Shown: positions 1 to 64,000 of the stretch, in pieces | How the letters are laid out: the number at the start of each line of letters is the position of its first letter | Position numbering within the stretch: the first letter of the stretch is position 1 | Assembly (NCBI GenBank): GCA_028821195.1 | Contig: JAPPHB010000118.1 | Location: 19,765 to 83,764 of the forward strand | DNA from: Gammaproteobacteria bacterium | GTDB taxonomy: Bacteria; Gemmatimonadota; Gemmatimonadetes; Longimicrobiales; Gaopeijiaceae | Reading direction: 5' to 3' | DNA length: 64,000 bases | Program-made: the position numbers and the translations under genes | The notes under the pieces: generated by a model | What the model saw: only the letters and a program-made list of their open reading frames with translations | The model's database searches: none | Told to the model about the DNA's origin: nothing

Positions 1-2749
1 CAGGGAGGGGCTGGTGCTGCGGGTCGGCGAAACGCTCCTGCTCTCGCTGGGGTTCGCGCCGGTCGAACTCGAAGGCATCACCGTGACCCGCGAGCGCGAC
101 ATCCTCCTCGACACCGAGGACGTCACCAGTTCGCAGCGTTTTTCGGAGGAAGTCGTGGACGGTCTGCCCTCGAACGGCCGCAACTTCCTCGACTTCACCC
201 TGCTCACGCCAGGCGTGTCCATCTCGCAGGGTCCGGATGGCGACGAGCTCAACGTCAGCGGCCAGCGGGGCATCTTCAACAACTTCATCGTCGACGGGGC
301 CGACTTCAACAACGCCTTTTTCGGCGAGCAGCGGGGCGGCCAGCGACCCGCCTTCACCTTCAATCAGGACGCGATAGAGGAGATGGTGGTGGTGAACCAG
401 GGCGCCACCGCCGAGTTCGGGCGCTCGGCGGGCGGATTCGTGAACGTCGTCACGCGTTCGGGCACCAACGACTTCACCGGCACGGCCCACTACTACGGCC
501 AGTGGGACGCGATCTCGGCCGCACATCCGGAGGCTCGCGGGGGCGGCAAGCCGGAGTTCGGCCGGGGGCAGTTCGGGTTCACGCTGGGCGGACCCATCGT
601 GCGCGACCGGGCGTTCTTCTTCGTCGCCTACGACCAGCAGAGCGCCACGGAGACCAAGCAGCAGCGGCGCGTGGTCGCCAGCGATGCCAATCTGAGCAAG
701 CTGGACAGCTTCCTGAAGTCGCGCTGGCCCGGGCTCTTCGATGACGAATTCGGCCCCATCGAGCGCACCGACGACGCCCGCGCGCTCATCGCCAAGCTGG
801 ACATCAGCGCCGGCGAGCGCCATCAGGCATCCTTCAAGTACAACTACAACTGGTCGGAACAGGTGAACGGCACCTTCGATGTAGATTCGTGGGGGCTCTC
901 GTCGAACGGCATCGAGCGCGACTACTCGCACGCGGTCAATGCCAGCCTGCGTTCGCTGTTGGGCAACACGGTGTCCAACGAGTTTCGCTTCCAGTGGGCC
1001 GGCGAGGGCCGGCCGCGCTGGTACGGGGGACCGCTCATCCCCGGGGCGCGGCTGCCCGGGCCGCCCCAGTTCGCGCGGCTGGGCGGGCGTCCCTTTCCCG
1101 ACATCGGCATGGACTTCGCCGACGGCTTCCGCATCGGCCTGCCCTTCTTCCTGCCCATCGATCCGGGGTACGACACGCGGCTGCAACTGGTCGACAACGT
1201 CTCCTGGCTGTCGGGCGCCCACCTGTTCAAAGGTGGCGTCGAATACAACCGCACCACGGTGGAACAGCAGTTCATCGGCTTCGCCAACAGTCGTTACATA
1301 TTCGATTCCGTCGATGGCTTCATCGGCTTCGCGACCCACGGCAGCGGCTACGTGACCTGCTCGGACGGCTCGGCGAGCACGAGCGGCGCGTGCCCGGGGG
1401 GGAGCTCGGTCACGGGCCCGGTGCTCCTGTACCTCCAGTCGGCGACCGTTCCCGGCGTACCGGCCGACCAGCTCGGCATCCAGTCCATGACCACCCACGA
1501 GCTGGCCTTCTTCCTCCAGGACACCTGGAAGCCGACCGACCGACTGACGCTCAATCTGGGCGTGCGGTGGGAGGGGGCGTGGCATCCCGACGTCTTCATC
1601 CGGCCCGAGGAGGCCTTCTTCGCGCCGTACCTGAGCGACCCCGGGTTCCCGTCGGACGGCACCATCCCGGACGACCTCGACAACGTCCAGCCCCGCTTCG
1701 GGCTCGCGTGGGACGTGGACGGTGGGCGAACCGTCGTGCGGCTCAACGCCGGGGCGTACAACGCGCGCATCCCCGGGCTGGTCTTCGCCCAGTACCGCAC
1801 CACCAACGGAGCCTTCCAGCAGATCCTCTTCCGGAGCAGCGCCGACGCGGCGGTGCTGGGGCCGGTGCCCGCCATCCACGAACAGATCGACGGATCCGCG
1901 GCCACGCCCTTCCTGCCCGACATCCAGGTCGCCGACCGCAACCTGGAGCTGCCGCGCACCTGGTCGTTCGGGGCGGAGGCCACCCGCGCGCTGAGCTCCG
2001 TCGTCACCGCGAGCCTCTCCTGGCAGCACGCGCGCACCGACGGCCTCTTCCGCTTCGTGGATCGAAACGCCGCGGCGCTGGGTTCGCCCTTCGGGATCGG
2101 CACGCATCCGTCTGGCGGCGGCATCAACGCCCTGACGGTAGGCGAATCGAGCGCCCGCTCGCGCTACCACGGGCTGACGCTGGGACTGCGCGGCCAGGAC
2201 GACGCCAGCGGCTTCGCCTACGACATCAACTACACCCTGGGCTTCGACCGCTCCGACGACGACAACGAGCGCGACCCCTTCACCTACCGCTACGCGGACC
2301 CGCGCAAGCTGGACGCCGAGTACGGCTGGTCCGACCGCGACCGGCGCCACCAGCTCAACGGCTACTTCGTTTTCTCGCTTCCGGGCGGCATCAGCGCGTC
2401 GCACATGTTCCGCCTGCTGAGCGCGTCCCCGGTGTCCGCGAAGTGCGCCAGCCCGAGCGAACGCGCCGCCGAGCCCGCCGACCGCATCTGCCCCGACGGC
2501 TCCGTCCTCCAGCGCAACACGCTGCGCCGCGACAACGAGTTCTTCACCTGGGACTTCCGCGTCTCCCGCGAATTCGCGCTGAGCAACGGAATGGTGCTCG
2601 AGCCCGTGTTCGAGGTCTTCAACGCCACCAACCAGGACAACTTCCTCGACGCGGCCCAGGGCTCCCTCCTCTTCAACTTCGACGGCTCCATCAGGAGCGG
2701 CTTGGGCGACACGCGGAGGGCGCAGGTGGGGGTGAGGATGAGGTTCTGA
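1..2749 (+). CDS. TonB-dependent outer-membrane receptor, 5'-truncated by the window edge
   Basis: The frame is open from nt 2, with no stop before the GTG at 14. Plug-like N-part (GITVTRERD...VVDGLPSNGRNFLDF), then a long barrel ending in the aromatic terminus ...VGVRMRF typical of TonB-dependent receptors. Confidence 0.85.
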   Translation, partial: REGLVLRVGETLLLSLGFAPVELEGITVTRERDILLDTEDVTSSQRFSEEVVDGLPSNGRNFLDFTLLTPGVSISQGPDGDELNVSGQRGIFNNFIVDGADFNNAFFGEQRGGQRPAFTFNQDAIEEMVVVNQGATAEFGRSAGGFVNVVTRSGTNDFTGTAHYYGQWDAISAAHPEARGGGKPEFGRGQFGFTLGGPIVRDRAFFFVAYDQQSATETKQQRRVVASDANLSKLDSFLKSRWPGLFDDEFGPIERTDDARALIAKLDISAGERHQASFKYNYNWSEQVNGTFDVDSWGLSSNGIERDYSHAVNASLRSLLGNTVSNEFRFQWAGEGRPRWYGGPLIPGARLPGPPQFARLGGRPFPDIGMDFADGFRIGLPFFLPIDPGYDTRLQLVDNVSWLSGAHLFKGGVEYNRTTVEQQFIGFANSRYIFDSVDGFIGFATHGSGYVTCSDGSASTSGACPGGSSVTGPVLLYLQSATVPGVPADQLGIQSMTTHELAFFLQDTWKPTDRLTLNLGVRWEGAWHPDVFIRPEEAFFAPYLSDPGFPSDGTIPDDLDNVQPRFGLAWDVDGGRTVVRLNAGAYNARIPGLVFAQYRTTNGAFQQILFRSSADAAVLGPVPAIHEQIDGSAATPFLPDIQVADRNLELPRTWSFGAEATRALSSVVTASLSWQHARTDGLFRFVDRNAAALGSPFGIGTHPSGGGINALTVGESSARSRYHGLTLGLRGQDDASGFAYDINYTLGFDRSDDDNERDPFTYRYADPRKLDAEYGWSDRDRRHQLNGYFVFSLPGGISASHMFRLLSASPVSAKCASPSERAAEPADRICPDGSVLQRNTLRRDNEFFTWDFRVSREFALSNGMVLEPVFEVFNATNQDNFLDAAQGSLLFNFDGSIRSGLGDTRRAQVGVRMRF

Positions 2750-2765
2750 TCAGTGCGAGGTTGGA

Positions 2766-4544
2766 TCAGTGCTCCGAGGACTCCTCCATGGCCTCCCGCG
2801 CCGCGGCCTCGATCTCCCATGGGATAGCTGAGTCGCGATAGAGGGCAGCCCCGTTCGACAGGATGGGATCCTTGCCTTTCGCCGGGGCTTGGGGATGAGC
2901 CGTTGGGACCGGCACGCTCGCGAGCGAAGTCTCGGCCGGGGCGCCGGGATGAACCGTTGGGACGGGCGGCAAGCCCGCAACCAAAGTCTCAGCCGGGGCG
3001 CCGGGATGAGCCGTTGGGACCGGCGGCAAGCCCGATCTCTCGCCACCTCGAGCCGCTTTGGGCCTGCTCGGCGCGTCCACGAGCATCCTCCCCCTCGGCG
3101 TGAAGAACAGCACCGTCCCGTCACCGTTCACGGATACCTTCACCCGCCCCTCGTGAACGGCTCGATGATGCCGCCGGCAGAGCAGCAGCGTGTTCCGGAG
3201 GCTCGTTTCGCCCCCGTCGGCCCAGTGCTTCACATGATGGGCCTCGGTAAACGTGCAGCCACACCCCGGAAAGCGGCATCCCCGGTCCCGCTCCTCCAGC
3301 GCCCGACGGATATGCGGCGGAATGGTGCGCGTGCGACGCCCCACGTTCAGCATCGAGCCGTCCTTCGCGTGGACCATCGCGACCACCGCGGCATCGCACG
3401 CCATACGCCGCGACGTCTCCGCGGAAACGCGGATCCCGTCCAGATCCGAACGCCCGGGCTCGCCTTCGGCCGCGAGCGTCGCGGCGTCGCAATGAACCAT
3501 GACCTGGTAGCGCTCGGCCCGGGTGCCGGACCCGACGCGGGCTGACGTGTTCGCCGCATTCTCCGCCTTGGCTCCCGGCGTTTCCGCGGGCGCTCCCCGC
3601 AGGGCTGCATTGGACTCGGTGGTCTGAGCACCATCGAGTTCATCGAGGTCGCGACCCATCGTATTCCCATCGCCATCCGATTCACGGCGCTCGCCACCTC
3701 CGAACCCGGCGGCCAGCGCTCGTTCCGCCAGCAGCCCCACCGCATCCGCCCGGCGCTGCTTCGGCTCGAGGCGCGCATCGGCGGCCTCGCCACTGGCACC
3801 CCTTCCACTTCGCGCCCCTTCTCGGGCATCGTCCTCGGACCGAAACAGCGCATCCGACGCCGCCTCGACCGCCCGCATCAGCACCGCCCCGACCTCCGGC
3901 TCGAGCCGGCCCTTCACCACGTACATCCCGTCGCCGTCCACGAAGACCGAGAAGGTGCGGCTGCGGTGCCGGGCCTGCTCGGCGGTCAGCTCCGCGTCGC
4001 GCGACAGCTTCCTCCACATGCGCACCGTCCGCTCCAGCTTCGCCGCCGAGCCCGCGCGGGCGAACTCGAGCAGCTCCGCCTCGCGCTCGGGAGTCGCAAC
4101 CCGGGTGAGCGCCCGCACCTTGGCGTACGAGATAGTCCCGTGCTTCAGAGCGTCGGCGGTCTGCGGCAGACGCTCCAACGCGCGGGCCGTCCGCACCCGT
4201 TCGCGGGCCGTCCCCATCTTCGTGCCGGTCCTCCAGGCCAGCCATTCGGCGCAGGAGGAGTAGCCGCCGTCCTTCCACCCGCCCCGCCGGTCGAACTCGG
4301 CGATCAGAGTCATCATGCGCGCCTCGGCGGAGTTGATGCGGGCCGCCAGTTCCGCGATGCGCTCGCCCAGCTTGCGGAGTTCGTCGTCGTCACCGTCGCC
4401 CGCGGCGCGACTCGGGGCGTGCTCGGGATCGGAGGGCGCGGGGTTGGCGTCGAGTCGCACACCCGTCGGTTCCCGCACCATCGCGGGCCACGAGGAGGGT
4501 TTCCGGCGAGTGTTGTAGAGAATGTCCGCAGATGGGATCAACAT
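2766..4544 (-). CDS. DUF222 + HNH endonuclease family protein (REP13E12-like), copy A
   Basis: DUF222-like N-region (AELAARINSAEARMMTLIAEFDRRGGW, TISYAKVRALTRV). C-terminal HNH motif CRFPGCGC..EAHHVKHWADGGETSLRNTLLLCRRHHRAVHEG. The ORF is open to 4598, but ATG 4544 behind GAGAGGA aligns with the start of the paralog at 37769/37766. Confidence 0.85.
   Translation of the reverse strand: MLIPSADILYNTRRKPSSWPAMVREPTGVRLDANPAPSDPEHAPSRAAGDGDDDELRKLGERIAELAARINSAEARMMTLIAEFDRRGGWKDGGYSSCAEWLAWRTGTKMGTARERVRTARALERLPQTADALKHGTISYAKVRALTRVATPEREAELLEFARAGSAAKLERTVRMWRKLSRDAELTAEQARHRSRTFSVFVDGDGMYVVKGRLEPEVGAVLMRAVEAASDALFRSEDDAREGARSGRGASGEAADARLEPKQRRADAVGLLAERALAAGFGGGERRESDGDGNTMGRDLDELDGAQTTESNAALRGAPAETPGAKAENAANTSARVGSGTRAERYQVMVHCDAATLAAEGEPGRSDLDGIRVSAETSRRMACDAAVVAMVHAKDGSMLNVGRRTRTIPPHIRRALEERDRGCRFPGCGCTFTEAHHVKHWADGGETSLRNTLLLCRRHHRAVHEGRVKVSVNGDGTVLFFTPRGRMLVDAPSRPKAARGGERSGLPPVPTAHPGAPAETLVAGLPPVPTVHPGAPAETSLASVPVPTAHPQAPAKGKDPILSNGAALYRDSAIPWEIEAAAREAMEESSEH
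2884..3040. repeat. In-frame tandem repeat (units of 54, 57 and about 40 nt) inside HNH copy A
   Basis: Units start at 2884, 2938 and 2995 (ggggcgccgggatga(a/g)ccgttgggac...). They encode GLPPVPT(A/V)HPGAPAET three times. Copy B carries a single unit (DLPPVPSVRPGAPSTRE). Confidence 0.85.
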
Positions 4545-4555
4545 TCCTCTCAACA

Positions 4556-4592
4556 TGAGATCGTACAATGACTTACATACAAATATAACGCC
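4556..4592. promoter_or_regulatory. Conserved AT-rich island upstream of HNH copy A (candidate divergent promoter region)
   Basis: This is the only AT-rich stretch in an otherwise GC-rich 600 bp: tcgtacaatgacttacatacaaatataacgcc. It is conserved at 37781-37816 in locus B. -10-like hexamers occur on both strands (TACGAT toward HNH; TCGTAC-N17-TATAAC toward the motif array). Confidence 0.35.
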
Positions 4593-4753
4593 ACTCAAAT
4601 CGGTCTCTCAGGATGCCCAGTAGTGGCCGAAACGGGGTTGGGAGACCTTCGGAGGAGGCACCCGTCTGCGAATGCCGCCGGCGAGCCCGCCAGCGCCTCT
4701 GGCGGGGTGGCAGGCGCGGGGTCTCGGACTCCGTCGAATCGCGGGCTCCGAAT

Positions 4754-5004
4754 CCGTCAATGGCAGAATGGGACACGCACATGTGAATTCGGGACGCGGC
4801 GGGGGCGGGCAGCTGACCTTTGGCGAACAACCAGCCAGTGGCGCGCGCGACCGCCCGTCAATGGCAGAATCGGCCACCCGAATGTGAATTCGGGACGCGG
4901 GCGCGCGGGTGTCGCCGACCCCTCGACCGGGACTACTGCCCAATACCGACGCGCTCGCCCGTCAATGGCAGAATGGGACGGCCGAATGTGACTTCAGGCC
5001 GTCC
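4754..5004. repeat. Array of three 45-bp bipartite motif copies with unrelated 56- and 59-nt spacers
   Basis: Copies at 4754-4798, 4855-4899 and 4959-5003. Consensus C(C/T)GTCAATGGCAGAAYGGGAC-N6-ATGTGAATTCGGG. The periods of 101 and 104 bp are not multiples of 3, and the motif falls in different reading frames. Confidence 0.9.
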
Positions 5005-5087
5005 TGGTTCCGGCCAGCGGGGAGATGCGAGATCCCGGCGTGTCACCGCGCACCTCCACCCCGTCCTGGCTGGCGACGCGAACCCGG

Positions 5088-5115
5088 TTGACGAGTTGCT
5101 CACAATCAGTACCGT
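5088..5115 (+). promoter_or_regulatory. Candidate sigma70-like promoter of the ba3 oxidase operon
   Basis: TTGACG (5088-5093), 16-nt spacer, TACCGT (5110-5115), about 55 nt upstream of the ATG at 5169. The -10 is weak. Inference only. Confidence 0.2.
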
Positions 5116-5168
5116 AGGGGAGCAGGCCATTCACGCTTCCTGACCCGTCTGCGGGACCCGGAGGATCC

Positions 5169-5375
5169 ATGAGCGACGATCAACTCAATCATCCGGCCGA
5201 CCGACCCGATCCCACGGCCGACCGACCCGATCCCACGGCCGAAGAGTCCGTCGATGTCGGGGGTCACCCCAGAGGGACGCTCGCCATCGTCGGCATCTAC
5301 GGGCTGCTGTTCGTCGTCGGCTGGCTGTTCATCTACTTCGGGGTGTTCCTGCCCCGGGGCCCCCTGACCCAGTGA
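5169..5375 (+). CDS. cbaD: ba3-type cytochrome c oxidase subunit IIa (single-TM peptide) with an extended N-terminus
   Basis: The C-terminal TM segment PRGTLAIVGIYGLLFVVGWLFIYFGVFLPRG resembles the Thermus subunit IIa pattern (KGALAV...F.ARG). It sits directly upstream of subunit II. Confidence 0.7.
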   Translation: MSDDQLNHPADRPDPTADRPDPTAEESVDVGGHPRGTLAIVGIYGLLFVVGWLFIYFGVFLPRGPLTQ

Positions 5376-5407
5376 GGGGCCATGCGCTCTGACCGATTGA
5401 GGGGGCC

Positions 5408-6073
5408 ATGCACGTAAATCTCTACGAGAAGATCTGGATGTACGCCGCGGCGGGGATCATCCTCGTCTTCCTGGCGTCGATGGGCTACACCACGCTCGGG
5501 CGCGCCATGCAGCCGCCCAGCCACATCGAGACCATCGATCCGGCGTCCGTGCGCACCGACCCGGAGTTCGGCAGTCCGGGCGTGACGATCCATGAGGACG
5601 GCACCGCGACGGTCGTGATCCAGGCCTTCATGTTCGCGTTCCTGCCCCTCGAGATCCGGGTGCCGCGGGGAAGGGACGTCACCTTCCGCATGACGAGCCC
5701 CGACGTGATCCACGGGTTCCAGATCGTGCAGACCAACGGCAACACGATGGTCGTGCCGGGCTACGTGAGCCAGTTCACGACCCGGTTCGACCGGGCCGGC
5801 GAGTACCTCATCGTGTGCAACGAGTACTGCGGCGTCGGCCATCACGTGATGTCGGCGACCCTCATCGTCGAGGACATGCCGGCATCGGCCGGAACCGGGG
5901 AAGCGCCGGCCGAGACCGGGGAAACACCGGCCGAGACCGGGGAAGCGTCAGCCGGAGCCGGGGAAACACCGGCCGAGACCGGGGAAGCGCCGGCCGGAAC
6001 CGGGGCGTCCGCCGGAACCGGGGCGTCCACCGAGACCGGGGAATCCGCCGCCGGGACGGAGGGCGACCGATGA
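5408..6073 (+). CDS. cbaB: ba3-type cytochrome c oxidase subunit II (CuA) with a repetitive acidic C-terminal tail
   Basis: One N-terminal TM segment, a cupredoxin domain and the CuA motif HGF...CNEYCGVGHHVM. The stop TGA 6071-6073 overlaps the subunit I ATG (ATGA). Confidence 0.9.
   Translation: MHVNLYEKIWMYAAAGIILVFLASMGYTTLGRAMQPPSHIETIDPASVRTDPEFGSPGVTIHEDGTATVVIQAFMFAFLPLEIRVPRGRDVTFRMTSPDVIHGFQIVQTNGNTMVVPGYVSQFTTRFDRAGEYLIVCNEYCGVGHHVMSATLIVEDMPASAGTGEAPAETGETPAETGEASAGAGETPAETGEAPAGTGASAGTGASTETGESAAGTEGDR
5888..6052. repeat. About eight 21-bp (7-aa) in-frame tandem repeats in the subunit II tail
   Basis: gcc(g/a)ga(a/g)ccggggaa(g/a)c(g/a)ccg units start at 5888, 5909, 5930, 5951 and 5972, then degenerate. 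They encode AETGE(A/T)P-type repeats. Confidence 0.85.
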
Positions 6074-7707
6074 TCGGGGGCGTGAGGGACGGGGGCAGGA
6101 AGCTCGCGCTCGCGAACCTGTGGGTCGCCATCGGCGCCTTCGCGGTGGCGTCCGGGATGGCGTTCATGCAGTCGCTGTCGCGAGCCAACCTCGATCTGCC
6201 GTTCCGGAGCGCGAGCGTCTACTACATGTCGGTGACGGCGCACGGCGTCCTGATGGCGATCGTGTTCACCACGTTCTTCATCATGGGCTTCGGCTACGTG
6301 GTGGCCGAACGCGCGCTGGGCCGGCCCATCGTATTGAAGAAGCTCGCCTGGGCTTCCTGGTGGGTGGCGCTGATCGGCACCGCGATGGCCGTCTGGGCGA
6401 TCCTGTGGGGTGAGGCGTCGGTGCTCTACACCTTCTATCCTCCGCTGATGGCCCATCCCCTGTTCTACATCGGGGCCGCGCTCGTGATCGTCGGCTCGTG
6501 GGGCTGGTGCTGGGTGATGGCGCGCACCTGGATGATCTGGAAGAGGGAGAATCCGGGGGTGCGCACGCCGCTCCCCGTGCACGGCATGCTCGCGACGATC
6601 ATCGTCTGGGTGCTGGCCACCATCGGCGTGGCGGCCGAGGTGCTGATCCTGCTGATTCCGTGGTCGCTGGGCATCGTCGACACCATCGACCCGATGCTGG
6701 CGCGCATCCTTTTCTGGTGGTTCGGCCACCCGCTGGTGTACTTCTGGCTGCTGCCGGCGTACGTCATCTGGTACACCATCACGCCGAGGATCGCGGGCGG
6801 GAAACTGTTCAGCGATCCGCTGGCCCGGCTGGCGTTCGTGCTGTTCATCCTGCTGTCCACGCCGGTGGGCTTTCACCATCAGCTCGTCGACCCCGGCGTG
6901 TCGGCCGGCTGGAAGCTCTTCCACACGTTCAACACGCAGCTGATCCTCTTCCCCAGCTTCGTCACCGCCTTCACCGTCATCGCGTCGTTCGAGGTCGCGG
7001 GCCGCATGAAGGGCGCCAGGGGCCTGCTGAACTGGCTTGAGGAGCTTCCCTGGGGCGATCCCGCGTTCTCAAGCGTCGCGCTGGCCATGCTCATGTTCGC
7101 CGTCGGCGGATTCGGCGGAGCCATCAACGCCGCCTACGGGATGAACGCCATGGTGCACAACACCGCGTGGATCCAGGGACACTTCCACCTGACGGTGGGG
7201 ACCGCGGTCGCGCTGACCTTCATGGGGACGTCGTACTACCTCCTGCCCCGGCTGACGGGCCGCGAACTCGAGCTGTCGCTGCTGGCGCGCATCCAGCCCT
7301 ACCTGTGGTTCGGCGGAATGCTGCTCTTCTCCATCGCCAACCACCTGACGGGGCTCGCCGGCATGCCGCGGCGCGTCTACGACGCCAGCTACGGAGGCAG
7401 CGAGATCGCGCAGCAGTGGGTGGCCGGCACCGGCATCTCGGCGGTCGGCGGCATCCTGCTGTTCATCAGCGCCGCATGCTACGTGGCCGTGATGCTCGGC
7501 ACCGGACTGGCGGGAAGGAGAATCGACCCCGAGCCCATCGAGTTCGCCGAGCCGCTCCAGGGCGAAAACGGCAAGGCCCCCATCCTCGACCGCTTCGGCC
7601 TGTGGTTCATCGTCGCCGCCATCCTCGTCGCCGCGGCCTACGCCTGGCCCATCGCCGAGCACCTGTCGATGGAGCGCTTCGGCTCGCCGGGGTTCCAGCC
7701 GTTCTAG
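6070..7707 (+). CDS. cbaA: ba3-type cytochrome c oxidase subunit I
   Basis: Polytopic heme-copper oxidase pattern (WWFGHPLVYFWLLPAY, HHQ, HNTAWIQGHFHLTV). ATG 6070 forms an ATGA overlap with the subunit II stop. Confidence 0.9.
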   Translation: MIGGVRDGGRKLALANLWVAIGAFAVASGMAFMQSLSRANLDLPFRSASVYYMSVTAHGVLMAIVFTTFFIMGFGYVVAERALGRPIVLKKLAWASWWVALIGTAMAVWAILWGEASVLYTFYPPLMAHPLFYIGAALVIVGSWGWCWVMARTWMIWKRENPGVRTPLPVHGMLATIIVWVLATIGVAAEVLILLIPWSLGIVDTIDPMLARILFWWFGHPLVYFWLLPAYVIWYTITPRIAGGKLFSDPLARLAFVLFILLSTPVGFHHQLVDPGVSAGWKLFHTFNTQLILFPSFVTAFTVIASFEVAGRMKGARGLLNWLEELPWGDPAFSSVALAMLMFAVGGFGGAINAAYGMNAMVHNTAWIQGHFHLTVGTAVALTFMGTSYYLLPRLTGRELELSLLARIQPYLWFGGMLLFSIANHLTGLAGMPRRVYDASYGGSEIAQQWVAGTGISAVGGILLFISAACYVAVMLGTGLAGRRIDPEPIEFAEPLQGENGKAPILDRFGLWFIVAAILVAAAYAWPIAEHLSMERFGSPGFQPF

Positions 7708-7728
7708 TCAATCCGCAGATCGCCCCCC

Positions 7729-8487
7729 TCAAACCTCGATCACCATCCCGTCTTCCGCAGCCTCGAAGCCCTCGATGGGCAGCGCGGCGAGCACGTCGTC
7801 GCCCATGTGGGTGAGCACGATGCGTTCGCAGTCGATGTCCGAGCGCCGAGCCCGCAGCGTCTCGATGTCGAGGTGGACAGGGGCGCGCGGCCGCAGACTC
7901 CAGGCCTCGCAGATGAAGATATCGGCCCCGGCGGCAGCATCGATGAGGTTGTCATCCCACGCCGTGTCGCCCGAGAAGACGATGATTCTGCCCTCCACCT
8001 CGATGCGGAGCGCGTGTGGATTGGTCGCGGGGACGTGGGTCACGGGATAGCCGGTCGCGGTCAGCCCGCCGGGCCAGGCGTGCGCCAGGGTCGTGGGGCG
8101 GAACGATGCGTATTCGCGAATTGTGAGATTGAAGCGGTCCGGGCGCGGCGACGCGCTCGGGAAGAGGTGGCTGGCCAGCCGCGGCAGGCGGTCGGCGGTG
8201 CCCTCGGGGCCGAGGACCCCAAGGGGTCGCCCCACCCCGGCGGCCGCCCGCTGGAGCGCCAGCCAGGGGATGCCGGCGTAGTGGTCGCCGTGCATGTGGG
8301 TCACGAGCACGGTGTCGATGGCGTTCGGATCCACGCCGAACTTTCTGAGCCCCACCAGCGCCGAGGCGCCGCAGTCGATCAGAAAGCGATGGGTGTCGGA
8401 CTCGACACAGAAACAGGTCTGCAGCCGTCCGCCGCTGCCGAAGGCGTCGCCGCTGCCGATGAAGCGGATGCGAATGGGAGCTACCAC
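7729..8487 (-). CDS. MBL-fold metallo-hydrolase (RNase Z / PhnP-like)
   Basis: The HMHGDHYAG motif follows IDCGAS. A GTG at 8487 preceded by GGAGGA gives VVAPIRIRFIGSGDAFGSGGR. It overlaps the addA stop by 7 nt. Confidence 0.75.
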   Translation of the reverse strand: MVAPIRIRFIGSGDAFGSGGRLQTCFCVESDTHRFLIDCGASALVGLRKFGVDPNAIDTVLVTHMHGDHYAGIPWLALQRAAAGVGRPLGVLGPEGTADRLPRLASHLFPSASPRPDRFNLTIREYASFRPTTLAHAWPGGLTATGYPVTHVPATNPHALRIEVEGRIIVFSGDTAWDDNLIDAAAGADIFICEAWSLRPRAPVHLDIETLRARRSDIDCERIVLTHMGDDVLAALPIEGFEAAEDGMVIEV

Positions 8488-11400
8488 CGTTCCTCCTCCT
8501 CCATGGTCGTGAACAGGAGCGCCTTCTCCTTGACACGCTGGCCGGTGACTTCTTCCCAGCACTCCGCGTACAGGTCCACCTGACGCCGATAGGCGCGACG
8601 GCGGCGAGGGAAGTCGGGATCGTCGCCAACGTCGGTCTTGTAGTCCACGATCACCCAGCCGTCGGCTTCGCGGAAGGCCAGGTCGATCACGCCTTCCACG
8701 AGTCGGGGGATGTCGCCGTTCTCCGCCTGGCGCTCAAGCGCGAAGGGCGCTTCGGGCTGGCGCATGTCGGCGCCCTCGGCACGGCCCCAGAGTTCGGATG
8801 CGCGCACGCGCCCCACCAGCGACATGAGTTCATCCAGTTCGGCGGGCGCGCCGCGTTCGTCCAGCGGACGCTCGTGCTCCACCAGAAGCGCCCGTGCCAC
8901 GAACTCGAGGGCCTCGCCTTCGACTCCCTGGGCCGCGGCTGCAAGAGTACCGTGAACAGCGCTGCCCCACGCGTAGCCGCGAAGGGTCGTGCGATCCGGC
9001 ACGGTGGGAGTTGCCGGGTCATCGGACTGCGCCGGCTCTTCCCCGTGATCCTCGCCCTGGATCCCGGCTGCGTCCTGCATCGCAGCCTCGCCCGCTTCCG
9101 CTGCATCGGCCTTCGCCAGCTGGGTGATGGACGTGAACTCGTACGACGGCCGGGCCCCCTCGGCCATCCTGCCCTCGGCTGCCTCCGTTTCCGCCAGCAG
9201 ATCCTCGGCGCTTCGGGCCATGCGCTCCCGCGACTGCGGCACGTCCGCCGCCAGGTGCAGCGTTTCGGCGTTCCGGTCCAGCCACCCGCCGAAGACGCCC
9301 CAGCAGGACTTGCCGCCCTTGCGGGCGACGACCAGTTCCTCGCGCGCGCGCGTGCATGCTACGTACAGGATGCGCTGTTCCTCGGCCTCCAGGAACCGCA
9401 CCTCCTCCTGCGCTAGTTCGGCCCATTCGAGCGGTTGCGCGAGCGTCCAGGATCTGTAGGGGCCCGCGGGCGTGGTGACGGCGGCAAACGCTTCGGCCCC
9501 GCCGCTCGCGTTGCGGCGGGTGTGGGCATCCAGCCGTCGCGTGTGGGAGACGGTCTGTACGGGGTTGGCGAGCACGACGACGGTGGCCTGGAGGCCCTTG
9601 GCCTTGTGCAGGTTCATGACTCGCACGGCATCGCCGGGACCCGGATCGAAGGGTGCCTCCGCGTCCTCCCAGGCCAGCGCCGCCTCCAGCGCTTCGACCG
9701 CTCCCGCGAGCGATGCGTTGCCCCGCAGGGCCTCCGCCCGCACCGAGTCCAGCGCGTAGGCCAGGATTCCCGCCCGCAGCGTGCCGAGCGTACTGCTCGC
9801 GACGAAGGGCATCAGCCCCAGCCGGTCCACCAGGCGACCGATGACGATGTCGGCGGGCTCCCGCCGGCTTTCCTTCCACCACTCGTGCAGCACGGCCAGC
9901 GCCTTCGTCACCTCGGTCCGGGGCGTGTCCCCGCCGGCGCCATCCTCCTCCCGGTCCCGGTTCCGGGGCCTGGAGGTGAACTCGAATCGTCCTCCGGCCA
10001 GGGCATGCTGCGCCAGTTGCTCGTGGTCGAGGCCGAAAAAGAGCCCGGTGAGCACCGCCACGACGTTCACGGGGTTCCCCGGGTCGATGAGGGTCTCGAG
10101 CAGAAGGGCGAGCTCGCGCAGCTCCTCTTCAGGCCCGGCCTGTGCCCCGGAAACCTCGATGGTCACGTTGCGTTCCTCGAGCGCGCGGGCGTAGAGGTCC
10201 AGGTGGGCCTTCTTCCGGGTCAGCACCAGGAAGTCGCCTGCCGTGCGCTCGCCGCTGTCGAGCCGGGCCCGGATCCAGCTTGCAAGCATCGCCGCTTCGA
10301 GCCGTGCCGCGTCCGCATTGCGCCGTGCCTTGGGCACTTGGTAGTGGAACACCCCCTCCGGCCCGTTGGGCGCTCTCGGGTAGGGCACCATGGGCGCGAA
10401 GCACGCCTGGCGGTCGGTTTCCTCCCGCGGAAAGCGGACGGGATCGTCGAAGACCTCGTTGACCAGGTCGGCAACGGTCTGGCGCGAGCGGAAGTTGGTG
10501 ATGAGGTGGAGGACCGCGCCGAACTCCCTGAAGCGCCCGCGAACCTGGTTGTAGACGGCGATGTCCGCGCGCCGGAAGCGATAGATGCTCTGCTTCGGAT
10601 CCCCGACGACGAAGAGCGCCCCGGGACGCGGAACCACGGTGTGCCAGTCCGCCGGCCGGGTGGCGTCGTCGGCCCGAGATCCGGCATCCGCCGGCCGTGG
10701 CTCGGGCTCGGATGCGAGCAGGAAGAGCAGCTCCGCCTGTATGGGATCGGTGTCCTGGAACTCGTCGATGAGGACGTAGCGGTAGCGTTCTCCCAGATCC
10801 CGGCGCACCTCGGGATGCTCGCGAAGCAACTGCGCCGTCAGCATCAGGAGGTCGTGGAAGCTGAGCAGCCCGATGCGCAGACGCTCCTCTGCAAACTCGA
10901 GAGCCGCCCGCCGCACCAGCCTGATCGCCATCGCATAACGATGCGCCAGCCAGCGGTCGAGGTGGTTGCGGATCGGGCCGTCTTCGTTTCCCAGGACAGC
11001 GAGTTCGTCCCTCAGCCGCCTGACCTCGGCCGAGCCTGCCGGGGTCGGCTGTGGCCAGCGGTTGAGCGTGAAGCCCTTTCCCGAGGACATCTTCTCGGCG
11101 GCATCGAAGAGCGCCGCAAGATCGCCCCATTCGCGGAAACGGCGCGTGTAGCGGAGAGAGCGCACCATCTGCTGGGTCGCATCCCATCCGCGTTCAGGCT
11201 CATCATCCGGAATCAGGGCCAGTGCCCGGTCGAGCAGCTTCTCCAGCACACGGCGCACCCCGCGCGCCTCCTCGGGGCCCGGCGCGGCGATGGGGTCGGC
11301 GGGATACTCGACATCGAGGTTCTCGACCATCTGGTCGAATGCCTTGCGCAACTGGTCCACGCGTAGCCCCGCGCCCGCCAGCTCCTCTACCAGGGGATCC

Positions 11401-11909
11401 GAGTCGGAGATGATGCGCTCGACGAAGCTCGTCCAGAAGCGTTCCTGCAGGAGCTGGGTTTCGGCCTCCTGCGCCTCCTGAAACTCCGGGTCGAGGCCGG
11501 CCTCGATGGGGCGCTCGCGGAGCAGACGCGCGCAGAAGGCGTGGATGGTGCCCAGAAACGCGCGGTCGATGCCGTCGATTGCATCGCGGAGCCGGGCCAC
11601 CCTCTCGCCTTCGGCCGGATCGTGGCGGGCCTCGCGGTAGCACCGCTCGAGCGCCACCTGGAATCGTTCCCGCAGCTCCGCCGCCGCCTTGCGCGTGAAG
11701 GTGACGGCTGCGATCCGGGCCACTTCCGCTTCCCCGCTGTCGACCAGCGCCACCATCCGGTCTACCAGGAGCGTGGTCTTGCCGGAGCCGGCGCCGGCTT
11801 CGACCAGGAAGCTGGTGCGGAGTTCGGTGCGAACGCGCCGGCGCTGATCTTCGTCGACGGGTGGGGGTCGCCGGTCCGGGTCCGCGCGGAGGGCTTTCGG
11901 CGCGCTCAC
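8481..11909 (-). CDS. addA: UvrD/Rep-type helicase-nuclease, AddA-like
   Basis: Walker A VEAGAGSGKTT, DEFQDT, UvrD helicase motifs and a C-terminal PD-(D/E)xK nuclease (VIDLAFRE..WVIVDYKT). GTG 11909 overlaps the addB stop (GTGA). Confidence 0.8.
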   Translation of the reverse strand: MSAPKALRADPDRRPPPVDEDQRRRVRTELRTSFLVEAGAGSGKTTLLVDRMVALVDSGEAEVARIAAVTFTRKAAAELRERFQVALERCYREARHDPAEGERVARLRDAIDGIDRAFLGTIHAFCARLLRERPIEAGLDPEFQEAQEAETQLLQERFWTSFVERIISDSDPLVEELAGAGLRVDQLRKAFDQMVENLDVEYPADPIAAPGPEEARGVRRVLEKLLDRALALIPDDEPERGWDATQQMVRSLRYTRRFREWGDLAALFDAAEKMSSGKGFTLNRWPQPTPAGSAEVRRLRDELAVLGNEDGPIRNHLDRWLAHRYAMAIRLVRRAALEFAEERLRIGLLSFHDLLMLTAQLLREHPEVRRDLGERYRYVLIDEFQDTDPIQAELLFLLASEPEPRPADAGSRADDATRPADWHTVVPRPGALFVVGDPKQSIYRFRRADIAVYNQVRGRFREFGAVLHLITNFRSRQTVADLVNEVFDDPVRFPREETDRQACFAPMVPYPRAPNGPEGVFHYQVPKARRNADAARLEAAMLASWIRARLDSGERTAGDFLVLTRKKAHLDLYARALEERNVTIEVSGAQAGPEEELRELALLLETLIDPGNPVNVVAVLTGLFFGLDHEQLAQHALAGGRFEFTSRPRNRDREEDGAGGDTPRTEVTKALAVLHEWWKESRREPADIVIGRLVDRLGLMPFVASSTLGTLRAGILAYALDSVRAEALRGNASLAGAVEALEAALAWEDAEAPFDPGPGDAVRVMNLHKAKGLQATVVVLANPVQTVSHTRRLDAHTRRNASGGAEAFAAVTTPAGPYRSWTLAQPLEWAELAQEEVRFLEAEEQRILYVACTRAREELVVARKGGKSCWGVFGGWLDRNAETLHLAADVPQSRERMARSAEDLLAETEAAEGRMAEGARPSYEFTSITQLAKADAAEAGEAAMQDAAGIQGEDHGEEPAQSDDPATPTVPDRTTLRGYAWGSAVHGTLAAAAQGVEGEALEFVARALLVEHERPLDERGAPAELDELMSLVGRVRASELWGRAEGADMRQPEAPFALERQAENGDIPRLVEGVIDLAFREADGWVIVDYKTDVGDDPDFPRRRRAYRRQVDLYAECWEEVTGQRVKEKALLFTTMEEEERW

Positions 11910-14900
11910 GATGACGCGTTTCCGGGCTTGGCCCGGGCCTCGAGCGCGTGCAGGAACCCGGCCCCCTCGTGGTCCCAGTTGCGGATCGCGCGCAGTCCGG
12001 CGAGTTCGGGGGCGTCGCCGATGCGCTCCTTCACCCACTCCGCCAGCCGGGAAGTGGCGCCGAAGTCGGTCTCGCGCACACGGCAGATCGCCTGGTAGTT
12101 GCAGAAGCGGCAGTCGCCGGAGTCGTCGGTGGGGAGGAAATGTCCGCCGGCGACCCGGTCGAGGAGGCGGGCGACGAGTTCGGGCCCGGCGATCAGGTCG
12201 TCGGCGGAGTAGGCGCGGGTCTGGTTCTCGCCCTTGCGCGTGGGGAAGTGGTATTCCATGGCAAGGGTCCGTGCGTCGTGCAGCCGGCCCGCGACCGCCG
12301 CGTAGATGACATGCTGCAGCCGCCTCCCGCCGTCCCAGATGCCCCTCTTGCTGGCGAAACTGAAAGTGCCGCCGGTCTTGTAGTCCACCACCCGCAACCC
12401 GCGCTTCAGCCTGTCGATGCGGTCGATGGCGCCGCGCACCATCACGTCGCCCGAGGGCGTCGGGAAGGGAAGCGGGTCCTCACCCCTGAGCCCGAAAGCA
12501 CGCTCGGTGGCGATCCAGGCGGGCGGACTCTGCCGGATCATGTCGACGAACGATTCCGCGTCGCCCGCCAGTGCTTCCAGTTCGCGCGCGCGCACGGCAT
12601 CGCTTGGAGCCGGCACCTCGCGTACCGCGAGGCCGACTTCCTGGTCCAGGATCGCCGCGACCAGGCTCTCGAACGCCGGTTCGTGGTAGCCGATGTCCTC
12701 GTTGCGGGCCTCGGTCAGCGCGCGCTCGTACACGCGGTGCAGGATGCTCCCGCGCCCGAGGGCGTCGAGCCAGCCCTCGGGGTCGTAGGCGGGATCGTCC
12801 GGTGGCCAGACCCCCGCCACGTAGCCGTAGAAGTAGCGCTTCGCGCAGGCTCCCAGCGCGGCCAGCGCGCTGGCGGACACCGCGAGTTCGGGATTCCTGC
12901 GCGGGTCGAGTTCCGGGCGCGGGGTGGTCTGGCCGTGGAAGGCGGTCACCACATCGCCGGTCAGGGCGTCGCGCGCCCGCAATCCGGCCCCGATGAGAGG
13001 GAAGGCCTCCCGAACCATCTCCTCGCCGTCCAGAAGGCGGCCATTGCTTTCGAGCGACCCCAGCCAGACATCGGTGGCGTCGAGGCGCACCGCGCGCCGG
13101 GGGACGAGACCGGCGCGCTCGCGCACGTGCGCCTCCAGGTCCTCGAAGGTGGCCGCGGGATCGTTGCGCATGAGCCGGAAGGCCTGCAGCAGTTCCGCGG
13201 AGGGCGAGACCGCGCGCGCCTCCGCCGGATCCCAGGCGGCGTAGCTCAGGCAGACGGAACCACGCAGGCGGGCGAGAAGCGCTGCCAGCCGGAAGCGTCG
13301 CTCCCGGACGCGGTCGGCGGAGAGCGGCAGGTCGGAGGCGGCCAGTTGCACGCGGTCGCGGTCGAGCAGGTAGGGATCCTGGGTGGCCGAGCCGCCGAGG
13401 CGGTGGGCGTCGAGGCCCACCACGAAGGTGGCGCGCCGGCCCGTCCGGCCACCGTTGCCGATGTCGGTCAGGTAGAGCGCCCCACCCGCCGAACTCCACG
13501 GCGCGCTCCCCTCCGCGCGCGGGGCGGGGACCGGGAACGCGATGTGGCGGCGCACGATGGCGGCGGCGGCGCGGTAGTCGGTCTTGCGGACGAGGGCCGT
13601 CTCGATGCGCTCGAGGGTGTGGGTCATGCGCTCGAGCGCGGTGTCGTCGACGGAGGTCCCCGGGGATGTGCGGGCCAGGAAGCGGCGGAGTCCGCGGGCC
13701 ACCTGCGACGGCGACACCGGAGCGCCTCCCGTCCCGGAGTCCATGGAGACCGGGGGCGTGGCGGCAAGCGCGGGAGCCAGCAGGCCGCGCAATCCCCGGA
13801 GCTCGCGGCGGGTGCGCTGCTTGCGGCGTTCCAGTTGCTCGTCCGATTCGTACTTCCCGGCGCGGTAGTCGTCGACCTCCGCCAGGGCCCGCTCGATGGC
13901 CGGGAGGTAGCGGTCGCGTCCCCACCCGATGCGCAGCGAACGCAGTCGGCGGGCCAGCGTGGCTCCGCGGATCCATTCGTTGGGCCGGGGCGCGGTGAGG
14001 TCGCTCGCGTAGAGCAGCGTGCGCACCACCCCGGCATCGAAGCCGCCCTCGATCCAGCGGAAGTACGCCGCCGCGACCCGGCCGGGCCGGGTGCGCTCCA
14101 CCGGCAGTCCCGCGGCGAAGGTCACCGGCACGCCCGTCCGCTCCGCGAGCGCGTGCAGCGCGGAGCCGTACACGGCCGGATCCGTGGCCACGATCTCGAC
14201 CTCGTCCCACCCCAGACCGCGCTCGCGCGCCCGCCGCATCACCTCCCGCAGCTCGGCCTCGACGCTGTTGGCCACGAAGATGTCCAGGGTGTTGCCCGGG
14301 CTTGGCGAGTCGGGGGGCGCATCGCCTTCGATGGTGCTTGGGGCTCCCTCCACGTCGTGCAGGTGGGACAGGCGGCCCGCTCCCTCCCGGGCCGCGCGCC
14401 ACACCACGGAACCGGGGACCGCCAGCCCCCGCACCGGATCCGCCTCCAGCACCTCCGCGCCCCGTCGCTGGAGCGCGCCCAGGAAGCGGCCGGCCAGCCC
14501 GCGGCGTTCGATTCCGGGCGCGAGGTAGACGTGCTGTCCCGCGAGCGACCCCGTCCCGCCAGCTTCAGCGCCCGCCCGGTCGGCCTCCTCGGCCGACCGC
14601 AGCACCCAGGCCGCGGCCTGGTAGACGCCCGCGGTATCCGTCAGGTCGCGTTGCCGCAACCGCCCCTCGTACGCGGCCAGGACGCGGGACAGGATGCGTG
14701 CCTTGGCGGGATCGGCCAGCGGCGCGCCGGCGAGCTTCCGGGACCGCACTCCGGCCAGCCTCAGGGTCGTGACCGCGCGCGCGAGCGCCCGCCGCATCCC
14801 CGCCCTCCGGGCCAGCCCGGCGTGTGCGTCCTTCTCGCCTCCGAGCAGCACCTCGTCGATGGCCTCGTCGAGCAGCCCCTCCTCGTCGAATGGGTCCGTG

Positions 14901-15229
14901 AGCCGGATTGCGCGCGCGGCCAGTGCGGGCCCGGCCACGGTGATCGCGAGCATGCGGGTGGTGGTGGCCTCGAACCCCACCCACGAGCCGGTGCACAGCG
15001 CGAGCTGGCGCAGGAGTTCGCGGCCCTCGCCGCCGGTCCGGCACACGATCACCTTGCGGTCGAGGGGGTGCCGGGCGGAAAGGCGGGCGAGCGAGCGCAC
15101 CAGCGCGGAGGCGGCGGCGACGCCGGGGCGGCCGCCGTCGGGAACTTCGGCCTCGTCGCGGCTGGGCGCCCGCGCCAGTTCCCCTTCCAGATCGAACGAG
15201 AACTGTCCTTCCTTCCCGTCTGTGGTCAT
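11906..15229 (-). CDS. addB: AddB-like PD-(D/E)XK nuclease subunit with a C-terminal Cys cluster
   Basis: No intact P-loop. C-terminal nuclease motif GAIDRIDRL..LRVVDYKTG, plus CRFCNYQAIC typical of the AddB Fe-S staple. Translationally coupled to addA. Confidence 0.7.
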   Translation of the reverse strand: MTTDGKEGQFSFDLEGELARAPSRDEAEVPDGGRPGVAAASALVRSLARLSARHPLDRKVIVCRTGGEGRELLRQLALCTGSWVGFEATTTRMLAITVAGPALAARAIRLTDPFDEEGLLDEAIDEVLLGGEKDAHAGLARRAGMRRALARAVTTLRLAGVRSRKLAGAPLADPAKARILSRVLAAYEGRLRQRDLTDTAGVYQAAAWVLRSAEEADRAGAEAGGTGSLAGQHVYLAPGIERRGLAGRFLGALQRRGAEVLEADPVRGLAVPGSVVWRAAREGAGRLSHLHDVEGAPSTIEGDAPPDSPSPGNTLDIFVANSVEAELREVMRRARERGLGWDEVEIVATDPAVYGSALHALAERTGVPVTFAAGLPVERTRPGRVAAAYFRWIEGGFDAGVVRTLLYASDLTAPRPNEWIRGATLARRLRSLRIGWGRDRYLPAIERALAEVDDYRAGKYESDEQLERRKQRTRRELRGLRGLLAPALAATPPVSMDSGTGGAPVSPSQVARGLRRFLARTSPGTSVDDTALERMTHTLERIETALVRKTDYRAAAAIVRRHIAFPVPAPRAEGSAPWSSAGGALYLTDIGNGGRTGRRATFVVGLDAHRLGGSATQDPYLLDRDRVQLAASDLPLSADRVRERRFRLAALLARLRGSVCLSYAAWDPAEARAVSPSAELLQAFRLMRNDPAATFEDLEAHVRERAGLVPRRAVRLDATDVWLGSLESNGRLLDGEEMVREAFPLIGAGLRARDALTGDVVTAFHGQTTPRPELDPRRNPELAVSASALAALGACAKRYFYGYVAGVWPPDDPAYDPEGWLDALGRGSILHRVYERALTEARNEDIGYHEPAFESLVAAILDQEVGLAVREVPAPSDAVRARELEALAGDAESFVDMIRQSPPAWIATERAFGLRGEDPLPFPTPSGDVMVRGAIDRIDRLKRGLRVVDYKTGGTFSFASKRGIWDGGRRLQHVIYAAVAGRLHDARTLAMEYHFPTRKGENQTRAYSADDLIAGPELVARLLDRVAGGHFLPTDDSGDCRFCNYQAICRVRETDFGATSRLAEWVKERIGDAPELAGLRAIRNWDHEGAGFLHALEARAKPGNASS

Positions 15230-15255
15230 CGGCGGGCGCTACCGTCCGTCGCGCA

Positions 15256-16062
15256 TCAGCGACGCCACTTCACGAACGGATACACCAGCCGCGCCGCCAG
15301 CGAGCGCGGATACGTCTCCTCCATCCCCTCGAAGCCGAGCCGCTCGGGCTGCTCCTGGTCGGCCGGCCAGTAGGCGGTGCGGAAGAGCCAGTCCCACACG
15401 CTCAGCACGATGCCGAAGTTCTGACCGCCCCTTCCGTGCTGCACCACGTCGTGATGCCACACGTGCATCTTCGCCGAGTTGAACAGGTAGCGGAGCGGCC
15501 CCCAGTCGATGCGCAGGTTGGAGTGGTTGAGGTCCTGCATCAGCGTGCTCACGATGGCCATCAGCAGGATCACGGTCCCATCCACGCCCAGCACCACCAG
15601 CGGCAGGTACGAGAGCGTCTTGTAGACCACCACCTCGCCCCAGTGGAAGCGGAAGTTCCCGATCCAGTCCAGCTCCTCGATGCTGTGATGCAGCTTGTGG
15701 AACTCCCACAGCCAGGGCGTCAGGTGCAGCAGCCGGTGGATGTTCCACTCCACGAAATCCTTCACCACGAAGAACACCACGAACTGGAGCCAGAGGGGCT
15801 GCGATGTGACCAGCGCCAGCGACTCGGGCACCGGCACTCCCATGTCGAACAGCATTCCGTTGAACGCCTGCACCATCCGGCCCGTCACCATCGCCAGCAG
15901 CACCCCGAGGTAGTGCCCGTTGAACACGAGCCAGAACAGATCCTGCCAGATGCCCCGCCGTAGCGCCCGCTGCTCCTTGCGCCAGGGCCAGAGCCGCTCG
16001 AGCAGGAAGCAGAACAGCGAGACGGCGATCAGCCAGAAGTAGTACTGAAGGTAGACGGGCAT
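15256..16062 (-). CDS. Fatty acid hydroxylase / sterol desaturase family membrane protein
   Basis: Histidine boxes HRLLH, HKLHHS and HVWHH in a multi-TM protein. Confidence 0.75.
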   Translation of the reverse strand: MPVYLQYYFWLIAVSLFCFLLERLWPWRKEQRALRRGIWQDLFWLVFNGHYLGVLLAMVTGRMVQAFNGMLFDMGVPVPESLALVTSQPLWLQFVVFFVVKDFVEWNIHRLLHLTPWLWEFHKLHHSIEELDWIGNFRFHWGEVVVYKTLSYLPLVVLGVDGTVILLMAIVSTLMQDLNHSNLRIDWGPLRYLFNSAKMHVWHHDVVQHGRGGQNFGIVLSVWDWLFRTAYWPADQEQPERLGFEGMEETYPRSLAARLVYPFVKWRR

Positions 16063-16152
16063 GGGGTTCCGTCCTCAGGGGATGATGGGGATGTGGCACA
16101 CATATTCCGACGAAGCCCGGCGGCACGGCAACAGGTCGCGCCCATCACTCCG

Positions 16153-16779
16153 TCAGGGCGCCGGCATATCGGTCAGCCGCCAGAGCACCCAGCTCGCCAC
16201 CGACCGGAGCGGCTTCCACACCTCCGAGCGCTCCAGCACGGCCTTTGGCGTGGGCCGTTCGTCGAGCTCGTCCAGCCGGCGCAGGCCCTCCCGCACCCCG
16301 AGGTCGGTCGCAGGCATCACGTCCAGCCGTCCCAGCTTGAAGAGGAGGAACATCTGCGCGGTCCAGACGCCGATGCCGCGCACCTCGGTCAGCCGCTCGA
16401 TGATCTCGTCGTCCGATAGCCGCCAAGCGCCGCGCAGGCGGAGCGACCGGGACTCAACCCGGCGCGCCAGATCGGTGAGCGCAAGCATCTTGTTGCGCGA
16501 CAGCCCCGCGCCCCTCAGCTCCTCCTCCGGCAGGGCCAGCAACTCCGCGGGAGTCGGAAAGTTGCGTCCGGGGGTGAGGGCGTGCACGCGTCCGTAGATG
16601 GTCTTGGCGGCGGCTCCGGCGAGCTGCTGGTAGATGATGGACCGGCACAGGTAGTGAAAGCCGGAGAAGCGGCGGGCGGTCCTGGAGAAATCCGGAAACT
16701 CGGGCACCGGCGCCATGGCGGCCCCCAGGCGGGGATCGGCCTCGGCAAGGCGGGCCAACTGCTCTGAAGTGGGTTGCAT
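16153..16779 (-). CDS. DNA-3-methyladenine glycosylase II family (HhH-GPD, AlkA-like)
   Basis: HhH-GPD pattern: LSRNKMLALTDLA, VRGIGVWTAQMFLLF..LDVMPATDLGV. Confidence 0.8.
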   Translation of the reverse strand: MQPTSEQLARLAEADPRLGAAMAPVPEFPDFSRTARRFSGFHYLCRSIIYQQLAGAAAKTIYGRVHALTPGRNFPTPAELLALPEEELRGAGLSRNKMLALTDLARRVESRSLRLRGAWRLSDDEIIERLTEVRGIGVWTAQMFLLFKLGRLDVMPATDLGVREGLRRLDELDERPTPKAVLERSEVWKPLRSVASWVLWRLTDMPAP

Positions 16780-16917
16780 GGGTGGCGGTCAGGGAAGAGG
16801 TAGCGGCCTGGCGTGCTCCAAGGTAACGCCGCTGCGGCGGGACGCCCGGCGGGGGACCACAATCGGCGCGTCCAGAGTAGGAAACGAACCCGCAGCCAGC
16901 CGTTCCCCGGAGGTGCC

Positions 16918-18867
16918 ATGCCCGCTCCCGTCCTCGCCTGGGTTCTCGCCGCAAGCCTGTGGTCCTCCTCTCCGACGGAGATCGAGTTCGCTCCCCTGAG
17001 TTTTGCGCGCGCGACGGTGTCGGGCCGGATCACCGATGCCGGCACCGGCGAAGCCTTGACCGGCGCCCGCGTGTTCATCTCCGGCCAGACGACCTCCGTC
17101 CTCTCCGGTGACGGGGGAGAGTACAGCTTCATCCTTCCGGGTGATGGCTGGGACGGACGCGAGGTGGAGATGCGCACCGAGCTGGCGGGATATGAGAGCC
17201 TTGCGCGCACCGTCCGGCTGTCGGGCCCGACCACCCGCGTCGATCTGGCGATGACTCCGGGCGCCGACATGACGCTCATGCATGAAATGCGGATCGCACC
17301 GTCCGGACAACCCGCTCCTCCCCCTCCCTCGGGCCAGCCGGCGGTACGTGAGGCGGTGGGCGTCGACGCCGCGAGACGGGTCTCCGGCGCGGGATTCGCA
17401 CCCGTCTCGGCGGACGCGGGTCCCGTTCGGCCTCCCCGGCCGCCGTTCAACACCGAATCCTACGCCCACATCGAGGAAGCGGACTTCCTCGGCGTCGAAG
17501 ACAACCCGCTCTCCACCTTCGCGATCGATGTCGACCGGGCGTCGTACGCCAACATGCGGCGCTTCATCGACCGGGGCATGCGTCCCCCCATCGACGCCAT
17601 CCGCATCGAAGAGCTGGTCAACTACTTCACCTACGACTACCCGTCGCCCAGGGGCGCCCATCCCCTCTCGATCACCACGGAGGTGGGCACCGCGCCGTGG
17701 CAGCCGGCGCACAGGCTGCTGCGCATCGGCATCCAGGGCCGGAACATTGCCGGCGGACATCTGCCTGCGAGCAACCTCGTCTTCCTGATCGACGTGTCCG
17801 GGTCGATGCAGCCGCCCGCGAAGCTCCCCCTGCTCAAGTCGTCCCTGCGTCTGCTGGTCGCGCAGATGAGGCCCGCCGACCGGGTCGCGATCGTGGTGTA
17901 CGCCGGCCAGGCCGGGCTCGCCCTGCCTCCCACCTCCGGGGAGAACAGGAGCGAGATCCTGTTCGCGATCGACAGGCTGGAGGCGGGCGGCTCCACCGCC
18001 GGTGGCGCCGGACTGCGGCTCGCCTACGAGGTGGCGCGCGAGAACTTCAACGGGGAAGGAAACAACCGGGTGATCCTCGCCAGCGACGGCGACTTCAACG
18101 TGGGACCGTCCAGCGACGCGGAGATGATCCGTCTCATCGAAAAGGAGCGCGAATCAGGCGTCTTCCTCTCCGTGCTGGGCTTCGGCACCGGAAACCTGCA
18201 GGACTCGAAGATGGAGCAGCTGGCCAACCACGGGAACGGCAGCTACGCCTACATCGACGGCGAGCGCGAGGCGGCCAAGGTCCTGGTGAGCGAGTTCGCC
18301 GGCACCCTCTTCACCATCGCGAAGGACGTGAAGGTGCAGGTCGAGTTCAATCCCCGCGAGGTGCAGGCGTACCGGCTCATCGGCTACGAGAACCGTGCGT
18401 TGCGCGCGGAGGATTTTGCGGATGATCGCAAGGATGCCGGGGAACTCGGGGCGGGTCATACCGTCACCGCACTCTACGAGATCGTACCGTCCGGCATCGA
18501 CGGCCCTGATCTGGCGGATACGCCGCCGCTGCGCTATCGCGACCGGGCGGACGTCACGGGCCGGGCGGCATCCGGGGAACTCGGATTCGTCCAGCTTCGC
18601 TACAAGCGGCCCGACGATTCGAAGAGCGTTCTCGTGCAGCAGGCGTTCCTCGACAGGGGCGGTGACGGCTCCGGCGACATGCGCTTCGCCGCGTCGGTGG
18701 CGGGCTTCGGCATGCTGCTGCGTGAATCGGCGTATGCGGGCGACTATGCACTCGGCGACGTTCTCGAGCTGGCGCGGGGATCCCTCGGCGACGACGAGGA
18801 AGGCTACCGGCGCGAGTTCGTCCGGCTGGTGCGCGATACCCGCGCGCAAGGGTTGCTGGAGCGCTGA
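16918..18867 (+). CDS. Secreted von Willebrand factor A domain protein (YfbK-like) with an N-terminal carboxypeptidase-regulatory-like domain
   Basis: ATG 16918 behind GGAGG, then a signal-like MPAPVLAWVLAASLW. GRITDAGTGEALTGARV, the VWA MIDAS motif LVFLIDVSGSM, and a YfbK-type C-terminal region. Confidence 0.8.
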   Translation: MPAPVLAWVLAASLWSSSPTEIEFAPLSFARATVSGRITDAGTGEALTGARVFISGQTTSVLSGDGGEYSFILPGDGWDGREVEMRTELAGYESLARTVRLSGPTTRVDLAMTPGADMTLMHEMRIAPSGQPAPPPPSGQPAVREAVGVDAARRVSGAGFAPVSADAGPVRPPRPPFNTESYAHIEEADFLGVEDNPLSTFAIDVDRASYANMRRFIDRGMRPPIDAIRIEELVNYFTYDYPSPRGAHPLSITTEVGTAPWQPAHRLLRIGIQGRNIAGGHLPASNLVFLIDVSGSMQPPAKLPLLKSSLRLLVAQMRPADRVAIVVYAGQAGLALPPTSGENRSEILFAIDRLEAGGSTAGGAGLRLAYEVARENFNGEGNNRVILASDGDFNVGPSSDAEMIRLIEKERESGVFLSVLGFGTGNLQDSKMEQLANHGNGSYAYIDGEREAAKVLVSEFAGTLFTIAKDVKVQVEFNPREVQAYRLIGYENRALRAEDFADDRKDAGELGAGHTVTALYEIVPSGIDGPDLADTPPLRYRDRADVTGRAASGELGFVQLRYKRPDDSKSVLVQQAFLDRGGDGSGDMRFAASVAGFGMLLRESAYAGDYALGDVLELARGSLGDDEEGYRREFVRLVRDTRAQGLLER

Positions 18868-18995
18868 TCCCCAGGGTCCGCCGCCCGACACCGTACGCGC
18901 CGCCGGGAAAACGAACATCCCATCTCCTGCGTAGTATCAAGTCTGTTTCCAAGTCCGAGAAATCACCCCGGCGCATTTTTCTGGAGAAGAGACTG

Positions 18996-21764
18996 ATGAA
19001 GCTGAACGTGAGGCATGTTCCCCATTGGACCGCCGCCGTCGCCGCATTCCTGGCCGCGACGGCCCAGGCCGCGGCGGCGCAGCAGTTGCCGGAGGGCGTC
19101 ACGGAGGTGGCGTCCGTCGAAGGCATCACCGAGTACCGCCTGGACAACGGCCTGCGGTTTCTCCTGTTCCCCGACCAGAGCAAGCAGCAGATCACGGTCA
19201 ACGTGACCTACATGGTCGGATCGCGGCACGAGGGGTACGGCGAGACCGGGATGGCGCACCTGCTCGAGCACCTGGTCTTCAAGGGGACGCCCGACCATCC
19301 CAACATCCCCGACGAGCTGACCGAGCGCGGCGCGTTCCCCAACGGCACCACCTGGTTCGACCGCACCAACTACTTCGAGACCTTCCCGGCTTCGGAGGAT
19401 AACCTGGCCTGGGCGATCGACCTGGAGGCGGACCGCATGGTCAACTCGTTCATCGCGCAGGAGGATCTCGAGTCCGAGATGACCGTGGTGCGCAACGAGT
19501 GGGAGTCGGGCGAGAACCAGCCCATGGCGGTGCTGCAGAAGCGCGTCATGTCGGCGGCCTACGACTGGCACAACTACGGCAACTCCACCATCGGCGCACG
19601 CGCCGACCTGGAGAACGTGCCGATCGAGCGCCTGCAGGCCTTCTACCGCAAGTACTATCAGCCCGACAACGCGCTGGTGGTGATCGCAGGACGCTTCGAA
19701 CCGGAGTACGCCATTCAACTGGTGGCCGAGGAATTCGGCGCCATCCCGCGTCCCGATCGCACCGGGGCGAACGAACTGTTCCACACCTACACGGCGGAGC
19801 CCGCCCAGGACGGCGAGCGCACGGTGACCCTGCGGCGCGTGGGCGACGTGCAGCTGGTCATGGCCGCCTACCACGTTCCGCCCGGATCCCACGAGCAGTA
19901 CGCTGCGGTGGACGTGCTCACCCACGTCCTCGCGACCCGGCCTGCCGGGCGCCTCTACCAGAACCTGGTGGAGCCCGGGCTTGCGGCGAACGCGTTCGCC
20001 TTCGGCTACCAGCTCAACGAGCCGGGGGTGCTGATGGCCGCTGCCCAGGTGCGCCAGGAGGACTCGCTGGAGGAAGCCGCGGCCGCAATGCTCACCACCC
20101 TCGACGAGATGGTCGAGGCGCCGCCCACCGAGGAGGAGGTCGAACGGGCCCGGACCGACTACCTGTCGAGCATCGAGCTGGCGTTCAACAACCCGCAGGG
20201 CATCGCGCTGCAGTTGAGCGAATGGGCGTCGATGGGCGACTGGCGCCTCTTCTTCCTGCACCGCGACCGGCTGGAGCAGGTCACGCCCACCGCCGTTCAC
20301 CAGGTGGCGCAGGCCTACCTGAAACCCTCCAACCGTACCATCGGCTACTTCTACCCGGCGGACGAGACGCCGGCCCGGGCCGAAATCCCGGAGCCGCCCG
20401 ACGTGGCGGCGCTGGTCGCCGACTACACCGGACGCGAGGCCGTGGCCGAGGGCGAGGCGTTCGACCCGACGCCTGCCAACATCGACGAACGCACGGTGAC
20501 CACGACGCTGTCCAACGGCGTGGAGGTCGCGCTAATGCCCAAGGAGAACCGCGGTGACGCCGTGAACGTGCAGTTCTCCTTCCGCCACGGCACCGAAGCC
20601 GCGCTCATGGGGCGGGCCACGGCCGGATCGCTGGCGGGATCCATGTTGATGCGCGGCACGACCCAGCGCTCGCGCCAGGAGATCAGCGACGAGCTGGATC
20701 GCCTGAGAGCGCAGGGCGGCGTTGGCGGGTCTGCGCTGTCCGCCAGCGGAACGTTCACCACGGTCCGCGAGAACCTTGGCGCCGTCCTCCGTCTGGCCGG
20801 CGAGGTGCTTCGCCAGCCCGCCTTCGATCCCGACGAGTTCGATCTGCTGCGCGAGGAGCGGCTGGCGGCGATCGAGCAGCAGCAGTCTGAGCCCCAGGCG
20901 CTGGTCTTCCAGGCCTTCAACCGGCACCTGAACCGGTTTCCCGAGGACCATCCGCGCTACTCGACCACCTTCGAGGAGGACATCGAGCGTCTGAACGCCG
21001 CGACGGTCGATGAGGCCAGGGCGTTCTGGTCCGAGTTCTACGGAGCCGAGGGCGGCACCATGGCCGTAGTCGGAGACTTCGATCCCGATGAGACGCTTGC
21101 GGTGCTGGAGGAGGTGTTCGGCGGCTGGGACGCGCCCGAGCCCTACGAGCGCGTCGCGGATCCGTACCTGGAGGTCGAAACCGTCAGCATGGACATCGAG
21201 ACCCCCGACAAGGCGAACGCGTGGATGGTGGCCGTCACCACGTTCCGCATGCGCGACGACGATCCCCGCTATCCGGCGCTGCGCATGGCCGACTTCATGC
21301 TGGGGGGCGGGTTCCTGAATTCGCGTCTGCCGACCCGCATCCGCCAGGAGGAGGGGCTCTCCTACGGCGTGGGTTCGCAGTTGGCGGTGCCCCCGGTCGA
21401 CGATGGCGGGCTGTTCCTTACCTACGCCATCTTCGCCCCTGAAAACGGCGACAGGGTGGTGGACGCGTTCCGCGACGAGTTGCGCAAGGCGCTGGAGGAA
21501 GGGTTCACCCAGGACGAACTGGATGCCGCGAAACGCGGATTCCTGGACGCGCAGCAGAACGGACGCTCGAACGACCGCACCCTCGCCGGCCAGCTCAGCA
21601 ACAACCTGTTCACCAACCGGACGATGGAGTTCACCGCCGCCCGCGAAGCGGCGATCGAAGCGCTGACGCTGGAGGAGGTCAACTCCGCGCTGCGCGACTA
21701 CGTTTCGCTGGACGACATCTCCATCTTCCGCGCGGGAGACTTCGCCAACAAGCTGATTCCGTAG
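18996..21764 (+). CDS. M16 family zinc peptidase, tandem active plus inactive halves (PqqL-like)
   Basis: Signal peptide and the inverted zinc motif HLLEH (GMAHLLEHLVFKG). 922 aa, two-domain architecture. Confidence 0.85.
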   Translation: MKLNVRHVPHWTAAVAAFLAATAQAAAAQQLPEGVTEVASVEGITEYRLDNGLRFLLFPDQSKQQITVNVTYMVGSRHEGYGETGMAHLLEHLVFKGTPDHPNIPDELTERGAFPNGTTWFDRTNYFETFPASEDNLAWAIDLEADRMVNSFIAQEDLESEMTVVRNEWESGENQPMAVLQKRVMSAAYDWHNYGNSTIGARADLENVPIERLQAFYRKYYQPDNALVVIAGRFEPEYAIQLVAEEFGAIPRPDRTGANELFHTYTAEPAQDGERTVTLRRVGDVQLVMAAYHVPPGSHEQYAAVDVLTHVLATRPAGRLYQNLVEPGLAANAFAFGYQLNEPGVLMAAAQVRQEDSLEEAAAAMLTTLDEMVEAPPTEEEVERARTDYLSSIELAFNNPQGIALQLSEWASMGDWRLFFLHRDRLEQVTPTAVHQVAQAYLKPSNRTIGYFYPADETPARAEIPEPPDVAALVADYTGREAVAEGEAFDPTPANIDERTVTTTLSNGVEVALMPKENRGDAVNVQFSFRHGTEAALMGRATAGSLAGSMLMRGTTQRSRQEISDELDRLRAQGGVGGSALSASGTFTTVRENLGAVLRLAGEVLRQPAFDPDEFDLLREERLAAIEQQQSEPQALVFQAFNRHLNRFPEDHPRYSTTFEEDIERLNAATVDEARAFWSEFYGAEGGTMAVVGDFDPDETLAVLEEVFGGWDAPEPYERVADPYLEVETVSMDIETPDKANAWMVAVTTFRMRDDDPRYPALRMADFMLGGGFLNSRLPTRIRQEEGLSYGVGSQLAVPPVDDGGLFLTYAIFAPENGDRVVDAFRDELRKALEEGFTQDELDAAKRGFLDAQQNGRSNDRTLAGQLSNNLFTNRTMEFTAAREAAIEALTLEEVNSALRDYVSLDDISIFRAGDFANKLIP

Positions 21765-21792
21765 GGGACATCAGCGGGGACAGTGCGTCGAC

Positions 21793-21826
21793 GGGCCGGG
21801 GCCGAAAGGCTCCGGCCCGTTCGTTT
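21793..21826 (+). terminator. Rho-independent terminator after the M16 peptidase gene
   Basis: GGGCCGGGGCC-GAAA-GGCTCCGGCCC stem (11 bp including one G-U pair) at 21793-21818, followed by GTTCGTTTG. Confidence 0.6.
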
Positions 21827-21918
21827 GCGTACCGACCAGGCGGACGAATCGCGCGCGCGCCGGGCCGGGCGTACTATTCAGTTCAGATGCCGCTGAACCC
21901 CGGAACCGCGAGGGCCGC

Positions 21919-23211
21919 ATGCCTGCTTCATCCATGAATCGCCGCGATTTCGCCCGTCTCTTCGCCGCTGGAGGATCGGCGGCCCTGCTCGGCCATCCCG
22001 CGCTCGAAGGCCTGGCGCGGCGGACACCTTCCGGGCCGCTCGCCCGCGGAAGCGGAGCCGGCCAGGTAGTGGACTGGGACGAGGTGCGGGCCCGCTTCCT
22101 GATGCCGCCCGAGCTGTCGGTGATGAACGCGGCCAACCTTTGCCCGTCGCCGGCGAGCACCCTGCAGGCGGTGTACGACTACACCGAGCGCATGGACCGC
22201 GAGCCGGTGCCGAGCTTCCGCGGCGAGATGGCCCGGGTGAAGGAACCCACCCGCGACCGCCTGGCCGAATTCCTGGGCGTCACCCCCGAGGAGATCCTCA
22301 TCACCCGCAACACCAGCGAGGCGAACAACTGGGTGTCGACCGGCCTGCAACTGGGGCTGGGCGACGAGGTCGTGATCATGCGCGACAACCACCCCAGCAA
22401 CAACCTCGCGTGGAAGGCCAAGGGGCAGCGCTTCGGCTACACCGTGCGCGAGATCGAGCCGGCGAGTCCGCATCCCGGCGCCGACTACTACGTGCGGGCG
22501 TTCCGCGAGGCGATCACTCCGAATACCCGGGTGATCTCGTTCACCCATCTGACCAACACCGCCGGAGACCTCTTCCCGGCGCGCGAACTGTGCACCCTGG
22601 CACGTGAGCACGGCGTCTTCTCGGTCGTCGACGGCGCCCAGTCCTTCGGCCTTTTCGACATCGACCTCTCCGAGGTGCAGCCCGACTTCTATACCGGAAG
22701 CGCCCACAAGTGGCCCTGCGGCCCCAAGGAGACGGGTGTGCTGTACGTGAACGCCCGCGTCCACGACCGCTTCTGGCCCACCATGTACAGCGCCTACACC
22801 GGGTCGCGGGGTCTCGCGCGCACGCACGAGGGCCTGGGCCAGCGCGACGAGCCCGCCATCCGCGCCTTCGGTGCGCAGATCGAGTTCCTGCAGGAGATCA
22901 CGATGGCCGAGGTGGAGGCCCGCAGCCGCGAGCTCGCGACCGCGCTGGTCGAGGAGCTTTCCGCTCTCGACGGCGTGCACATGTGGACCTCGCAGGAGCC
23001 CTCGCGGCGCGCGGCCGTGGTCACCTTCCGCCCGGGCGAACTCTCACCGGGCGATGTAGTGGGCGCGCTGGAGAACGATGGCATCGTGGCTGCGTCGCGC
23101 GGCGGCAGCGACCGCACCGGCGTGCGCCTCTCGCCCCACTTCTACAACTCGCACACCGATGTCGAGCGGGCGGTGTCGGCTGTCCGGGGCTATCTGCGGA
23201 CGGGGCTGTAG
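21919..23211 (+). CDS. Tat-signal class V aminotransferase-fold PLP enzyme (cysteine desulfurase / isopenicillin-N epimerase-like)
   Basis: Twin-arginine leader MNRRDFARLFAAGGSAALLG. Class V fold pattern, with the PLP lysine context GSAHKW. Confidence 0.75.
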   Translation: MPASSMNRRDFARLFAAGGSAALLGHPALEGLARRTPSGPLARGSGAGQVVDWDEVRARFLMPPELSVMNAANLCPSPASTLQAVYDYTERMDREPVPSFRGEMARVKEPTRDRLAEFLGVTPEEILITRNTSEANNWVSTGLQLGLGDEVVIMRDNHPSNNLAWKAKGQRFGYTVREIEPASPHPGADYYVRAFREAITPNTRVISFTHLTNTAGDLFPARELCTLAREHGVFSVVDGAQSFGLFDIDLSEVQPDFYTGSAHKWPCGPKETGVLYVNARVHDRFWPTMYSAYTGSRGLARTHEGLGQRDEPAIRAFGAQIEFLQEITMAEVEARSRELATALVEELSALDGVHMWTSQEPSRRAAVVTFRPGELSPGDVVGALENDGIVAASRGGSDRTGVRLSPHFYNSHTDVERAVSAVRGYLRTGL

Positions 23212-23215
23212 CTGC

Positions 23216-25456
23216 TCAGTTCCCCCCGCTGCGCAGCTCCTCCACGATGCGCTCTGCCAGGTAGACCTCTTCGAGCGCCTCGAGGATGCCGCGCACGTCC
23301 ACCGACACGGCGCGCGCACGGTCGGTGAGGAAGATGTACTCGCCGGAGAGCCCCTCGGTGTTGCTGTCGAAGGCCAGTCCCACCAGCTCCAGGTCGGCGT
23401 TGACGAGGGGCGAGCCCGAGTTTCCGCCGATGATGTCGTTGGTGGACACGAAGTTTATCGGCGTGGACAGGTCCGGGTCGCCCGGCGGATCGAGCCAGCG
23501 CCCGGGCAGATCCCATTCCCCGTCCCCGGTCCCTCCCGCCACGTGGGAGTAGTGGCGGTCGTAGAGGCCGTAGAAGGTGGTCACCACCGGGGCGAAGGTG
23601 CCGTTGTAGTCGTACTGCGACACCACGCCGTCGGCGATGCGGAGCGAGAAGGTGGCGTCGGGCGGAACATCGGTCCCGTAGACCGCGAAGCGCGCCCGCC
23701 CCAGCGCTGCCGCGATCTGCTCCTCCTCCGCGGAGATGGGTCCGAGCGCCTGCTGGAAGGGGCCGATGCCGGAGATGAGGGCGCCCAGGAGCTGCATCGC
23801 CGGGTCGCCCATGCCTGCGGTGCCGCTGCGGACGGCGTCGACCGCGCCTGCGGAGTCCGCAAGCACGCTCTCGGCCACGATGGAAGCGGCGACATCCTCG
23901 GGGCTCCTCCCGCCGAGCAGGCTGGTGGTGAGCGGTGAATCGGCTCCGTAGCTCGCCTGGATGTCGCGCAGGCGGGCCGCCAGCAGCAACTCCTGCATCG
24001 CCGGCGGCTGCCCCGGCACTTCGCTTAGCGACGTCATCACCCCCTCGAGCGCCTCGGCGGGCGCTCCCGCGCGCGACCCGTTGGCGTACTGGAAGGCGAA
24101 GAGCGCGCGTGACAGCACCGCGCCCTCGTAATCCGGGCTTGCGAAGGCCAGGAACGACCCGAAGCCCCCGGCCTGCTCGCCCTTCCGTTCCTGCAGCTCC
24201 GCCATCTGTGCGATCAGCCCGCCGTACTCCTCCGCCAGCTCGGGATCGGCTTCGAGCGCTTCCTGGAACGCCCGTTCCTGGTCGCGGCGCTTCGCCAGGA
24301 TCACCGGGTCGTGCAGCCCGCGCAGGATTCCCCCATAGGCCTCCTGCGTGTTGATCAGCGAGAAGATGGTGTTGCGCAGATCCATCGCCTCGCCCGCCTC
24401 CGGGTCCATGTCGTAGAACGCCTCGAGCGCGTCGATGCGGTTGTTGACGAAGGCGAGCAGCCCCTTGTCGGAGACGTCGCGCCGGAATTCGAGCTCGGCC
24501 ACGGTCTGGATGCGGCTCGTGGAGCCGGGATTGCCGATCATGAACACGGCGTCGCCGCTCCCCACCCCGGTCTCGCTCCAGCGGAAGAAGTTCTCGCTGG
24601 TGTCGAGCGGATCGCCGTCCTCGTAGACGCGCAGGAAGGTGAAGTCGAGGGCGTAGCGGGGGTAGGTGAAATTGTCGGGGTCGCCGCCGAAGTAGCCGAC
24701 GGACAGCTCGGGCGCCATCACCATGCGCACGTCGGTGTAGCGCCGGAAGACGTAGGCCGAGGTGCGTCCGCCGTTGTAGAGCGAGACCATCTCCACTTCG
24801 AAGCCGGCGTCCTCGCCCCCGTACTCCTCCGAGATGCGGGCCGCGATTTCCTCCTCGGCCGATGCGCGCGCCTGCGAGCGGGCCTGGGGTTCGTTGATGC
24901 CCTCCAGGGCCGCGTCCATCTCCGCCGTCACGTCGCGAATCGCGATGAGCCGGTCCGCTTCGAACTCCTCGATCGCCCGCTCTTCGTCCAGGCTCTCCGC
25001 GTAGAACCCGTCGTCCAGAAGGCTCTCTCCCTCGCGGGACACCGCGGATATGTGCTCGCGCGCGCAATGGTGGTTGGTGAGCACCAGCCCGTCGCCCGAC
25101 ACGAACGACGCCGAGCAGCCGGGGATGCGCAGCGCTCCCAGCCGGGCGCGGCGGAACCAGACCGAGTCCGCGTCGATGTCGTAGGTCTCGCGCAGGTAGG
25201 CGGAGGGCGGGTTCTCGAAGGTCCACATGCGCCCGTTGTCGAAGCGGCCGGCGCGCACGGTGTCGAGGCCGGCGACTGCGGGCGCGGCGACCGGCGCCGC
25301 GGGTGGCGTGGGCGTCGCGGGGGTGTCGGCCTCCATTACGGGGTCGGGCCGCTCGGGCGCGGGCGGGTCGGTGGCCATCTGGGGCATCGGGGCGGCACCG
25401 CCGCCGCACGCCAGCGCGATCAGGCCCGCAAGGGCATAGCTATGTCGAGTTCTCAC
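23216..25456 (-). CDS. S46 family dipeptidyl-peptidase (DPP7/DPP11-like), lipoprotein
   Basis: GCSASFVSGDGLVLTNHHC, GNPGS and the catalytic GGNSGSPLV. GTG 25456 gives VRTRHSYALAGLIALACGG (lipobox) and overlaps the upstream stop (GTGA). Confidence 0.8.
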   Translation of the reverse strand: MRTRHSYALAGLIALACGGGAAPMPQMATDPPAPERPDPVMEADTPATPTPPAAPVAAPAVAGLDTVRAGRFDNGRMWTFENPPSAYLRETYDIDADSVWFRRARLGALRIPGCSASFVSGDGLVLTNHHCAREHISAVSREGESLLDDGFYAESLDEERAIEEFEADRLIAIRDVTAEMDAALEGINEPQARSQARASAEEEIAARISEEYGGEDAGFEVEMVSLYNGGRTSAYVFRRYTDVRMVMAPELSVGYFGGDPDNFTYPRYALDFTFLRVYEDGDPLDTSENFFRWSETGVGSGDAVFMIGNPGSTSRIQTVAELEFRRDVSDKGLLAFVNNRIDALEAFYDMDPEAGEAMDLRNTIFSLINTQEAYGGILRGLHDPVILAKRRDQERAFQEALEADPELAEEYGGLIAQMAELQERKGEQAGGFGSFLAFASPDYEGAVLSRALFAFQYANGSRAGAPAEALEGVMTSLSEVPGQPPAMQELLLAARLRDIQASYGADSPLTTSLLGGRSPEDVAASIVAESVLADSAGAVDAVRSGTAGMGDPAMQLLGALISGIGPFQQALGPISAEEEQIAAALGRARFAVYGTDVPPDATFSLRIADGVVSQYDYNGTFAPVVTTFYGLYDRHYSHVAGGTGDGEWDLPGRWLDPPGDPDLSTPINFVSTNDIIGGNSGSPLVNADLELVGLAFDSNTEGLSGEYIFLTDRARAVSVDVRGILEALEEVYLAERIVEELRSGGN

Positions 25457-25872
25457 GGGTTGGTCCCCCGAGCGGCATCCTGGATATCGAGGATCTCGTC
25501 GATCAGAAAGAGGTCGGTGAGCAGGGCCCGGAAGTGGATGGAGGCATTCAGGTTGTCGATGAGCTGGGAGCTGACCCACTTCTGGGCCGACACCAACTGC
25601 ACGGCCGCCAGGGTGCTTTCGGCATCCCGAGCCAGCACGTCGGCCATCGCGCGATACACCGAAGCCGGGGCCAGCCCCGCCGCTTCCGCGAGGGCCGCAA
25701 CCCCTTCGCCCAGTCCCTCGAGGGCTTCCTCGGTCCGCGCCAGGAATTGCCGCACCTGACCGCTGGAAGCACCCGGGCCGGTGCCCGCAGCCCCCTGGGC
25801 CGCGTAGGCCAGGAAGAACTCGTAGCTTTCCTCGATCGCCTCGATGCGGGCGCGCAACTCGCTACGGGTCAA
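25453..25872 (-). CDS. Hypothetical all-helical 139-aa cytoplasmic protein
   Basis: No recognisable motif. The codon bias is consistent with coding. ATGA overlap with the cytochrome b stop and GTGA overlap with the S46 start. Confidence 0.55.
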   Translation of the reverse strand: MTRSELRARIEAIEESYEFFLAYAAQGAAGTGPGASSGQVRQFLARTEEALEGLGEGVAALAEAAGLAPASVYRAMADVLARDAESTLAAVQLVSAQKWVSSQLIDNLNASIHFRALLTDLFLIDEILDIQDAARGTNP

Positions 25873-26705
25873 GTCTGTTCCGGCAGCTGAGGCGCGGGCC
25901 CGTCACCCGCCCAGCGCTCGGGGTCGTGGTGCTCGAGGTAATCCTTCCGGTTCACGAAGCCGTTGAACATCGACATCGTGATCCACCACTTGTCGGGTCG
26001 CACCGCGAAGTAGATGTGCGCGATGACCAGCGAGATCAGCGCCACCCCGCTCAGCCCGTGCACCACGTAGACCACGCCCCACATCGCATCCGAGAGGATG
26101 TAGGGGTTGCGCGCCCAGAACCAGGTGTCGACCCGGAACATCATGAGCACGCCCGTGGCCACGGCGGCGAAGGTCACGACCACGATGGCGTGGTGGTACA
26201 TCTTGTGGTCCAGCGGATACTTGGCCGCCTTGCGGCCCTCCGGCTGCTCCTTGCCGAAGAAGCGCTTCACCTCGCGCTTGGCGGTCTCCACGTCGTCCCT
26301 GCCCACCCACATCGACCAGAAGTCCTGCCAGAAGGTGGAGTGGATGATGTGGTAGACGACGGTCAGGATGAGCAGCACCCCGGCCAGCCAGTGAATGGTC
26401 ACCCACGGAAACTGGATTCCCGCCCACGGGAAGAAGGCGGTGACCAGCAGGGCGAACATGGAGATGGCCATCAGCCAGTGGAACGCGCGCGCGGAAAAGG
26501 TGTGGCGCAGGATGCGCGCGGGCAGGCCCGGGGGCGCCGGCGCGTCATCGCCGTGACCGTTGGCGGTTGCCAGGCTGCGCACCCACAGGGCGTGCCCGGT
26601 CACGAAGACGATGCCCGCGATCAGCGCGGCCCACATCAGGTCGAAGGAGATCCCGATCAGGACCTCCTGATTCCATGGATTGGCGGCCCTGCGCCAGAGC
26701 TCCAC
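25869..26705 (-). CDS. Membrane di-heme cytochrome b (FdnI / Ni-Fe hydrogenase b-type family)
   Basis: About five TM helices with conserved His (FHWLMAIS, IHWLAG..VVYHIIH, YHHAIV, VHGLSG..IAHIYF). Confidence 0.7.
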   Translation of the reverse strand: MELWRRAANPWNQEVLIGISFDLMWAALIAGIVFVTGHALWVRSLATANGHGDDAPAPPGLPARILRHTFSARAFHWLMAISMFALLVTAFFPWAGIQFPWVTIHWLAGVLLILTVVYHIIHSTFWQDFWSMWVGRDDVETAKREVKRFFGKEQPEGRKAAKYPLDHKMYHHAIVVVTFAAVATGVLMMFRVDTWFWARNPYILSDAMWGVVYVVHGLSGVALISLVIAHIYFAVRPDKWWITMSMFNGFVNRKDYLEHHDPERWAGDGPAPQLPEQT

Positions 26706-26707
26706 CT

Positions 26708-27706
26708 CTACACCTCCGCGCGCACGGCTCGCCGCACCAGATTCTTCATGAGCGGGAGCTTGTACGCGTTGTGGCGCAAGGGCTGCGCGCGGCGAATGGC
26801 GATGTCACCGGCTGCGACTCCGATGTCGTCGGTCGGGGCCTGGCCGATGACCGCGCGCTCGGCCTCGTCGAGCCGCATCGGGTAGGGCGCGACCCCGTTG
26901 ACCGAGATGCGCGCGTCCTGGATCGTGCCGCCCGAGGTGCGCATCGCCGATGCGACGGTTACCAGCGAGAAGTCCCACGACTGGCGGTCGCGGATCTTCT
27001 CGAAGTAGAAGTCGGCGCCGGCCCAGGTACCCGGAATGCGGATCGCGGTGAGCAGGTCGCCGGGCTCCATGACGGTCATGCGCTCGATGTCGATGCCGGG
27101 GCCGATGAAGAAATCCTCGGCGTCGTACACGGTCTCGCCGGACGAATTGGTGACCACCATCTGCGCGTCCAGCGCGATCGTGGCGGGCGCGGTGTCCGAG
27201 GGGTTGATCGCCACGCAGCGGCTGGCGCCGAAGACGCAGTGCTCGGCGTTCATGGCCTTGGGCGCCGAGGCGTAACAGATGTTTCCGCCCGCCCGGTAGC
27301 AGGGCCATCCACCGCGGTAATACCAGCAGCGGGTGTCCTGGGCGAGGTTGCCGCCGAGGGTGCCCTGGTTGCGGATCTGGGGCGTGGCCACGTGCTCGGC
27401 GGCCTGGGCGAGCAGCCCGAAGCGTCCGACGATGTCGGGATGGGTCGCCACTTCGGTGAGGGAGGTCATCGGCCCGATGACGAGCCCGTCACCATCGGCG
27501 CGGATGCCGCTCAGTTCCTCGATGCCCCCGAGGTCCACGATGGCTTCGGGACGCTTGATGCGGTCCTTGAACCAGTCGAAGCTGTCCAGTCCGCCCGCCA
27601 GTACCCAGGAGTTTTCCCCGTACTGGTCGAGCAGGTTGAGTGCGTCGCCGATGCTCGCCGGCTGGAAGAGCTCGCACGGCGGGATCATGTCGCGAATGAC
27701 GGCCAT
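26708..27706 (-). CDS. Molybdenum hydroxylase FAD-binding (medium) subunit
   Basis: CoxM/XdhB-type FAD_binding_5 pattern (VLAGGLDSFDWFKDR..., GTLGGNLAQD). Confidence 0.85.
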   Translation of the reverse strand: MAVIRDMIPPCELFQPASIGDALNLLDQYGENSWVLAGGLDSFDWFKDRIKRPEAIVDLGGIEELSGIRADGDGLVIGPMTSLTEVATHPDIVGRFGLLAQAAEHVATPQIRNQGTLGGNLAQDTRCWYYRGGWPCYRAGGNICYASAPKAMNAEHCVFGASRCVAINPSDTAPATIALDAQMVVTNSSGETVYDAEDFFIGPGIDIERMTVMEPGDLLTAIRIPGTWAGADFYFEKIRDRQSWDFSLVTVASAMRTSGGTIQDARISVNGVAPYPMRLDEAERAVIGQAPTDDIGVAAGDIAIRRAQPLRHNAYKLPLMKNLVRRAVRAEV

Positions 27707-27721
27707 GGTCGGAGCCTCCGG

Positions 27722-30139
27722 TTACACGTGCGTTTCGAGAGGACGATACGGCTGCTCGGTGCCCGTGAGCGCCGCGAGCACCACGTCGGTGGTGAGCGGC
27801 GTCCGGCACAGGCACTGGCCGCCGAGAGCGTCCGCGACCGCCGAAGCGATCGCTGCCGCCCCGGCCCCGATGGGTGGTTCCCCGATCCCTTTGGCGCCCA
27901 CCGGCGTCTGCGGGTCGGGTTCGTCGACGGCGGCCCACCTCATCCTCAGCGGAACATCGAGAATGCCGGGCGGGCGGGCCGTATACAGGCGCTTGGCGAA
28001 GGCGACGCCCCACTGCGGGTCGAAGACCCATTTCTGGCTGCGCGCCTGGCCGAAGCCCTGCACGGCGCCCCCGTGGATCTGCGCTGCCAGGCTGCGCGGG
28101 TGCAGCACGGTGCCGCAGTCGGTGACGCCGGTGTACTCGGTCAGGTCGATCTGGCCGGTCTCGACGTCGACCTCCACCTGGGCGAAGCCCATCACCCACG
28201 ACCAGATGCTGCCGTCGCCGCCGTAGTTGTCGCGGGCCACGCCCATCAGGCCCTCGCCGGCGAGGTTGGTCGCGGACGCCACCGTCATGGGGTTGAGGTC
28301 GTCGGGCAGTTCGTGTCCGCTGTACCTGCCGCCCATGCCGATCGCGCGCCGGGCGGCCTCGGCGAAGGTCATGCCGCGGCCGGGATTGGCGGTCTGGAAG
28401 ACGCGCCCGTCCGCGCAGTCGTAGGAATCGGGAGACCCGCCCAGCGCCCCGGCCGCGATCTCCTGCAGCTTCGCCTTGGCGTCCAGCGCCGCGGCGTGGT
28501 TGGAGCGGGTATGAGCGTGCGTGGTCTGACTGCCCGACTGGCTGGAACTCCACGGCAGGTTGCGCGAGGTGTCGCCCCACACCACCTCGCAGTCGTTCCA
28601 GTCCATGTCCAGCACGTCGGCGGCCGCCCTGGCGGTGTCGGCGATGGAGTGCGTACCCAGGTTGCCGATGCCCTGGTGGATGTAGAGCCTCCCGTCCGGA
28701 CGGATCACCAGCAGGCCATCCATCCCCCGGCTCCCGCCCACGAAGGGGCTGATGCCGATGCCGACGCCGATGGACTTGGTGCCGCGGCGGGTCGCGCTGA
28801 GCTGCGTCCGCTCCTCCCAGCCGAACACCTCCGCTCCCAGATCCAGCGCCTCGCGCGCGAAGCAGCTCGAAAGCGAGCCCTGATTGGCGCCGAGCCAGCC
28901 GTCGTGTCCGGGGGCGTTCACCCGCCGGATGTCGAGCCGGTCGATGCCGAGTTCGCGTGCTGCCTTGTCCATGATGGGCTCGAGCATGGCCACGATCTGG
29001 GCGCCGCCCGGGGCTCGCTGTGCCGAGCGGGGCGGGGTGTTGGTGTACACTGATACGGCGCGGAAGCGCATGTGCTCGGGCTGGTAGCAGAGCGACGCCA
29101 CAGTCCCGGCGGTGTTGAAGTCGCCGGAGCTGCCGTAGGAGCCGGCGTCCTGAACGATGTAGAGGTCGATGGCGGTGACCCGCCCGTCGTTCCTGAAGCC
29201 CATCTTCGCGAACGACTGGAACCCGGGGCGCGCCCGGCCGATGTACGTCTCCTCGTAGCGGTTGATGCGCAGCATCACCGGACGCCCGGTCTTCCGCGAC
29301 ATGATCGCGGCCACGTCGTTGATGGGCGCCCCGGAGATCTTGCTGCCGAACCCGCCCCCGCAGTACTCCGTCACAAGCACGACATCCGACTGGTCCATGC
29401 CGAGACGGTTGGCCAGCCCCGCGTGGGTGCGCGCCGTGCTCTGGGTGGAGGTGTGCAGATAGAGCTTGCCGTTCTGCCAGTACGCCATGACGCTGCGCGG
29501 CTCCATCGGATGATGGGACAGCGACTGGTGCAGCAGCGTCTCCTCGAGCACCAGATCCGCGTCCGCGAAACCGTCCTCGACTTCACCGACGTTCCATTCC
29601 ACCTGAGGTTCGCCCATCGGCAACCGGTCGGGGCCCGCGGCGTCGTAGTCGTCGTCGGTCCACTTGAACTCGCGGATCTCGCGGGTCTGGCCCTCGCGCC
29701 ACTGGATGTTGCCGTCCAGGCGCGCGTTGGGGCCGCCCGGGCGCAGGCTGTCGAGCGGGTCCACCACGAAGGGCAGGGGCTCGAAGTCGACCCGGATCGC
29801 CTCGATGGCGTCCGCCGCCGTGGTCTCGTCCACCGCGGCCACCGCCAGCACGGGCTCGCCCTCGTAGAGCGGCTCGTTGGTCAGGGCGGCCTCTGCCGCG
29901 ACCCCCGTGATCTCGGGCATCATCGGGTCGTCGGCGGTCAGGATGTCGACCACCCCCTCCATCGCCAGCGCCGCGCTCGCGTCGATGCGGCGCACGCGGC
30001 AGTGGGGCATGGGGGAGAGCAGCAGCTTGGCGAAGAGCATGCCCTCCGCGCGGAAGTCCTCGGCGTACCTGGCCCTGCCGGTGATCTTGGCTCGCAGATC
30101 CGGGGGCGCGATGTCTCGTCCAATAGCCTTCTCGGCCAT
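27722..30139 (-). CDS. Molybdenum hydroxylase molybdopterin-binding (large) subunit, xanthine dehydrogenase/aldehyde oxidase family
   Basis: GRARYAED, EYCGGGFGSK, AQRAPGG, GIGEPP. The CODH loop (AYxCSFR) is absent. Confidence 0.85.
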   Translation of the reverse strand: MAEKAIGRDIAPPDLRAKITGRARYAEDFRAEGMLFAKLLLSPMPHCRVRRIDASAALAMEGVVDILTADDPMMPEITGVAAEAALTNEPLYEGEPVLAVAAVDETTAADAIEAIRVDFEPLPFVVDPLDSLRPGGPNARLDGNIQWREGQTREIREFKWTDDDYDAAGPDRLPMGEPQVEWNVGEVEDGFADADLVLEETLLHQSLSHHPMEPRSVMAYWQNGKLYLHTSTQSTARTHAGLANRLGMDQSDVVLVTEYCGGGFGSKISGAPINDVAAIMSRKTGRPVMLRINRYEETYIGRARPGFQSFAKMGFRNDGRVTAIDLYIVQDAGSYGSSGDFNTAGTVASLCYQPEHMRFRAVSVYTNTPPRSAQRAPGGAQIVAMLEPIMDKAARELGIDRLDIRRVNAPGHDGWLGANQGSLSSCFAREALDLGAEVFGWEERTQLSATRRGTKSIGVGIGISPFVGGSRGMDGLLVIRPDGRLYIHQGIGNLGTHSIADTARAAADVLDMDWNDCEVVWGDTSRNLPWSSSQSGSQTTHAHTRSNHAAALDAKAKLQEIAAGALGGSPDSYDCADGRVFQTANPGRGMTFAEAARRAIGMGGRYSGHELPDDLNPMTVASATNLAGEGLMGVARDNYGGDGSIWSWVMGFAQVEVDVETGQIDLTEYTGVTDCGTVLHPRSLAAQIHGGAVQGFGQARSQKWVFDPQWGVAFAKRLYTARPPGILDVPLRMRWAAVDEPDPQTPVGAKGIGEPPIGAGAAAIASAVADALGGQCLCRTPLTTDVVLAALTGTEQPYRPLETHV

Positions 30140-30167
30140 TTCATCCTCCTCCGTAAAAGGCCGTTCG

Positions 30168-30809
30168 TCAGGCGCGTTGGCCCATCAACTCGACGGCTCG
30201 CTCCGCCGAATCGAGGATCTTGTTGTAGTCGCCGCAGCGGCAGAGGTTGCCGGAGAGCGCCTGCGCACATTGAGCGCGGCTGGCGCCCGGGTTGTCTTCG
30301 ACGAATGCCGCCATGCTCATGATGAAGCCGGGGGCGCAGAAGGCGCACTGGAAGCCGCCCTCGTCCATGACCGCCTGCTGCACCGGGTGAAGCTCGCCGT
30401 CGGGGCTCTCGAGCCCCTCGATGGTGCGGATCTCACGGCCTCGCACCTGGTGGGTGAGCATCGAGCAGGAGTAGTGCGTGACTCCGTCGATGTGGACGGT
30501 GCAGGCCCCGCACTCCGCGCGGTCGCACCCCAGCTTGGTCCCGGTCAGCCCCAGCTTGTAGCGCAGCGTCATCGCCAGCGTCTCGTACGGGAGCACGTCG
30601 ACGCGTCGCTGCTGGCCGTTGACGGTGAGCGTCATGAGCCGTTCCACCCCGCCCCGGGCCTGGCCGGCGGTCAGCACGCCCGGACCCCGGAACAGGTAGC
30701 TGGACGCGGAGACGGTCGCGCCCGCCGCGATCACGCCCTTGATGAACTTGCGGCGTGAGTAGTTGCGGGGACCGCGGTCGCGGATGATCTCGACTTCGGT
30801 CACGGTCAT
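30168..30809 (-). CDS. Tat-signal [2Fe-2S] small subunit of the molybdenum hydroxylase (PaoA-like)
   Basis: ATG 30809 behind AGGAGG. Twin-arginine SRRKFIKGVIAAGATV. Cluster motifs CDRAECGACTV and CAFCAPG...CRCGDY. Confidence 0.85.
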   Translation of the reverse strand: MTVTEVEIIRDRGPRNYSRRKFIKGVIAAGATVSASSYLFRGPGVLTAGQARGGVERLMTLTVNGQQRRVDVLPYETLAMTLRYKLGLTGTKLGCDRAECGACTVHIDGVTHYSCSMLTHQVRGREIRTIEGLESPDGELHPVQQAVMDEGGFQCAFCAPGFIMSMAAFVEDNPGASRAQCAQALSGNLCRCGDYNKILDSAERAVELMGQRA

Positions 30810-30911
30810 CACCTCCTTCGTGGTGTCGCTGGCCGGGAGTGCCCGGCACGCTTTCACAACTTGCCAAGATACGGAGCCGGTCCCGGATATGCGAGTCTTT
30901 GAGGGGCTATC

Positions 30912-32279
30912 TCAACCCACCCACACCGACTTCACGTTCACGAACTCGTGGATGCCGAAGAGGGAGAGTTCGCGTCCGTAGCCGCTTTCCTTGACCCCGC
31001 CGAAGGGGAGCTGGGGGTCGGAGCGCACGAAGGCGTTCACGAAGCAGTTGCCCGCATCGATCTCCTCGGCCGCAATGCGCCGCCCGCGCTCCAGATCGCG
31101 GGTGAAGACCGAGGCGCCCAGCCCGTAGCGGGTGTCGTTGGCCACCGCGATGGCCTCGCGCTCGTCCGCTACCGCCACGATGGACACGACCGGGCCGAAC
31201 AGCTCTTCCTCGTAGGCGGGCATGCCCGGGCCCACGTCGGCCAGCACGGTGGGCGGATAGAACCAGCCCGGCCGGTCGGGCACGTGGCCGCCCACCAGGA
31301 GCGACGCGCCCGCCTCGACGCTCCCCTGCACCTGGTCGTGCAGGCGGTCGCGCAGGTCCTCGCGTGCCAGCGGGCCGATGCGGTTGGCCTCGTCGAAGGG
31401 ATCGCCGAAGGTCGCGGTGGCCATCGCCTCCACCACCCGCTCGCGCAGCTCGGCGAGAACGGGCTCGACCACGATGCAGCGCTTGGCGGCGATGCAGCTC
31501 TGCCCGGCGTTGATCAGGCGGCTGGTCACGCACAGGCGCGTGGCGAGTTCCAGGTCGGCGTCCTCGAGCACGATGCAGGGGTCGTTGCCGCCCAGCTCCA
31601 GCACGGACTTCTTGACGTGGGCGGCGGCGGTCGCGGCCACCGTCTTCCCGGCGACGGTGCTCCCCGTCAGCGTCACCGCGCGCACACGCGGGTCGGCGAT
31701 GAGTTCGGCTGCGCGGTCGTGGTCGATGAGCAGCGCGCGGAAGAGGCCTTCGGGGAACCCGGCTTCGCGGAAGATGCCCTCGATGGCCAGCCCGCACCCC
31801 GGGACGTTGGGCGCGTGCTTAAGGAGCGTCCCGTTACCCGCCATCAGGTTGGGCGCGGCGAAGCGGAAGACCTGCCAGAAGGGGTAGTTCCAGGGCATGA
31901 TGGCGAAGACGATGCCGATCGGCTGGAAGGTGATGAAGCTCTGGCGGGCTTCGGTTTCGACCGGTTGCGGAGCGAGGTAGCCGGGAGCGTGCTCGGCGTA
32001 GTGTTCGCACACCATGGCGCACTTCTCGATCTCCGCGCGAGCCTCCCGCACGGGCTTCCCCATTTCGCGGGTCATGAGTTCGGCAAACTCCTCGCGCCGC
32101 TCCCTCAGGATGGCCGCCAGGCTCCCCACAAGCCGCGACCGCTCCTCCATGGGGGTGTCGCGCCAGGCCAGGAAGGCCTTCTGGCAGCCGGCCACGGCGC
32201 GGGCGTAGTCGCCGGAGGACATCTCGGGGTAGTCCCTGATGCGCCGGCCGGTCGCGGGATCTATCGCAGTGAACGGCAT
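30912..32279 (-). CDS. NAD(P)-dependent aldehyde dehydrogenase (succinate-semialdehyde dehydrogenase-like)
   Basis: IMPWNYPFWQ, ELGGNDP, and the catalytic Cys context GQSCIAAKR. ATG 32279 behind GGAGG. Confidence 0.85.
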   Translation of the reverse strand: MPFTAIDPATGRRIRDYPEMSSGDYARAVAGCQKAFLAWRDTPMEERSRLVGSLAAILRERREEFAELMTREMGKPVREARAEIEKCAMVCEHYAEHAPGYLAPQPVETEARQSFITFQPIGIVFAIMPWNYPFWQVFRFAAPNLMAGNGTLLKHAPNVPGCGLAIEGIFREAGFPEGLFRALLIDHDRAAELIADPRVRAVTLTGSTVAGKTVAATAAAHVKKSVLELGGNDPCIVLEDADLELATRLCVTSRLINAGQSCIAAKRCIVVEPVLAELRERVVEAMATATFGDPFDEANRIGPLAREDLRDRLHDQVQGSVEAGASLLVGGHVPDRPGWFYPPTVLADVGPGMPAYEEELFGPVVSIVAVADEREAIAVANDTRYGLGASVFTRDLERGRRIAAEEIDAGNCFVNAFVRSDPQLPFGGVKESGYGRELSLFGIHEFVNVKSVWVG

Positions 32280-32344
32280 CGGGTTTAACCTCCAGAGGAG
32301 TTGTCCGTCATCGTCCATCCTCAGAAAGCCTAGCCGGAACGCGC

Positions 32345-33976
32345 ATGGAAACAAGGCGTCCCACCACTCCCGAGGCCGAGGAGATCCTCGGACTCTACTA
32401 CCCCGTGCTCGACCACGGCTTCGTCTCGCTGGTCGACTACATGGGGACCGACGAGAGCATCGAGCACGCCGCGCGCGTAAGCTACGGCTACGGCACCCGC
32501 AGGCGCAGCGCCACCCGCGGGCTCATCCGCTACCTGCGCCGGCATCTGCACACCACGCCCAGCGAGATGGTCGAGCTCAAGTTCCACTGCGCCATGCCGA
32601 TGTTCGTGGCGCGCCAGTGGGTGCGGCACCGGACGGCGTGCCTGGCGGAGGGCACCGAGGTGTTCTTCGACCTGCCTGGTGCCGAAGCGAGGGGGCGCCG
32701 CCAACTCTACAAGCTGCCCATCGAAGAGATCTGGCGACGCTTTCAACCCACGCGGAATCGAACTCGCCCCGACAAGCAGCGGAACCCGTTTTTTCGCCTC
32801 GATCGCGTTCGCCGGATGAAACTCAGGCAAGTCAACGAGGACACTCTGGCGTTCCAGCACACCCGCGTTGTGGACGTGTACCGGAACGGCCCGAAGCCGG
32901 TGTTCAGGATGGTTCTGGAGGACGGCAAGTCCATCGAAGCCACAGCTGATCACCGATTCATGTTTGCCGACGGCTGGAACACGCTCGGGGCAGCGACCCG
33001 GTTGCGGGAGATCGGTGGGCGCGCGGCGTGGCAGCCCGGCGACCACTTCGTTTACGTCAACGGCGCAGCCGAAGAGCGCCCCGCATTCTACCGCGATCCG
33101 ATCTGGCTGCAGCGCGAGTACCGCGGATCCGGACAGTCGTTGGCGACAGCCAGCCGCCTCGACAAGGCCAAGCTCGTGCGGATCAAGCACTTCGAGTTCG
33201 TGGGCGAGCGGGAGACATACGACCTCGAAGTCGAAGGCCCATACCACAACTTTGTGGCGAACGGCATCGTCACCCACAACTCAATTAATGAGTATTCGGG
33301 TCGCTACAGTCTGATGCCGCTCCTCTTCTACAGCCCCGATAGAGAGAACTTCTCGCTCCAGAGCACCTCCAACAATCAGGGGAGGGAGGAGGATGCCGCT
33401 CCGAAGGGCCTCTATCGGGATGCGATCCGGCAATGGGAGGATGTGCGCAAGTCCGCTTCCCAGGCGTACGGGTGGATGGTCGAGCAGGATATCGCCCGCG
33501 AGCTGGCCCGAATCGACTTGCCGCTGTCGACATACACGCAGTGGTACTGGAAGATCGACCTGCACAACCTGCTGCACTTCCTCACGCTTCGCGTGGATGA
33601 TCACGCCCAGTGGGAGATCCAGGAGTTCGGGCGGGTGATGGCGGGGATGCTCAAGCGGGTGGCCCCGATGAGCTTCGAGGCCTGGATCGACTACCAGGTG
33701 TGCGGCGACAAGCTGAGCCGAATGGAGCTGGAGGCCCTGGCCACACTGCTCGCGCCGGGAGAGGGTGGCGGGCTCGAGGTACGGGAAGGTGGCGGATCGC
33801 TCAGCTTCGAGGAACTGCGCGGAATGGGGATGGCGCCGCGGGAAGTCCGCGAGCTGGTCGGCAAGATCCGGCGCCGGACCGCTCCGGATTTCGATCTGGA
33901 TCTTGCGCGCTTCCGGAGCGCGGAGGACGTGGCCGCAGAGATGCACGAGGCGGTGCCCGAGGGGAGTTTCGAATAG
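32345..33976 (+). CDS. thyX: FAD-dependent thymidylate synthase ThyX, interrupted by an intein
   Basis: N-extein ...FVARQWVRHRTA and C-extein SINEYSGRYS... rejoin to RHR-X7-S-X-R-Y, the ThyX signature. The rest of the C-extein is ThyX-like (YTQWYWKIDLHNLLHFLTLR). Confidence 0.9.
   Translation: METRRPTTPEAEEILGLYYPVLDHGFVSLVDYMGTDESIEHAARVSYGYGTRRRSATRGLIRYLRRHLHTTPSEMVELKFHCAMPMFVARQWVRHRTACLAEGTEVFFDLPGAEARGRRQLYKLPIEEIWRRFQPTRNRTRPDKQRNPFFRLDRVRRMKLRQVNEDTLAFQHTRVVDVYRNGPKPVFRMVLEDGKSIEATADHRFMFADGWNTLGAATRLREIGGRAAWQPGDHFVYVNGAAEERPAFYRDPIWLQREYRGSGQSLATASRLDKAKLVRIKHFEFVGERETYDLEVEGPYHNFVANGIVTHNSINEYSGRYSLMPLLFYSPDRENFSLQSTSNNQGREEDAAPKGLYRDAIRQWEDVRKSASQAYGWMVEQDIARELARIDLPLSTYTQWYWKIDLHNLLHFLTLRVDDHAQWEIQEFGRVMAGMLKRVAPMSFEAWIDYQVCGDKLSRMELEALATLLAPGEGGGLEVREGGGSLSFEELRGMGMAPREVRELVGKIRRRTAPDFDLDLARFRSAEDVAAEMHEAVPEGSFE
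32639..33280 (+). mobile_element. Class-1 mini-intein (214 aa) within thyX
   Basis: Block A CLAEGTEV (Cys1 codon TGC 32639-32641), block B IEATADHRF (TxxH), block F ETYDLEVEGPYHNFVANG, block G IVTHN followed by +1 Ser (TCA 33281-33283). No LAGLIDADG or HNH endonuclease motif. Confidence 0.9.
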
Positions 33977-34048
33977 GGGAGCAGCGAACGGTTCCGAGCC
34001 GGATTCCAGCCATCCCTTCGGATCCCGCGCACTGTAGCCGTTGAGGGG

Positions 34049-36217
34049 ATGAGTGTTTTGAAGACGAGTATGAGCGACGCAGGAGGACCAATGCACGAGC
34101 ACGACAACCCCCGGACAAGGCCGGCGCCGGGCCGCGTTCCCCGCGGGCCCGCGTTGGCGGCGCTGGCCCTGGTTCTGGTCCTGACGGGGCCGGTGGCAGG
34201 CCTCTCGGCGCAGGACATGGACGCCGCGCCGCGCCCGATGAACATCGTCGACCTCATCGACGTGCCGACGCTAGGCGACCCGCGCATCTCCCCTGACGGA
34301 ACCCGGCTGCTCTTCGTTCGCCGGGACGCCGACTGGGAGGAGAACGGTACCGTCGCCCACATCTGGAGGGTGGACGCGGACGGCGGCAACCTGATCCAGG
34401 TCACCAACGGCGAGAACGGGGAGACGAGCCCACGCTGGTCGCCCGACGGAAGCCGCATCGCCTTCCTGGCCCGGCGCGGCGAGGATGAGCACACCCGGAT
34501 CTACCTGCTGAACGCCATGGGAGGAGAGGCGAACGCCCTCACCGATCATCCGACGGCGGTCTCGAGCATCACCTGGGCCCCGGATGGCAGCGGTATCTAC
34601 TTCGTAGCTTCGGACGAACTCTCGGAGAAGGAGCAGGCCGCGCGCGCCGCCGGGGACGATGTCTTCGCCTTCGACGAGAACTATCAGCAGCTCCACATCT
34701 GGCGCGCGAGCGTGGACGACGGCGAGGCGAGCCGGGTCACGGAAGGCGACTACTCGGTCACCGGATACTCGCTTTCGCGCGACGGCACCCACATCGCCTT
34801 CCACCGCGGAGAATCGCCGCTCTTCGAGGGCGTGGACCGGCGCGAGGTGTGGGTGATACGGGCGGACGGGAGCGACGCGCGCCAGCTCACCCGCAACTCG
34901 GTGCCGGAATACAACGCGCGCCTTTCTCCGGACAACCAGTGGGTGGCCTTCCACGCGGACTCGAACGAGGACTTCGACTTCTACTACAACGACAATCTCT
35001 TTCTCGTCCCGGCATCCGGAGACGGAGAGGCGCGCATACTGCTTCCGGACATGCCGCACGGGGTCGACGCCATCGCGTGGTCGGGCGACGGCGAGGCCAT
35101 CTTCTTCCGCGCCAACTCGGGCGTGCGCGAGGAGCTGATGCGCGTGGACATCGAAGGCGAGCGCCTGACCCAGTTGACCGAGGGCGACCACCAGGTCATC
35201 AACTGGCAATACGCGCCCGCGGTGGACGCGCACGTCTTCGGACTCAACCGGGCGGACAACCGGGGCGACCTGTGGGTGATGTCCGACGACGGCCCCGAGC
35301 GCGTCACCCACGTCTTCGACTACCTCACCGAGGACTTCCTGCAGCCGCGCCAGGAGGCCATCCGCTGGCGGGGTGAGGACGGCATCGAGGTCGAGGGGCT
35401 GCTCTTCTACCCGCTCGAGTATGAGGAGGGCACCCGGTATCCGCTGGTGGTCCAGACCCACGGCGGGCCCGCCTCGTCCGACAAGTTCCAGTTCTCCACC
35501 GCGGGCAACTTCGTGCAGGTGCTGAACGGAATGGGCTACTTCGTCTTCAAGCCCAACTACCGGGGCAGCACCGGGTACGGCGACGACTTCCTGCGCAACA
35601 TGGTGGGCAACTACTTCGATCAGGCCCACCTGGATGTCATGACCGGGGTCGACCACCTGATCGATCTCGGCCTGGTGGACGGCGCGCGCATGGCCAAGAT
35701 GGGATGGAGCGCCGGCGGGCACATGACCAACAAGATCATCACCCACACCGGCCGCTTCAAAGCCGCCGCCTCCGGAGCGGGCGCCGCCAACTGGGTGTCG
35801 ATGTACGCCCAGAGCGACATCCGTGTCTACCGGACCCCGTGGTTCGGCGGCACCCCCTGGGAGGAGGACGCGCCCGTCGACCAGTACTGGCAAGACTCGC
35901 CGCTGCGCGAGGTGTGGCGGGTGAGCACGCCGACGATCTTTCTCGTGGGCGAAGAGGACGCCCGCGTGCCCATGCCGCAGTCGGTGGAGATGTACCGCGG
36001 GCTCAAGCACAACGGCGTTCCGACGCATCTCTATGTAGCGCCGCGCGCGGGGCACGGCTGGACCGAACTCCGGCACCAGCTCTTCAAGGCCAACGTGCAC
36101 CTGGAGTGGTTCGAGCGCTGGGTGCACGACCGCGAGTACGAGTGGGAGGAGGCGCCGGGGGACGAGGAGGAGGCGCGGGCTACAACGACCGCGGAGGAGT
36201 CGCCGCGACCCGGGTGA
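34049..36217 (+). CDS. S9 family serine peptidase (acylaminoacyl / prolyl oligopeptidase-like) with an N-terminal beta-propeller
   Basis: TolB-like repeats (SPDG..IAF). C-terminal alpha/beta hydrolase with the nucleophile GWSAGGH, and later ...DARVP, ...GHGW. Confidence 0.85.
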   Translation: MSVLKTSMSDAGGPMHEHDNPRTRPAPGRVPRGPALAALALVLVLTGPVAGLSAQDMDAAPRPMNIVDLIDVPTLGDPRISPDGTRLLFVRRDADWEENGTVAHIWRVDADGGNLIQVTNGENGETSPRWSPDGSRIAFLARRGEDEHTRIYLLNAMGGEANALTDHPTAVSSITWAPDGSGIYFVASDELSEKEQAARAAGDDVFAFDENYQQLHIWRASVDDGEASRVTEGDYSVTGYSLSRDGTHIAFHRGESPLFEGVDRREVWVIRADGSDARQLTRNSVPEYNARLSPDNQWVAFHADSNEDFDFYYNDNLFLVPASGDGEARILLPDMPHGVDAIAWSGDGEAIFFRANSGVREELMRVDIEGERLTQLTEGDHQVINWQYAPAVDAHVFGLNRADNRGDLWVMSDDGPERVTHVFDYLTEDFLQPRQEAIRWRGEDGIEVEGLLFYPLEYEEGTRYPLVVQTHGGPASSDKFQFSTAGNFVQVLNGMGYFVFKPNYRGSTGYGDDFLRNMVGNYFDQAHLDVMTGVDHLIDLGLVDGARMAKMGWSAGGHMTNKIITHTGRFKAAASGAGAANWVSMYAQSDIRVYRTPWFGGTPWEEDAPVDQYWQDSPLREVWRVSTPTIFLVGEEDARVPMPQSVEMYRGLKHNGVPTHLYVAPRAGHGWTELRHQLFKANVHLEWFERWVHDREYEWEEAPGDEEEARATTTAEESPRPG

Positions 36218-36239
36218 CGGGGCTTGGCGAACGACCCCA

Positions 36240-37769
36240 TCATCCGAGAGACTCTTCGACGGCTTCCCGCGCTGCGGCTTCGATCTCCCAGGGGATATCG
36301 GCGTCGCGATAGAGGGCAGCGCCATTAGGGAGCTTGGTAAGTTCACGCGTCGACGGGGCCCCGGGACGGACCGATGGGACAGGCGGCAGGTCTGGGTTCG
36401 AGCGCTGCTCCGCTGAATCCGCCCACCCGCGCCGCTTCCGCGCTTCGGCCCGCTCGACCCGCTTCGGCGCATCCACCAGCATTCTTCCCTTCGGCGTGAA
36501 GAACAGCACCGTCCCGTCACCGTTTACGGATACCTTGATCCGTCCCTCGTGAACGGCGCGGTGATGCCGCCGACAGAGCAGCAGCGTGTTTCGGAGGCTC
36601 GTCTCACCCCCGTCCGCCCAGTGCTTCACGTGATGCGCCTCGGTGAACCTGCACCCACACCCGGGAAAGCGGCATCCACGGTCGCGTTCCTCCAGCGCCC
36701 GGCGGATGTGCGGAGGAATCGTGCGCGTCCGGCGACCGACGTTCAGCAGCGAGCCGTCCTTCGCGTGGACCATCGCGACGACGGCGGCATCGCACGCCAT
36801 GCGGCGCGACGTTTCCGCGGAGACGCGGATCCCGTCCAGATCCGAGCGTCCCGTCTCGCCTTCGGCCGCAAGCGTTGCCGCATCGCAATGGACCATGACT
36901 TGGTAGCGCTCGGCGCGGGTGCCGGACTCGACTTTGCGCTCCGAGTCCGAACCAGCCGTCGCTCCATCGTCTGGCGTCGCGCTCGACTCGCCGCCCCCGA
37001 ACCCCGCCGCCAGCGCCCGCTCCGCAAGCAGCCCCACGGCGTCCGCCCGGCGCTGTTTCGGCTTCGGCCGGGGATCATCGGGACCAGGCTCGCGGGTCGC
37101 CGCGCCCCCTCCCCTGCTTCCGGCATCCCGTCCGCCATGGGCGGCCCCGCCCTCGCCCCGGAACAGCGCATCCGACGCCGCCTCCACCGCCCGCATCAGC
37201 ACCGCTCCGACCTCCGGCTCGAGCCGTCCCTTCACCACGTACATCCCGTCGCCGTCCACGAACACCGAGAACGCGCGGCTGCGGTGCCGCGCCTGTTCGG
37301 CGGTCAACTCCTCATCGCGCGACAGCTTCTTCCACATGCGCACCATCTGCTCCAGGTTCGCCGCCGACCCGGCGCGTGCGAACTCGAGCAACTCTGTCTC
37401 GCTCTCCGGAGTAGCCACGCGCGTGAGCGCCCGCACCTTGGCGTAGGAGATGGTCCCGTCCCTAAGGGCGTCGGCGGTCTGCGGCAGGTTCTCCAGCGCG
37501 CGGGCGGCGCGGACCCGTTCGCGGGCCGGCCCGATCGTGATGCCGATCTTCCAGGCCAGCCACTCGGCGCAGGAGCCGAACCCGTCCTTCCAGCCGCCCC
37601 GGCGATCGAAATCGGTGATGAGGGCCATCATCCGGGCTTCTGCGGCGTTGATGCCCTCGGCCAGCTCCGCGATGCGCTCGCCGATCTGGCGGAGTTCATC
37701 GTCGTCGTGGGGCCGGGGAAGAGGCTTCTTGTGAGTGTCGTAGAGAAGGTCCCGGGATGCGATCATCAT
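36240..37769 (-). CDS. DUF222 + HNH endonuclease family protein (REP13E12-like), copy B
   Basis: Same architecture and motifs as copy A (CRFPGCGCRFTEAHHVKHWADGGETSLRNTLLLCRRHHRAVHEG). ATG ATG at 37769/37766 behind GGGAGGA. The ORF is open to 37835. Confidence 0.85.
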   Translation of the reverse strand: MMIASRDLLYDTHKKPLPRPHDDDELRQIGERIAELAEGINAAEARMMALITDFDRRGGWKDGFGSCAEWLAWKIGITIGPARERVRAARALENLPQTADALRDGTISYAKVRALTRVATPESETELLEFARAGSAANLEQMVRMWKKLSRDEELTAEQARHRSRAFSVFVDGDGMYVVKGRLEPEVGAVLMRAVEAASDALFRGEGGAAHGGRDAGSRGGGAATREPGPDDPRPKPKQRRADAVGLLAERALAAGFGGGESSATPDDGATAGSDSERKVESGTRAERYQVMVHCDAATLAAEGETGRSDLDGIRVSAETSRRMACDAAVVAMVHAKDGSLLNVGRRTRTIPPHIRRALEERDRGCRFPGCGCRFTEAHHVKHWADGGETSLRNTLLLCRRHHRAVHEGRIKVSVNGDGTVLFFTPKGRMLVDAPKRVERAEARKRRGWADSAEQRSNPDLPPVPSVRPGAPSTRELTKLPNGAALYRDADIPWEIEAAAREAVEESLG

Positions 37770-37780
37770 TCCTCCCAACG

Positions 37781-37816
37781 ATATATTGTACATTGAGTTA
37801 CATAAAATATAACGGC
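37781..37816. promoter_or_regulatory. Conserved AT-rich island upstream of HNH copy B
   Basis: atatattgtacattgagttacataaaatataacggc. TACAAT reads toward HNH. TTGTAC (37786-37791)-N16-TATAAC (37808-37813) reads toward the motif array. Confidence 0.35.
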
Positions 37817-37977
37817 ACCGGAATCGGCCTCCCACGATGCTCTGTAATGGCCGAAGTGGGGTCGGGAGAAGATCGAGGAAGGAAGGGGCCTGCGAGCGCT
37901 CTCACAGAGGCGGTCAGCGCTGCTGGCGGGCTATGGAGTCCGGGATATCGGATTGCGTCGAGGCGCGCGCCGAAATC

Positions 37978-38103
37978 CTGTCAATGGCAGAACGGGACGC
38001 GCCGATGTGAATTCGAGCGAGACTTGGCGCGGGCCCGCGGGAGCCGTACGTCGAGCTCCTGTCAATGGCGAGACTGGCCCTGCCGATGTGAATTCGGGCG
38101 ACG
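37978..38103. repeat. Array of two copies of the same 45-bp bipartite motif with a 36-nt unrelated spacer
   Basis: Copies at 37978-38022 and 38059-38103 (ctgtcaatggcagaacgggac gcgccg atgtgaattcgag...; ctgtcaatggcgagactggcc ctgccg atgtgaattcggg...). Same orientation relative to the HNH gene as in locus A. Confidence 0.9.
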
Positions 38104-38218
38104 TGCCGCCGCGCTCCGGATCAGAAAAGGATGATCTCGATCCTGGAGCGACGGTCCGGTCCGGCCGAACAAGCGGATTGGCGAGGGCGGGACGAAGGAA
38201 GCCGACGAGACCCCGCCG

Positions 38219-40450
38219 TCAGCCCCTCCCCCCGCCCTCCGAGTGCAACCGCAGCACCGGACCCTGGTCCCGCTCCAGCGCGCTGCCCCGTCCCGACAGG
38301 CTGGGGTTGTTCATGAAGTAGTCGTGGGCGCTGAAGGCGCGCTTCCCGTCCGGCACCCGGCTGTAGGACCCGTCGGCCGCCAGGCGCCAACTGCTCTCGG
38401 TGTCCTTCAGGTTCGCGACCATGATCTCGTCGAGGATCTGGCGGTGCACCGTCCGGTTGGTGACCGGAACCAGCAGCTCCACGCGCCGGTCCAGGTTGCG
38501 CGGCATCCAGTCCGCCGATGAGATGAACACCTTCGCCCGGTCCGAAGGCAACTCCGCCCCGCCCCCCACGCACACGATGCGCGAGTGCTCCAGGAACCGG
38601 CCCACGATGCTGGTCACCGTGATGTTCTCGGAGAGTCCCGGGACGCCGGGGCGCAGGCAGCAGATGCCGCGCACCACGAGATGTATCTTCACGCCCGCGC
38701 GCGAGGCGTCGTAGAGGGCGTCGATGACCTCGCTGTCGAGCAGGGAGTTCATCTTGGCCCAGATGCCCGCGGGCTCTCCCCGGCGCGCGCGTTCCGCCTC
38801 GCCTGCGATGAGTTCGAGCAGCGTGCTGCGCATGGTGAAGGGCGCGATCGACAGCTGGTCCAGGCCCTCGGGACGGGCATAGCCGGTCATGAAGTTGAAG
38901 GCCCGCGCGGCATCGCGCGCCAGCGCCGGATCGCACGTGAAATACGACAGGTCAGTGTAGATCTTGGCGGTCACCGGGTGATAGTTCCCCGTACCGAAGT
39001 GGACGTAGGAGCGGAGCGACCCCGCCTCCCGTCGCACCACCAGCGAGATCTTGGCGTGCGTCTTCAGCTCCGCCACCCCGAAGACGACGTGCACCCCGGC
39101 GCGCTCCATCCCGCGCGCGAAGGCGATGTTGGCCGCCTCGTCGAAACGCGCCTTCAACTCGACCAGCGCGGTCACGTTCTTGCCCGCCTCGGCCGCCTCG
39201 ATCAGCGCCGTGACGATGGGGGAGTCCTGGCTCGTCCGGTAGAGCGTCTGCTTGATGGCCACCACGGCCGGATCCTCGGCGGCCTGACGCAGCAGCTGCA
39301 CCACCACGTCGAAGCTCTCGTACGGGTGGTGCACGAGGATGTCCTTCATGCGGATGGCGGCGAAGCAGTCCCCGCCGAAGTCGCGAATCCGCTCCGGGAA
39401 GCGTGCGTTGTAGGGCGAAAACACCAGATCCGGGCGATCGTCGCCGATGAGCTGCGCGGTGTCGCCCAGCCCCAGCAGGTCGCCCTCGCGGAAGATGTCT
39501 GCGGGGCCGACGTCCAGCTCGCGCATCAGGAAGCGCTGCAGGGTCCCGGACATGCCGCGCGACACTCTCAGGTGGATGACCCGCCCCCTGCGCCTGCGCT
39601 TGAGCGCGGATTCGAATTCCAGCAGCAGATCCTCGGCCTCGTCCTCGATCTCCACGTCGCTGTCGCGGATCACGCGGAAATACCCGGTCTCCCTGACCGC
39701 AAAGCCCGGGAAGAGGCTGTCCAGGTGCATCCCGAGCAGCTCCTCGAGGCGAATGAAGCGCTGGTTCTCTCCCGGAATGGCGATGAAGCGGTCGATCTGG
39801 GAAGGCAGCGGAAGCAGGGCGTGCATCTCGGTGCCGTCCCGCGGGCGCGCCAGCGACAGCACCATTGCGTAGCCGGTATTGGGGATGAAGGGGAAGGGAT
39901 GGGCCGGGTCCACGGCCAGCGGGGTAAGGACCTGGAAGATCTGCTCGTCGAAGTAGGCGTCCAGGGCCGAACGCGCGGCCCCGCTCAGCTCGTTCGGATG
40001 CGCGATGACGATGCCCACGCCGCGCAGTTCGTCACGCACTTCGCGCCATCTCTTCTGCTGGCGCACCATCAGCGCCCTGGCACGGCGGTCGATGGCCCGG
40101 AGCTGCTGGGCCGGCGTCATGCCCTCGGGGGTCGTGGTGGTAATGCCGGCGTCCACCTGGGCCCTCAGCCCCGCCACGCGCACCATGTAGAACTCGTCGA
40201 GGTTGGTGGCGGAGATGGAGAGGAAGCGCAGCCTCTCCAGCAGCGGATGCCGGGAGCTCGAGGACTCCGCCAGCACGCGCTCGTTGAACGCCAGCCACGA
40301 GAGCTCCCGGTTGATGAAGCGCTCGGGGGCTTCAGGCGTCAGGGTCTGGGCAGCAGCTGCCTGGGTCACGCGGATCGGCTCCGGCACCGGGGACACGAAA
40401 CGCCGCCCGCCGGTCCCGGCCGGTGCGGCGCATGTCGAAGTCTGTACCAT
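38219..40450 (-). CDS. ppk: Polyphosphate kinase 1
   Basis: [17 protein letters not shown] start and four-domain PPK1 length, with C-terminal PLD-like domains ([18 protein letters not shown]). Confidence 0.9.
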
Positions 40451-40513
40451 TCTTACACTTCGCCGGGCGGGTCAAGGTTCCACGGCGGCTTTCTGCGGGG
40501 ACAGCTCAGCTCG

Positions 40514-41668
40514 TCAGCGGAGGTGAACCCGGAAATCCTTGAGCCAGAGTTCGCCTGCGCCGCTGACCGCCTCGTTGCCGAACTCGATCGCGGTCAGGTA
40601 GTGGTCGGCGGGGAGATAGCCCCGGTCGATCAGGTAGCGGAAGAGGGCCAGCAGGTCGACGGAACCGACCAGCAGATCGCGGTGCCGCACCAGAGCCATG
40701 TAGTCGGCGACCAGCTCGCGGTCCCCGTCGGCGTTCGGCCAGACCCTGTCCGGCCAGTGGTACAGATCCCACAGGACGCCCTCGATCCGGACCGGGCCGA
40801 CATAGAACTGCTGCCCCGCCGGCCGGAAATCATGATCCAGCCAGATCATCACTTCGTGTGAGATGCCGGACACGCTGGGCGGATCGTCGCGCGTGATCCA
40901 GAAGTCGAACGCGAGGTTGTAGGTGCCCTCGACGGCGAGATAGGCCGCGTAGTCGACCTCCAGGGCTTCGATGGCGTCGATTCGTCGAGGAAGCTCCGGC
41001 GTGGTCGACCGTGGATGCCAGGGCTTGTGCCCGTAGATGAGCTCCGGGTACGCCTTGACCTGCCCCCTCCTCGTCGGCCAGCGCCATCGCCAGCCGTATT
41101 CCACCCTCTCGACCAGCCCGGGCACGGTCCGCCGCATGATGCATTGCTCGTAGTCTCTCGTGTCCTGCCGGTTCCAGACGTTGTTGAAGTAGGAGAAGTC
41201 ACCCACGAACCACTCTTCCCAGCCCCGGCAGGCCATGATCTCCGGCGCCACGGGCGTGGGATCCGCGGGCGGAGGCGTGGCGTCGAAGGGTGCGGGTCCG
41301 GGGACGGTCGCCAGGGCGGTCCCCGAGATCGAACCCGCCGCCGCCGTGATCATCGCGTGTCCCTTTCCGGCCGCCTGCACGACACCCGCCGAGTCCACGG
41401 TTGCCACCGAGGGGTCGCTCGATTCCCATGTGAAGGGGAGGTCCGGAACCCTGTGACCGTCCGCGTCCGCGGCGGTCGCCCCCAGCCGGATCGTGTCCCC
41501 TATGGCTGGCAGCGTGACCGCGGAGGGGGAGAGGACGATGCTCGCGGGTCCGGTCGACGGAGGGGCAACCGGTGCGTCGTCCCCTCTGCAGCCGGCGAGG
41601 CAGGGGACTACAATGGCCGCGAGCACGATGACGGTCACGGTATCGGACCTGATCAGGTGTGCCGGCAT
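40514..41668 (-). CDS. Lipoprotein with a Big_2 Ig-like domain fused to a GH12-like glycoside hydrolase domain
   Basis: ATG 41668 gives MPAHLIRSDTVTVIVLAAIVVPCLAGC (lipobox). Big_2 (SPSAVTLPAIGDTIRL..SSDPSVATVDSAGVV). GH12-like YPELIYG, YNLAFDFWI, HEVMIWLD, FGNEAVSG. Confidence 0.6.
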   Translation of the reverse strand: MPAHLIRSDTVTVIVLAAIVVPCLAGCRGDDAPVAPPSTGPASIVLSPSAVTLPAIGDTIRLGATAADADGHRVPDLPFTWESSDPSVATVDSAGVVQAAGKGHAMITAAAGSISGTALATVPGPAPFDATPPPADPTPVAPEIMACRGWEEWFVGDFSYFNNVWNRQDTRDYEQCIMRRTVPGLVERVEYGWRWRWPTRRGQVKAYPELIYGHKPWHPRSTTPELPRRIDAIEALEVDYAAYLAVEGTYNLAFDFWITRDDPPSVSGISHEVMIWLDHDFRPAGQQFYVGPVRIEGVLWDLYHWPDRVWPNADGDRELVADYMALVRHRDLLVGSVDLLALFRYLIDRGYLPADHYLTAIEFGNEAVSGAGELWLKDFRVHLR

Positions 41669-41778
41669 TCGCGTTGCTCTCAGTCGTGACTCCCGGCGGA
41701 AGCATTGCGCCGATCCGCCGACGCAAGGATAAACCGTGGGCCAAATCCCCTCCAGGAACAACCGCGGGCCTGTTTATT

Positions 41779-41796
41779 GCCGGGGAAGTCCCCGGC
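41779..41796. promoter_or_regulatory. Perfect 7-bp inverted repeat in a divergent intergenic region
   Basis: GCCGGGG-AAGT-CCCCGGC between the GH12-like gene (minus strand) and the radical SAM gene (plus strand). No gene ends here, so an operator is more likely than a terminator. Confidence 0.3.
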
Positions 41797-41869
41797 TGGC
41801 GCGTGTCTCCGCCGCATGCGCTAGGTTCAGGGCACGGACAGGGCGGTCCGAGGAGCCGCGGATCATCTG

Positions 41870-42841
41870 ATGAAAGACCTCAACATCCTTCCCAGCGCGT
41901 CCACCGCCGTCAACGGCCTTGGCGGAGGCCGGGTTGCGGCTCTGCCGCGCGGCGCCGAGTCGCCTCCGCAGGTGCCCCTGCGGGCCCTGGACCAGCTCTG
42001 GTTCCAGGTGAGCGGCACGGTGTGCAACCTGCGCTGCCGCCACTGCTTCATCTCATGCAGCCCGGACAACCATTCGTTCTGGTTCATGACCCGCGGCCAG
42101 GTCGCCGCAGCCCTCGCCGAATCCGTTCCGCTGGGAGTGAAGGAGTACTACTTCACCGGCGGCGAGCCCTTCATGAATCACGAGATGTGCGGCATCCTCG
42201 AGGATACGCTGGAACTGGGGCCGGCCACGGTGCTGACCAACGCGACCCTCCTGCCCGAGCGGACGGTGCGCGAATTGGCCCGGCTGGCCGCCGGATCGCC
42301 GTATTCGCTGGAACTGCGGGTGAGCCTGGACGGGGTCACCCCGGAGATGAACGACGCCATCCGCGGAGACGGGACCTTCGCGCGCTGCATGGAGGGCGTG
42401 GGACGTCTGGTCGACGCCGGGTTCCTGCCCATCATCACCGCCATGCAAAGCTGGCCCGAAGCCGAGACCGGACGCATCCTGGGAGGCTTTCGCGAGCTTC
42501 TGGCGGATGTGGGCTACGACCGCGCCCGGCTGAAGATCATCCCGCCGCTGCTCATCGGCGAGGAAGCCCGGCGCACGCAGGGGTACGCGCCTTCGATGCG
42601 GGTCACCCACGAGATGCTGCACGGCTTCGATCTCGATCAGCTTCTTTGCACGCGCGCGCGCCTGGTCACGGCCGCCGGGGTCCACGTCTGCCCCATCCTG
42701 CTCGACTATCCGGGCGCGCGCCTGGGCGACACCCTCGGCGAAGCGGTGGCGCGGCCCGCCTCGCTGTCCGAGCAGGCCTGCTACACCTGCTATCTGCACG
42801 GGTCCATCTGCGCCAACACCGCGGCGAGCGGCGAGTTCTAG
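41870..42841 (+). CDS. Radical SAM enzyme with a Cys-rich C-terminal (SPASM-like) region
   Basis: CNLRCRHCF (CxxxCxxC), GGEPF, and C-terminal Cys residues (VCPILLD...CYTCYLHGSIC). Confidence 0.8.
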   Translation: MKDLNILPSASTAVNGLGGGRVAALPRGAESPPQVPLRALDQLWFQVSGTVCNLRCRHCFISCSPDNHSFWFMTRGQVAAALAESVPLGVKEYYFTGGEPFMNHEMCGILEDTLELGPATVLTNATLLPERTVRELARLAAGSPYSLELRVSLDGVTPEMNDAIRGDGTFARCMEGVGRLVDAGFLPIITAMQSWPEAETGRILGGFRELLADVGYDRARLKIIPPLLIGEEARRTQGYAPSMRVTHEMLHGFDLDQLLCTRARLVTAAGVHVCPILLDYPGARLGDTLGEAVARPASLSEQACYTCYLHGSICANTAASGEF

Positions 42842-42848
42842 CGGGTGG

Positions 42849-43721
42849 ATGAATCGGCGCGAGCGCCGGGAACGGGAGCATCGGGCCGGTCCCGCGGCGC
42901 GGGATTGTGACGTGAACGCCCCCGCGGAGTCGGACCGGTTGGATCGCGTGGCCGTGTTCGGCGGCATCTACTCGAACCACCTGGCGCTGGCGGCGGCGGT
43001 CGAAGATGCGCATGCGCGCGGCGCGGAGGCGCTTTTCTGCCTGGGTGATCTGGGGGGGTTCGGGCCCAATCCGGACAAGGTCTTCCCCATTCTCCGGCGC
43101 GAGGGGGTGCGCGTGGTGCAGGGCAACTACGACGATTCCATCGGACATGGGCTGGACGACTGCCGCTGCGGCTACACCGACCCGCGCGACAATCACTACG
43201 CCAGGCTGGCGTACGACTACGCGCTCTCCAATACGTCCGGCGCGCATCGCCGCTGGCTGGCCGCGCTGCCCCCCGCCATCCGCTTTCGGCTGGGCACGCT
43301 GCGTGTTCTCGCGTGTCACGGCAGCCCGCGTCAGGTCAACGAGTTCCTGTGGGAGACCACGACGCCCTCGCATTTTCTGGCGAAGCTCGCCGCGGACGCC
43401 GGCTGTGACGTGATTCTCGGGGGACACACGGGCATCCACTGGGCCCGGCGGTTCGCGCCCGGCGGCTGGTACGTCAACGCGGGAGCGCTGGGGCGGCCGG
43501 CGAACGACGGGCGAACCTGCGTCTGGTATGCTATGGTATCGGCCGAGGGCGACCGGTTGGGCGTCGACTTCGTTCCGGTCCGCTACGATCACGAGGCGCT
43601 GGCCCGCGAGATGGCGGGGGAAGGCATCTGTGAGGAGTTCATCACGACCATTCGCACCGGGTGGTGGACCACCTGCCTGGAGATCCTGCCGGGCAAGGAG
43701 CGCGCGCGCGGGCGCTACTGA
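42849..43721 (+). CDS. Metallophosphoesterase (YfcE/calcineurin-like) with a Cys insert
   Basis: VAVFGGIYSN, CLGDLGG, GNYD, ACHGSP, GGHTG. The unusual insert is LDDCRCGYTDPRD. It starts 7 nt after the radical SAM stop. Confidence 0.75.
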   Translation: MNRRERREREHRAGPAARDCDVNAPAESDRLDRVAVFGGIYSNHLALAAAVEDAHARGAEALFCLGDLGGFGPNPDKVFPILRREGVRVVQGNYDDSIGHGLDDCRCGYTDPRDNHYARLAYDYALSNTSGAHRRWLAALPPAIRFRLGTLRVLACHGSPRQVNEFLWETTTPSHFLAKLAADAGCDVILGGHTGIHWARRFAPGGWYVNAGALGRPANDGRTCVWYAMVSAEGDRLGVDFVPVRYDHEALAREMAGEGICEEFITTIRTGWWTTCLEILPGKERARGRY

Positions 43722-43769
43722 CGCCGGGCCGGCCGAACTTCCGTCGGGCAACCCAGCCGAGAGACGCCG

Positions 43770-45593
43770 TTGAGCACGCATATCGCCTACCTGGATGGTC
43801 CGCGCCTGCGCCGTTCGCTGGTGGCGGCCTGCGAGTACACCCGGCAGCAGCGCCAGGAACTCAACCGCATCAACGTCTTCCCGGTGCCCGACGGCGATAC
43901 CGGCACCAACCTTGCGCTCACCGTCGAGGCCATCGCGGACCGTCTGCGCCGCAACCGGGACCGGGACGTCTCGACCGTCGCGGATCAGGCGGCCGAAGCG
44001 GCGCTGCTCGGAGCCCGCGGCAACAGCGGGATGATGCTGTCGCACTTCCTGCTGGGCTTCGCGGCGCAGCTCAGGGGGCGCCGGCGCGTGGGTCCGCGCG
44101 GATTCGCGAGCGCGCTCGCCGGGGGCATCGACAACCTGTACGATGCGCTCGACGATCCGGTCGAAGGCACCATTCTGACGGTGATCCGCGACACCGCGAA
44201 CGCCGCCCGCGAGGCGGTGGCCACCGACTTCGTTCCCTACGTCGAGGGACTGGTGGACGCCGCCCGGAAGTCGCTCGAGCGCACACCTTCGCTGCTCCCG
44301 GTGCTGAAGGAAGCAGGTGTGGTGGATGCGGGCGGACGCGGCTTCGTGCACATGCTGGAGGGCGTGCTCCTGCTCATCAACGGTGACCCGATCGTGGCCG
44401 GGGACGACACGGACTACTCGGACGTCCCGTCTGCGGTCGCGGAGATGGAGTACCCGGCGGACGAGGAGCAGTACCGCTACTGTACGGAGGCGCTGGTGCG
44501 GGGCGAGAGGCTGCCGGCGTCGGCGGTGGTGCGCGAGGAACTGCGCCGCCACGGGGACTCGATCATCGTGGTCAGCTCGGACACCCTGCTCAAGGTGCAC
44601 ATCCACACCGACGGCCCCGAAGGCGTCTTTTCCTATCTCCGCACCCTGGGGCGGCTGGCCACGAAGAAGGCCGAGGACATGCGCGCGCAGCACGCGGCGG
44701 CGCGTCACGGCGGCGGACACCACCGGAGCCTCGTGCGGCGGCCGTTCGCGATCGTGACCGACAGCGGCAACGACCTTCCCGAGGAAATCGTCCGGGCGCA
44801 CGGCATCCACGTGGTCCCGGCCATCCTGGTGGACGGGGGCCGGCCCCTGCGCGACGGCATCGACATCACCGCCGACGACTTCCACGAGAAGATGCGCGAC
44901 GCCGACGGCGAACTCCCCACCACCTCCCAGCCACCGCCTCAGGCCTTCGTGGACGGCTTCACCCGTGCCGCCGAGGACGGGGACCGAATCCTGGGCGTGC
45001 TGCTGGGCAGCGGCGTGTCCGGCACCTTCGGCTCCGCGGAGGCTGCGGCGCGCACCTTCGACGGGGTGCCGGTGCATCTCTTCGATTCGCGCGGCGTGTC
45101 GGTGCTCGAGGGGCTGATGGTGCTCAAGGCGGCCGAGCTGGCGGAGAGCGGGATGTCCGCCGGGGAGATCCTGGCCGAGCTCGCCCGGGTGCGCGACCAG
45201 TCGGGCATCTTCGCCACCGTGGACACCTTCGACCGACTGCTGCATTCCGGCCGCGTGGGCAAGGGGCAGGCGTGGGTCGGGGGCATGCTGGGCGTGAAGC
45301 CCATCCTGTCGCTGACCGATGAGGGGAAGGTCGGTCCGGTCGGCAAGGTGATCGGCCGGCGGAAGGTTCTTCCGGCGGTGATGGGGCTGCTGGAAGACCG
45401 CATCCCGGCCGGCGCGAAGAAGCTGCGCTTCGGCGTGGTGCACGTCGGGTATCCGGAGATCATCGAGCAGGTGTCGGCCGCCCTGCGGGCGCGCTACGGC
45501 GACGTCGACATCCTCACCGGGCCCGCGGCACCGATCTTCGCCACCCACGTGGGGCTGGGCGCCTGGTGCCTGGCATACATGGTGGAGGACTAG
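43770..45593 (+). CDS. DhaL(DAK2)/FakA-like N and middle domains fused to a full DegV (FakB-like) domain
   Basis: TTG start. NVFPVPDGDTGTNL (DAK2/YloV motif), YRYCTE...GDSIIVVSSDTLLKVHIHTDGP (FakA middle-domain pattern). From about nt 44742: FAIVTDSGNDLP...TSQPPP...GSGVSGTFGSA...LLHSGRV...KPIL (DegV pattern). Confidence 0.75.
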   Translation: MSTHIAYLDGPRLRRSLVAACEYTRQQRQELNRINVFPVPDGDTGTNLALTVEAIADRLRRNRDRDVSTVADQAAEAALLGARGNSGMMLSHFLLGFAAQLRGRRRVGPRGFASALAGGIDNLYDALDDPVEGTILTVIRDTANAAREAVATDFVPYVEGLVDAARKSLERTPSLLPVLKEAGVVDAGGRGFVHMLEGVLLLINGDPIVAGDDTDYSDVPSAVAEMEYPADEEQYRYCTEALVRGERLPASAVVREELRRHGDSIIVVSSDTLLKVHIHTDGPEGVFSYLRTLGRLATKKAEDMRAQHAAARHGGGHHRSLVRRPFAIVTDSGNDLPEEIVRAHGIHVVPAILVDGGRPLRDGIDITADDFHEKMRDADGELPTTSQPPPQAFVDGFTRAAEDGDRILGVLLGSGVSGTFGSAEAAARTFDGVPVHLFDSRGVSVLEGLMVLKAAELAESGMSAGEILAELARVRDQSGIFATVDTFDRLLHSGRVGKGQAWVGGMLGVKPILSLTDEGKVGPVGKVIGRRKVLPAVMGLLEDRIPAGAKKLRFGVVHVGYPEIIEQVSAALRARYGDVDILTGPAAPIFATHVGLGAWCLAYMVED

Positions 45594-45646
45594 CGTCGCT
45601 ACTGCGACGAGCTTCCGGCGCGCGCGCGCCTGTGGTACGATGAAGT

Positions 45647-46420
45647 GTGGAACGACTTGACGCGGTGACGAATCAGCCGGTGGTCGAATCCCGCGACGCT
45701 GCCGATCCCCCGCCGCGGGTGCTCGTGGTCGAGGATGAAGCCGATATCGCGGCGCTGGTCGCGTACCAGCTTACCCGCGACGGGCTGCGGGTGGAAACGG
45801 TGTCGAGGGGGACCTCGGCGCTCTCTTCCATCGACCGCGAGATGCCCGACATCGTCGTCCTCGACCGCCTGCTTCCGGGTGAGTCGGGCGACGAGGTCCT
45901 GCGCACCATTCGCCGCAGGCCCGCGACCCGCCACCTGCCCGTGCTCATGCTCACGGCCAAGCGCGAGCAGGAGGACCGCATCGAGGGGCTGGAGATGGGC
46001 GCGGACGACTACCTCACCAAGCCCTTCAGCCCGCGCGAGCTGATTCTGCGGGTGCGCTCCATCCTGCGGCGCGCCCGGTCCACCCACACCAGCGGCGCGG
46101 GACAGATTCTGCGCGCGGGACCGCTCGCCATCGACCTGACCGGCCACCAGGTGACCCTCAAAGGCCGCGAGCTGAACCTGACGCCCACGGAGTTCCGGCT
46201 GCTTCGTGTGCTGGTCGAGCGCCGCGGGCGAACCCAGAGCCGCCGGCAACTGCTTGAGTCCGCCTGGCAAGTGGGGCCCGGAGTGTCCGGCTATATCCAC
46301 ACGCGCACGGTGGACATGCACATCCGCCGGCTGCGCACCAAGCTCGAGGAGGTGGGCGACTGGGTCGAGACCGTGCGCGGCTTCGGCTATCAGTTCCGGC
46401 TTCCCGACGCGGAGGGATAG
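45647..46420 (+). CDS. OmpR/PhoB-family response regulator
   Basis: Receiver domain (VLVVEDE..DIVVLDRLLPG..LTAK..GADDYLTKPF) plus a winged-helix output (LTPTEFRLL..VDMHIRRLR..GFGY). Confidence 0.9.
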   Translation: MERLDAVTNQPVVESRDAADPPPRVLVVEDEADIAALVAYQLTRDGLRVETVSRGTSALSSIDREMPDIVVLDRLLPGESGDEVLRTIRRRPATRHLPVLMLTAKREQEDRIEGLEMGADDYLTKPFSPRELILRVRSILRRARSTHTSGAGQILRAGPLAIDLTGHQVTLKGRELNLTPTEFRLLRVLVERRGRTQSRRQLLESAWQVGPGVSGYIHTRTVDMHIRRLRTKLEEVGDWVETVRGFGYQFRLPDAEG

Positions 46421-46432
46421 CCCGGGTACGCC

Positions 46433-48265
46433 ATGAGGCTGCGCGCGCACCACGGTCTGTTCCTGGGCTTCGTAGCGGTGGTGGGCATCCTGGTCGCCGC
46501 CATGGTGGTCATCGTCGGGACCGGCCTGCGGCGGCAACTCGTGGAATCCTATCAGAGCGACCTGGCCGGGGATCTGGCGCTGGCGCAACTGCTGCTGGAG
46601 GGAAGCGACGGCGGCTTCTCCAATCTGCAAGAGCTGGCGGAGCGCATGCGGGAGCGGGTCGACTACCGGGTTACGGTGATTGCGCCCGGCGGGACCGTTC
46701 TCGCCGACTCCGATTCGGACTACCGGGCGATGGAGAACCACGGCGACCGCCCGGAGGTGCAGGGGGCCCTCGCGGGTTCGATCACGTTCGCCGAGCGCCG
46801 GAGCGCGACGGTGGGAGTTGCCCTCCTGTACGCAGCGACCGAGCTCACGTTCGAGGGCGAGCCGGTCGTCCTGCGCCTGGCGGCGTCGCTTGAGGCCATC
46901 GACGCCACCGTGATTCAGACGCAGGGGGCCATCGCCGGCGCGGGTGCGGTGGCGATCGTCCTGGCGCTCGGCCTCTCGTACGTGCTGGCGCGCGCCCTGG
47001 TCCATCCCCTCGAACGGGTGGCGGCGCGCGCGCGCCTGATCGCCGCGGGCGCGGACGGCGTGCAGCCGCTGGCTTCGTCGCGCATGACCGAACTCGCCGA
47101 GCTGGTCGGGGCCTTCAACCGCCTCACCTCGGACCTGGACGCGCGCATCCGCGAGCTTGCGCGCGCGCGCGACGAGGTGCGCGACGTGCTCAACGCCATC
47201 AACGAGGGCGTCGTCGCCCTGAACGCCGATGCCCGCCTGGTGCGCATCAACGAGGCCGCGATGCGCATCCTCGACGTGGAGCCGGTTCCCGCGCTGACGC
47301 ATGTGAGCCTGTTCGTGCGCTCCGCGGAGCTCCGGCTGCTCATGGAGGCGGCTCCGTCCCACGCCGTGGGCGCGCGCGAAGTCCACCTGGGCGAGAAGCG
47401 GTACCTGGTGTCGGGCCGGCCGCTGGGGGCGGGCGGGGCCGTCATCACCTTCGTCGACGTGAGCGAGATCCGGCGCCTCGAAGAGGTGCGGAGCGACTTT
47501 GTCGCCAACGCGTCCCACGAACTGAAGACGCCCCTCACCGCGGTGCGCGGGTTTTCGGAGACCCTCCTTGAGGAGGATCCGCCCGAGGACCTCCGTCAGA
47601 GCTTCCTCGATCTCATCTGGCGCAATACCGTGCGCCTGCAGCAGCTCGTCGAGGATCTGCTCGACCTGTCACGCCTGGAGTCCGGGGGATGGGTGCCCCA
47701 GTCCGAACCGGTCCGGGTGGAAGAGGTGGCCGTCAAGGCCTGGGTCCAGGCCGGGCCGCGCGTCGCCGAATCCAGCGTGCGGCTGCACATCGACGGAACG
47801 GGCATCGCGACCGCCGACGCCCGCGGGCTCTCGCAGATCTTCCAGAACCTCTTCGACAACGCGCTCCGGCACACCCCCTCGGGAGGGTCGATCCGGGTGC
47901 AGGTCGAGTCCGAGGAGGACGAGGACCTCCTCCTCGTGTCGGTGAGGGACACGGGCAGCGGCATACTGCCGGCCCACCTGCCGCGCATCTTCGAGCGGTT
48001 CTACCGGGTGGATCCGGCCCGCTCGAGAGCGGAAGGAGGGACGGGCCTGGGACTTGCGATCGTACGCCACCTGGTGATCGCCATGGGAGGCGAGGTTTGG
48101 GCCGAGAGCTTGATCGAGGAGGGAACCACGATTCGCTTCACGCTCCCGCGCGGCTCCGCGACTTCGCTGTCTCTCATGGAGCTGGACGAGGAAGACGACG
48201 ACGATGACGACGACGAACTCGACTACGGAGACTTCGTCGCCGCGTCGTCCATGATTCGGGAGTAG
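46433..48265 (+). CDS. Sensor histidine kinase (PhoR-like: TM-sensor-TM, HAMP, PAS, HisKA, HATPase) with a poly-acidic tail
   Basis: H-box [14 protein letters not shown]-box [11 protein letters not shown]-boxes DTGSGI and GTGLGL. The C-terminus is [20 protein letters not shown]. Confidence 0.9.
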
Positions 48266-48270
48266 AGACC

Positions 48271-48708
48271 ATGGGCAGGGAAGGGAAGGCCGGAGGTCGC
48301 GTGACCGACCGTGAATGGAAGCAGCGCCTGACCCGGGAGCAGTTTCGCGTTACCCGGCGCAAGGGGACGGAGCGGGCGTTTACCGGAGCCTACTGGAACC
48401 TGAAGGACGACGGCCTCTATCGCTGCGTGTGCTGCGGAGCCCCCCTGTTCGACTCGGGGGACAAGTACGATTCGGGGACGGGATGGCCGAGCTTCAGCGA
48501 CACCGCCGAAGGCGCCGACGTCCGTCTGGAGGACGACCGCAGCTTCTTCATGCGCCGCACCGAGGTGCTGTGCGCGGAGTGCGACGCCCACCTCGGCCAT
48601 GTGTTCGGGGACGGTCCCGCCCCCACCGGCCAGCGCTACTGCATCAACTCCGCGGCGCTCACGTTCGACCCGTCCCGCGGCCGGGAAGGTACGCAATCCC
48701 CAGAGTGA
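48271..48708 (+). CDS. msrB: Peptide-methionine (R)-S-oxide reductase
   Basis: CVCCGAPLF...GWPSF...[19 protein letters not shown], the canonical MsrB zinc and catalytic motifs. Confidence 0.92.
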
Positions 48709-49750
48709 GGACGCCTACCTCGCGTCTCCACAGCAGCTCGCCCGTGCCGATGCGCAGGGCGGCCACCCCCCCGGGCTCGCCGACCCCGCCCTCCCAGGTC
48801 ACGTAGGCGACCTCGCCCGCCGGGTCGAGCGCCACCCCGTGCGGGAACGCCGCGCCGGCCAGCTCGATGCGGCGCACCTCCGTGAGGGTGGCCGGGTCGA
48901 CCACCGACACCGAGCCGCCGCGCCGGTTGGCCACCACCAGCACCCGACCGTCCGCCGAGCCCGCGATCTGGGCGGGCATGGGCCCTACCGCGACGGCGCC
49001 CTCGGGTTCGCCCGCGCGGGAGAAGGCCCGCACCTCTCCGCTCCCCGCCATGGTCGCAAAGAAGCGGCCGCCGTCGGGGCTCCAGGCGACGTTCATGGGG
49101 GTGTAGCGCGGCGTTCCGGCGGGGGCGGGATCGGGTCCGGCCGGGACGCGGGCGAGGGTAACCGCCGAGGCCGCGTCCATCAGCACGATCTCGTCCGAGA
49201 GCGAGCAGGTGACGGCGACTCGCGTCCCGGCCGGGTCCACGGCGGCGTGGTGGGGGGCGGGGCACACCATCGGCAGCGCCGCCACGGTCAGGTCGTGGAC
49301 GTCCACCACCGCCACGCGGCTTTCCTCCCCCAGGCCGCCGCGCCAGTAATCGGGGATAAAGGCGCGGCGGCCGTCGGGGGTGAGCTCCACCCGCGCCGCG
49401 CCCGGCATGTCCAGCTGGAGGCGCCCGACCAGCCGGTCGCCGTCGGTCTCGAACTTCCACAGGGTGGGGTGCCCGTGCGCGAGGGTGGCGTACCAGTGGC
49501 GGCCGTCGGCGGAAACGGTCACGCCGTGGGGCTCGTCGGTCTCGGTGCGGCGGCGGTCCAGCGAGACGATGCGCAGGGTGGTCCCGTCGCGCGCGTCCAG
49601 CACATGGATCTCGTCGGTGAACCCGGAGGTGACGTAGAGCCGGGGCGGGTCCGCCGGGCCGTCCGCCGCACCTCCGCAGGCAACCAGGAGCAGCGTCGCG
49701 CCGACCCAGCGGCGCGGCCCGAGGCGGCTCAGCGACGTGCGGGCCTGCAC
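48659..49750 (-). CDS. YVTN-type beta-propeller lipoprotein
   Basis: Lipobox LLLVACGG. Repeated ..YVT....V.V.D.. blades ([39 protein letters not shown]). Confidence 0.7.
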
Positions 49751-49756
49751 GACCTG

Positions 49757-51619
49757 CTAGGGGACCGGCTCCAGCACGACGAGCCCGTGGTTCATGTCGG
49801 CGGCGTAGAGCTTGCCGTTGTCGTGCAATTGAGGAGCCCACGTGCATGTGTCCTCGGGGCCCAGGAAGCAGTAGTTGGTCTCGTTGCCGTAGTCGATGAA
49901 GCCGGTCTCGCGGCCCTGGAGCTCCAGTTGGCCCATGAGTTCGCCGCTGACGTCCAGAACGCGCAGGCCGCGCTCGTACCACGCCAGGTACAGGGTCGCG
50001 GCATCCTCGTCCATCCAGTAGTTGTGCGACGTGGCCCCCTGGACCTCATAGCTCGCGACCTCGCGCGGCCGGGTGATGTCACGGAGATCCACCACGCGCA
50101 TGATTCCGGACGGACTCGTGGAATAGCCGAACTGCTCCTCGCCCACGAAGGCGTAGCCGGCCTCGGGCCAGTACCAGACGTTGTGGGTCTGCCCGCCCAG
50201 ATCCCGCAGGCGGCTGACCTCCACCGGGCTGGTGGGCGATCCCCCGGCCATCCCGTTACCCACGTCGAGGATGACGAGCCCCGCGTCCCAGTGCGACAGG
50301 AAGGCCAGCCCGTCCCGGACGTAGACGTCGTGGAGCATGCTTGATCCAGCGTAGAAGCTGGCGGCCAGGCGAGGTGAAGCCGGATCGGAGATGTCGAGGA
50401 TGCGCAGTCCGCTGTTGTAGGGGTCGAGAGCCAGATAGGCGTAATCGCCTTCCAGCCACGCGTTGTGGACGCCGGTGGCCAGACCTTCGGTAAAGCGGCT
50501 GATGATCTGCGGGTGCGCCGGATCGGAGAGGTCGAAGAAGGTGACCCCGTTGAGGCCTTCGGGGTCGCCCTCGTGGGTCAGCACGCCGAGCCGGCCGTCC
50601 GCCCGGATCTTCACATCGTTCACGGTGCGCGCGCTCACGACGATCGAATCGGAAAGGGTGGGCAATCCCCGGGCGTCCAGCGTCCAGGCATACAGCAGAT
50701 TGCCCGGGTGTTCGGCGCGCATTCCCCAGGTGCCGGTGTAAGCGTAGTCGCCGTGCACCCACAGGTCCGAAGTGTAACGGTCGTCCACGGCGCCCCTTCC
50801 CGCCAGGCGGAGCGCCTGCGAGAGCCCGCGCGCCTGGACCGTGACGGGCGTGGTGGCGGAATCCGGCCGAATGGCGCCGTTGACGTTGACCTGTGTATGC
50901 GCGACGACCGTGATGTTCCCGGGGGCGTAGGCCACGAACCGGCCATCAGCGTCGAACAGCCCGGCATCCGGCGGGGTGGTGCGCCAGGTCACCGGCGCCC
51001 CCTGCACCGCGGCGCCGCTGCCGTCCCGGACCTCGGCCGAGAAACGCACCACGTCGCCCTGGCGGATGCGCCGGTTCCCGGCCGCGATGCGGATGTGCGT
51101 GCCGTCCACCGGTCCCACCCGCTGCTCCAACCGAAAGCGCAGTCCGAGCGATGCACGGGCGTCGCTGCCGGCCTGCGCTTCGAGCGTGGCCTCGTAGCTG
51201 CCGGTCTGGGCGGCGTCCGGTACCATCACCACTATGGCAATGGTCTCGCTCGCGCCGGGGTTCAGCGTCGGTATCTCGGAAGGCGTGGTCGTCGGAACCA
51301 TGCCGGGCACGGCGACCCCGCCCGTGCGCGCGGCGTGCGCCGACAGGCTCACCGGCCCGACCGCCACATTGCCGGTGTTGGCCAGATCGACGGCGCCCCG
51401 GTAGGAGAGCGCACTTCCGTCCCGGGAAGCCACCAGTTCCAGGGTGGCGGAGGAGAACTCGATCGCCGCGACGCGCTCGACGGGAGGTTCGACGGGATCG
51501 CGGCAGGTGGTGAGCAGCAGGGTGAGCGACAGGCTGAACAGGAGCCCTCCGGGGTGCCTTGCCCGCGATGCGACTCGCGCGACCGGATTCCCTTGCTCGG
51601 AGGTTTCTACGGGGCGCAT
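49757..51619 (-). CDS. LVIVD-repeat beta-propeller protein with an N-terminal Ig-like region
   Basis: Repeated GLRILDISDP, GLVILDVGN, GLRVLDVSG and GLVVLEP motifs. ATG 51619, with signal/lipobox LLFSLSLTLLLTTC. Confidence 0.75.
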   Translation of the reverse strand: MRPVETSEQGNPVARVASRARHPGGLLFSLSLTLLLTTCRDPVEPPVERVAAIEFSSATLELVASRDGSALSYRGAVDLANTGNVAVGPVSLSAHAARTGGVAVPGMVPTTTPSEIPTLNPGASETIAIVVMVPDAAQTGSYEATLEAQAGSDARASLGLRFRLEQRVGPVDGTHIRIAAGNRRIRQGDVVRFSAEVRDGSGAAVQGAPVTWRTTPPDAGLFDADGRFVAYAPGNITVVAHTQVNVNGAIRPDSATTPVTVQARGLSQALRLAGRGAVDDRYTSDLWVHGDYAYTGTWGMRAEHPGNLLYAWTLDARGLPTLSDSIVVSARTVNDVKIRADGRLGVLTHEGDPEGLNGVTFFDLSDPAHPQIISRFTEGLATGVHNAWLEGDYAYLALDPYNSGLRILDISDPASPRLAASFYAGSSMLHDVYVRDGLAFLSHWDAGLVILDVGNGMAGGSPTSPVEVSRLRDLGGQTHNVWYWPEAGYAFVGEEQFGYSTSPSGIMRVVDLRDITRPREVASYEVQGATSHNYWMDEDAATLYLAWYERGLRVLDVSGELMGQLELQGRETGFIDYGNETNYCFLGPEDTCTWAPQLHDNGKLYAADMNHGLVVLEPVP

Positions 51620-51836
51620 GTGCCTGGCCGTTGGATGCGAAGGCGTGCCGGACGACACTGCCTGAAATGGCAACCATCTCTTAAGATATAACGACCGGGT
51701 CGCCGGAGCGCATTGAGTTGAGCCCGAGCGGACACTAGTATCCATGGTTGTCCCCAAGGAGACGGCGGACGCGGGGGCGGGTAGCGATATCGACGTTTTC
51801 AACACCGCGCGCAACATACGGAAGGGAGTATCCCGC

Positions 51837-53189
51837 ATGACCGGGTGCCGGGTCGGCAAGGGCGAGGGTGCGGTTGGTTCTCGGCTTGTGACACGCCGCT
51901 CTCTCATCCGCTCCGGGCTGGCGGCTCTGGCGGCGGCTCCCTGGGCCCGGCCACTGGCTGCGGCCACAGGTCCGGTTCGTCACCGAGGCCGGAACGTCCG
52001 CCCCGCCCAGGAGGGCGAAATCGTGCTGGGCGTGTCGGCCGCCTTCTCGGGTCCCTCCCGTGGCCTTGGCACTGAGCTCTACCGCGGTTCGATGGCCTGG
52101 TTCAACCACGTCAACGACAACGGTGGGGTCAACGGCCGCAGGATCGTCCTCAAGCTCACCGACGACGGCTATCAGCCCGATCCCTGCGTCGCGAACACGA
52201 TCCAGCTCATGCAGGACGAGAGCGTGTTCCTGCTCTTCGGATACGTGGGCACCCCCACCGTCACTCGCGTGCTGCCCTTGCTGAAGAGGTTCGGGGACGA
52301 GCAGGTCTATCTCTTCTTCCCCTTCACCGGGGCGGAGCCGCAGCGAGAGCCCCCCTACGGCGAATTCGCCTTCAACCTGCGCGCCTCCTATCGCCAGGAG
52401 ACCGCGGGGCTGGTCGACAACTTCGTGCGCATCGGGCGCCGGCGGGTGGCGGTGTTCTACCAGAACGACGCCTACGGCCGGAGCGGGTGGGCCGGCGTGC
52501 GCGAGGCGCTCGCGGCGCACGGAGAGACGATGGCCGGCGAGGCCACCTACATGCGCGGCACCCAGTTCGACGCCAGCATGAGGGCGCAGGTGGAAATCCT
52601 GCAGGGCCAGTCCCCCGACGCCGTGATCTGCATCGGCGCCTACCAGGCGTGCGCCGCCTTCGCCCGGGACGCCGTCGACCTGGGGCTCCACATCCCCGTC
52701 GCCAATGTCTCCTTCGTCGGAAGCGAAAACCTGCTCGCGCTCCTGCGGGAAGGACGCGAGGACCCCGAGTCGCACACCCGCTTCCTGGTGAATTCGCAGG
52801 TCGTTCCGAGCTACGAGGACACCTCGCTGGCCGCCGTGCGCGAGTATCATGAGCTGATGGAGCGCTACAATCCGGAGCCTCCGGAGAATGTCGACAGGAT
52901 CGCCGAAGGCGAGCCCTATGAGCCTTTCCCGCAGAGCTTCGTCAGCCTCGAGGGCTTCCTGAACGCGAAGTTGATCACGGAGATCATCGCGCGCATGGGG
53001 GATGAGCCGGACCGGTCGCGAATCGAACAGGCCGTCTTCGCGGTGCGCAACTACGACATCGGAGTCGGCGAGCGGGTGTCGTTCGGGCCCGAGCGCCGGC
53101 AGGGGCTCGACCGGGTGTATTACACGGTTCCGGAGGGGGACCGTTTCGTGCCGCTCGAGGACTGGGAGTCCAGGTTCGCGATCTCATGA
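51837..53189 (+). CDS. Periplasmic substrate-binding protein, Leu/Ile/Val-binding (Peripla_BP_6) family, Tat-like leader
   Basis: ATG 51837 behind GGAAGGGAG. TRRSLIRSGLAALAAAPWA leader. LivJ-like pattern (IVLGVSAAFSGP..., GYVGTP, VFYQNDAYG). Confidence 0.75.
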   Translation: MTGCRVGKGEGAVGSRLVTRRSLIRSGLAALAAAPWARPLAAATGPVRHRGRNVRPAQEGEIVLGVSAAFSGPSRGLGTELYRGSMAWFNHVNDNGGVNGRRIVLKLTDDGYQPDPCVANTIQLMQDESVFLLFGYVGTPTVTRVLPLLKRFGDEQVYLFFPFTGAEPQREPPYGEFAFNLRASYRQETAGLVDNFVRIGRRRVAVFYQNDAYGRSGWAGVREALAAHGETMAGEATYMRGTQFDASMRAQVEILQGQSPDAVICIGAYQACAAFARDAVDLGLHIPVANVSFVGSENLLALLREGREDPESHTRFLVNSQVVPSYEDTSLAAVREYHELMERYNPEPPENVDRIAEGEPYEPFPQSFVSLEGFLNAKLITEIIARMGDEPDRSRIEQAVFAVRNYDIGVGERVSFGPERRQGLDRVYYTVPEGDRFVPLEDWESRFAIS

Positions 53190-53923
53190 GGGTTCACAAG
53201 CTCTTCCGCAGGCTGCGCTTCGGCGTCTTCGCGCTCTTCGCGCTCGTCGTCCTCTCGATCTTCCTGCTCTCCATCCGCACGGTCTCCAGCGAACTCGAGA
53301 CCGAGTACGTCAGCAACAGCGCGAACATCGCGAGGAACATCGCCGACGCCAGCGTCGACATCCTGCTGAACAGGAATCTGGCCACCCTGCAGTCGCTGAT
53401 CGATCAGTTCGTGGAGATCGAGAGCATTCGCTACATCTACATCGTCAGCGATACCGGCGAGTTCCTGGCGCATACGTTCGTTCCAGGAATACCGGAGGAG
53501 ATCCTGGCAAGCGACCCCTCGCTCACCGATCCCGTCGAGCGCAGCCTTCCCGGGCTGGGCGAGTTCGTCGAAGTGGGAAGCCCGATCCTTTCAGGGGTGG
53601 CGGGCACGGTGCACGTTGGCATGGACACGGAGGCGCTTGCCCTCAAGATCCAGCGTGCGGTCGGGCAGCAGATCTACCTGCTGTGCATCATCCTGGTCGT
53701 GGGCGTGCTGGCGCTGATCTGGATCGTAAAGGCGACCGCCAAGCCGCTGGAAGAGCTGCTCACCTACGTGGTCGAGCTGGCCCGCAACGGCGGCGAGGTG
53801 TCTGACGACGGCGTGCTGGCGCGGAAAGATGAAATCGGGGATATGGCGCGGCTCATGCGTCACGCCGCCGGCCAGGGCTCCCCGCCCGCGCAGTGGCGGG
53901 CCCGGGTCAAGCGCCCGAGGTAG
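53186..53923 (+). CDS. Membrane sensor stub: TM, periplasmic domain, TM and HAMP, with no output domain
   Basis: ATGA overlap with the binding-protein gene. TM1 FGVFALFALVVLSIFLL, TM2 IYLLCIILVVGVLALIWIV, then HAMP-like KPLEELL...DEIGDMARLM, then a stop. Confidence 0.6.
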   Translation: MRVHKLFRRLRFGVFALFALVVLSIFLLSIRTVSSELETEYVSNSANIARNIADASVDILLNRNLATLQSLIDQFVEIESIRYIYIVSDTGEFLAHTFVPGIPEEILASDPSLTDPVERSLPGLGEFVEVGSPILSGVAGTVHVGMDTEALALKIQRAVGQQIYLLCIILVVGVLALIWIVKATAKPLEELLTYVVELARNGGEVSDDGVLARKDEIGDMARLMRHAAGQGSPPAQWRARVKRPR

Positions 53924-53935
53924 GCGGAACACAAC

Positions 53936-55240
53936 GTGCGCGTTCCCAGAAGCGTCGTCGTCCTCTTCTGCACGGTGCTCCAGTTGTGCCTGGGCACCGT
54001 ATATGCGTGGAGCTTCTTCCAGACCATGCTGGTGCGCGACTCCGGCTGGACGTTCAGTGAGACCGCCGCCGCGTTCAGCATTACGATCTTCTGCCTGGGG
54101 GTGTCGGCGGCGATTGCGGGGCAGGCGCTCCCGAAGGTAGGGCCCAGGGCCCTCGCCCTGGCCGGCAGCGTCCTGTTCTCGAGCGGCTATCTGGTCGCCA
54201 GCCTCGCGCTGTCGCTGGATTCCCTGTTGCTCTTCTATCTGGGATACGGGGTGATCGGGGGTGCGGGCATCGGGATGGGTTACGTGACGCCCGTGGCGAC
54301 CGCCGCGAAGTGGTACCCGGATCGCAAGGGACTGGTGACGGGCATCGTGGTGATGGGCTTCGGCGTCGGAGCGCTCCTGCTCAGCAAGGGTCTGGCGCCT
54401 CTTCTCGTGGTCGGAACGGAAGGCGATCTCGCGCAGGTATTCCTGTGGCTGGGGATCGTGTTCGCGTGCATCCTGGTCCCTTCCAGCCTGTTTCTCAGCG
54501 ATCCGCCGGAGGCCACGGCGCCCGCGTCCGGGGACGGCTCGAGGTCGCCGCCGCCCGAGAGGGTGGAGCCGGCCGCGCCCTACCTGCGCACTTCACAGTT
54601 CACGATCATGTGGATCGTGTTCTTCTCCAACATCGCGGCCGGCATCTCCGTGATCAGCTTCCAGTCCGAACTCCTGCAGGAGGTCTGGGGGCTGGCCGAC
54701 CCGTCCCTCGGTCCCGCGATGCTGGCCGAATACGGCGCCACGCTGATCGCGGTGAGTTCCGTCTGCAACGGCCTCGGACGACTCCTGTGGGGCTCACTCT
54801 GCGACCGCCTGGGGCAGGTCACCGTGTTCCGCCTTCTGCTCGCCAGCCAGATGGTGGTGTTCGGCATCCTCATGACCGAGTCCAACCCCTGGATCTTCTC
54901 GGCGCTCGTCTGCTACGTGCTGCTCTGCTTCGGCGGTGGGTTCGCCACCATGCCGTCGTTCGTGGTGGACGTCTTCGGCTCGAAGAACATGTCCAAGATC
55001 TACGGCACGATCCTCACCGCGTGGGCCGCCGCCGGAATCATCGGCCCGATGTACGTGGGCTACCTGAAGGACACCTATCCCGACCGGGCGGTCATGTACT
55101 GCTTCCTGATCGGAATTCTGCTGCTCGGCACGGGATACGTCTTCTCGTACCTGCTGGACGGCGACCGGATCAGCCTGGGCCGCCCGACCGTGAGGGGCAC
55201 GCTGCGCCGGTACGGGGTGCCGGTGACCGAGGAGGCGTAG
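53936..55240 (+). CDS. MFS transporter, oxalate/formate antiporter (OFA)-like
   Basis: GTG start and 12-TM pattern. The N-terminus LQLCLGTVYAWSFF is typical of the OFA family. Confidence 0.8.
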   Translation: MRVPRSVVVLFCTVLQLCLGTVYAWSFFQTMLVRDSGWTFSETAAAFSITIFCLGVSAAIAGQALPKVGPRALALAGSVLFSSGYLVASLALSLDSLLLFYLGYGVIGGAGIGMGYVTPVATAAKWYPDRKGLVTGIVVMGFGVGALLLSKGLAPLLVVGTEGDLAQVFLWLGIVFACILVPSSLFLSDPPEATAPASGDGSRSPPPERVEPAAPYLRTSQFTIMWIVFFSNIAAGISVISFQSELLQEVWGLADPSLGPAMLAEYGATLIAVSSVCNGLGRLLWGSLCDRLGQVTVFRLLLASQMVVFGILMTESNPWIFSALVCYVLLCFGGGFATMPSFVVDVFGSKNMSKIYGTILTAWAAAGIIGPMYVGYLKDTYPDRAVMYCFLIGILLLGTGYVFSYLLDGDRISLGRPTVRGTLRRYGVPVTEEA

Positions 55241-55250
55241 CGCCCATCCC

Positions 55251-56264
55251 ATGAGCCGGACCATCACTGTCGTCCACGGAGACGGCATCGGCCCGGAGGT
55301 CATGTCCGCCACCCTGTCGGTGCTGGACGCGGCCGGCGCGGGACTCGACTACGACCAACAACTGGCGGGGATGGCGGCGCTCGAGCGGCTGAACGATCCG
55401 CTGCCCCCGGCCACGCTCGACTCCATCCGGGCGAACGGGGTGGCGCTCAAGGGGCCGCTCACGACTCCCGTGGGTGGCGGGTTCCGGTCCATCAACGTCG
55501 CGATCCGCAAGGAATTCGACCTCTACGCCAACGTGCGGCCGGTGCGCACCTTCGTTCCGGGCGGGCGCTACGAGGACATCGATCTGGTCCTGATCCGCGA
55601 GAACACGGAGGGGCTGTACGTCGGGGTGGAGCACTACATCGGCATGGAGGGCGATCCCCGGGCCGCGGCCGAGTCGGTCATGATCGTGACCCGCTTCGGC
55701 GCGGAGCGGATCTGCCGCTACGCCTTCGAGTACGCCCGCCGGCATGGCCGCCGCAAGGTGACGCTGGCGCACAAGGCCAACATCCTCAAGTACACTCAGG
55801 GACTTTTCCTGGACGTGGGCAGGGAGCTGGCCGGAGAGTATCCGGACATCGAGTTCGAGGACCGCATCATCGACGCCACCGCGATGCAATTGGTGCTGAA
55901 CCCGCACGCCTTCGATGTCCTCGTGATGGAGAACATGTTCGGCGACATCGTGAGCGATCTGATGGCCGGGCTGGTGGGCGGGCTGGGCATGGCCTCCGCG
56001 GGCAACATCGGCCGGGGCGTTGCGATGTTCGAGGCGGTGCACGGGTCGGCGCCGGACATCGCGGGCCAGGGCATCGCCAACCCGACTGCGCTCATGCTGG
56101 CCGCGTGCGCCATGCTCGACCACATCGGGCAGCCGGAGACGGCCGCCCGCATCCGCGGGGCGATGCAGAAGGTGTTGCGCCGGCGCGAGACGGTGACCGG
56201 CGACCTCGGCGGCAGCGCATCGACACAGGAATACGCGCAGGCGGTGATCCGGGCGCTGGAGTAG
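55251..56264 (+). CDS. Isocitrate/isopropylmalate dehydrogenase family, NAD-IDH-like
   Basis: GDGIGPEV, LKGPLTTP, RSINVAIRKEFDLYANVRP, IRENTEGLY, GDI.SDL, GSAPDIAG. Confidence 0.85.
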   Translation: MSRTITVVHGDGIGPEVMSATLSVLDAAGAGLDYDQQLAGMAALERLNDPLPPATLDSIRANGVALKGPLTTPVGGGFRSINVAIRKEFDLYANVRPVRTFVPGGRYEDIDLVLIRENTEGLYVGVEHYIGMEGDPRAAAESVMIVTRFGAERICRYAFEYARRHGRRKVTLAHKANILKYTQGLFLDVGRELAGEYPDIEFEDRIIDATAMQLVLNPHAFDVLVMENMFGDIVSDLMAGLVGGLGMASAGNIGRGVAMFEAVHGSAPDIAGQGIANPTALMLAACAMLDHIGQPETAARIRGAMQKVLRRRETVTGDLGGSASTQEYAQAVIRALE

Positions 56265-56271
56265 GGTCGGC

Positions 56272-59200
56272 CTAGCGCTCGCGCACCTCGCGCACCAGCA
56301 CGCTGCGACTGACCGAGACCTCCGCGGCGGTGCCGAGCGATTCCGGGCGGACCCGGGACCAGTCGCGCACGATGCTGAGGATGCGCCCGGTCGAGCGGCT
56401 GGTCACGATCGCGCCTCCTCCGCCGCTGTCGCGGTCCAGCGTCGTGAAGCCCTCGGGGCCGGTCAGCGTCACGCGCGCCAGCTCGTCCGCCCGGCCCTCC
56501 TCGACAGGTACCGCAAACAGGAAGCCCGCGCCGCCGTGGTCGATCCTGTCCGGCGTGAAGCTCAACGAGAACATACGTCCTCCCGCCGCGTCGATGCCTT
56601 CCAGCCGGTATGGGCCCGGTGACGTGGGAAGCTTCACCGGCGTTTCCCACTCGAAGACGGGTTCCAGGCGCAGCTCTCCGTCCTGAACTCTGCCCCACAG
56701 CAGCAGCGTTTTCTCGACTGCCGTTGCTCCGGCGGCGGCGGTTGGCGCCGGTGGAAGCCCCATCCTGTACTCGAGGGCCTTCGTGAAGCTGAAGTCACTG
56801 GTCCACGCCGGGTCGCAGTAGGACATGAAGTCTCGGTAGCGGGCCGGACTGATCAGCCTGCCGAAGTCGCCTCCGGTGCTGAAATCGACGCCCCAGACGC
56901 CCGTGTATGCGTCGGTGTACGGGTAATCCGGATCGGGCCCGCCCGCTCCGCAGCCCGGAGCGTGCCGGAGGGTGAGGTTGTGGCCCAGTTCGTGGGCCAG
57001 GGTGGCGCCGAAGGGTCCGTCGCCGCGATAGACTCCCGCAACGTGTGACAAGGTCAGGCCGGCCCACCCGCCGATGTAGGCGACGCCCCCAAAGCCCCAC
57101 GACCCCCGATAGCGCGAGGCCGGCAAGGCCAGGATACCGTGATAGTAGTCGTTGGTGCCGCCCGCTTCGATGAATCGGAGCAGGTGGATTTCGCCGAGAA
57201 GCCCGAAGCCGCCCTCCTCCACCGTGTCGGCTTGCGTCATGTACGGCTCCCGCACGCTGATATTCAACGCGGAGAGCGGCAGCAGAAACTGGGTCTCCTG
57301 CAGCGCCGCGTGAGAGTTGCTGGTGGCCAGGTCCGCGACCAGAGCGGCCACCGGGGCATTGTCCACCTTGCTGGTCTCCGATTCGAACGCGACCGGCACA
57401 AGCGTCACGTCGAGCGGGGGCAGCGTGCGCACGTCCAGCTCCTCGCGACCCGTCGCCGGAATGCGCATCTCGCTGCCGGCAAGCGTCGACAGGGTGCTGT
57501 CCGGGTCGATCTCGACCACCATCTCCAGGCCGGGCTGCACGACGGAATCGGGGATCATGGCGTTGAAGGAGGCGTCCAGGCTGCTCTCGTCCACCCTTCT
57601 GGGCAGGCCGGAAGGCGGGGTCAGATCGGCAACGTGGATCTCCTCTTCGTCGAGATAGAAGGTGGCCCGCGCGGAAGGACGGTACGAGTTCAGAAAGTCG
57701 GCGGTCACGAAGACCCGGAGCAGCGCCTCGCGGTTCGCGACCAGCGGCACCTTGCCGGCGTAGGACTGTGTGGCCTGAACGAGGTAGGCGGCCTGCGCTT
57801 CGACCTTCAGATCCGGCGGGTTGACCAGCACCAGCGGTGTGCCGGCGACGGGCGTGATGCCCTCGAAACAGAGGAAGCCTTCGCACTCGTCCTCAGGCGT
57901 GGCCGGCAGGGAGTCGAGCTGGATGTACTGCGAGACGCTGCCTTCCCGGCGGGTCACGGTAACCAGTCGGCTGAGCGTGTCTCCGGCGGCGATCGAGACG
58001 ACCGTCGAGCGCGGCTCGCCCCCGCGGGCGCCGAACACGAGGCGCATGTCGAACGGGGCGCCCTCCCTGACCGCGATGCCGATCTGTGCGGGTCCTTCCG
58101 CCAGCGGGTCCTCGTTGTCCGTCCTTACGGCTTCCAGGGTAAGTGGGAAGGGATCGGTCAGATTGTCCTCCAGCCAGAGAATCTCGAGTGAGGCGAGGCC
58201 GGCGAACACGCCCCGAGGCAACTCCGTCAGCGCATTGCCGAAAACAGAGAGATTCTTGAGATCGGGCGTGCCCTGAAAGACTCCTTCCGGCAGTCGCGTC
58301 AGGTCGTTTCGGTGCATGTACAGCTCGGTCAGATCGCCGAGGTCGTCGAGGAGGCCGTCGGGCAACTCGGTCAACTGGTTGTCGCCGAGGCTGAGCAAGT
58401 CGAGGTCGTCGAGGCCGTCCAGGACGCCATCGGGCACCTCGCTCAGCCGATTGTACGAAACGGCAAGGGTGTCGAGGCTGGTGAGGTCGGCAAAGACGCC
58501 GTCGGCCAGTTCCGTCAATCGGTTCAGGTAGATCGACAGGTAGTTGAGTTCGCTGAGGCCGCCGAAAACACCCTCGGGAAGCGACGCCAGCCGATTTCTG
58601 CTGAAATACAGGTTCCTGACGTCGGTGATGTTGTCGAAGACGCCTTCGTTCAACTCGGTCAAGCGGTTTGCCGAAAGCGTCAGGTACTCCAGGCTGGTCA
58701 GATCGTCGAAGGCGCCCGCCGGCAACGCGGAAAGGCGGTTGCCCGACAATCTGAGCCCCTTGAGTTCGGTGAGGTTGTCGAAGACGCCGTCGGGCAGTGT
58801 CTCAAGTTCGTTACCACCCAGCCAGAGGGTGTCCAGAGCCGTCATGTCGGCGAAGATCCCCTCGGGCACGGTGGTCAGCCAGTTGGATTGCAGGTAGAGC
58901 TTCTTGAGAGCAGTGAATCCGCTGAAGCTGCTGTCGGGCAGTGCGGTCAGCGCGTTGCCCGAAAGATCGAGGTATTCCAGCCCGGTGAGCGCTCGGAAAA
59001 CGCCTTCCGGGAGCGATGCCAGCAGGTTCTCCTCGAGATTCAGCGTGTCGAGGTTCGCGACATCGGCGAAAACGCTGTCGGGCAACCCTCTCAGGAAGTT
59101 ATGGCTGAGGTCCAGGAACACGAGGCCGCGCAGCCCCTCGAAATCACCATTCTTGAGGGAGATGATGCGCTCGTCCTCGCCGTCGGCTCCCGCCATGTCC

Positions 59201-59823
59201 ATGAACACCGTGCCGGTTCCGGCGGGACCGGATGGCCGGGACTCGCACGAATTCGGCGGGCCGCCGCGTTCGAATTCATCCGCGATCGCTTCCGGGCAAT
59301 CGGAGCCCGACGCCGAAGTGGTGTCCTCGTGCGGACCACTGACGTCGAGGCGCCTGAGGCGCGCCAGCAGTCCCGCGGTCACCTGCGCGCAGTCCTCACG
59401 GTTCGTCGCAGCCATGAGCGCGTCGCGTACCTGCGGAGTCCGGCCGCAGACGCCGTCGGTCGACGAGCTGTTGACCGATGCCTGAACCACGGCGCTCAGA
59501 TCTCCCGCCACAACCGTGATCGCGGCCGTTCCCCGGGCGACCGCCGTCGCCCGGCCGTCCTGGTCCACGGAAATGACCGATGCGTCTTCGCTCGACCACG
59601 TGAACGGGGCGGGGAAGGCATTGCCGTGCTGGTCCAGCACGGTCACCGTGAGTTCCGCCATCTCACCGGGAACACCGAGCTCGACCGTCGCCGGGGAGAC
59701 CGAGAGCGAAACCGCGCGCGGTGGCTCCGGTTCCGTGACGTCCTGGACGTCGCCACATGCCGTCAATGCCAGGAGGACAAAAACGATGGCGACTTTCTTC
59801 GGAAAATACTGAAACAGGCTCAT
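56272..59823 (-). CDS. Large lipoprotein: Big_2 domain, about 14 leucine-rich repeats and a metzincin-like zinc protease domain
   Basis: ATG 59823 and lipobox LLALTAC. Big_2 (SVSPATVELG..SSEDASVISVDQDG). 24-aa LRRs L..L.L..N.L..LP.GVF at nt 58159-59166. HELGHNLTLRH (nt 56962-56994) and a downstream FMSYC Met-turn. Confidence 0.8.
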   Translation of the reverse strand: MSLFQYFPKKVAIVFVLLALTACGDVQDVTEPEPPRAVSLSVSPATVELGVPGEMAELTVTVLDQHGNAFPAPFTWSSEDASVISVDQDGRATAVARGTAAITVVAGDLSAVVQASVNSSSTDGVCGRTPQVRDALMAATNREDCAQVTAGLLARLRRLDVSGPHEDTTSASGSDCPEAIADEFERGGPPNSCESRPSGPAGTGTVFMDMAGADGEDERIISLKNGDFEGLRGLVFLDLSHNFLRGLPDSVFADVANLDTLNLEENLLASLPEGVFRALTGLEYLDLSGNALTALPDSSFSGFTALKKLYLQSNWLTTVPEGIFADMTALDTLWLGGNELETLPDGVFDNLTELKGLRLSGNRLSALPAGAFDDLTSLEYLTLSANRLTELNEGVFDNITDVRNLYFSRNRLASLPEGVFGGLSELNYLSIYLNRLTELADGVFADLTSLDTLAVSYNRLSEVPDGVLDGLDDLDLLSLGDNQLTELPDGLLDDLGDLTELYMHRNDLTRLPEGVFQGTPDLKNLSVFGNALTELPRGVFAGLASLEILWLEDNLTDPFPLTLEAVRTDNEDPLAEGPAQIGIAVREGAPFDMRLVFGARGGEPRSTVVSIAAGDTLSRLVTVTRREGSVSQYIQLDSLPATPEDECEGFLCFEGITPVAGTPLVLVNPPDLKVEAQAAYLVQATQSYAGKVPLVANREALLRVFVTADFLNSYRPSARATFYLDEEEIHVADLTPPSGLPRRVDESSLDASFNAMIPDSVVQPGLEMVVEIDPDSTLSTLAGSEMRIPATGREELDVRTLPPLDVTLVPVAFESETSKVDNAPVAALVADLATSNSHAALQETQFLLPLSALNISVREPYMTQADTVEEGGFGLLGEIHLLRFIEAGGTNDYYHGILALPASRYRGSWGFGGVAYIGGWAGLTLSHVAGVYRGDGPFGATLAHELGHNLTLRHAPGCGAGGPDPDYPYTDAYTGVWGVDFSTGGDFGRLISPARYRDFMSYCDPAWTSDFSFTKALEYRMGLPPAPTAAAGATAVEKTLLLWGRVQDGELRLEPVFEWETPVKLPTSPGPYRLEGIDAAGGRMFSLSFTPDRIDHGGAGFLFAVPVEEGRADELARVTLTGPEGFTTLDRDSGGGGAIVTSRSTGRILSIVRDWSRVRPESLGTAAEVSVSRSVLVREVRER

Positions 59824-60021
59824 GGTACATTCGCCTCGATTCATCAGGTGTCGCATGCCACGCCTTGGGGAGTCTGCACTGGCGGACCTCTGTCGGGTGC
59901 CTCCCTACTAGTCTGCCGGGGGGGATCGACGATACCCGCAATCTCGACACCGCCGCAAGGGGGCGCCGCCTTGCCGTGACGGGCCGCCTGAGGCATCCTT
60001 TCGCGGCGGCACTGCGGGTGC

Positions 60022-60408
60022 ATGAGCCTGACCGAATGGCCGGCGAGACGCTTCGACAGGGACGACGGAAAACCCATGGGCATTCGTGACTCGATCGCAG
60101 ACGAAATCCAGTGCTCGCGTTGCGGCGAGCTCCGCGACCGCAGCGATGTCGACCGCCTTCTGTGGTGCGTCGGCTGCCGCGCCCGCGCCCGGCTGATTGC
60201 CACCCGCAGGGCGCGCATCGCCGCGACTGCCCTGGCGGTGATCGTCGCGGGCTACATCTGGGGCATCATCCGCCCCACCGACGTGGTGATCGGCGGCTGG
60301 ATCGCCACCGTCATCGCGGCCTACTGGATCGGGGGCAAGCTGGCCCGCGAGATCTTCTACGGCATCGAGCGCTCCGACAAGAAGCGCTATCCCGGGAGCA
60401 CCGGCTGA
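60022..60408 (+). CDS. Small hypothetical protein: CxxC...CxxC zinc-ribbon-like N-part plus two TM helices
   Basis: CSRCGEL..WCVGCR, then IAATALAVIVAGYIWGII and VIGGWIATVIAAYWIGG. The true start may be ATG 60076. Confidence 0.4.
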   Translation: MSLTEWPARRFDRDDGKPMGIRDSIADEIQCSRCGELRDRSDVDRLLWCVGCRARARLIATRRARIAATALAVIVAGYIWGIIRPTDVVIGGWIATVIAAYWIGGKLAREIFYGIERSDKKRYPGSTG

Positions 60409-60528
60409 GCCCGCGAGGCGCCTCTTCGCCCTGACGGACGCCGGGGGAGAGGACGATCTCCGTGTCCGCCTCGTTTTCCGTTAGCTTCCCTGCGCATCTC
60501 CGGGACCGTCGGCGACAGGGACACCCTC

Positions 60529-61713
60529 ATGGCGGAAAAATTTCAGGGATTCGACTTCTACGATCTGGACTCCGCGCTCAGCGAGGAGGAGCGGATGATC
60601 CGGGACGCCATCCGCGAGTGGGTGGAGGAAGAGGTCATTCCGATCATCGGCGAGGCCTACTACGAACGCAGGTTTCCCCGCTCACTCATCCCCGGGCTGG
60701 GGGAACTCGGGGTCCTTGGGGCCAACCTGCCGGAGAAGTACGGCTGCGCCGGCCTCAACAACGTCGCCTACGGGCTGATCATGCAGGAACTCGAGCGTGG
60801 AGACTCGGGGCTGCGCTCGTTCGTGTCGGTGCAGGGCGCGCTGGTCATGTACCCCATCCATGCCTTCGGCTCGGAGGAGCACCGCCGCGAGTGGCTCCCC
60901 CGGCTTGCCTCGGCAGATGCCATCGGGTGCTTCGGCCTCACCGAGCCCGACTACGGCTCCAACCCCGCGGGAATGATCACCACCGCGAAGAAGACCGCCG
61001 ACGGCTGGGTGCTCAACGGCACCAAGATGTGGATCACCAACGGCTCCATGGCCGATGTCGCGGTCATCTGGGCGCAGACCGACGCGCCCGACAACCCCAG
61101 GGGCATCCGCGGGTTCGTCGTGCCCACCGACACTCCCGGATTCAGCGCGCGCGACCAGACCGGGAAGCTCTCGCTGCTCGCCTCGGACACCAGCGAGCTC
61201 GCGCTGCAGGACGTGCACGTTCCGGACGACGCACTCATGCCGGGCAGCACGGGTCTCAAGAGCCCGCTCATGTGCCTTACCCAGGCGCGCTACGGGATCG
61301 CGTGGGGCGTGGTGGGCGCCGCCATGGCCTGCTTCCACGAGGCGCTCGGCTACAGCACGCAGCGGATCATGTTCGACACCGTGATCGGCGCCAAGCAGAT
61401 CCAGCAGGTGCGCATAGCGGACATGCTCACCGGCATCACCCAGGGGCAGCTGCTGGCACTGCAGGTCGGCCGCCTGAAGGACGAGGGCAAAGTCACGCCG
61501 CAGCAGGTGTCGCTGGCCAAGCGGGCCAACTGCCACATGGCCTGCGAGGTGGCGCGGGAGGCCCGGCGGCTGCTGGGCGCCAACGGCATCCTGGTGGAGT
61601 ATTCGGCCATGCGCCACATGGCCAACCTGGAGTCGGTGTACACCTACGAGGGCACGCACGACATCCACTCCCTCATCCTGGGACAGGCGATGACCGGGCT
61701 GTCCGCCTTCTGA
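60529..61713 (+). CDS. Acyl-CoA dehydrogenase, glutaryl-CoA dehydrogenase-like
   Basis: GCFGLTEPDYGSNP, KMWITNG, and the C-terminal YTYEGTHDIHSLILG typical of the GCDH subgroup. Confidence 0.85.
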   Translation: MAEKFQGFDFYDLDSALSEEERMIRDAIREWVEEEVIPIIGEAYYERRFPRSLIPGLGELGVLGANLPEKYGCAGLNNVAYGLIMQELERGDSGLRSFVSVQGALVMYPIHAFGSEEHRREWLPRLASADAIGCFGLTEPDYGSNPAGMITTAKKTADGWVLNGTKMWITNGSMADVAVIWAQTDAPDNPRGIRGFVVPTDTPGFSARDQTGKLSLLASDTSELALQDVHVPDDALMPGSTGLKSPLMCLTQARYGIAWGVVGAAMACFHEALGYSTQRIMFDTVIGAKQIQQVRIADMLTGITQGQLLALQVGRLKDEGKVTPQQVSLAKRANCHMACEVAREARRLLGANGILVEYSAMRHMANLESVYTYEGTHDIHSLILGQAMTGLSAF

Positions 61714-61767
61714 CCTTGACCCCCGACCCGGCGCGGCGCAGGTTAGCTGCCCGGCGCGACATTGCCC

Positions 61768-61840
61768 GCCTCGCTAGCTCAACTGGTAGAGCAACTGACT
61801 CTTAATCAGTAGGTTCGGGGTTCGAGTCCCTGGCGGGGCA
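61768..61840 (+). tRNA. tRNA-Lys(CTT): tRNA-Lys (anticodon CTT), CCA not encoded
   Basis: Hand-folded 73-nt cloverleaf: acceptor GCCTCGC/GCGGGGC (one G-U pair), D arm GCTC-AACTGGTA-GAGC, anticodon arm ACTGA-CTCTTAA-TCAGT, variable AGGTT, T arm CGGGG-TTCGAGT-CCCTG, discriminator A. Confidence 0.9.
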
Positions 61841-61859
61841 TAGGAGGTCGGAGAACCAC

Positions 61860-62648
61860 ATGCACGCACTTCTGCCCGCCCCCCGCCGGTGGGCGTCCGG
61901 TCACCTTCTCGGCATCAGCCTGTTCATCCTCGCCGCGTCCGGATGTGGAACCCGGGACGAGGCGCCGGGTGGAGCGGGCATGGCCGATTCCCGGGCGGCG
62001 CAGTTGGTCGAGCGCTCGATCGCCTTCCACGACCCCGAGGGAATCTGGGGCTCGCGCGCCATCGACATGGCCTGGTTCGGCACCGGCTCCGACGGCGGCG
62101 AGCGCGTGTCCGTGGAGCTCCGTTTCGGCGCGGATGAACGCGACTTGGCTTTCTCCGGCCGCTATGCGGGATCGAGTATCGAATACGAGGTTTCCGGCGA
62201 GGTCTGGGCTGCCACGGTGGATGGCGACGGTTCGCCGGACGAGGAGACGCTCGCTCGAATGCGGCTCGACCGCGAGGACGGCGTCTTCTGGCGCAGCTAC
62301 TACGGCTTACTGGCCGGCCTGCCCATGAAGATCGCGGACCCGGGCGCCCGTCTGGACCCGGAGTTGGCCGAGACGACGTTCGAAGGGCGGGACGTCCATG
62401 CGGTGCGGGTGACCTACGATCCGCAGGTGGGCGGCGACACCTGGTACTTCTACTTCGATGCGGACACCGGGGAACTCGTGGGCTGCCGCTTCTACCACGA
62501 CGAGAGCGCCAACGACGGAGAGTACATCACCTTCGAGGGGCTGGCGGAAGGAGGCGGCCTGCGCCTCCCGCGCTACCGCGAGTGGTACACCAACGCCGAC
62601 GACCGCTTTCTGGGCTCGGACGAGATCCGCTCCGTCACCGTGAGGTGA
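61860..62648 (+). CDS. Hypothetical lipoprotein
   Basis: Lipobox LFILAASGC. No catalytic motif recognised. Coding-like composition. Confidence 0.6.
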   Translation: MHALLPAPRRWASGHLLGISLFILAASGCGTRDEAPGGAGMADSRAAQLVERSIAFHDPEGIWGSRAIDMAWFGTGSDGGERVSVELRFGADERDLAFSGRYAGSSIEYEVSGEVWAATVDGDGSPDEETLARMRLDREDGVFWRSYYGLLAGLPMKIADPGARLDPELAETTFEGRDVHAVRVTYDPQVGGDTWYFYFDADTGELVGCRFYHDESANDGEYITFEGLAEGGGLRLPRYREWYTNADDRFLGSDEIRSVTVR

Positions 62649-63753
62649 TGCGCCCTTCGCTGGAAGTCCAGAGCGCGCGCCCGTCGCGGATCTCCAACTC
62701 GGTGCCGTAAGCGGCGGAGAGTTCCGTGAAACGGGTCAGAATGGACTCGGCGATTCCACCGTTCGCCACCTCGGGGTAGCCGCGCCGCTCGAGGAAGAAC
62801 TCTCCTTCCGAGCCTTCGTCGAGCGCGATGGGTGTGAACGCGGCGTCCCGCACGCCGTTCGGTCCGATGATCAGCGTCACTACCACGCTCTGCCAGGTCT
62901 CGGGCGGATAGTTCCCGATTTCGGTCCGGCTGTGGAAGATGAAATTGCCCAGGCCATAGAGGATGAGGCCGTCCCGGTAGGCCTCCATTCCCGAAACGCG
63001 CGGCTCGCCGTGGCTGACGTACAGGTCCGCGCCGGCGTCCACCGTGGCCCGGGCCCAGCTTTCCTGCCAGCCTTCGCCCGCATCGACCTGATAGTGCTGG
63101 TAGGCGATGACGAAATCGGCGTTGGCGGCGGCCTCCCGGATCGCCGCGAGGTTGCGGTCCCGGGCCGCGTCGTCGGTCGGCGCGAGCATGTTCACGCCCG
63201 GCGCCGACTCGGTCGCGGCGGCCTCCGGCGGCTGGTTGACGGTCGCCACAGCCACCATCCCCACGCGCAGCCCGGCCACGTCGCGGTACACGGGAGCGAC
63301 CGCTTCCGCCAGGGTCCGTCCGGTGCCCGCATGGGTGAACCCGCGCTCGGCAGCTTCCTCGATCGTGGACACGATCCCTGCATCCCCATAGTCCCACGAG
63401 TGATTGTTGGCCAGCGAGAGCAGGGAGACGCCGAGTTCGTCCAGATAGTCCAGCACCTCCGGTCCCGCGCCGTGGAAGAACACGTCGTCGCGCGTCGGCC
63501 GGCAGTCGCATCCGGGCCCCGCCACCGCCACCTCGAGGTTGGTGAAGACCGCGTCCGCCGCCGCGAGGAGCGGCGCGACCGTGGCCAGCGGCTCTTCCAG
63601 ATACTGTCGGGGATCGTGCTCGATGAGGGCCTGGCCCACCACGGCCAGGGTGACGGAGGAGTCGTCGGCCTCGGAGGGAGGCCCCTCCGCGGGCGCGCCG
63701 CAAGCCCCGAGGAGGACAGCCGCGAGCAGGACGGCGGCCCGCTTCTCCCGCAC
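62635..63753 (-). CDS. CapA / PGA_cap family metallophosphatase-like lipoprotein
   Basis: Lipobox AVLLGAC. ...NLEVAV..., ANNHSWDYG, HYQ..., YGLGNFIF, the pattern of CapA family proteins. Confidence 0.75.
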   Translation of the reverse strand: MREKRAAVLLAAVLLGACGAPAEGPPSEADDSSVTLAVVGQALIEHDPRQYLEEPLATVAPLLAAADAVFTNLEVAVAGPGCDCRPTRDDVFFHGAGPEVLDYLDELGVSLLSLANNHSWDYGDAGIVSTIEEAAERGFTHAGTGRTLAEAVAPVYRDVAGLRVGMVAVATVNQPPEAAATESAPGVNMLAPTDDAARDRNLAAIREAAANADFVIAYQHYQVDAGEGWQESWARATVDAGADLYVSHGEPRVSGMEAYRDGLILYGLGNFIFHSRTEIGNYPPETWQSVVVTLIIGPNGVRDAAFTPIALDEGSEGEFFLERRGYPEVANGGIAESILTRFTELSAAYGTELEIRDGRALWTSSEGRITSR

Positions 63754-63755
63754 TG

Positions 63756-64000
63756 CTACATCGAGAATACCGACCTGCCTCGCGAGAACGTCTCCAGGAT
63801 CGGGATGAACTCAAGGTTCTCCGGATCCGCGGTCAGCGGGCTCTCGTCCAGGATCACCAGATCGGCCTGCTTGCCGACCGTGATCGAGCCCTTGGTGTCC
63901 TCCTCGAAATACTGGTAGGCGCCGCCGAGCGTCACAGCGTGAAGCGCCTGCATCACGGTCAGCCGCTGATGCGGCCCCAGGATGTGCCCGCTGCGGGTCT
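63756..64000 (-). CDS. Amidohydrolase family protein, C-terminal fragment (continues beyond the window)
   Basis: The frame is open to nt 64000. The C-terminal pattern ...ALHAVTLGGAYQYF...GSITVGKQADLVILD... is typical of metal-dependent amidohydrolases. Confidence 0.7.
   Translation of the reverse strand, partial: TRSGHILGPHQRLTVMQALHAVTLGGAYQYFEEDTKGSITVGKQADLVILDESPLTADPENLEFIPILETFSRGRSVFSM

Follow-up and report, generated by a model that had tools for sequence, protein, structure and literature searches.

A fixed-distance repeat array upstream of DUF222-HNH nuclease genes in Longimicrobiales: candidate recognition sites for the encoded protein

Repeats with intervening spacers beside a nuclease gene can be read in several ways, and the locus described here raises the question of which reading applies. 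In the window, by which we mean the whole stretch of 64,000 nucleotides that was analyzed, three 45-bp units lie upstream of a gene encoding a protein with DUF222 and HNH domains. The original prediction, made from the letters of this DNA, offered three options for such an arrangement: a series of recognition sites or operators for the DUF222-HNH protein, a noncoding RNA array that is processed or guide-like, or recombination sites.

Anatomy of the repeat units and their spacers

The three copies, with periods of 101 and 104 nt, were re-found in our analysis (Table 1). The claim that the motif recurs in the window solely near a second DUF222-HNH gene was also confirmed, with true copies starting at 37978 and 38059. 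The 16-mer CCGTCAATGGCAGAAT, allowing up to three mismatches, gave six matches in the window against 0.32 expected, a number that was reached in 0 of 100 shuffles of the window. The units are too degenerate for Tandem Repeats Finder, which reported no repeat over 4500-5200. Near the possible fourth copy, clear homology to a cassette-less syntenic genome resumes around GGTTGAC at ~5085, and weak similarity perhaps starts from 5060-5069, so that part of 5040-5069 could be flank; the distal boundary of the cassette in this region is uncertain by ~20 nt.

Table 1. Coordinates of the features discussed, in window positions
Feature	Position	Strand	Details
DUF222-HNH gene A, 592 aa	2766..4544	minus	ATG 4544..4542, stop 2768..2766; Pfam DUF222 6.9e-28, HNH 1.6e-05
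Imperfect inverted repeat	4562..4581	minus	consensus TGTAC-N10-GTACA; between -10 box and ribosome-binding site
Putative -10 box of gene A promoter	4582..4587	minus	TATATT (AATATA on plus); promoter scan and conservation
Conserved non-coding leader of fixed length	4588..4755	none	promoter to box 1; island GTCTCGGAC at 4721-4729
-35-like hexamer CTGAGA	4606..4611	minus	18 nt from -10 box; inside conserved island CCTCTCAGG; weak assignment
Motif copy 1 (promoter-proximal)	4754-4798	none	box 1 4756-4774 GTCAATGGCAGAATGGGAC; variable hexamer 4775-4780; box 2 4781-4795 ATGTGAATTCGGGAC
Motif copy 2	4855-4899	none	box 1 4857-4875; box 2 4882-4896
Motif copy 3	4959-5003	none	box 1 4961-4979; box 2 variant 4986-5000 ATGTGACTTCAGGCC
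Possible fourth copy, degenerate and partial	5040-5069	none	GTGTCA, then box-2-like tail and type-b tail
DUF222-HNH gene B, 509 aa	36240..37769	minus	Pfam DUF222 8.4e-28, HNH 2e-05; N-terminal model pLDDT 85
Putative -10 box of gene B	37806..37811	minus	TATATT; 174 nt from box 1 of copy B1
Motif copy B1, upstream of gene B	37978-38020	none	box 1 37980-37998; box 2 38005-38019
Motif copy B2, upstream of gene B	38059-38103	none	box 1 38061-38079; box 2 38086-38100

The two direct half-sites, GAAT..GGGAC, that had been noticed ~21 nt apart in each copy are real, and in distant relatives box 2 is visibly a duplicated 3' half of box 1. Each 45-bp unit can be described from its sequence as two diverged direct repeats ~21 bp apart (..ATGGCAGAATGGGAC / ..ATGTGAATTCGGGAC), with GTCAATGGC, GGGAC and ATGTGAATTCGGG as the invariant blocks. 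On the pattern of conservation, these units appear as the "heads" that selection has maintained in a degenerate tandem repeat whose unit measures 80-104 bp, the spacers being its tails. In adjacent units the heads are 83% identical and the tails 56%, against a random baseline of 49%, and head identity exceeded tail identity in 57 of 60 adjacent-unit pairs; the heads are under constraint and the tails are not. Information content is highest in the proximal copies, and that of box 1 is still high in distal copies, which are otherwise increasingly degenerate.

The spacers had been described as unrelated and unique, a description that did not hold. Within the window they are only weakly alike (z = 1.6), but the tails belong to families whose members are found again at further loci and in further genomes; the unit type of copy 3, for example, is also found in loci L040, L065, L037 and L038. 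Comparison of the spacers with phage and plasmid collections, which the original prediction had proposed as a check, returned no match, and neither did viral collections.

These results bear directly on the possibility of a CRISPR-like array with acquired spacers, for which the sizes (45-bp repeats and 56-59-nt spacers, within the CRISPR range) and the adjacent nuclease gene could be cited. CRISPR arrays consist of near-identical direct repeats, whereas the heads here carry a free hexamer and grade into degenerate distal copies. Their spacers are unique and foreign, while those of this array are common to several loci and genomes. Instead of adjacent cas genes, the cassette holds a DUF222-HNH gene alone, and no cas or defence family was found near it by PADLOC. 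Together with the lack of repeat RNA structure described below, this led us to reject the CRISPR-like reading as vanishingly improbable.

Occurrence of the motif and its association with the nuclease gene

When 185,579 species genomes were scanned for the exact pattern, 71 loci were obtained, of which 57 are in Longimicrobiales/Gemmatimonadota MAGs or in bins with near-identical flanks. In these 57, the nearest copy and a DUF222-HNH gene are 160-200 bp apart and always in the same relative orientation, the exceptions being cut loci and decayed elements; the remaining genome-wide matches are chance matches in unrelated taxa. Box 1, allowing up to three mismatches, was found at 111 sites in the 484 kb sampled, and 111/111 of these lie in arrays, so that within the sampled DNA the motif appears exclusive to DUF222-HNH genes or their decayed remnants. 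A link with the nuclease had been considered at risk if the motif were scattered through unrelated intergenic regions or missing from related DUF222-HNH loci; the motif was found at both orthologous and paralogous loci in related genomes, and scattering was not observed. REP, BIME and MITE elements, in contrast, have scattered intergenic copies and a palindrome or terminal inverted repeats, whereas the box-1-like sites here are all in DUF222-HNH arrays and the unit is asymmetric.

The number of copies per array varies from 1 to 5 and their orientation is fixed. In relatives with 48-62% protein identity, box 1 is kept as GTCCATGKCTGGATGGGAC in the same orientation at 21 loci, and these relatives are mostly single-copy. 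Such variation, along with the degeneration of distal copies, is what might be expected if the array itself were functionless, that is, if slippage-prone repeats were hitch-hiking beside a functional proximal site. The identity of the heads speaks against this account, as it persists while the tails of the same units have decayed to near-random, and the high information content of distal box 1 is unlike that of neutral duplicates. We regard a functionless array as decidedly unlikely, and even this account grants function to the proximal site.

The array was also compared with its gene in terms of gain and loss. The syntenic TBDR-cox locus in OZ244873 has no nuclease gene and no box, and at L033, L050 and L051 decayed arrays accompany decayed or lost genes; gene and array were thus shown to be present or absent together. 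L033 and L051 were considered as solo arrays or virgin target sites and rejected, since both are decayed cassettes in which a degenerate leader remains. The array is not general to the DUF222-HNH family: upstream of the DUF222-HNH genes of Polyangia (39% identical), the gap measures only 30-160 bp and an array is absent. No comparable array was found in the Polyangia and actinobacterial relatives examined.

Motif variants track protein clades and host phylogeny equally well, which means that co-evolution with the nuclease is inseparable from co-evolution with a host factor. The heads could accordingly be bound by a transcription factor or nucleoid protein of the host that regulates these nuclease genes, with the nuclease not being the reader. 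In addition to variants that follow lineage, the combination of fixed-distance upstream sites and conserved leader islands looks like multi-protein regulatory DNA. A host factor would nevertheless be expected to have targets elsewhere, and 0 of the 111 box-1-like sites fell outside arrays; the genome-wide scan likewise places the motif either at cassettes or as chance matches in unrelated taxa, and the cassette encodes a probable DNA-binding domain of its own. For these reasons we consider a host reader quite unlikely.

A further possibility is that the sites are bound by the nuclease and serve a DNA transaction instead of regulation, in which a nick or cut by the HNH domain drives gene conversion, homing between paralogous loci, or copy-out. 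Modular homing endonucleases join a nuclease domain to an HTH anchor. The outer edge of the conserved cassette is marked by the array, which comes and goes together with the gene, and units are permuted, duplicated or lost between strains with near-identical flanks as well as between orthologous loci. Additionally, the DUF222-HNH REP13E12 loci in M. tuberculosis, which have no assigned function, are among the strongest gene-conversion hotspots (PMC13061034). The difference between flanking proteins (93-99% identical) and the nuclease (72-75% identical) at a fixed locus could suggest fast turnover of the nuclease, but this was rejected, as nucleotide identity in the conserved domains is 90-95% and indel-rich linkers account for the low overall value. 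Orthologous cassettes at the same locus are as conserved as their flanks, which points to vertical descent and gives no hint of recent turnover. Beyond the stop codon there is no conserved sequence and no copy of the motif, direct or inverted, and no target-site duplication was seen. Tandem repeats are also unstable without any nuclease, and a recombination site has no need of a fixed distance to a promoter. On balance, a DNA transaction is an unlikely role, although one with a real chance of being correct.

Promoter, fixed-length leader and the coding and RNA readings

The original prediction placed the array directly upstream of the nuclease gene. It is upstream, but not directly so, as the nearest copy is 210 nt from the start codon and a conserved leader lies between the two. 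The start of gene A was taken as the point where paralogues become alignable as protein, and a 1-nt indel upstream of this point breaks the frame. The -10 hexamer is kept in 40 of 41 motif-bearing loci (one has AATGTA) while its neighboring bases vary; on the plus strand it has no conserved final T, so that a proper -10 box is seen on the gene strand only. In 49/49 loci the start of box 1 is separated from the -10 box by 174±1 nt (173-175), despite strong divergence of the intervening sequence between clades, and the leader is 72-87% identical across all HNH-linked loci. From this conservation pattern we infer that the arrays lie upstream of the promoter. The arms of the inverted repeat that follows the -10 box co-vary between clades (TGTAC/GTACA versus ATGAC/GTCAT and GTGAC/GTCAC), and a common variant, TGCAC/GTACA, gives a G-U wobble on the gene strand only. 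Degenerate in both window copies, the repeat is probably a 5'-UTR hairpin or an operator.

Such strict constancy of length, at 174 nt, is seen more typically in RNAs and coding units than in regulatory DNA, although tests for both were negative here. As originally argued, the motif is not coding, with no coding frame found. A 57-codon plus-strand ORF (4613-4786) ends within box 2, and every copy contains a mini-ORF (ATG-GCA-GAA-TGG-GAC-N6-ATG-TGA). The two were rejected as genes on account of in-frame stops in eight clade-I and several clade-II sequences. Furthermore, no 3-nt periodicity was seen in the substitutions, there are uncompensated ±1 indels, and the mini-ORF lacks a conserved stop in the distant clade. 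Two other readings of the boxes were discarded: the GG/GC spacing of box 1 does not fit a sigma-54 promoter, and box 2 matches a DnaA box at 6/9 positions only.

The strict 174±1 nt unit is also an argument for transcription of leader and array as a noncoding RNA (on the plus strand, divergently, or as a long minus-strand 5' leader) that would bind or guide the nuclease. In its favor are -35-like TGACA or TTGTAC sequences 16-17 nt from TATAAN on the plus strand, a slightly negative mean folding z-score on the plus strand (-0.69), and the precedent of IscB for RNAs tied to HNH nucleases. The structural searches gave a different picture. Rfam over the window at the gathering threshold yielded a single match, a tRNA, and at E <= 10 chance-level matches only. 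Alifold energies, computed on both strands for a close set of 46 leaders and a diverse set of 33, were ~0 to -7 kcal/mol, without a consensus structure in either set. The units were no more stable than shuffled sequence (z-scores ~0), and the leaders, with z-scores of -0.7 and -0.4, showed no excess stability either. In an exhaustive column-pair helix search, helices on the plus strand did not exceed 4 bp and the minus strand gave a single marginal 5-bp run, all with chance-like support. The invariant hexamer is a proper -10 box on the gene strand alone, and neither RuvC nor any other known RNA-guided architecture was seen in the protein, with Pfam reporting DUF222 and HNH only and the NCBIfam IscB model scoring 15.5 bits against a cut-off of 175, confined to the HNH motif.

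Consequently, the proposal of a processed or guide-like RNA array was not borne out, the array being placed upstream of the inferred promoter and having no Rfam match and no conserved structure on either strand; a noncoding RNA of any of these kinds is very unlikely indeed. Likewise, the variable hexamer had been said to change together with its flanks, but the 3' arm is invariant and the hexamer cannot co-vary with it. The hairpins proposed for box 2 are not general, as a stem of at least 5 bp is possible in only 26/79 units. Judging by these comparisons, the motif appears to act as a primary-sequence element rather than a structural one.

The encoded protein and the favored role of the array

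Both genes pass the Pfam gathering scores, with 98 bits for DUF222 (cut-off 24.4) and 25 bits for HNH (cut-off 21.4), which assigns them by sequence to the DUF222-HNH (REP13E12-type) family, for which at least 7,900 homologues were found at E <= 1e-5. The neighbors of the cassette in the window are a TonB-dependent receptor, cox genes and ppk. The C-terminus of the protein is an HNH nuclease with conserved catalytic residues, and the HNH and zinc-ligand residues are invariant among 37 homologues.

The DUF222 N-terminus could be modeled with confidence and is probably a ParB/Noc-type helix-turn-helix domain. A first full-length AlphaFold model was poor (pLDDT 45), with the Noc/ParB/Spo0J family still on top, while an N-terminal model from a deeper alignment reached a pLDDT of 85 and showed a lone long helix preceding the HTH domain. 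The 19 best PDB fold matches of the latter were all DNA-binding domains of Noc, ParB or Spo0J, with probabilities of 0.84-0.99 and E values of 0.05-0.4. Pfam HTH_ParB matched residues 77-145 weakly (E = 0.096, under its cut-off), and PDB sequence searches with the protein gave no informative match. The ParB-type assignment is thus probable on the consistency of these model-based matches rather than on any single significant one.

Of the options originally put forward, we favor the first, in which the array is a set of putative recognition sites or operators for the DUF222-HNH protein. We give somewhat less than an even chance to the explanation that the array consists of iterated asymmetric double-stranded DNA sites for the cassette's own nuclease, serving autoregulation, recruitment in cis, or both. 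The array forms the promoter-distal edge of a ~2.3-kb cassette composed of the DUF222-HNH gene, the ~170-bp fixed-length leader and the array. The head would most likely be read by the sole protein encoded in the cassette, through the ParB/Noc-like HTH fold of its DUF222 N-terminus, the C-terminus being the HNH nuclease. The position of the proximal site, 174±1 bp upstream of the -10 box, suggests that a nucleoprotein complex of defined make-up assembles on the DNA upstream of the cassette's own gene; this complex would control expression of the nuclease, tether it in cis, or do both. Extra distal copies would supply cooperative or buffering sites, with fast turnover through unequal recombination. 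Both the identity of the binder and the consequence of binding are inferred from sequence and structural models. ParB-type HTH dimers normally read palindromes, while the sites here are asymmetric direct repeats, and 174 bp from a promoter is far for a simple repressor.

The closest parallels to such sites are sopC/SopB of plasmid F, parS/ParB, NBS/Noc and OB/KorB, in which, as is predicted here, a ParB-type HTH protein is encoded beside iterated cognate double-stranded DNA sites in variable copy number; sopC units are tandem 43-bp repeats with a conserved core. In place of a CTPase/spreading domain, the protein here has an HNH nuclease, and no ParBc or ParA family was detected by Pfam in the protein or in the scanned neighboring genes, nor is a ParA gene adjacent. 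Instead of 16-bp palindromes, the sites are direct repeats ~21 bp apart with no dyad. They lie upstream at a fixed promoter distance, the loci are chromosomal and several per genome, and binding is predicted from sequence.

I-TevI, a modular homing endonuclease with a separate HTH module, binds an operator in its own promoter and thereby represses itself. That operator is single and overlaps the promoter, whereas the sites here are iterated and the nearest is 174 bp upstream; the nuclease class and the DNA-binding fold also differ. The iterated subterminal transposase sites at the ends of Tn7 and Mu and the arm-type sites of lambda attP resemble the array in being direct-repeat protein sites at fixed spacing on the edge of a mobile cassette and, as is proposed here, in building a defined nucleoprotein complex. 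Transposons have two inverted site-bearing ends, however. Here all copies share one orientation at a single edge of the cassette and lack an inverted counterpart, neither a transposase nor an integrase is present, and nothing points to recent movement.

IscB/HEARO omega-RNA loci and CRISPR arrays share with this locus conserved noncoding DNA by an HNH nuclease gene and a repeat-spacer layout. IscB/HEARO systems have an Rfam model, a co-varying structure and a split RuvC with an inserted HNH; at this locus there is no RNA family, conserved structure, RuvC or foreign spacer, and the array is upstream of the inferred promoter. Finally, REP13E12 of Mycobacterium and other Actinomycetota belongs to the same DUF222 and HNH family and is multi-copy and recombination-prone. 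The window proteins are 37-40% identical to actinobacterial members in alignments that cover 24-52% of the query, and in the Polyangia relatives analyzed the upstream gap is too short for an array. In the literature searched, papers that mention DUF222 report no upstream site array.

In a more far-reaching version of the nuclease-bound sites, the array would act in cis as the end of a selfish cassette of a kind not described before, in which a ParB-HTH/HNH fusion docks on the iterated asymmetric sites at its own cassette's edge and nicks there, driving gene conversion or copying between paralogous loci. We hold this to be a speculative and rather unlikely proposal. If true, nicking at the cis end would explain how the recombination hotspots at DUF222-HNH (REP13E12-type) loci arise, for which a mechanism is lacking.

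Altogether, repeats and spacers beside a nuclease gene are in this case neither CRISPR-like nor a guide-RNA array. The architecture of the cassette is defined as gene, promoter, 174-bp leader and one to five sites, and a probable ParB/Noc-type DNA-binding domain is assigned to the clade by modeling. With this, one clade of the function-unassigned DUF222-HNH family gains a candidate cognate DNA site.

Motif copies and promoter layout in the window

The three-copy array that the original prediction had placed upstream of the first of two DUF222-HNH nuclease genes (genes A and B) was reproduced with the same positions and periods, and the only other true copies in the 64 kb lay upstream of gene B, where they had been reported. 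The 16-mer CCGTCAATGGCAGAAT, with 3 mismatches allowed, had 6 matches in the window where 0.32 were expected, and none of 100 shuffles gave as many. The 45-bp conserved part of each repeat unit (the head, comprising box 1, a variable hexamer and box 2) contains the conserved blocks GTCAATGGC, GGGAC, ATGTGA and TTCGGG; by position count their centres are spaced at ~11-12 bp, so that they would occupy successive major grooves along one face of the helix.

Both nuclease genes were confirmed by Pfam, and because both are on the minus strand, the arrays lie upstream in gene orientation, as had been claimed, with a conserved non-coding leader of ~210 nt between start codons and arrays. An AT-rich block adjoins each start codon and contains the invariant hexamer TATATT on the gene strand, paired by the promoter scan with CTGAGA 18 nt upstream. 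Exactly these six bases were invariant, amid variable neighbours, in 40 of 41 motif-bearing loci (the exception, L017, has AATGTA), and on the plus strand the hexamer does not end in the T that is conserved in -10 boxes. The arms of the adjacent imperfect inverted repeat co-vary by clade (TGTAC/GTACA, ATGAC/GTCAT, GTGAC/GTCAC; both window copies are imperfect), which would fit a hairpin in the 5' UTR or an operator, and the commonest variant, TGCAC/GTACA, forms a G-U wobble pair on the gene strand only and fits transcription of that strand from the TATATT promoter. From the -10 hexamer, its gene-strand reading and the wobble pairing, leader and array were therefore placed upstream of the nuclease promoter.

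Features of the two nuclease loci in the window
Feature	Position	Strand	Basis or remark
DUF222-HNH gene A	2766-4544	minus	Pfam
DUF222-HNH gene B	36240-37769	minus	Pfam
-10 hexamer TATATT	4587..4582 (gene A), 37811..37806 (gene B)	minus	promoter scan and conservation
Imperfect inverted repeat, 10-nt spacer	4562-4581 and 37786-37805		between -10 box and ribosome-binding site
Leader	4588-4755		upstream of nuclease promoter
Array extent	4754 to ~5069		upstream of nuclease promoter
Motif copies, gene A array	4754-4798, 4855-4899, 4959-5003		periods 101 and 104 nt
Motif copies, gene B array	starts 37978 and 38059		sole other true copies in window

A near-palindromic island, GTC(C/T)CGGAC, is present at 4721-4729, 27-35 nt before box 1, and is kept in both clades in the same alignment column (L077, L087, L088, L101, L133, L148 and other loci). 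Within it, GGAC adjoins a reverse-complemented GGGAC core, so the island may be an additional inverted half-site.

Distribution and boundaries of the cassette

A scan for GTCAATGGC-N16-ATGTGAMTTC in one genome per species (185,579 species) returned 71 loci. Fourteen were isolated matches in unrelated taxa, away from any nuclease gene, a number close to the ~8 chance matches that we estimated from pattern degeneracy and database size. The other 57 belonged to Longimicrobiales/Gemmatimonadota MAGs or to Gammaproteobacteria-labelled sponge bins, the latter sharing 97-100% identity with the window in their flanking proteins; up to seven cassette loci occur in one genome. Co-occurrence with DUF222-HNH genes, for which the original prediction had proposed such a scan, was borne out at all untruncated loci among the 57, where 160-200 bp separate the gene from the closest copy and the orientation is always the same; leader identity across the 57 is 72-87%. 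A profile search yielded 139 motif copies in arrays of 1 to 5, with periods mostly of 80-83 nt and also of 99-104 and 111-145 nt. Copies without an intact gene at three loci (L033, L050 and L051) are regarded as decayed cassettes because degenerate leader or gene fragments remain. The motif is not scattered through unrelated intergenic regions: of 111 occurrences of box 1 (up to 3 mismatches) in the 484 kb sampled from cassette-bearing lineages, none lay outside arrays. Binding of the heads by a host factor was considered rather improbable.

The sponge-derived 'Gammaproteobacteria bacterium' MAGs (L005, L012, L023, L038, L040, L064, L066, L068, L070 and L071; records VXMG01, VXNP01 and VYDD01) all carry the cassette. 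Flanking proteins at L037, L040, L064 and L066 (ppk, cox and the gene left of gene B) are 92-100% identical to those of the window, and 93-96% identical in Longimicrobiales MAGs. The Gammaproteobacteria label is probably wrong.

At all 49 loci measured, box 1 starts 173-175 nt from the -10 hexamer (exactly 174 at 41), and both window loci have 174 nt; between clades, the intervening sequence is conserved in islands only. A protein-based metagenome scan added relatives of 37-78% identity. The exact motif was confined to loci whose proteins are ~69% or more identical. (AAATCC)GTCCATG[GT]CTGGATGGGAC was found in the same orientation at 21 loci, and at 19 of these the protein shares 48-62% identity with those of the window. 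These divergent loci mostly carry a single box 1, and TGGGAC is five times commoner in the box-1 orientation (47 vs 10). Among the exceptions, L113 and L117 have tandem versions of their own, and L116 and L132 carry, after 6-7 nt, a second, diverged copy of the box-1 3' half; box 2 is thus a diverged direct repeat of box 1. Other repeat formats with the same core are box-1-only mini-repeats (L070 ~6400-6530, period ~27 nt), three or more copies of a 40-nt tandem of GATTTGGGAC..GGAxGGGAC (upstream region of L113) and repeated CCGATGAYGGGA units (L021, downstream of the array).

No conservation was found beyond the nuclease stop codon, and every motif copy is on the same side of the gene. In the syntenic slot between the TonB-dependent receptor (TBDR) and cox genes of OZ244873 (Longimicrobiales), an AAA_14/DUF4143 gene stands in place of the cassette, and no box-like sequence was found; homology to the window breaks off at the stop codon of the TBDR gene and is regained near GGTTGAC (~5085). 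As this slot has neither gene nor box, gene, leader and array are gained or lost together, as one unit of ~2.3 kb. Accessory genes seem to land in this slot recurrently. The AAA_14/DUF4143 ATPase gene spans L156 3254-4486, syntenic with window 2750-5085.

Nearby, a 68-codon ORF before the cox genes contains a perfect 21-nt tandem duplication (5194-5242, 2.3 copies of CGGCCGACCGACCCGATCCCA), an in-frame 7-residue repeat that appears single-copy in L159. Downstream of cox are a metallo-beta-lactamase-fold gene (~7729-8562, minus), whose orthologues match Pfam Anti-Pycsar_Apyc1, and then a UvrD-helicase/PD-(D/E)XK gene (8481-12038, minus; 1,130-1,185 aa), both annotated on the strain-level loci L153 and L154.

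Array evolution and the RNA alternative

The spacers had been described as unrelated and unique, which did not hold: window spacers 1 and 2 are only weakly alike (z = 1.6), but other genomes carry the window's tails at both orthologous and paralogous loci, and the full 81-nt unit is visibly repeated at several loci (e.g., L035, L057 and L063). Between adjacent units, 40-nt heads are 83% and tails 56% identical, against a random baseline of 49%; heads are therefore under selection and tails drifting. The promoter-proximal copy is less degenerate than the distal copies. A neutral expansion of repeats about one functional site was judged very unlikely. In close strains with an identical cox small subunit, the order of units is permuted, 32 nt are duplicated internally or one more unit is present; the array evolves through unequal exchange. 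The array, whose spacers had been proposed for comparison with phage and plasmid databases, matched nothing in the phage, plasmid or viral collections. A CRISPR-like array was excluded.

The processed or guide-like RNA array also proposed was not supported. No Rfam family matched, and single units folded no better than shuffled sequence. Consensus structures for the leaders, computed from 46 close and from 33 diverse sequences, had energies of about 0 to -7 kcal/mol on both strands; leader z-scores were -0.69 (plus) and -0.39 (minus). In an exhaustive helix search of the nearly gap-free alignment, no plus-strand helix exceeded 4 bp and the minus strand gave a single marginal run of 5 bp, all with chance-like support. 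The predicted box-2 hairpin is possible in just 26 of 79 units, its 3' arm being invariant. An RNA role for array or leader was given the lowest likelihood of the alternatives retained. Coding was rejected, with no reading frame consistently open and no 3-nt periodicity in substitutions.

The nuclease as candidate reader of the array

Across 37 homologues, the catalytic and zinc-ligand residues of the HNH domain do not vary. PDB sequence searches returned nothing informative, and Pfam HTH_ParB matched residues 77-145 below threshold (E = 0.096). At pLDDT 45 the AlphaFold model of the full-length protein was poor, but Noc and ParB still made up its top three PDB matches. Residues 20-215, remodelled from a 62-sequence alignment including Polyangia relatives at 34-40% identity, reached pLDDT 85, and the 19 best PDB matches were all Noc, ParB or Spo0J DNA-binding domains (probability 0.84-0.99, E-values 0.05-0.4, ~105 residues; rmsd about 3 to 10 Å, ~3-4 Å for most ParB and Noc). 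A ParB/Noc-type fold of the N-terminal region is thus likely but not proven, and the modelled product probably carries a sequence-specific DNA-binding domain.

Altogether, the array is a primary-sequence element, exclusive to one nuclease cassette and under selection, whose asymmetric sites are direct repeats at a fixed distance upstream of the cassette promoter. With the exclusive motif, the fixed spacing and the predicted ParB-like domain, the originally proposed iterated recognition or operator sites are favoured as the simplest account, held tentatively and at slightly less than even confidence: the heads would be double-stranded DNA sites read by the cassette's own DUF222-HNH protein, and a defined complex assembled on them upstream would regulate the nuclease or tether it in cis.

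The main rival, considered unlikely, is that the nuclease binds the heads in a recombination or homing role. The array rearrangements and the gene-conversion record of the M. tuberculosis REP13E12 loci (PMC13061034) are in its favour, whereas the one-sided site layout and the vertical inheritance of cassettes argue against it. At the TBDR-cox and ppk loci, the orthologous cassettes are long-resident and vertically inherited; their structured domains are as conserved as their flanks (90-95% nt identity), the low overall protein identity being due to indel-rich linkers. These low-complexity linkers (window 2900-3100, 3500-3700 and 4400-4500) share 17-60% nt identity between orthologues, the rest of the gene and flanks 90-95%.

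For the favoured reading, in which the nuclease reads the heads, the closest working analogy is sopC/SopB, an iterated site set of the ParB family, although the window sites are not palindromic and the window protein has neither a CTPase domain nor a ParA partner. The array may be a variant of an already known kind, cognate-site arrays adjoining the gene of a DNA-binding protein. The window genes belong to the DUF222-HNH (REP13E12-type) family; the papers examined that mention DUF222 report no cognate site or upstream array, and Polyangia relatives have upstream gaps of just 30-160 bp. The upstream array is lineage-specific, and it offers a testable candidate DNA target for an uncharacterised and very abundant nuclease family.

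Follow-up and report, generated by a model that had tools for sequence, protein, structure and literature searches.

The thyX gene at this locus raises the question of how a flavin-dependent thymidylate synthase can be made when 214 residues stand between the two halves of its signature motif. We examined the gene together with the whole 64-kb stretch of DNA that surrounds it (the window), its relatives in protein and genome collections, and published inteins. It is highly likely that the inserted segment is a cis-splicing class-1 mini-intein in a chromosomal thyX: an endonuclease-deleted descendant of an intein with a helix-turn-helix (HTH) and an HNH endonuclease, now immobile, vertically inherited and kept competent for splicing. 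The features on which this reading is built are listed in Table 1.

The host protein is identified without difficulty. Both ThyX family profiles recognize the 543-aa precursor—Thy1 PF02511 of Pfam with an E-value of 1.3e-45, split over two stretches, and thyX TIGR02170 of NCBIfam with an E-value of 7.5e-46—and the score of 156 bits compares with curated cut-offs of 24.8 and 87.9. A phmmer search of the PDB aligns query positions 17-99 to residues 5-87 and query positions 313-472 to residues 87-240 of the Thermus-type ThyX 6j61. This split alignment is contiguous across residue 87, which means that the 214 residues are a clean insertion and that ThyX is otherwise complete. The C-extein also carries a clade-specific C-terminal extension of ~70-90 aa. 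The initial annotation had placed an intein inside the ThyX signature at aa 99-312, and its limits are exact: Cys99 starts at nt 32639 and Asn312 ends at nt 33280. Its further claim, that excision of these residues restores RHR-X7-S-X-R-Y, is borne out by the joined exteins, which run QWVRHRTA/SINEYSGRY (the slash marks a junction here and below; joined reading RHRTASINEYSGRY). Intein-free thyX homologues show RHRTASVNEYSGRY or close variants of it, uninterrupted, at 43 loci, and the empty-site sequence is CAGTGGATCCGGCACCGCACGGCC/TCGGTGAACGAGTACAGCGGCCGC.

Table 1. Positions of the intein-split thyX gene and its parts, numbered from the first letter of the window.
Feature	Position (nt)	Strand	Basis
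thyX precursor ORF (543 aa + stop), intein-interrupted flavin-dependent thymidylate synthase	32345..33976	+	ORF list; PF02511, TIGR02170
N-extein (aa 1-98) with the first ThyX motif half, C-terminal sequence ...FVARQWVRHRTA	32345..32638	+	aligns to 6j61 residues 5-87
Class-1 mini-intein, 214 aa (aa 99-312), Cys1...His-Asn, between RHRTA and SINEYSGRY	32639..33280	+	PF14890, TIGR01445, TIGR01443
Block A CLAEGTEVFFDLP (aa 99-111), Cys1 nucleophile	32639..32677	+	C1 invariant 163/163; alignments A1, A3
A-B basic insert QPTRNRTRPDKQRNPFFRLDRVRRMK (aa 134-159)	32744..32821	+	conserved in 43/44 cluster representatives
Block B GKSIEATADHRFMF (aa 194-207), T200-x-x-H203	32924..32965	+	H203, D202 invariant in A1
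What is left of the homing-endonuclease module, PAFYRDPIWLQREYRGSGQSLATAS (aa 246-270)	33080..33154	+	L083 DNA alignment
Blocks F and G ETYDLEVEGPYHNFVANGIVTHN (aa 290-312), penultimate His311, Asn312	33212..33280	+	TIGR01443; HN 163/163
C-extein (aa 313-543), from the +1 Ser of SINEYSGRYS on, with the rest of the ThyX motif	33281..33973	+	6j61 residues 87-240

The insert itself has the anatomy of an intein. With the insert alone as query, the Pfam profile Intein_splicing PF14890 matches with an E-value of 1.4e-12, while the NCBIfam profiles intein_Nterm TIGR01445 and intein_Cterm TIGR01443 cover aa 99-206 and aa 290-313, respectively, the latter with an E-value of 1.1e-07. The intein matches exceed their thresholds, and ThyX and intein HMMs both match the same reading frame. 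The class-1 blocks named at the outset are all present, namely Cys1, T200-x-x-H203, blocks F and G ending in HN, and a +1 Ser. Cys99 follows directly upon RHRTA; the TxxH of block B is T200-A-D-H203 within IEATADHRF, with the His invariant in alignments A1, A2 and A3; and the intein closes with ...YHNFVANGIVTHN/S, that is, HN and then the +1 Ser. Cys1 and the terminal His-Asn are shared by every one of the 163 extracted ThyX-site inteins (163/163). A class-3 assignment is ruled out by the presence of Cys1, by an Asp and not a Cys in block F (YDLEV), and by the single Cys found in the whole of the window intein. A domain HMM scan detected neither an HNH nor a LAGLIDADG domain in the insert. The 64-kb window contains no second copy of the intein, and Rfam and tRNA scans gave no match related to the locus. 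The observation of an intein-split thyX is confirmed.

Known mini-inteins are recovered by both sequence and predicted fold. In a search of PDB sequences the insert alone matches those of DnaB, DnaE and RecA. We modelled the insert with AlphaFold2 from an alignment of 19 related intein sequences (A3) and obtained a mean pLDDT of 81.8 and a pTM of 0.76; the beta-rich core exceeds 90, intein residues 11-60 range over 52-83, and the linker that carries the endonuclease stub (intein residues 141-170) over 53-61. The top 50 Foldseek matches of this model in the PDB are exclusively inteins or bacterial intein-like (BIL) domains, the best of them being Ssp DnaB (E 4e-10), Mtu RecA (target-normalised TM-score of 0.87) and Npu DnaB. 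The insert is predicted to adopt the Hint fold, whose absence had been named as the case against an intein, and the model matches mini-inteins. The poorly modelled stub linker could in principle slow folding.

The origin of the compact form is apparent from a relative at locus L083 (protein P0026), in which the same site holds an intein of 382 aa with HTH and HNH endonuclease. In P0026 the HTH matches fall at aa 258-294 and the HNH matches at aa 367-408. The two loci are syntenic, with an aldehyde dehydrogenase gene (-), thyX (+) and an S9 peptidase gene (+) in both. Compared with L083, the window is missing 504 nt (168 codons, in frame), which the DNA alignment renders as gaps of 385+119 nt, with the scar at ~33143-33152. 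In alignment A1 the window segment PAFYRDPIWLQREYRG... stands opposite the lead-in to the long-form HTH (...REYRGHRRSLADLAQACGVTVHTIRKWL...), and the window RLDKAKL stands opposite the sequence that follows the HNH domain. The linker between blocks B and F had been described as a decayed HTH, which is essentially right; comparison with close relatives, which still have the complete HTH+HNH homing-endonuclease module, refines this description to the N-terminal stub of that module, lying just before and entering its HTH. The initial claim that the homing endonuclease is absent also holds, both from the domain scan and from the 168 codons with HTH and HNH that are missing relative to L083.

Long and short forms coexist among the relatives. 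The close ones (85-97% identity) have 542-589 aa; others have ~707-710 aa, and in these the intein includes HNH (PF01844) and HTH families. Full-length HTH+HNH inteins of Longimicrobiales and Gemmatimonadota (P0026/L083, P0083 and P0110) occupy the same site, in the case of P0026/L083 at a syntenic locus. They show 90% nucleotide identity over the shared intein parts and stand as the direct parental form of the window intein; they differ from it in keeping ~168 extra residues, and are presumably still able to home. The deletion junction of the window is common to its closest relative, P0002. At least six other deletion end-points are found in relatives (P0012, P0023, P0029, P0052, P0059/P0082 and P0086), and some deleted relatives keep a C-terminal tail of the HNH region. 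The presence of several different end-points shows that the endonuclease has been lost repeatedly, as the homing-cycle model predicts. We rejected the opposite polarity, in which the 168 codons were inserted in the relatives, since homologous HTH+HNH modules are present in deep branches (69-71% identity) and since several mini forms retain portions of this module that differ from one form to another. Judged from these alignments, the window mini-intein is a deletion derivative of an HTH+HNH intein of ~382 aa.

Composition and divergence speak to how long the intein has been in place. Its GC content of 63.4% (GC3 80.8%) compares with 65.0% (GC3 85.4%) in the exteins and 68.5% in the whole window. 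Most of thyX matches L083 at a nucleotide identity of 0.86-0.95, with 95.6% in the N-extein, and the flanking genes match it at 0.87-0.97, up to the end of synteny near 36150. There is no sign of recent horizontal arrival, for which the intein would exceed its flanks in identity: the level of match to L083 stays even along the whole locus. Pairwise Nei-Gojobori estimates of dN/dS, in which comparisons with dS >1 are saturated and only indicative, lie at 0.07-0.43 in the intein and at 0.09-0.25 in the exteins (ThyX core); the stub linker, with few codons, gives 0.3-1.1 in most comparisons. Host-like GC, divergence equal to that of the flanks and low dN/dS together indicate long vertical residence with splicing retained. 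The initial annotation had arrived at long residence from host-like GC, and composition and divergence agree with it. Purifying selection and the invariance of Cys1 and His-Asn are what would be expected if the need for ThyX maintains splicing.

Inteins of this kind are both widespread and sporadic. A protein search returned thousands of ThyX relatives, and the intein is present in all of the 120 best (120/120). The public records of these proteins, and likewise those of ThyX relatives with a named source, mention only a FAD-dependent thymidylate synthase. A scan of species-representative genomes yielded at least 80 loci. Intein-bearing thyX genes are found in Gemmatimonadota and Longimicrobiales MAGs (L003-L016), and also in one bin labelled as Akkermansiaceae (L008) and one as Thermoplasmata (L019); the closest genome among the loci listed is a Gemmatimonadetes MAG with 84% identity (L003). 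At least 43 loci carry intein-free thyX, in Longimicrobiales, Candidatus Palauibacter, Polyangiaceae and Myxococcota. Intein-free alleles occur within the same orders as intein-bearing ones, as expected for a homing element. One relative (L017) harbours a clearly defunct insert, of which only the C-terminal intein part is kept.

A search with only the intein as query, against 1.84 billion cluster representatives, produced 2616 matches at E<=1e-3 and 482 at E<=1e-10. Of the nearest representatives, clustered at 50% identity, 78 were scanned and 75 proved to be ThyX proteins, which points to a large, ThyX-specific intein allele. The endonucleases in these 78 are of the HNH (29), HNH_3+NUMOD4 (~25) or LAGLIDADG (3) type, or there is none. 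Among the members of the clusters of 10 distant representatives, one Anaerolineae MAG is named.

One more element of the intein calls for comment: the basic segment between blocks A and B, which the initial annotation had singled out as unusual. QPTRNRTRPDKQRNPFFRLDRVRRMK has 10 K/R against 2 D/E and a net charge of +8. The segment is real, but it is a hallmark of the lineage and not a peculiarity of the window gene, being present in 43 of the 44 50%-identity cluster representatives and absent only in P0142. It follows the first helix of the Hint domain and amounts to ~24 aa more than canonical mini-inteins have; Ssp DnaB has a couple of residues there, as judged by eye from the PDB alignment. 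Its conservation is about that of the Hint core strands, and aa 108-158, which include it, have a dN/dS of 0.04-0.33. Our preferred reading is that of a DNA-contacting or structural element that came from the endonuclease-bearing ancestor. There is also an outside chance, worth naming, that the segment is a functional module that has outlived the endonuclease, serving either as a nucleic-acid or nucleotide sensor that makes splicing and dTMP synthesis conditional, or as a DNA-recognition element for mobilisation in trans by HNH-bearing relatives.

These observations can be arranged in a single course of events. An ancestral HNH endonuclease would have cut intein-free thyX at the codons of RHRTA/S, and repair would have copied the intein in. 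The in-frame deletion of 168 codons then removed the body of the HTH together with the HNH domain, and left the Hint splicing domain and a short stub. With 214 residues between RHR and S-x-R-Y, the two halves of the motif, the 543-aa precursor would be unable to build its dUMP/FAD site. Processing would follow the standard class-1 pathway: with the help of T200 and H203, Cys99 would undergo an N-S acyl shift to a thioester; the N-extein would be transferred to the hydroxyl of Ser313 by transesterification; cyclisation of Asn312, assisted by His311, would release the intein; and an O-N shift would yield a ThyX of 329 aa with its motif intact. The intein would now be immobile by itself and passed on vertically, and its competence would be kept because loss of splicing would inactivate ThyX. 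A tblastn search with E. coli ThyA and FolA queries found neither thyA nor folA in the 64-kb window. With a thyA elsewhere in the genome, neither ThyX nor its splicing might be needed; if the organism has no thyA, DNA synthesis would depend on protein splicing.

Several other accounts of the insert were weighed against this one. The intein could be a relic that no longer splices, thyX being then a pseudogene or an insertion-tolerant enzyme and dTMP being supplied by thyA or salvage elsewhere. The defunct insert of L017 shows that such decay does occur in the family, and the check for thyA was confined to the 64-kb window. Against this, every catalytic residue of the window intein is intact and invariant, purifying selection on the intein is similar to that on the exteins, many relatives at 72-97% identity keep the ORF unbroken, and the insertion parts residues that must meet in the active site, all of which makes a dead intein highly unlikely. 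Still less can be said for taking residues 99-312 as an ordinary lineage-specific insertion domain of ThyX. The public annotation names only a FAD-dependent thymidylate synthase, and nothing further favours the idea; it is refuted by intein HMMs above their thresholds, by the predicted Hint fold, by boundaries that are exactly Cys...HisAsn/Ser and by intein-free orthologues that are contiguous at this point. We give it practically no credence.

A different kind of alternative accepts the intein as active but has it retained as a post-translational switch, where conditional splicing—responding to redox state, to nucleotides, or to DNA via the basic insert—gates dTMP synthesis. The position of the intein within the active site of an enzyme that makes a DNA precursor would suit such a role, and so would the occurrence of the basic insert in 43 of 44 representatives, with purifying selection on aa 108-158 even in endonuclease-free inteins. 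However, a structural role, or earlier DNA binding during homing, would account equally well for the constraint on the insert, P0142 does without the basic insert altogether, and the single Cys makes an internal disulfide trap impossible. We regard a regulatory switch as decidedly improbable, and retain the splicing-competent, endonuclease-deleted mini-intein as the explanation of the locus.

An intein in ThyX at this very site is already known, so that the mini-intein introduces no new principle; what it adds is scope. The ThyX-site allele is widespread in Gemmatimonadota, with some members binned to other phyla, and related inteins form hundreds of 50%-identity clusters, the nearest scanned being almost all ThyX. 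A single clade offers a natural series of full-length HTH+HNH forms, several independent endonuclease deletions and empty sites, which is useful for the study of the homing cycle and for the mining of compact Ser+1 mini-inteins.

Among inteins of known structure, those of Ssp and Npu DnaB (1mi8, 4o1r, 6frg) and Mtu RecA (2in9) are the best matches in sequence and fold, and share the Hint fold and the class-1 blocks. They differ in residing in other exteins and in lacking both the basic A-B insert of ~24 aa and the endonuclease stub, and their identity to the window intein is 18-20%. A counterpart in the same host protein comes from phages: thymidylate synthase ('TdS') inteins have been described in mycobacteriophages (Bixzunavirus, cluster C1; Kelley et al. 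2016, PMC5050341). The translation of Cane17 gp82 reads ...HRHRSGF/CVAGSTRV...(HNH)...YDLEMPGPYHNFIANGLVVHN/SYNEESGRY. Set side by side, RHRSGF/C...HN/SYNEESGRY of Cane17 and RHRTA/C...HN/SINEYSGRY of the window display the same protein, the same insertion point and class-1 termini. Blocks F and G are nearly identical (MTYDLEMPGPYHNFIANGLVVHN in Cane17 and ETYDLEVEGPYHNFVANGIVTHN in the window), an insert is likewise seen in the phage intein at the matching place between blocks A and B, and an in-frame HNH is common to the phage intein and the full-length relatives of the window intein. The Cane17 intein, however, retains its HNH and belongs to a phage genome, whereas the window intein has lost the endonuclease and is chromosomal, in Gemmatimonadota; the two precursors are ~32% identical over the matched part. 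A 2025 preprint reports that actinophage inteins carry HNH endonucleases in frame, in four host proteins that include thymidylate synthase.

The initial annotation had left room for novelty in both the insertion site and the host lineage. The Cane17 intein at the same position means that the site was already known, and only the lineage stands as new. We take COG1351 to be the ThyX family. The survey of Novikova et al. 2016 lists 21 thymidylate synthase (COG1351) inteins, in Actinobacteria and Cyanobacteria only; Gemmatimonadota, which lie outside it, are a host phylum new to its list. The initial statement that ThyX inteins occur in cyanobacteria and phages holds, as the published Ter ThyX and mycobacteriophage cases attest. 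Ter ThyX, the intein of Trichodesmium erythraeum, was reportedly treated by Liu and Yang in 2004 (J Bacteriol 186:6316). It is a bacterial ThyX intein like that of the window, a likeness drawn from published function only; it differs in its cyanobacterial host and in a gene that also contains a group II intron. With its endonuclease region removed, the Ter ThyX intein splices to ~100% as a 170-aa mini-intein (Lin et al. 2013, PMC3620165). Such efficient splicing by a mini-intein implies that the loss of the endonuclease is compatible with splicing in ThyX inteins.

The first codons of the C-extein in the window thyX gene (33281-33310) read TCA ATT AAT GAG TAT TCG GGT CGC TAC AGT. Half of these codons carry A or T at the third position, in a gene with a GC3 of about 84%. 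At the corresponding codons, other intein-occupied thyX alleles display GAA, TAT, AAT and AGG, and empty, intein-free sites read TCG GTG AAC GAG TAC AGC GGC CGC. The A/T-ending codons are possibly an old co-conversion tract, or a result of drift of the former target site.

The ThyX C-terminal extension (...PDFDLDL..AEDVAAEMHEAVP) is kept across the Gemmatimonadota/Myxococcota clade, and its dN/dS of 0.15-0.64 indicates faster evolution than that of the core. The gene arrangement around the window thyX is syntenic with that of L083, a relative carrying a 382-aa intein, until about 36150, where the synteny breaks. The true start of the neighboring aldehyde dehydrogenase is probably the Met yielding 455 aa, which leaves a divergent intergenic region of 65 nt. 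The tRNA-Lys gene is the sole RNA family match across the window.

Features of the window outside the intein
Feature	Position	Strand	Remark
ThyX C-terminal extension	33761-33973 (aa ~473-543)		about 70-90 aa; reaches past the Pfam Thy1 domain and solved ThyX structures
Aldehyde dehydrogenase	30912-32279	-	thyX neighbor
S9 prolyl-oligopeptidase-type peptidase	34049-36217	+	thyX neighbor
tRNA-Lys (CTT)	61768-61840	+	RNA family match

Individual relatives display further changes in the intein or its host protein. The related ThyX protein P0082 (582 aa) has a 58-aa in-frame insertion within the intein, ASSAGMNPAEHRERSG...EGFRPRA (columns 131-188 of alignment A1 of these proteins), placed after block A and ahead of the basic segment and found in no other member. 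Another relative, P0047 (655 aa), is encoded on a 1.57-Mb contig; its ThyX C-terminal part loses register beyond about aa 480 and continues into an Arg/Pro/Gly-rich tail, which looks like a frameshift that is either a genuine lesion or due to faulty sequencing.

A degenerate insert is present in the thyX ORF of L017 (CBDCSL010000002.1, about 3001-4191), a locus from a MAG labelled Vicinamibacterales. The protein reads RHRTS-SINEYSGR-STALCRSVKQQVTRRILRQAKLVKIVEYVGERETYDLEVEGPHHNFVANGIVTHN followed by SVNEYSGRY. The sole intein remnant is the C-terminal part, with Cys1, block A and block B all missing. The ORF holds two copies of the extein segment SINEYSGR, and HCAMP is also doubled, upstream. 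The insert is defunct; the thyX of this locus is either dead or an artefact of the assembly.

The same intein is found at the same site within a more divergent ThyX at locus L019 (JBEKEY010000072.1, 3001-5319), from a MAG labelled Thermoplasmata archaeon. This insert exceeds the 382-aa form by about 100 aa and contains an HNH and two HTH-like segments. If the binning is right, the ThyX-site intein allele has crossed domains.

Follow-up and report, generated by a model that had tools for sequence, protein, structure and literature searches.

Plasmid iterons are direct repeats phased at about two helical turns, with an AT-rich block nearby, and they lie upstream of and co-oriented with the gene for the protein that binds them. 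Proteins with a ParB-type helix-turn-helix (HTH) normally bind inverted repeats as dimers. In the F-plasmid locus sopC, the ParB-type protein SopB binds 12 direct 43-bp repeats, each of which contains TGGGACCACGGTCCCA (PMC3177203). The 13E12/DUF222 genes of M. tuberculosis were reported to be strongly induced by DNA damage, and 13E12 loci are recombination and inversion breakpoints in that species (PMC13157036). The array of 41-bp boxes analyzed here, which lies upstream of DUF222-HNH nuclease genes, appears by analogy to be closest in its working to protein-binding repeat arrays of the centromere or iteron type. It falls outside the curated RNA, CRISPR-like, centromere and iteron classes because the defining features of these classes, when tested, did not hold for it.

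The window, i.e. the whole 64,000-nt stretch of DNA that was analyzed, is GC-rich, belongs by its closest relatives to a Gemmatimonadota (Longimicrobiales-type) genome and contains two such arrays. A degenerate pattern, GTCAATGGC-N17-TGTGAMTTC-like, had exactly five matches in it, all on the + strand (at 4756, 4857, 4961, 37980 and 38061), compared with 0.00 expected by chance (100 shuffles). Three of the matches are at locus A and two at locus B, which are the copy numbers that the sequence-only reading had given. At locus B, the proximal box B1 occupies 37979..38019 and the distal box B2 occupies 38060..38100, both on the minus strand and 81 nt apart. The sequence-only reading had placed two copies at 37978-38103 with a period of 81 bp and, by its own choice of boundaries, a 36-nt spacer; the match positions and the period agree with it. 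On the gene strand, B1, which forms columns 1-41 of our alignment of upstream regions (A2), reads CGCTCGAATTCACAT-CGGCGC-GTCCCGTTCTGCCATTGACA, and B2 is more diverged (GGCCAGTCTCGCCATTGAC). At locus A, box A1 (proximal, 4755..4795, identified by pattern match and alignment), box A2 (4856..4896) and box A3 (4960..5000) also lie on the minus strand, with periods of 101 nt from A1 to A2 and 104 nt from A2 to A3. The spacers are too diverged for Tandem Repeats Finder to have detected either array.

Each array is found upstream of a minus-strand gene with DUF222 and HNH domains, and its orientation relative to that gene is identical at the two loci, as had been noted from the sequence. Gene B is at 36240..37769 (509 aa; Pfam DUF222 7e-28, HNH 2e-5) and gene A, also assigned by Pfam, is at 2766..4544 (592 aa); gene A is longer because it carries a proline-rich repeat insert. 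The ORF at 38219-40450, upstream of array B and on the same strand as gene B, encodes polyphosphate kinase (ppk1), confirming that array B lies between ppk1 and the HNH gene. The nuclease gene has ppk1 and an S9 peptidase gene as neighbours and stands alone.

The sequence-only reading described two conserved motif cores set in unconserved spacers and surroundings. The conservation of the cores was confirmed but not their separateness, since the two are better treated as halves of a single bipartite unit of 41 nt, joined by a hypervariable 6-nt linker. Likewise, the inter-copy spacers and the distal flank could not be aligned between the loci (26-33 identical positions of 54-57 nt). The locus B spacer (38020..38059), for example, matched a locus A spacer at 26/54 positions after gapped alignment. 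The claim failed for the gene-proximal flank: ~210 nt from the proximal copy to the ATG aligned between loci A and B with ~70% identity and almost without gaps, and this stretch holds a strongly conserved AT-rich block. The distance from the end of the proximal copy to the ATG is 211 nt at locus B and 212 nt at locus A. Because the gene-proximal flank is conserved as well, the array belongs to a larger control region that is conserved.

One close resemblance is to sopC. Both consist of tandem direct repeats of ~40 bp (43 bp in sopC; here a 41-bp core in 80-104-bp units), both have GGTCCCA-like half sites in each repeat, although this is a resemblance only, and both have a ParB-type HTH protein, here a predicted one, encoded beside an array whose copy number varies between replicons. 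In contrast to the 16-bp inverted repeats of sopC, the half sites here are direct, non-identical and 21 bp apart; when we looked for the parS/sopC-type arrangement, in which tandem direct repeats each contain an inverted-repeat site, the tandem units were present without an inverted repeat. There is also no ParA ATPase and no ParB N-terminal CTPase domain here, but an HNH nuclease instead, and the arrays are chromosomal, present at multiple loci and upstream of the gene, whereas sopC is downstream of its operon. In a textbook comparison, the arrays share with iterons the 21-nt phasing, the co-orientation with the gene, an AT-rich block and a variable copy number. Unlike iterons, they are accompanied by no replication initiator gene or origin features and occur at many loci per chromosome; their AT-rich block is ~170 bp away and -10-like, and their units are 80-104 bp long rather than contiguous 17-22-bp repeats, the exception being the 20-nt arrays of two loci, L037 and L004.

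The DUF222 plus HNH architecture, the multiple copies per genome and the dispersal of the gene together with its upstream region as one repeat are shared with REP13E12 (13E12) of M. tuberculosis. The loci studied here, however, belong to the phylum Gemmatimonadota, and neither the box array nor the fixed 167-nt leader was found in the actinobacterial plasmid DUF222-HNH copy that was examined. CRISPR and TIGR arrays also place interspaced repeats beside a nuclease gene, with a short variable segment in a conserved unit. Here, in contrast, the variable segment is only 6 nt and the 1-5 units are spaced 75 to 181 nt apart, with neither a repeat hairpin nor Cas or Tas proteins. The spacers are diverged copies of one another instead of unique inserts, indicating that this is not a guide array.

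To these two loci we added 80 related loci fetched from bacterial genomes, all of them Gemmatimonadota-type (Longimicrobiales) MAGs, some of which gave several loci (e.g. seven from OZ245327.1). With up to 4 mismatches allowed, 99 copies of the box were found upstream of 53 DUF222-HNH loci, and all of them (99/99) were co-oriented with the gene. The number of copies per locus was one in 21 loci, two in 22, three in 7, four in 2 and five in 1 (n = 53), and the unit periods clustered at 80-83 nt and 99-104 nt within a full range of 75 to 181 nt. Extra box matches ~3.5 kb downstream in four loci (L041, L043, L047 and L048) lay inside a coding gene and were rejected as chance matches. No box copy was found outside the upstream positions in ~650 kb (the window plus the loci). 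On the gene strand, the unit is CCCGAATTCACAT-N6-GTCCCATTCTGCCATTGAC, with the fuller consensus g.CCCGAATTCACAT-nyGnGn-GTCCCATTCTGCCATTGAC and an invariant TTGAC at the 3′ end of each box. Because the first part of the unit also starts with GTCCC in many copies, the unit consists of two half sites whose starts are 21 nt apart. The half sites contain TTCACA and TTGACA. Upstream regions of this close clade contained GTCCC 164 times versus 44 times for its reverse complement.

A related clade at ~55% protein identity carries a diverged homologous box, GTCCCAAATC...TAGTCCCATCCAGCCATGTAC, together with further GTCCC-N16-GTCCC-N4 units. GTCCC was found there 134 times, versus 32 times for the reverse complement and twice in coding sequence of equal length. 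The commonest start-to-start spacing of successive GTCCC was 21 nt in both clades, and in the ~55%-identity clade it was dominant (47 cases). Three other DUF222-HNH clades, at 41-51% identity, showed neither such an array nor the fixed 167-nt leader. Within one genome, paralogues with only 60-75% protein identity had the box core in common. In an unbiased scan of metagenome contigs for an exact 19-mer, 7 of the 10 matches adjoined a DUF222-HNH gene or its leader. The remaining three look like chance matches, a few of which would be expected by a rough estimate from the length of the 19-mer. Viral contigs gave no exact 19-mer match.

We then compared conservation within the region as mean pairwise identity over 47 loci, with codon positions taken from the most conserved protein domain. 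Identity was 0.86 in half site 1 and 0.90 in half site 2, compared with 0.44 in the 6-nt linker, 0.63 in leader columns 41-165 and 0.72 in columns 166-206; the TTATATT block downstream reached 0.89. The corresponding values for codon positions 1, 2 and 3 were 0.90, 0.905 and 0.69. The half sites are thus as conserved as non-synonymous codon positions, and by this sequence measure the boxes are under purifying selection. The sequence-only reading had proposed selection on the motif and had named, as an observation that would speak against it, a motif conserved no better than its flanks; over these 47 loci the half sites exceeded both the leader (0.63) and the third codon positions (0.69).

The same reading had proposed array dynamics rather than a simple recent segmental duplication, and both parts held. 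Copy number ranged from 1 to 5 over the 53 loci and also differed at orthologous sites. L001 is the orthologue of locus B, being downstream of ppk1 with two copies 81 nt apart, whereas L037 and L004 are at the position of locus A, next to its divergent gene. L037 has one full unit and five 20-nt half-unit repeats (TTCGGCCATTGACGGGYGGC), in place of the three full units at the orthologous locus A, and L004 also has a 20-nt half-unit array. The difference in unit number between L037 and locus A indicates that array turnover is real. Spacers inside one array are diverged copies of one another, indicating that duplication involved entire units of ~81 nt. Loci A and B are paralogues of long standing, and each is matched by a syntenic orthologue in a different genome.

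Between the proximal box and the promoter-like block lies a leader of fixed length (37813..37978 at locus B, minus strand), defined in alignment A2 of 50 upstream regions, which is nearly gapless. The leader carries conserved blocks of its own, including GGTCTCCCRAC and CAGGGCATCCTGAGAGGCCGAT, but no degenerate box copies; position-weight-matrix scores within its 167 nt were all strongly negative. It is followed by the TTATATT block (37806..37812 at locus B and 4582..4588 at locus A, both on the minus strand), a likely -10 element that is almost invariant in the 50 loci (invariant columns T209, A210, A212, T213 and T214). At locus A, box A1 ends 167 nt away from the block. Across the loci, the distance from the end of the proximal box to TTATATT was 167 nt in 43/49 and 166-168 nt in 49/49. 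This spacing is rigid although the intervening sequence is only 63% identical, which suggests that the architecture constrains how the boxes and the promoter are placed relative to each other.

TTATATT is found 42-52 nt ahead of the start codon, in a stretch where the GC content falls locally to 0.38. A promoter scan of locus A returned CTGAGA-18-TATATT, and the conserved CTGAGA 18 nt upstream is likely to form, together with TTATATT, a weak sigma-70-type promoter of the HNH gene. A Shine-Dalgarno sequence, GGGAGGA (37770..37776, minus strand), directly precedes the ATG at 37769 and is conserved in A2. Promoter readings of the units themselves were rejected. For tandem sigma-70 promoters, no -10-like hexamer follows TTGAC and a scan of the arrays found no promoter-like site. 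The best score for a sigma-54 GG-N10-GC element was 7-8 of 11, and ECF-type and mycobacterial RecA-NDp promoters (TGTCRGTG-N8-TAnnnT) failed at the -10 position when compared by eye.

The adjacent gene belongs to the DUF222-HNH (13E12 repeat) family. Both window proteins scored above the curated Pfam cut-offs (DUF222, PF02720, 98 bits versus 24.4; HNH, 25 versus 21.4), and the catalytic and zinc residues of the HNH domain (His, Asn and Cys) did not vary, or hardly varied, in alignments of 49 and 79 homologues. The family comprises 28,702 clusters at 50% identity (E up to 0.001). Only a few loci carry a second copy of the final 18 nt of the gene beyond the stop codon. HTH_ParB was the only recurrent extra Pfam family, with matches in 8/79 diverse members (best E 4e-4) and 9/49 close members. 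Its scores were sub-threshold (13-17.5 bits versus a cut-off of 22.6), and an isolated segment of residues 65-150 gave E 0.0047.

An AlphaFold model built from the 49 close homologues was unusable (pLDDT 48.8), but the one built from the 79 diverse homologues reached a pLDDT of 78 overall and 88-98 over residues 30-140. When this model was compared with the PDB by Foldseek, HNH structures (McrA and IscB) were found at ranks 1, 2, 4 and 17, and the other matches in ranks 3-20 were all of the ParB family (Spo0J, Noc, and Myxococcus and Bacillus ParB), with probabilities of 0.84-0.99 and weak E-values. Among them was the Noc DNA-binding domain on its DNA site (target TM 0.64). Pfam, AlphaFold and Foldseek together make it likely that DUF222 contains a ParB/Noc-type helix-turn-helix, predicted at residues 77-145 (37335..37541, minus strand). 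The Pfam search gave no ParBc match for a ParB/Srx CTPase domain, and the model shows one long helix ahead of the HTH. There was no gene for a partner ParA ATPase among the neighbours, and neither PDB sequence searches nor PADLOC returned a match for the protein. The two clades have different putative recognition helices (ARERVRAARAL versus ARENVRVAHAL), in step with the change in the box, a comparison of n = 2 only. In the literature that we searched, nothing linked 13E12/DUF222 with ParB or described such an array for the family; the "DUF222" of a paper on MksG is DUF2220 and irrelevant.

We put at roughly one in two the probability that the boxes are a phased array of double-stranded DNA sites for a protein, located in the control region of the nuclease gene, with the nuclease itself possibly the binder. 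This reading is built on the observed anatomy of the boxes, their conservation, their exclusivity to these genes and the lack of RNA or coding signals, combined with a predicted DNA-binding fold. From these we infer that the boxes are bound, what may bind them and with what regulatory outcome. The gene unit would be ordered as 1-5 boxes (80-104 bp apart), a 167-bp spacer, a weak promoter, a Shine-Dalgarno sequence and the nuclease ORF. The 21 bp between the half sites of a box would correspond to two helical turns. A sequence-specific protein would occupy the boxes at their fixed upstream position and would control transcription of the nuclease gene, anchor the nuclease beside its own gene, or both. 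The likeliest and most economical binder would be the nuclease's own ParB/Noc-like HTH, supplied from the same locus and from paralogues, and self-binding of this kind would lead to feedback control. Copy number would shift by unequal recombination or slippage between units, while selection would keep the two half sites.

Several observations run counter to this DNA-binding array. Foldseek matches to ParB-type structures have weak E-values (0.25-0.9) and the Pfam HTH_ParB matches score below the gathering threshold, and the half sites are direct repeats unlike each other, whereas ParB-type sites are usually inverted. The boxes are 170-400 bp from the putative -10 element, farther away than would be usual for a classical repressor or activator, and the unit periods (80-104 bp) do not correspond to whole numbers of helical turns. 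The leader and the Shine-Dalgarno region show a weak pairing signal, which hints at a transcribed leader. In addition, because the arrays are absent from other DUF222-HNH clades, self-binding, if any, would be lineage-specific.

It is somewhat unlikely, though a serious alternative, that the boxes are operator or enhancer sites of a separate host transcription factor, e.g. a DNA-damage regulator, that controls the DUF222-HNH paralogues while the nuclease itself does not bind. Such a factor would fit the presence of one box core in paralogues that are only 60-75% identical as proteins within a genome and the DNA-damage induction of 13E12/DUF222 genes in M. tuberculosis (PMC13157036). A distant homologue has a LexA-like CTGT-N8-ACAC before its ATG, and the TTCACA and TTGACA of the half sites resemble the direct repeats of response regulators. 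A host regulator is harder to reconcile with the restriction of the boxes to this gene family: none was found before any other gene in ~650 kb or in the 7/7 interpretable metagenome matches. The loci are not linked to any candidate regulator gene, and a site-specific DNA-binding domain is predicted in the encoded protein itself.

The array might instead be transcribed, as a long 5′ UTR or a separate RNA, with the boxes as single-stranded RNA binding motifs for, e.g., translational feedback or RNA-protein assembly, but we regard this as distinctly unlikely. The co-orientation of all boxes with the gene and the strong strand bias of GTCCC are consistent with an RNA, although common descent also accounts for the co-orientation. 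At locus B, ppk1 is on the same strand and read-through is possible. The sequence-only reading had suggested a covariation test as a check, and no Watson-Crick covariation was found. A mutual-information scan of the 99 copies showed no covarying helix, RNAalifold with 50 sequences gave -0.6 and -2.2 kcal/mol on the two strands and no helix in 100-nt windows, and an exhaustive search for stems of at least 4 bp with at least 85% pairing found none. The two window leaders were no more stable than shuffled sequences (folding z-scores of -0.2 and -1.25). Rfam detected only a tRNA elsewhere when the whole window was searched at the gathering threshold, and only noise in both upstream regions at E up to 10. 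With no conserved structure, covariation or Rfam match, a structured non-coding RNA, including omega-RNA/HEARO-like ones, was rejected. There is also no promoter-like site upstream of or inside the units from which a separate RNA would start.

The leader block CTCCCRAC (columns 154-162) is complementary to the GTTGGGAG Shine-Dalgarno region, and three sequences have a compensated C-G to U-A change. Pairing was 80.1% compared with 77.1% in shuffles, which is within the range that relatedness alone can give. If this pairing is real, the leader may be transcribed. An alternative anti-Shine-Dalgarno pairing of TTCCTCC with GGAGGAA had no support. A coding leader or array was likewise rejected, as there was no 3-nt periodicity, the frames were not consistently open and the unit periods are not multiples of 3.

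We consider it highly doubtful that the boxes are cis sites at which the HNH nuclease nicks or cuts, promoting gene conversion, duplication or mobility and not controlling transcription. The repeated unit common to the paralogues begins just beyond the distal edge of the array and ends at the stop codon, each genome has multiple members of the family, arrays have been remodelled at orthologous sites and the HNH catalytic residues are conserved. Such features, together with the recombination and inversion breakpoints at 13E12 loci of M. tuberculosis (PMC13157036), would be expected of cleavage sites. However, the search for mobile-element ends found no inverted box copy downstream of the gene and no terminal inverted repeats, and no target-site duplication or second element end was found. 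Because the loci are syntenic between genomes, they have not been recently mobile, and copies from a single genome have diverged strongly from one another. The boxes keep a rigid distance of 167 nt from the promoter block, which favours a role tied to expression. It is scarcely credible that the copies are functionless neutral remnants of tandem and segmental duplication, a reading that fits the mutual resemblance of the inter-box spacers and the duplication of whole ~81-nt units but is already contradicted by half sites that keep the conservation of non-synonymous codon positions while synonymous sites and the leader diverged, and by an architecture that persists in the 55%-identical clade.

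A more far-reaching version of the DNA-binding array, which we regard as unlikely, is that DUF222-HNH loci are autonomous modules whose ParB/Noc-like nuclease binds a private centromere-like array, throttles its own expression and nicks or cuts locally, driving gene conversion, duplication and rearrangement between paralogues. If true, such loci would represent a self-targeting, recombination-promoting genetic element of a new kind, and they would offer a mechanistic handle on the 13E12 family that marks inversion breakpoints in M. tuberculosis.

The DUF222-HNH gene family was already known. As far as sequence comparison can tell, what is new here is a precise cis element for it and a predicted ParB-like domain. 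The 41-bp box and the predicted ParB/Noc-like domain provide two handles on a very large and enigmatic nuclease family. Should the protein turn out to bind its own array, the ParB-type fold would have been put to a new use, that of tethering a nuclease to a private repeat array. Otherwise, the boxes would define a dedicated regulon for this nuclease family in a little-studied phylum.

The AT-rich stretch between the -10-like block of the HNH genes, an almost invariant TTATATT that is the putative -10 element of their promoter, and the Shine-Dalgarno region had the consensus TTGTACGTAAGTCATTGTACAAT in the alignment of 50 upstream regions running from the proximal box to the gene start (columns 217-245; 37777-37805 and 4553-4581 in the window, minus strand). 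Because this stretch contains two symmetries, TTGTAC-N10-GTACAA and GTTA-N10-TAAC, it may be an operator that overlaps the HNH promoter. At the same position, a distant DUF222-HNH homologue (L092, bases 705-725) carries a LexA-like box, CTGT-N8-ACAC. The window also contains a third, weaker match to the conserved -10 block (CGTTATATCTTAA; 51681-51693, minus strand), which lies in an intergenic-looking segment 5′ of a long minus-strand ORF and may represent a further promoter of the HNH type or a chance match.

Within the leader, the conserved block TCTCCCRAC and the GTTGGGAGG Shine-Dalgarno region have complementary sequences (37858-37866 with 37773-37781, minus strand; alignment columns 154-162 with 251-259). 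A compensated change, CTCTC with GAGAG, was found in three loci (L008, L017 and L020), and the putative leader/Shine-Dalgarno pairing was 80.1%, where shuffles gave 77.1%, an excess that the relatedness of the sequences could by itself account for.

The window's closest relatives, among them the syntenic ppk1-HNH locus, came from MAGs labelled Gammaproteobacteria (Gammaproteobacteria bacterium SB066x bins; L001, L006, L008, L020, L021 and others). Since the remaining relatives were all Gemmatimonadota (Longimicrobiales), the Gammaproteobacteria labels of the SB066x MAGs look like misclassification.

Residues 77-145 of the HNH-B protein (37335-37541, minus strand), and likewise the corresponding part of HNH-A, form a candidate helix-turn-helix region. 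This DUF222 segment gave repeated HTH_ParB matches in Pfam, all of them sub-threshold, and Foldseek matches included Spo0J, Noc and ParB structures. Judged by the Pfam and Foldseek matches, DUF222, which Pfam lists as a domain of unknown function, seems to include a DNA-binding helix-turn-helix domain of the ParB/Noc type. No connection between ParB and 13E12/DUF222 proteins was found in the literature searched. A tandem repeat with a 57-nt unit and 2.8 copies (2881-3034, inside HNH-A, and 36327-36383) encodes a proline-rich segment (…PPVPTAHPGAPAET…) near the C-terminus of HNH-A and partly accounts for the difference in length between HNH-A (592 aa) and HNH-B (509 aa).

Tandem repeats were present elsewhere in the window: PAETGE-like 21-nt repeats (6.7 copies) where the gene for cytochrome c oxidase subunit II has its 3′ end (5886-6083), a perfect 21-nt repeat (2.3 copies) at the start of a small ORF diverging from array A (5194-5242), and a 72-nt periodicity of 5-6 diverged copies within a coding region (58322-58796), which resembles a repeat protein. 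In several of the related loci (L015, L033, L046 and L048; also L013, L041 and L047), the final ~18-20 nt of the HNH gene (…GGAGGAGTCTCTGGA…) recur one to three times directly 3′ of the stop codon. This repeat is not universal, with any match in 9 of 43 loci, some of the nine being weak.

At the locus orthologous to locus A, two relatives carry arrays of a 20-nt half unit in place of full box units (five copies of TTCGGCCATTGACGGGYGGC at 2595-2700 in L037; ~2655-2700 in L004), so the second half site of the box can be amplified independently. In a DUF222-HNH clade of 45% identity (L095, ~1100-1165), the box array was not found, yet the promoter-proximal block was kept (ACAGGGCATCTGCGAGGGTCGA…TATACTT); by this comparison, the block appears to be older than the box array.
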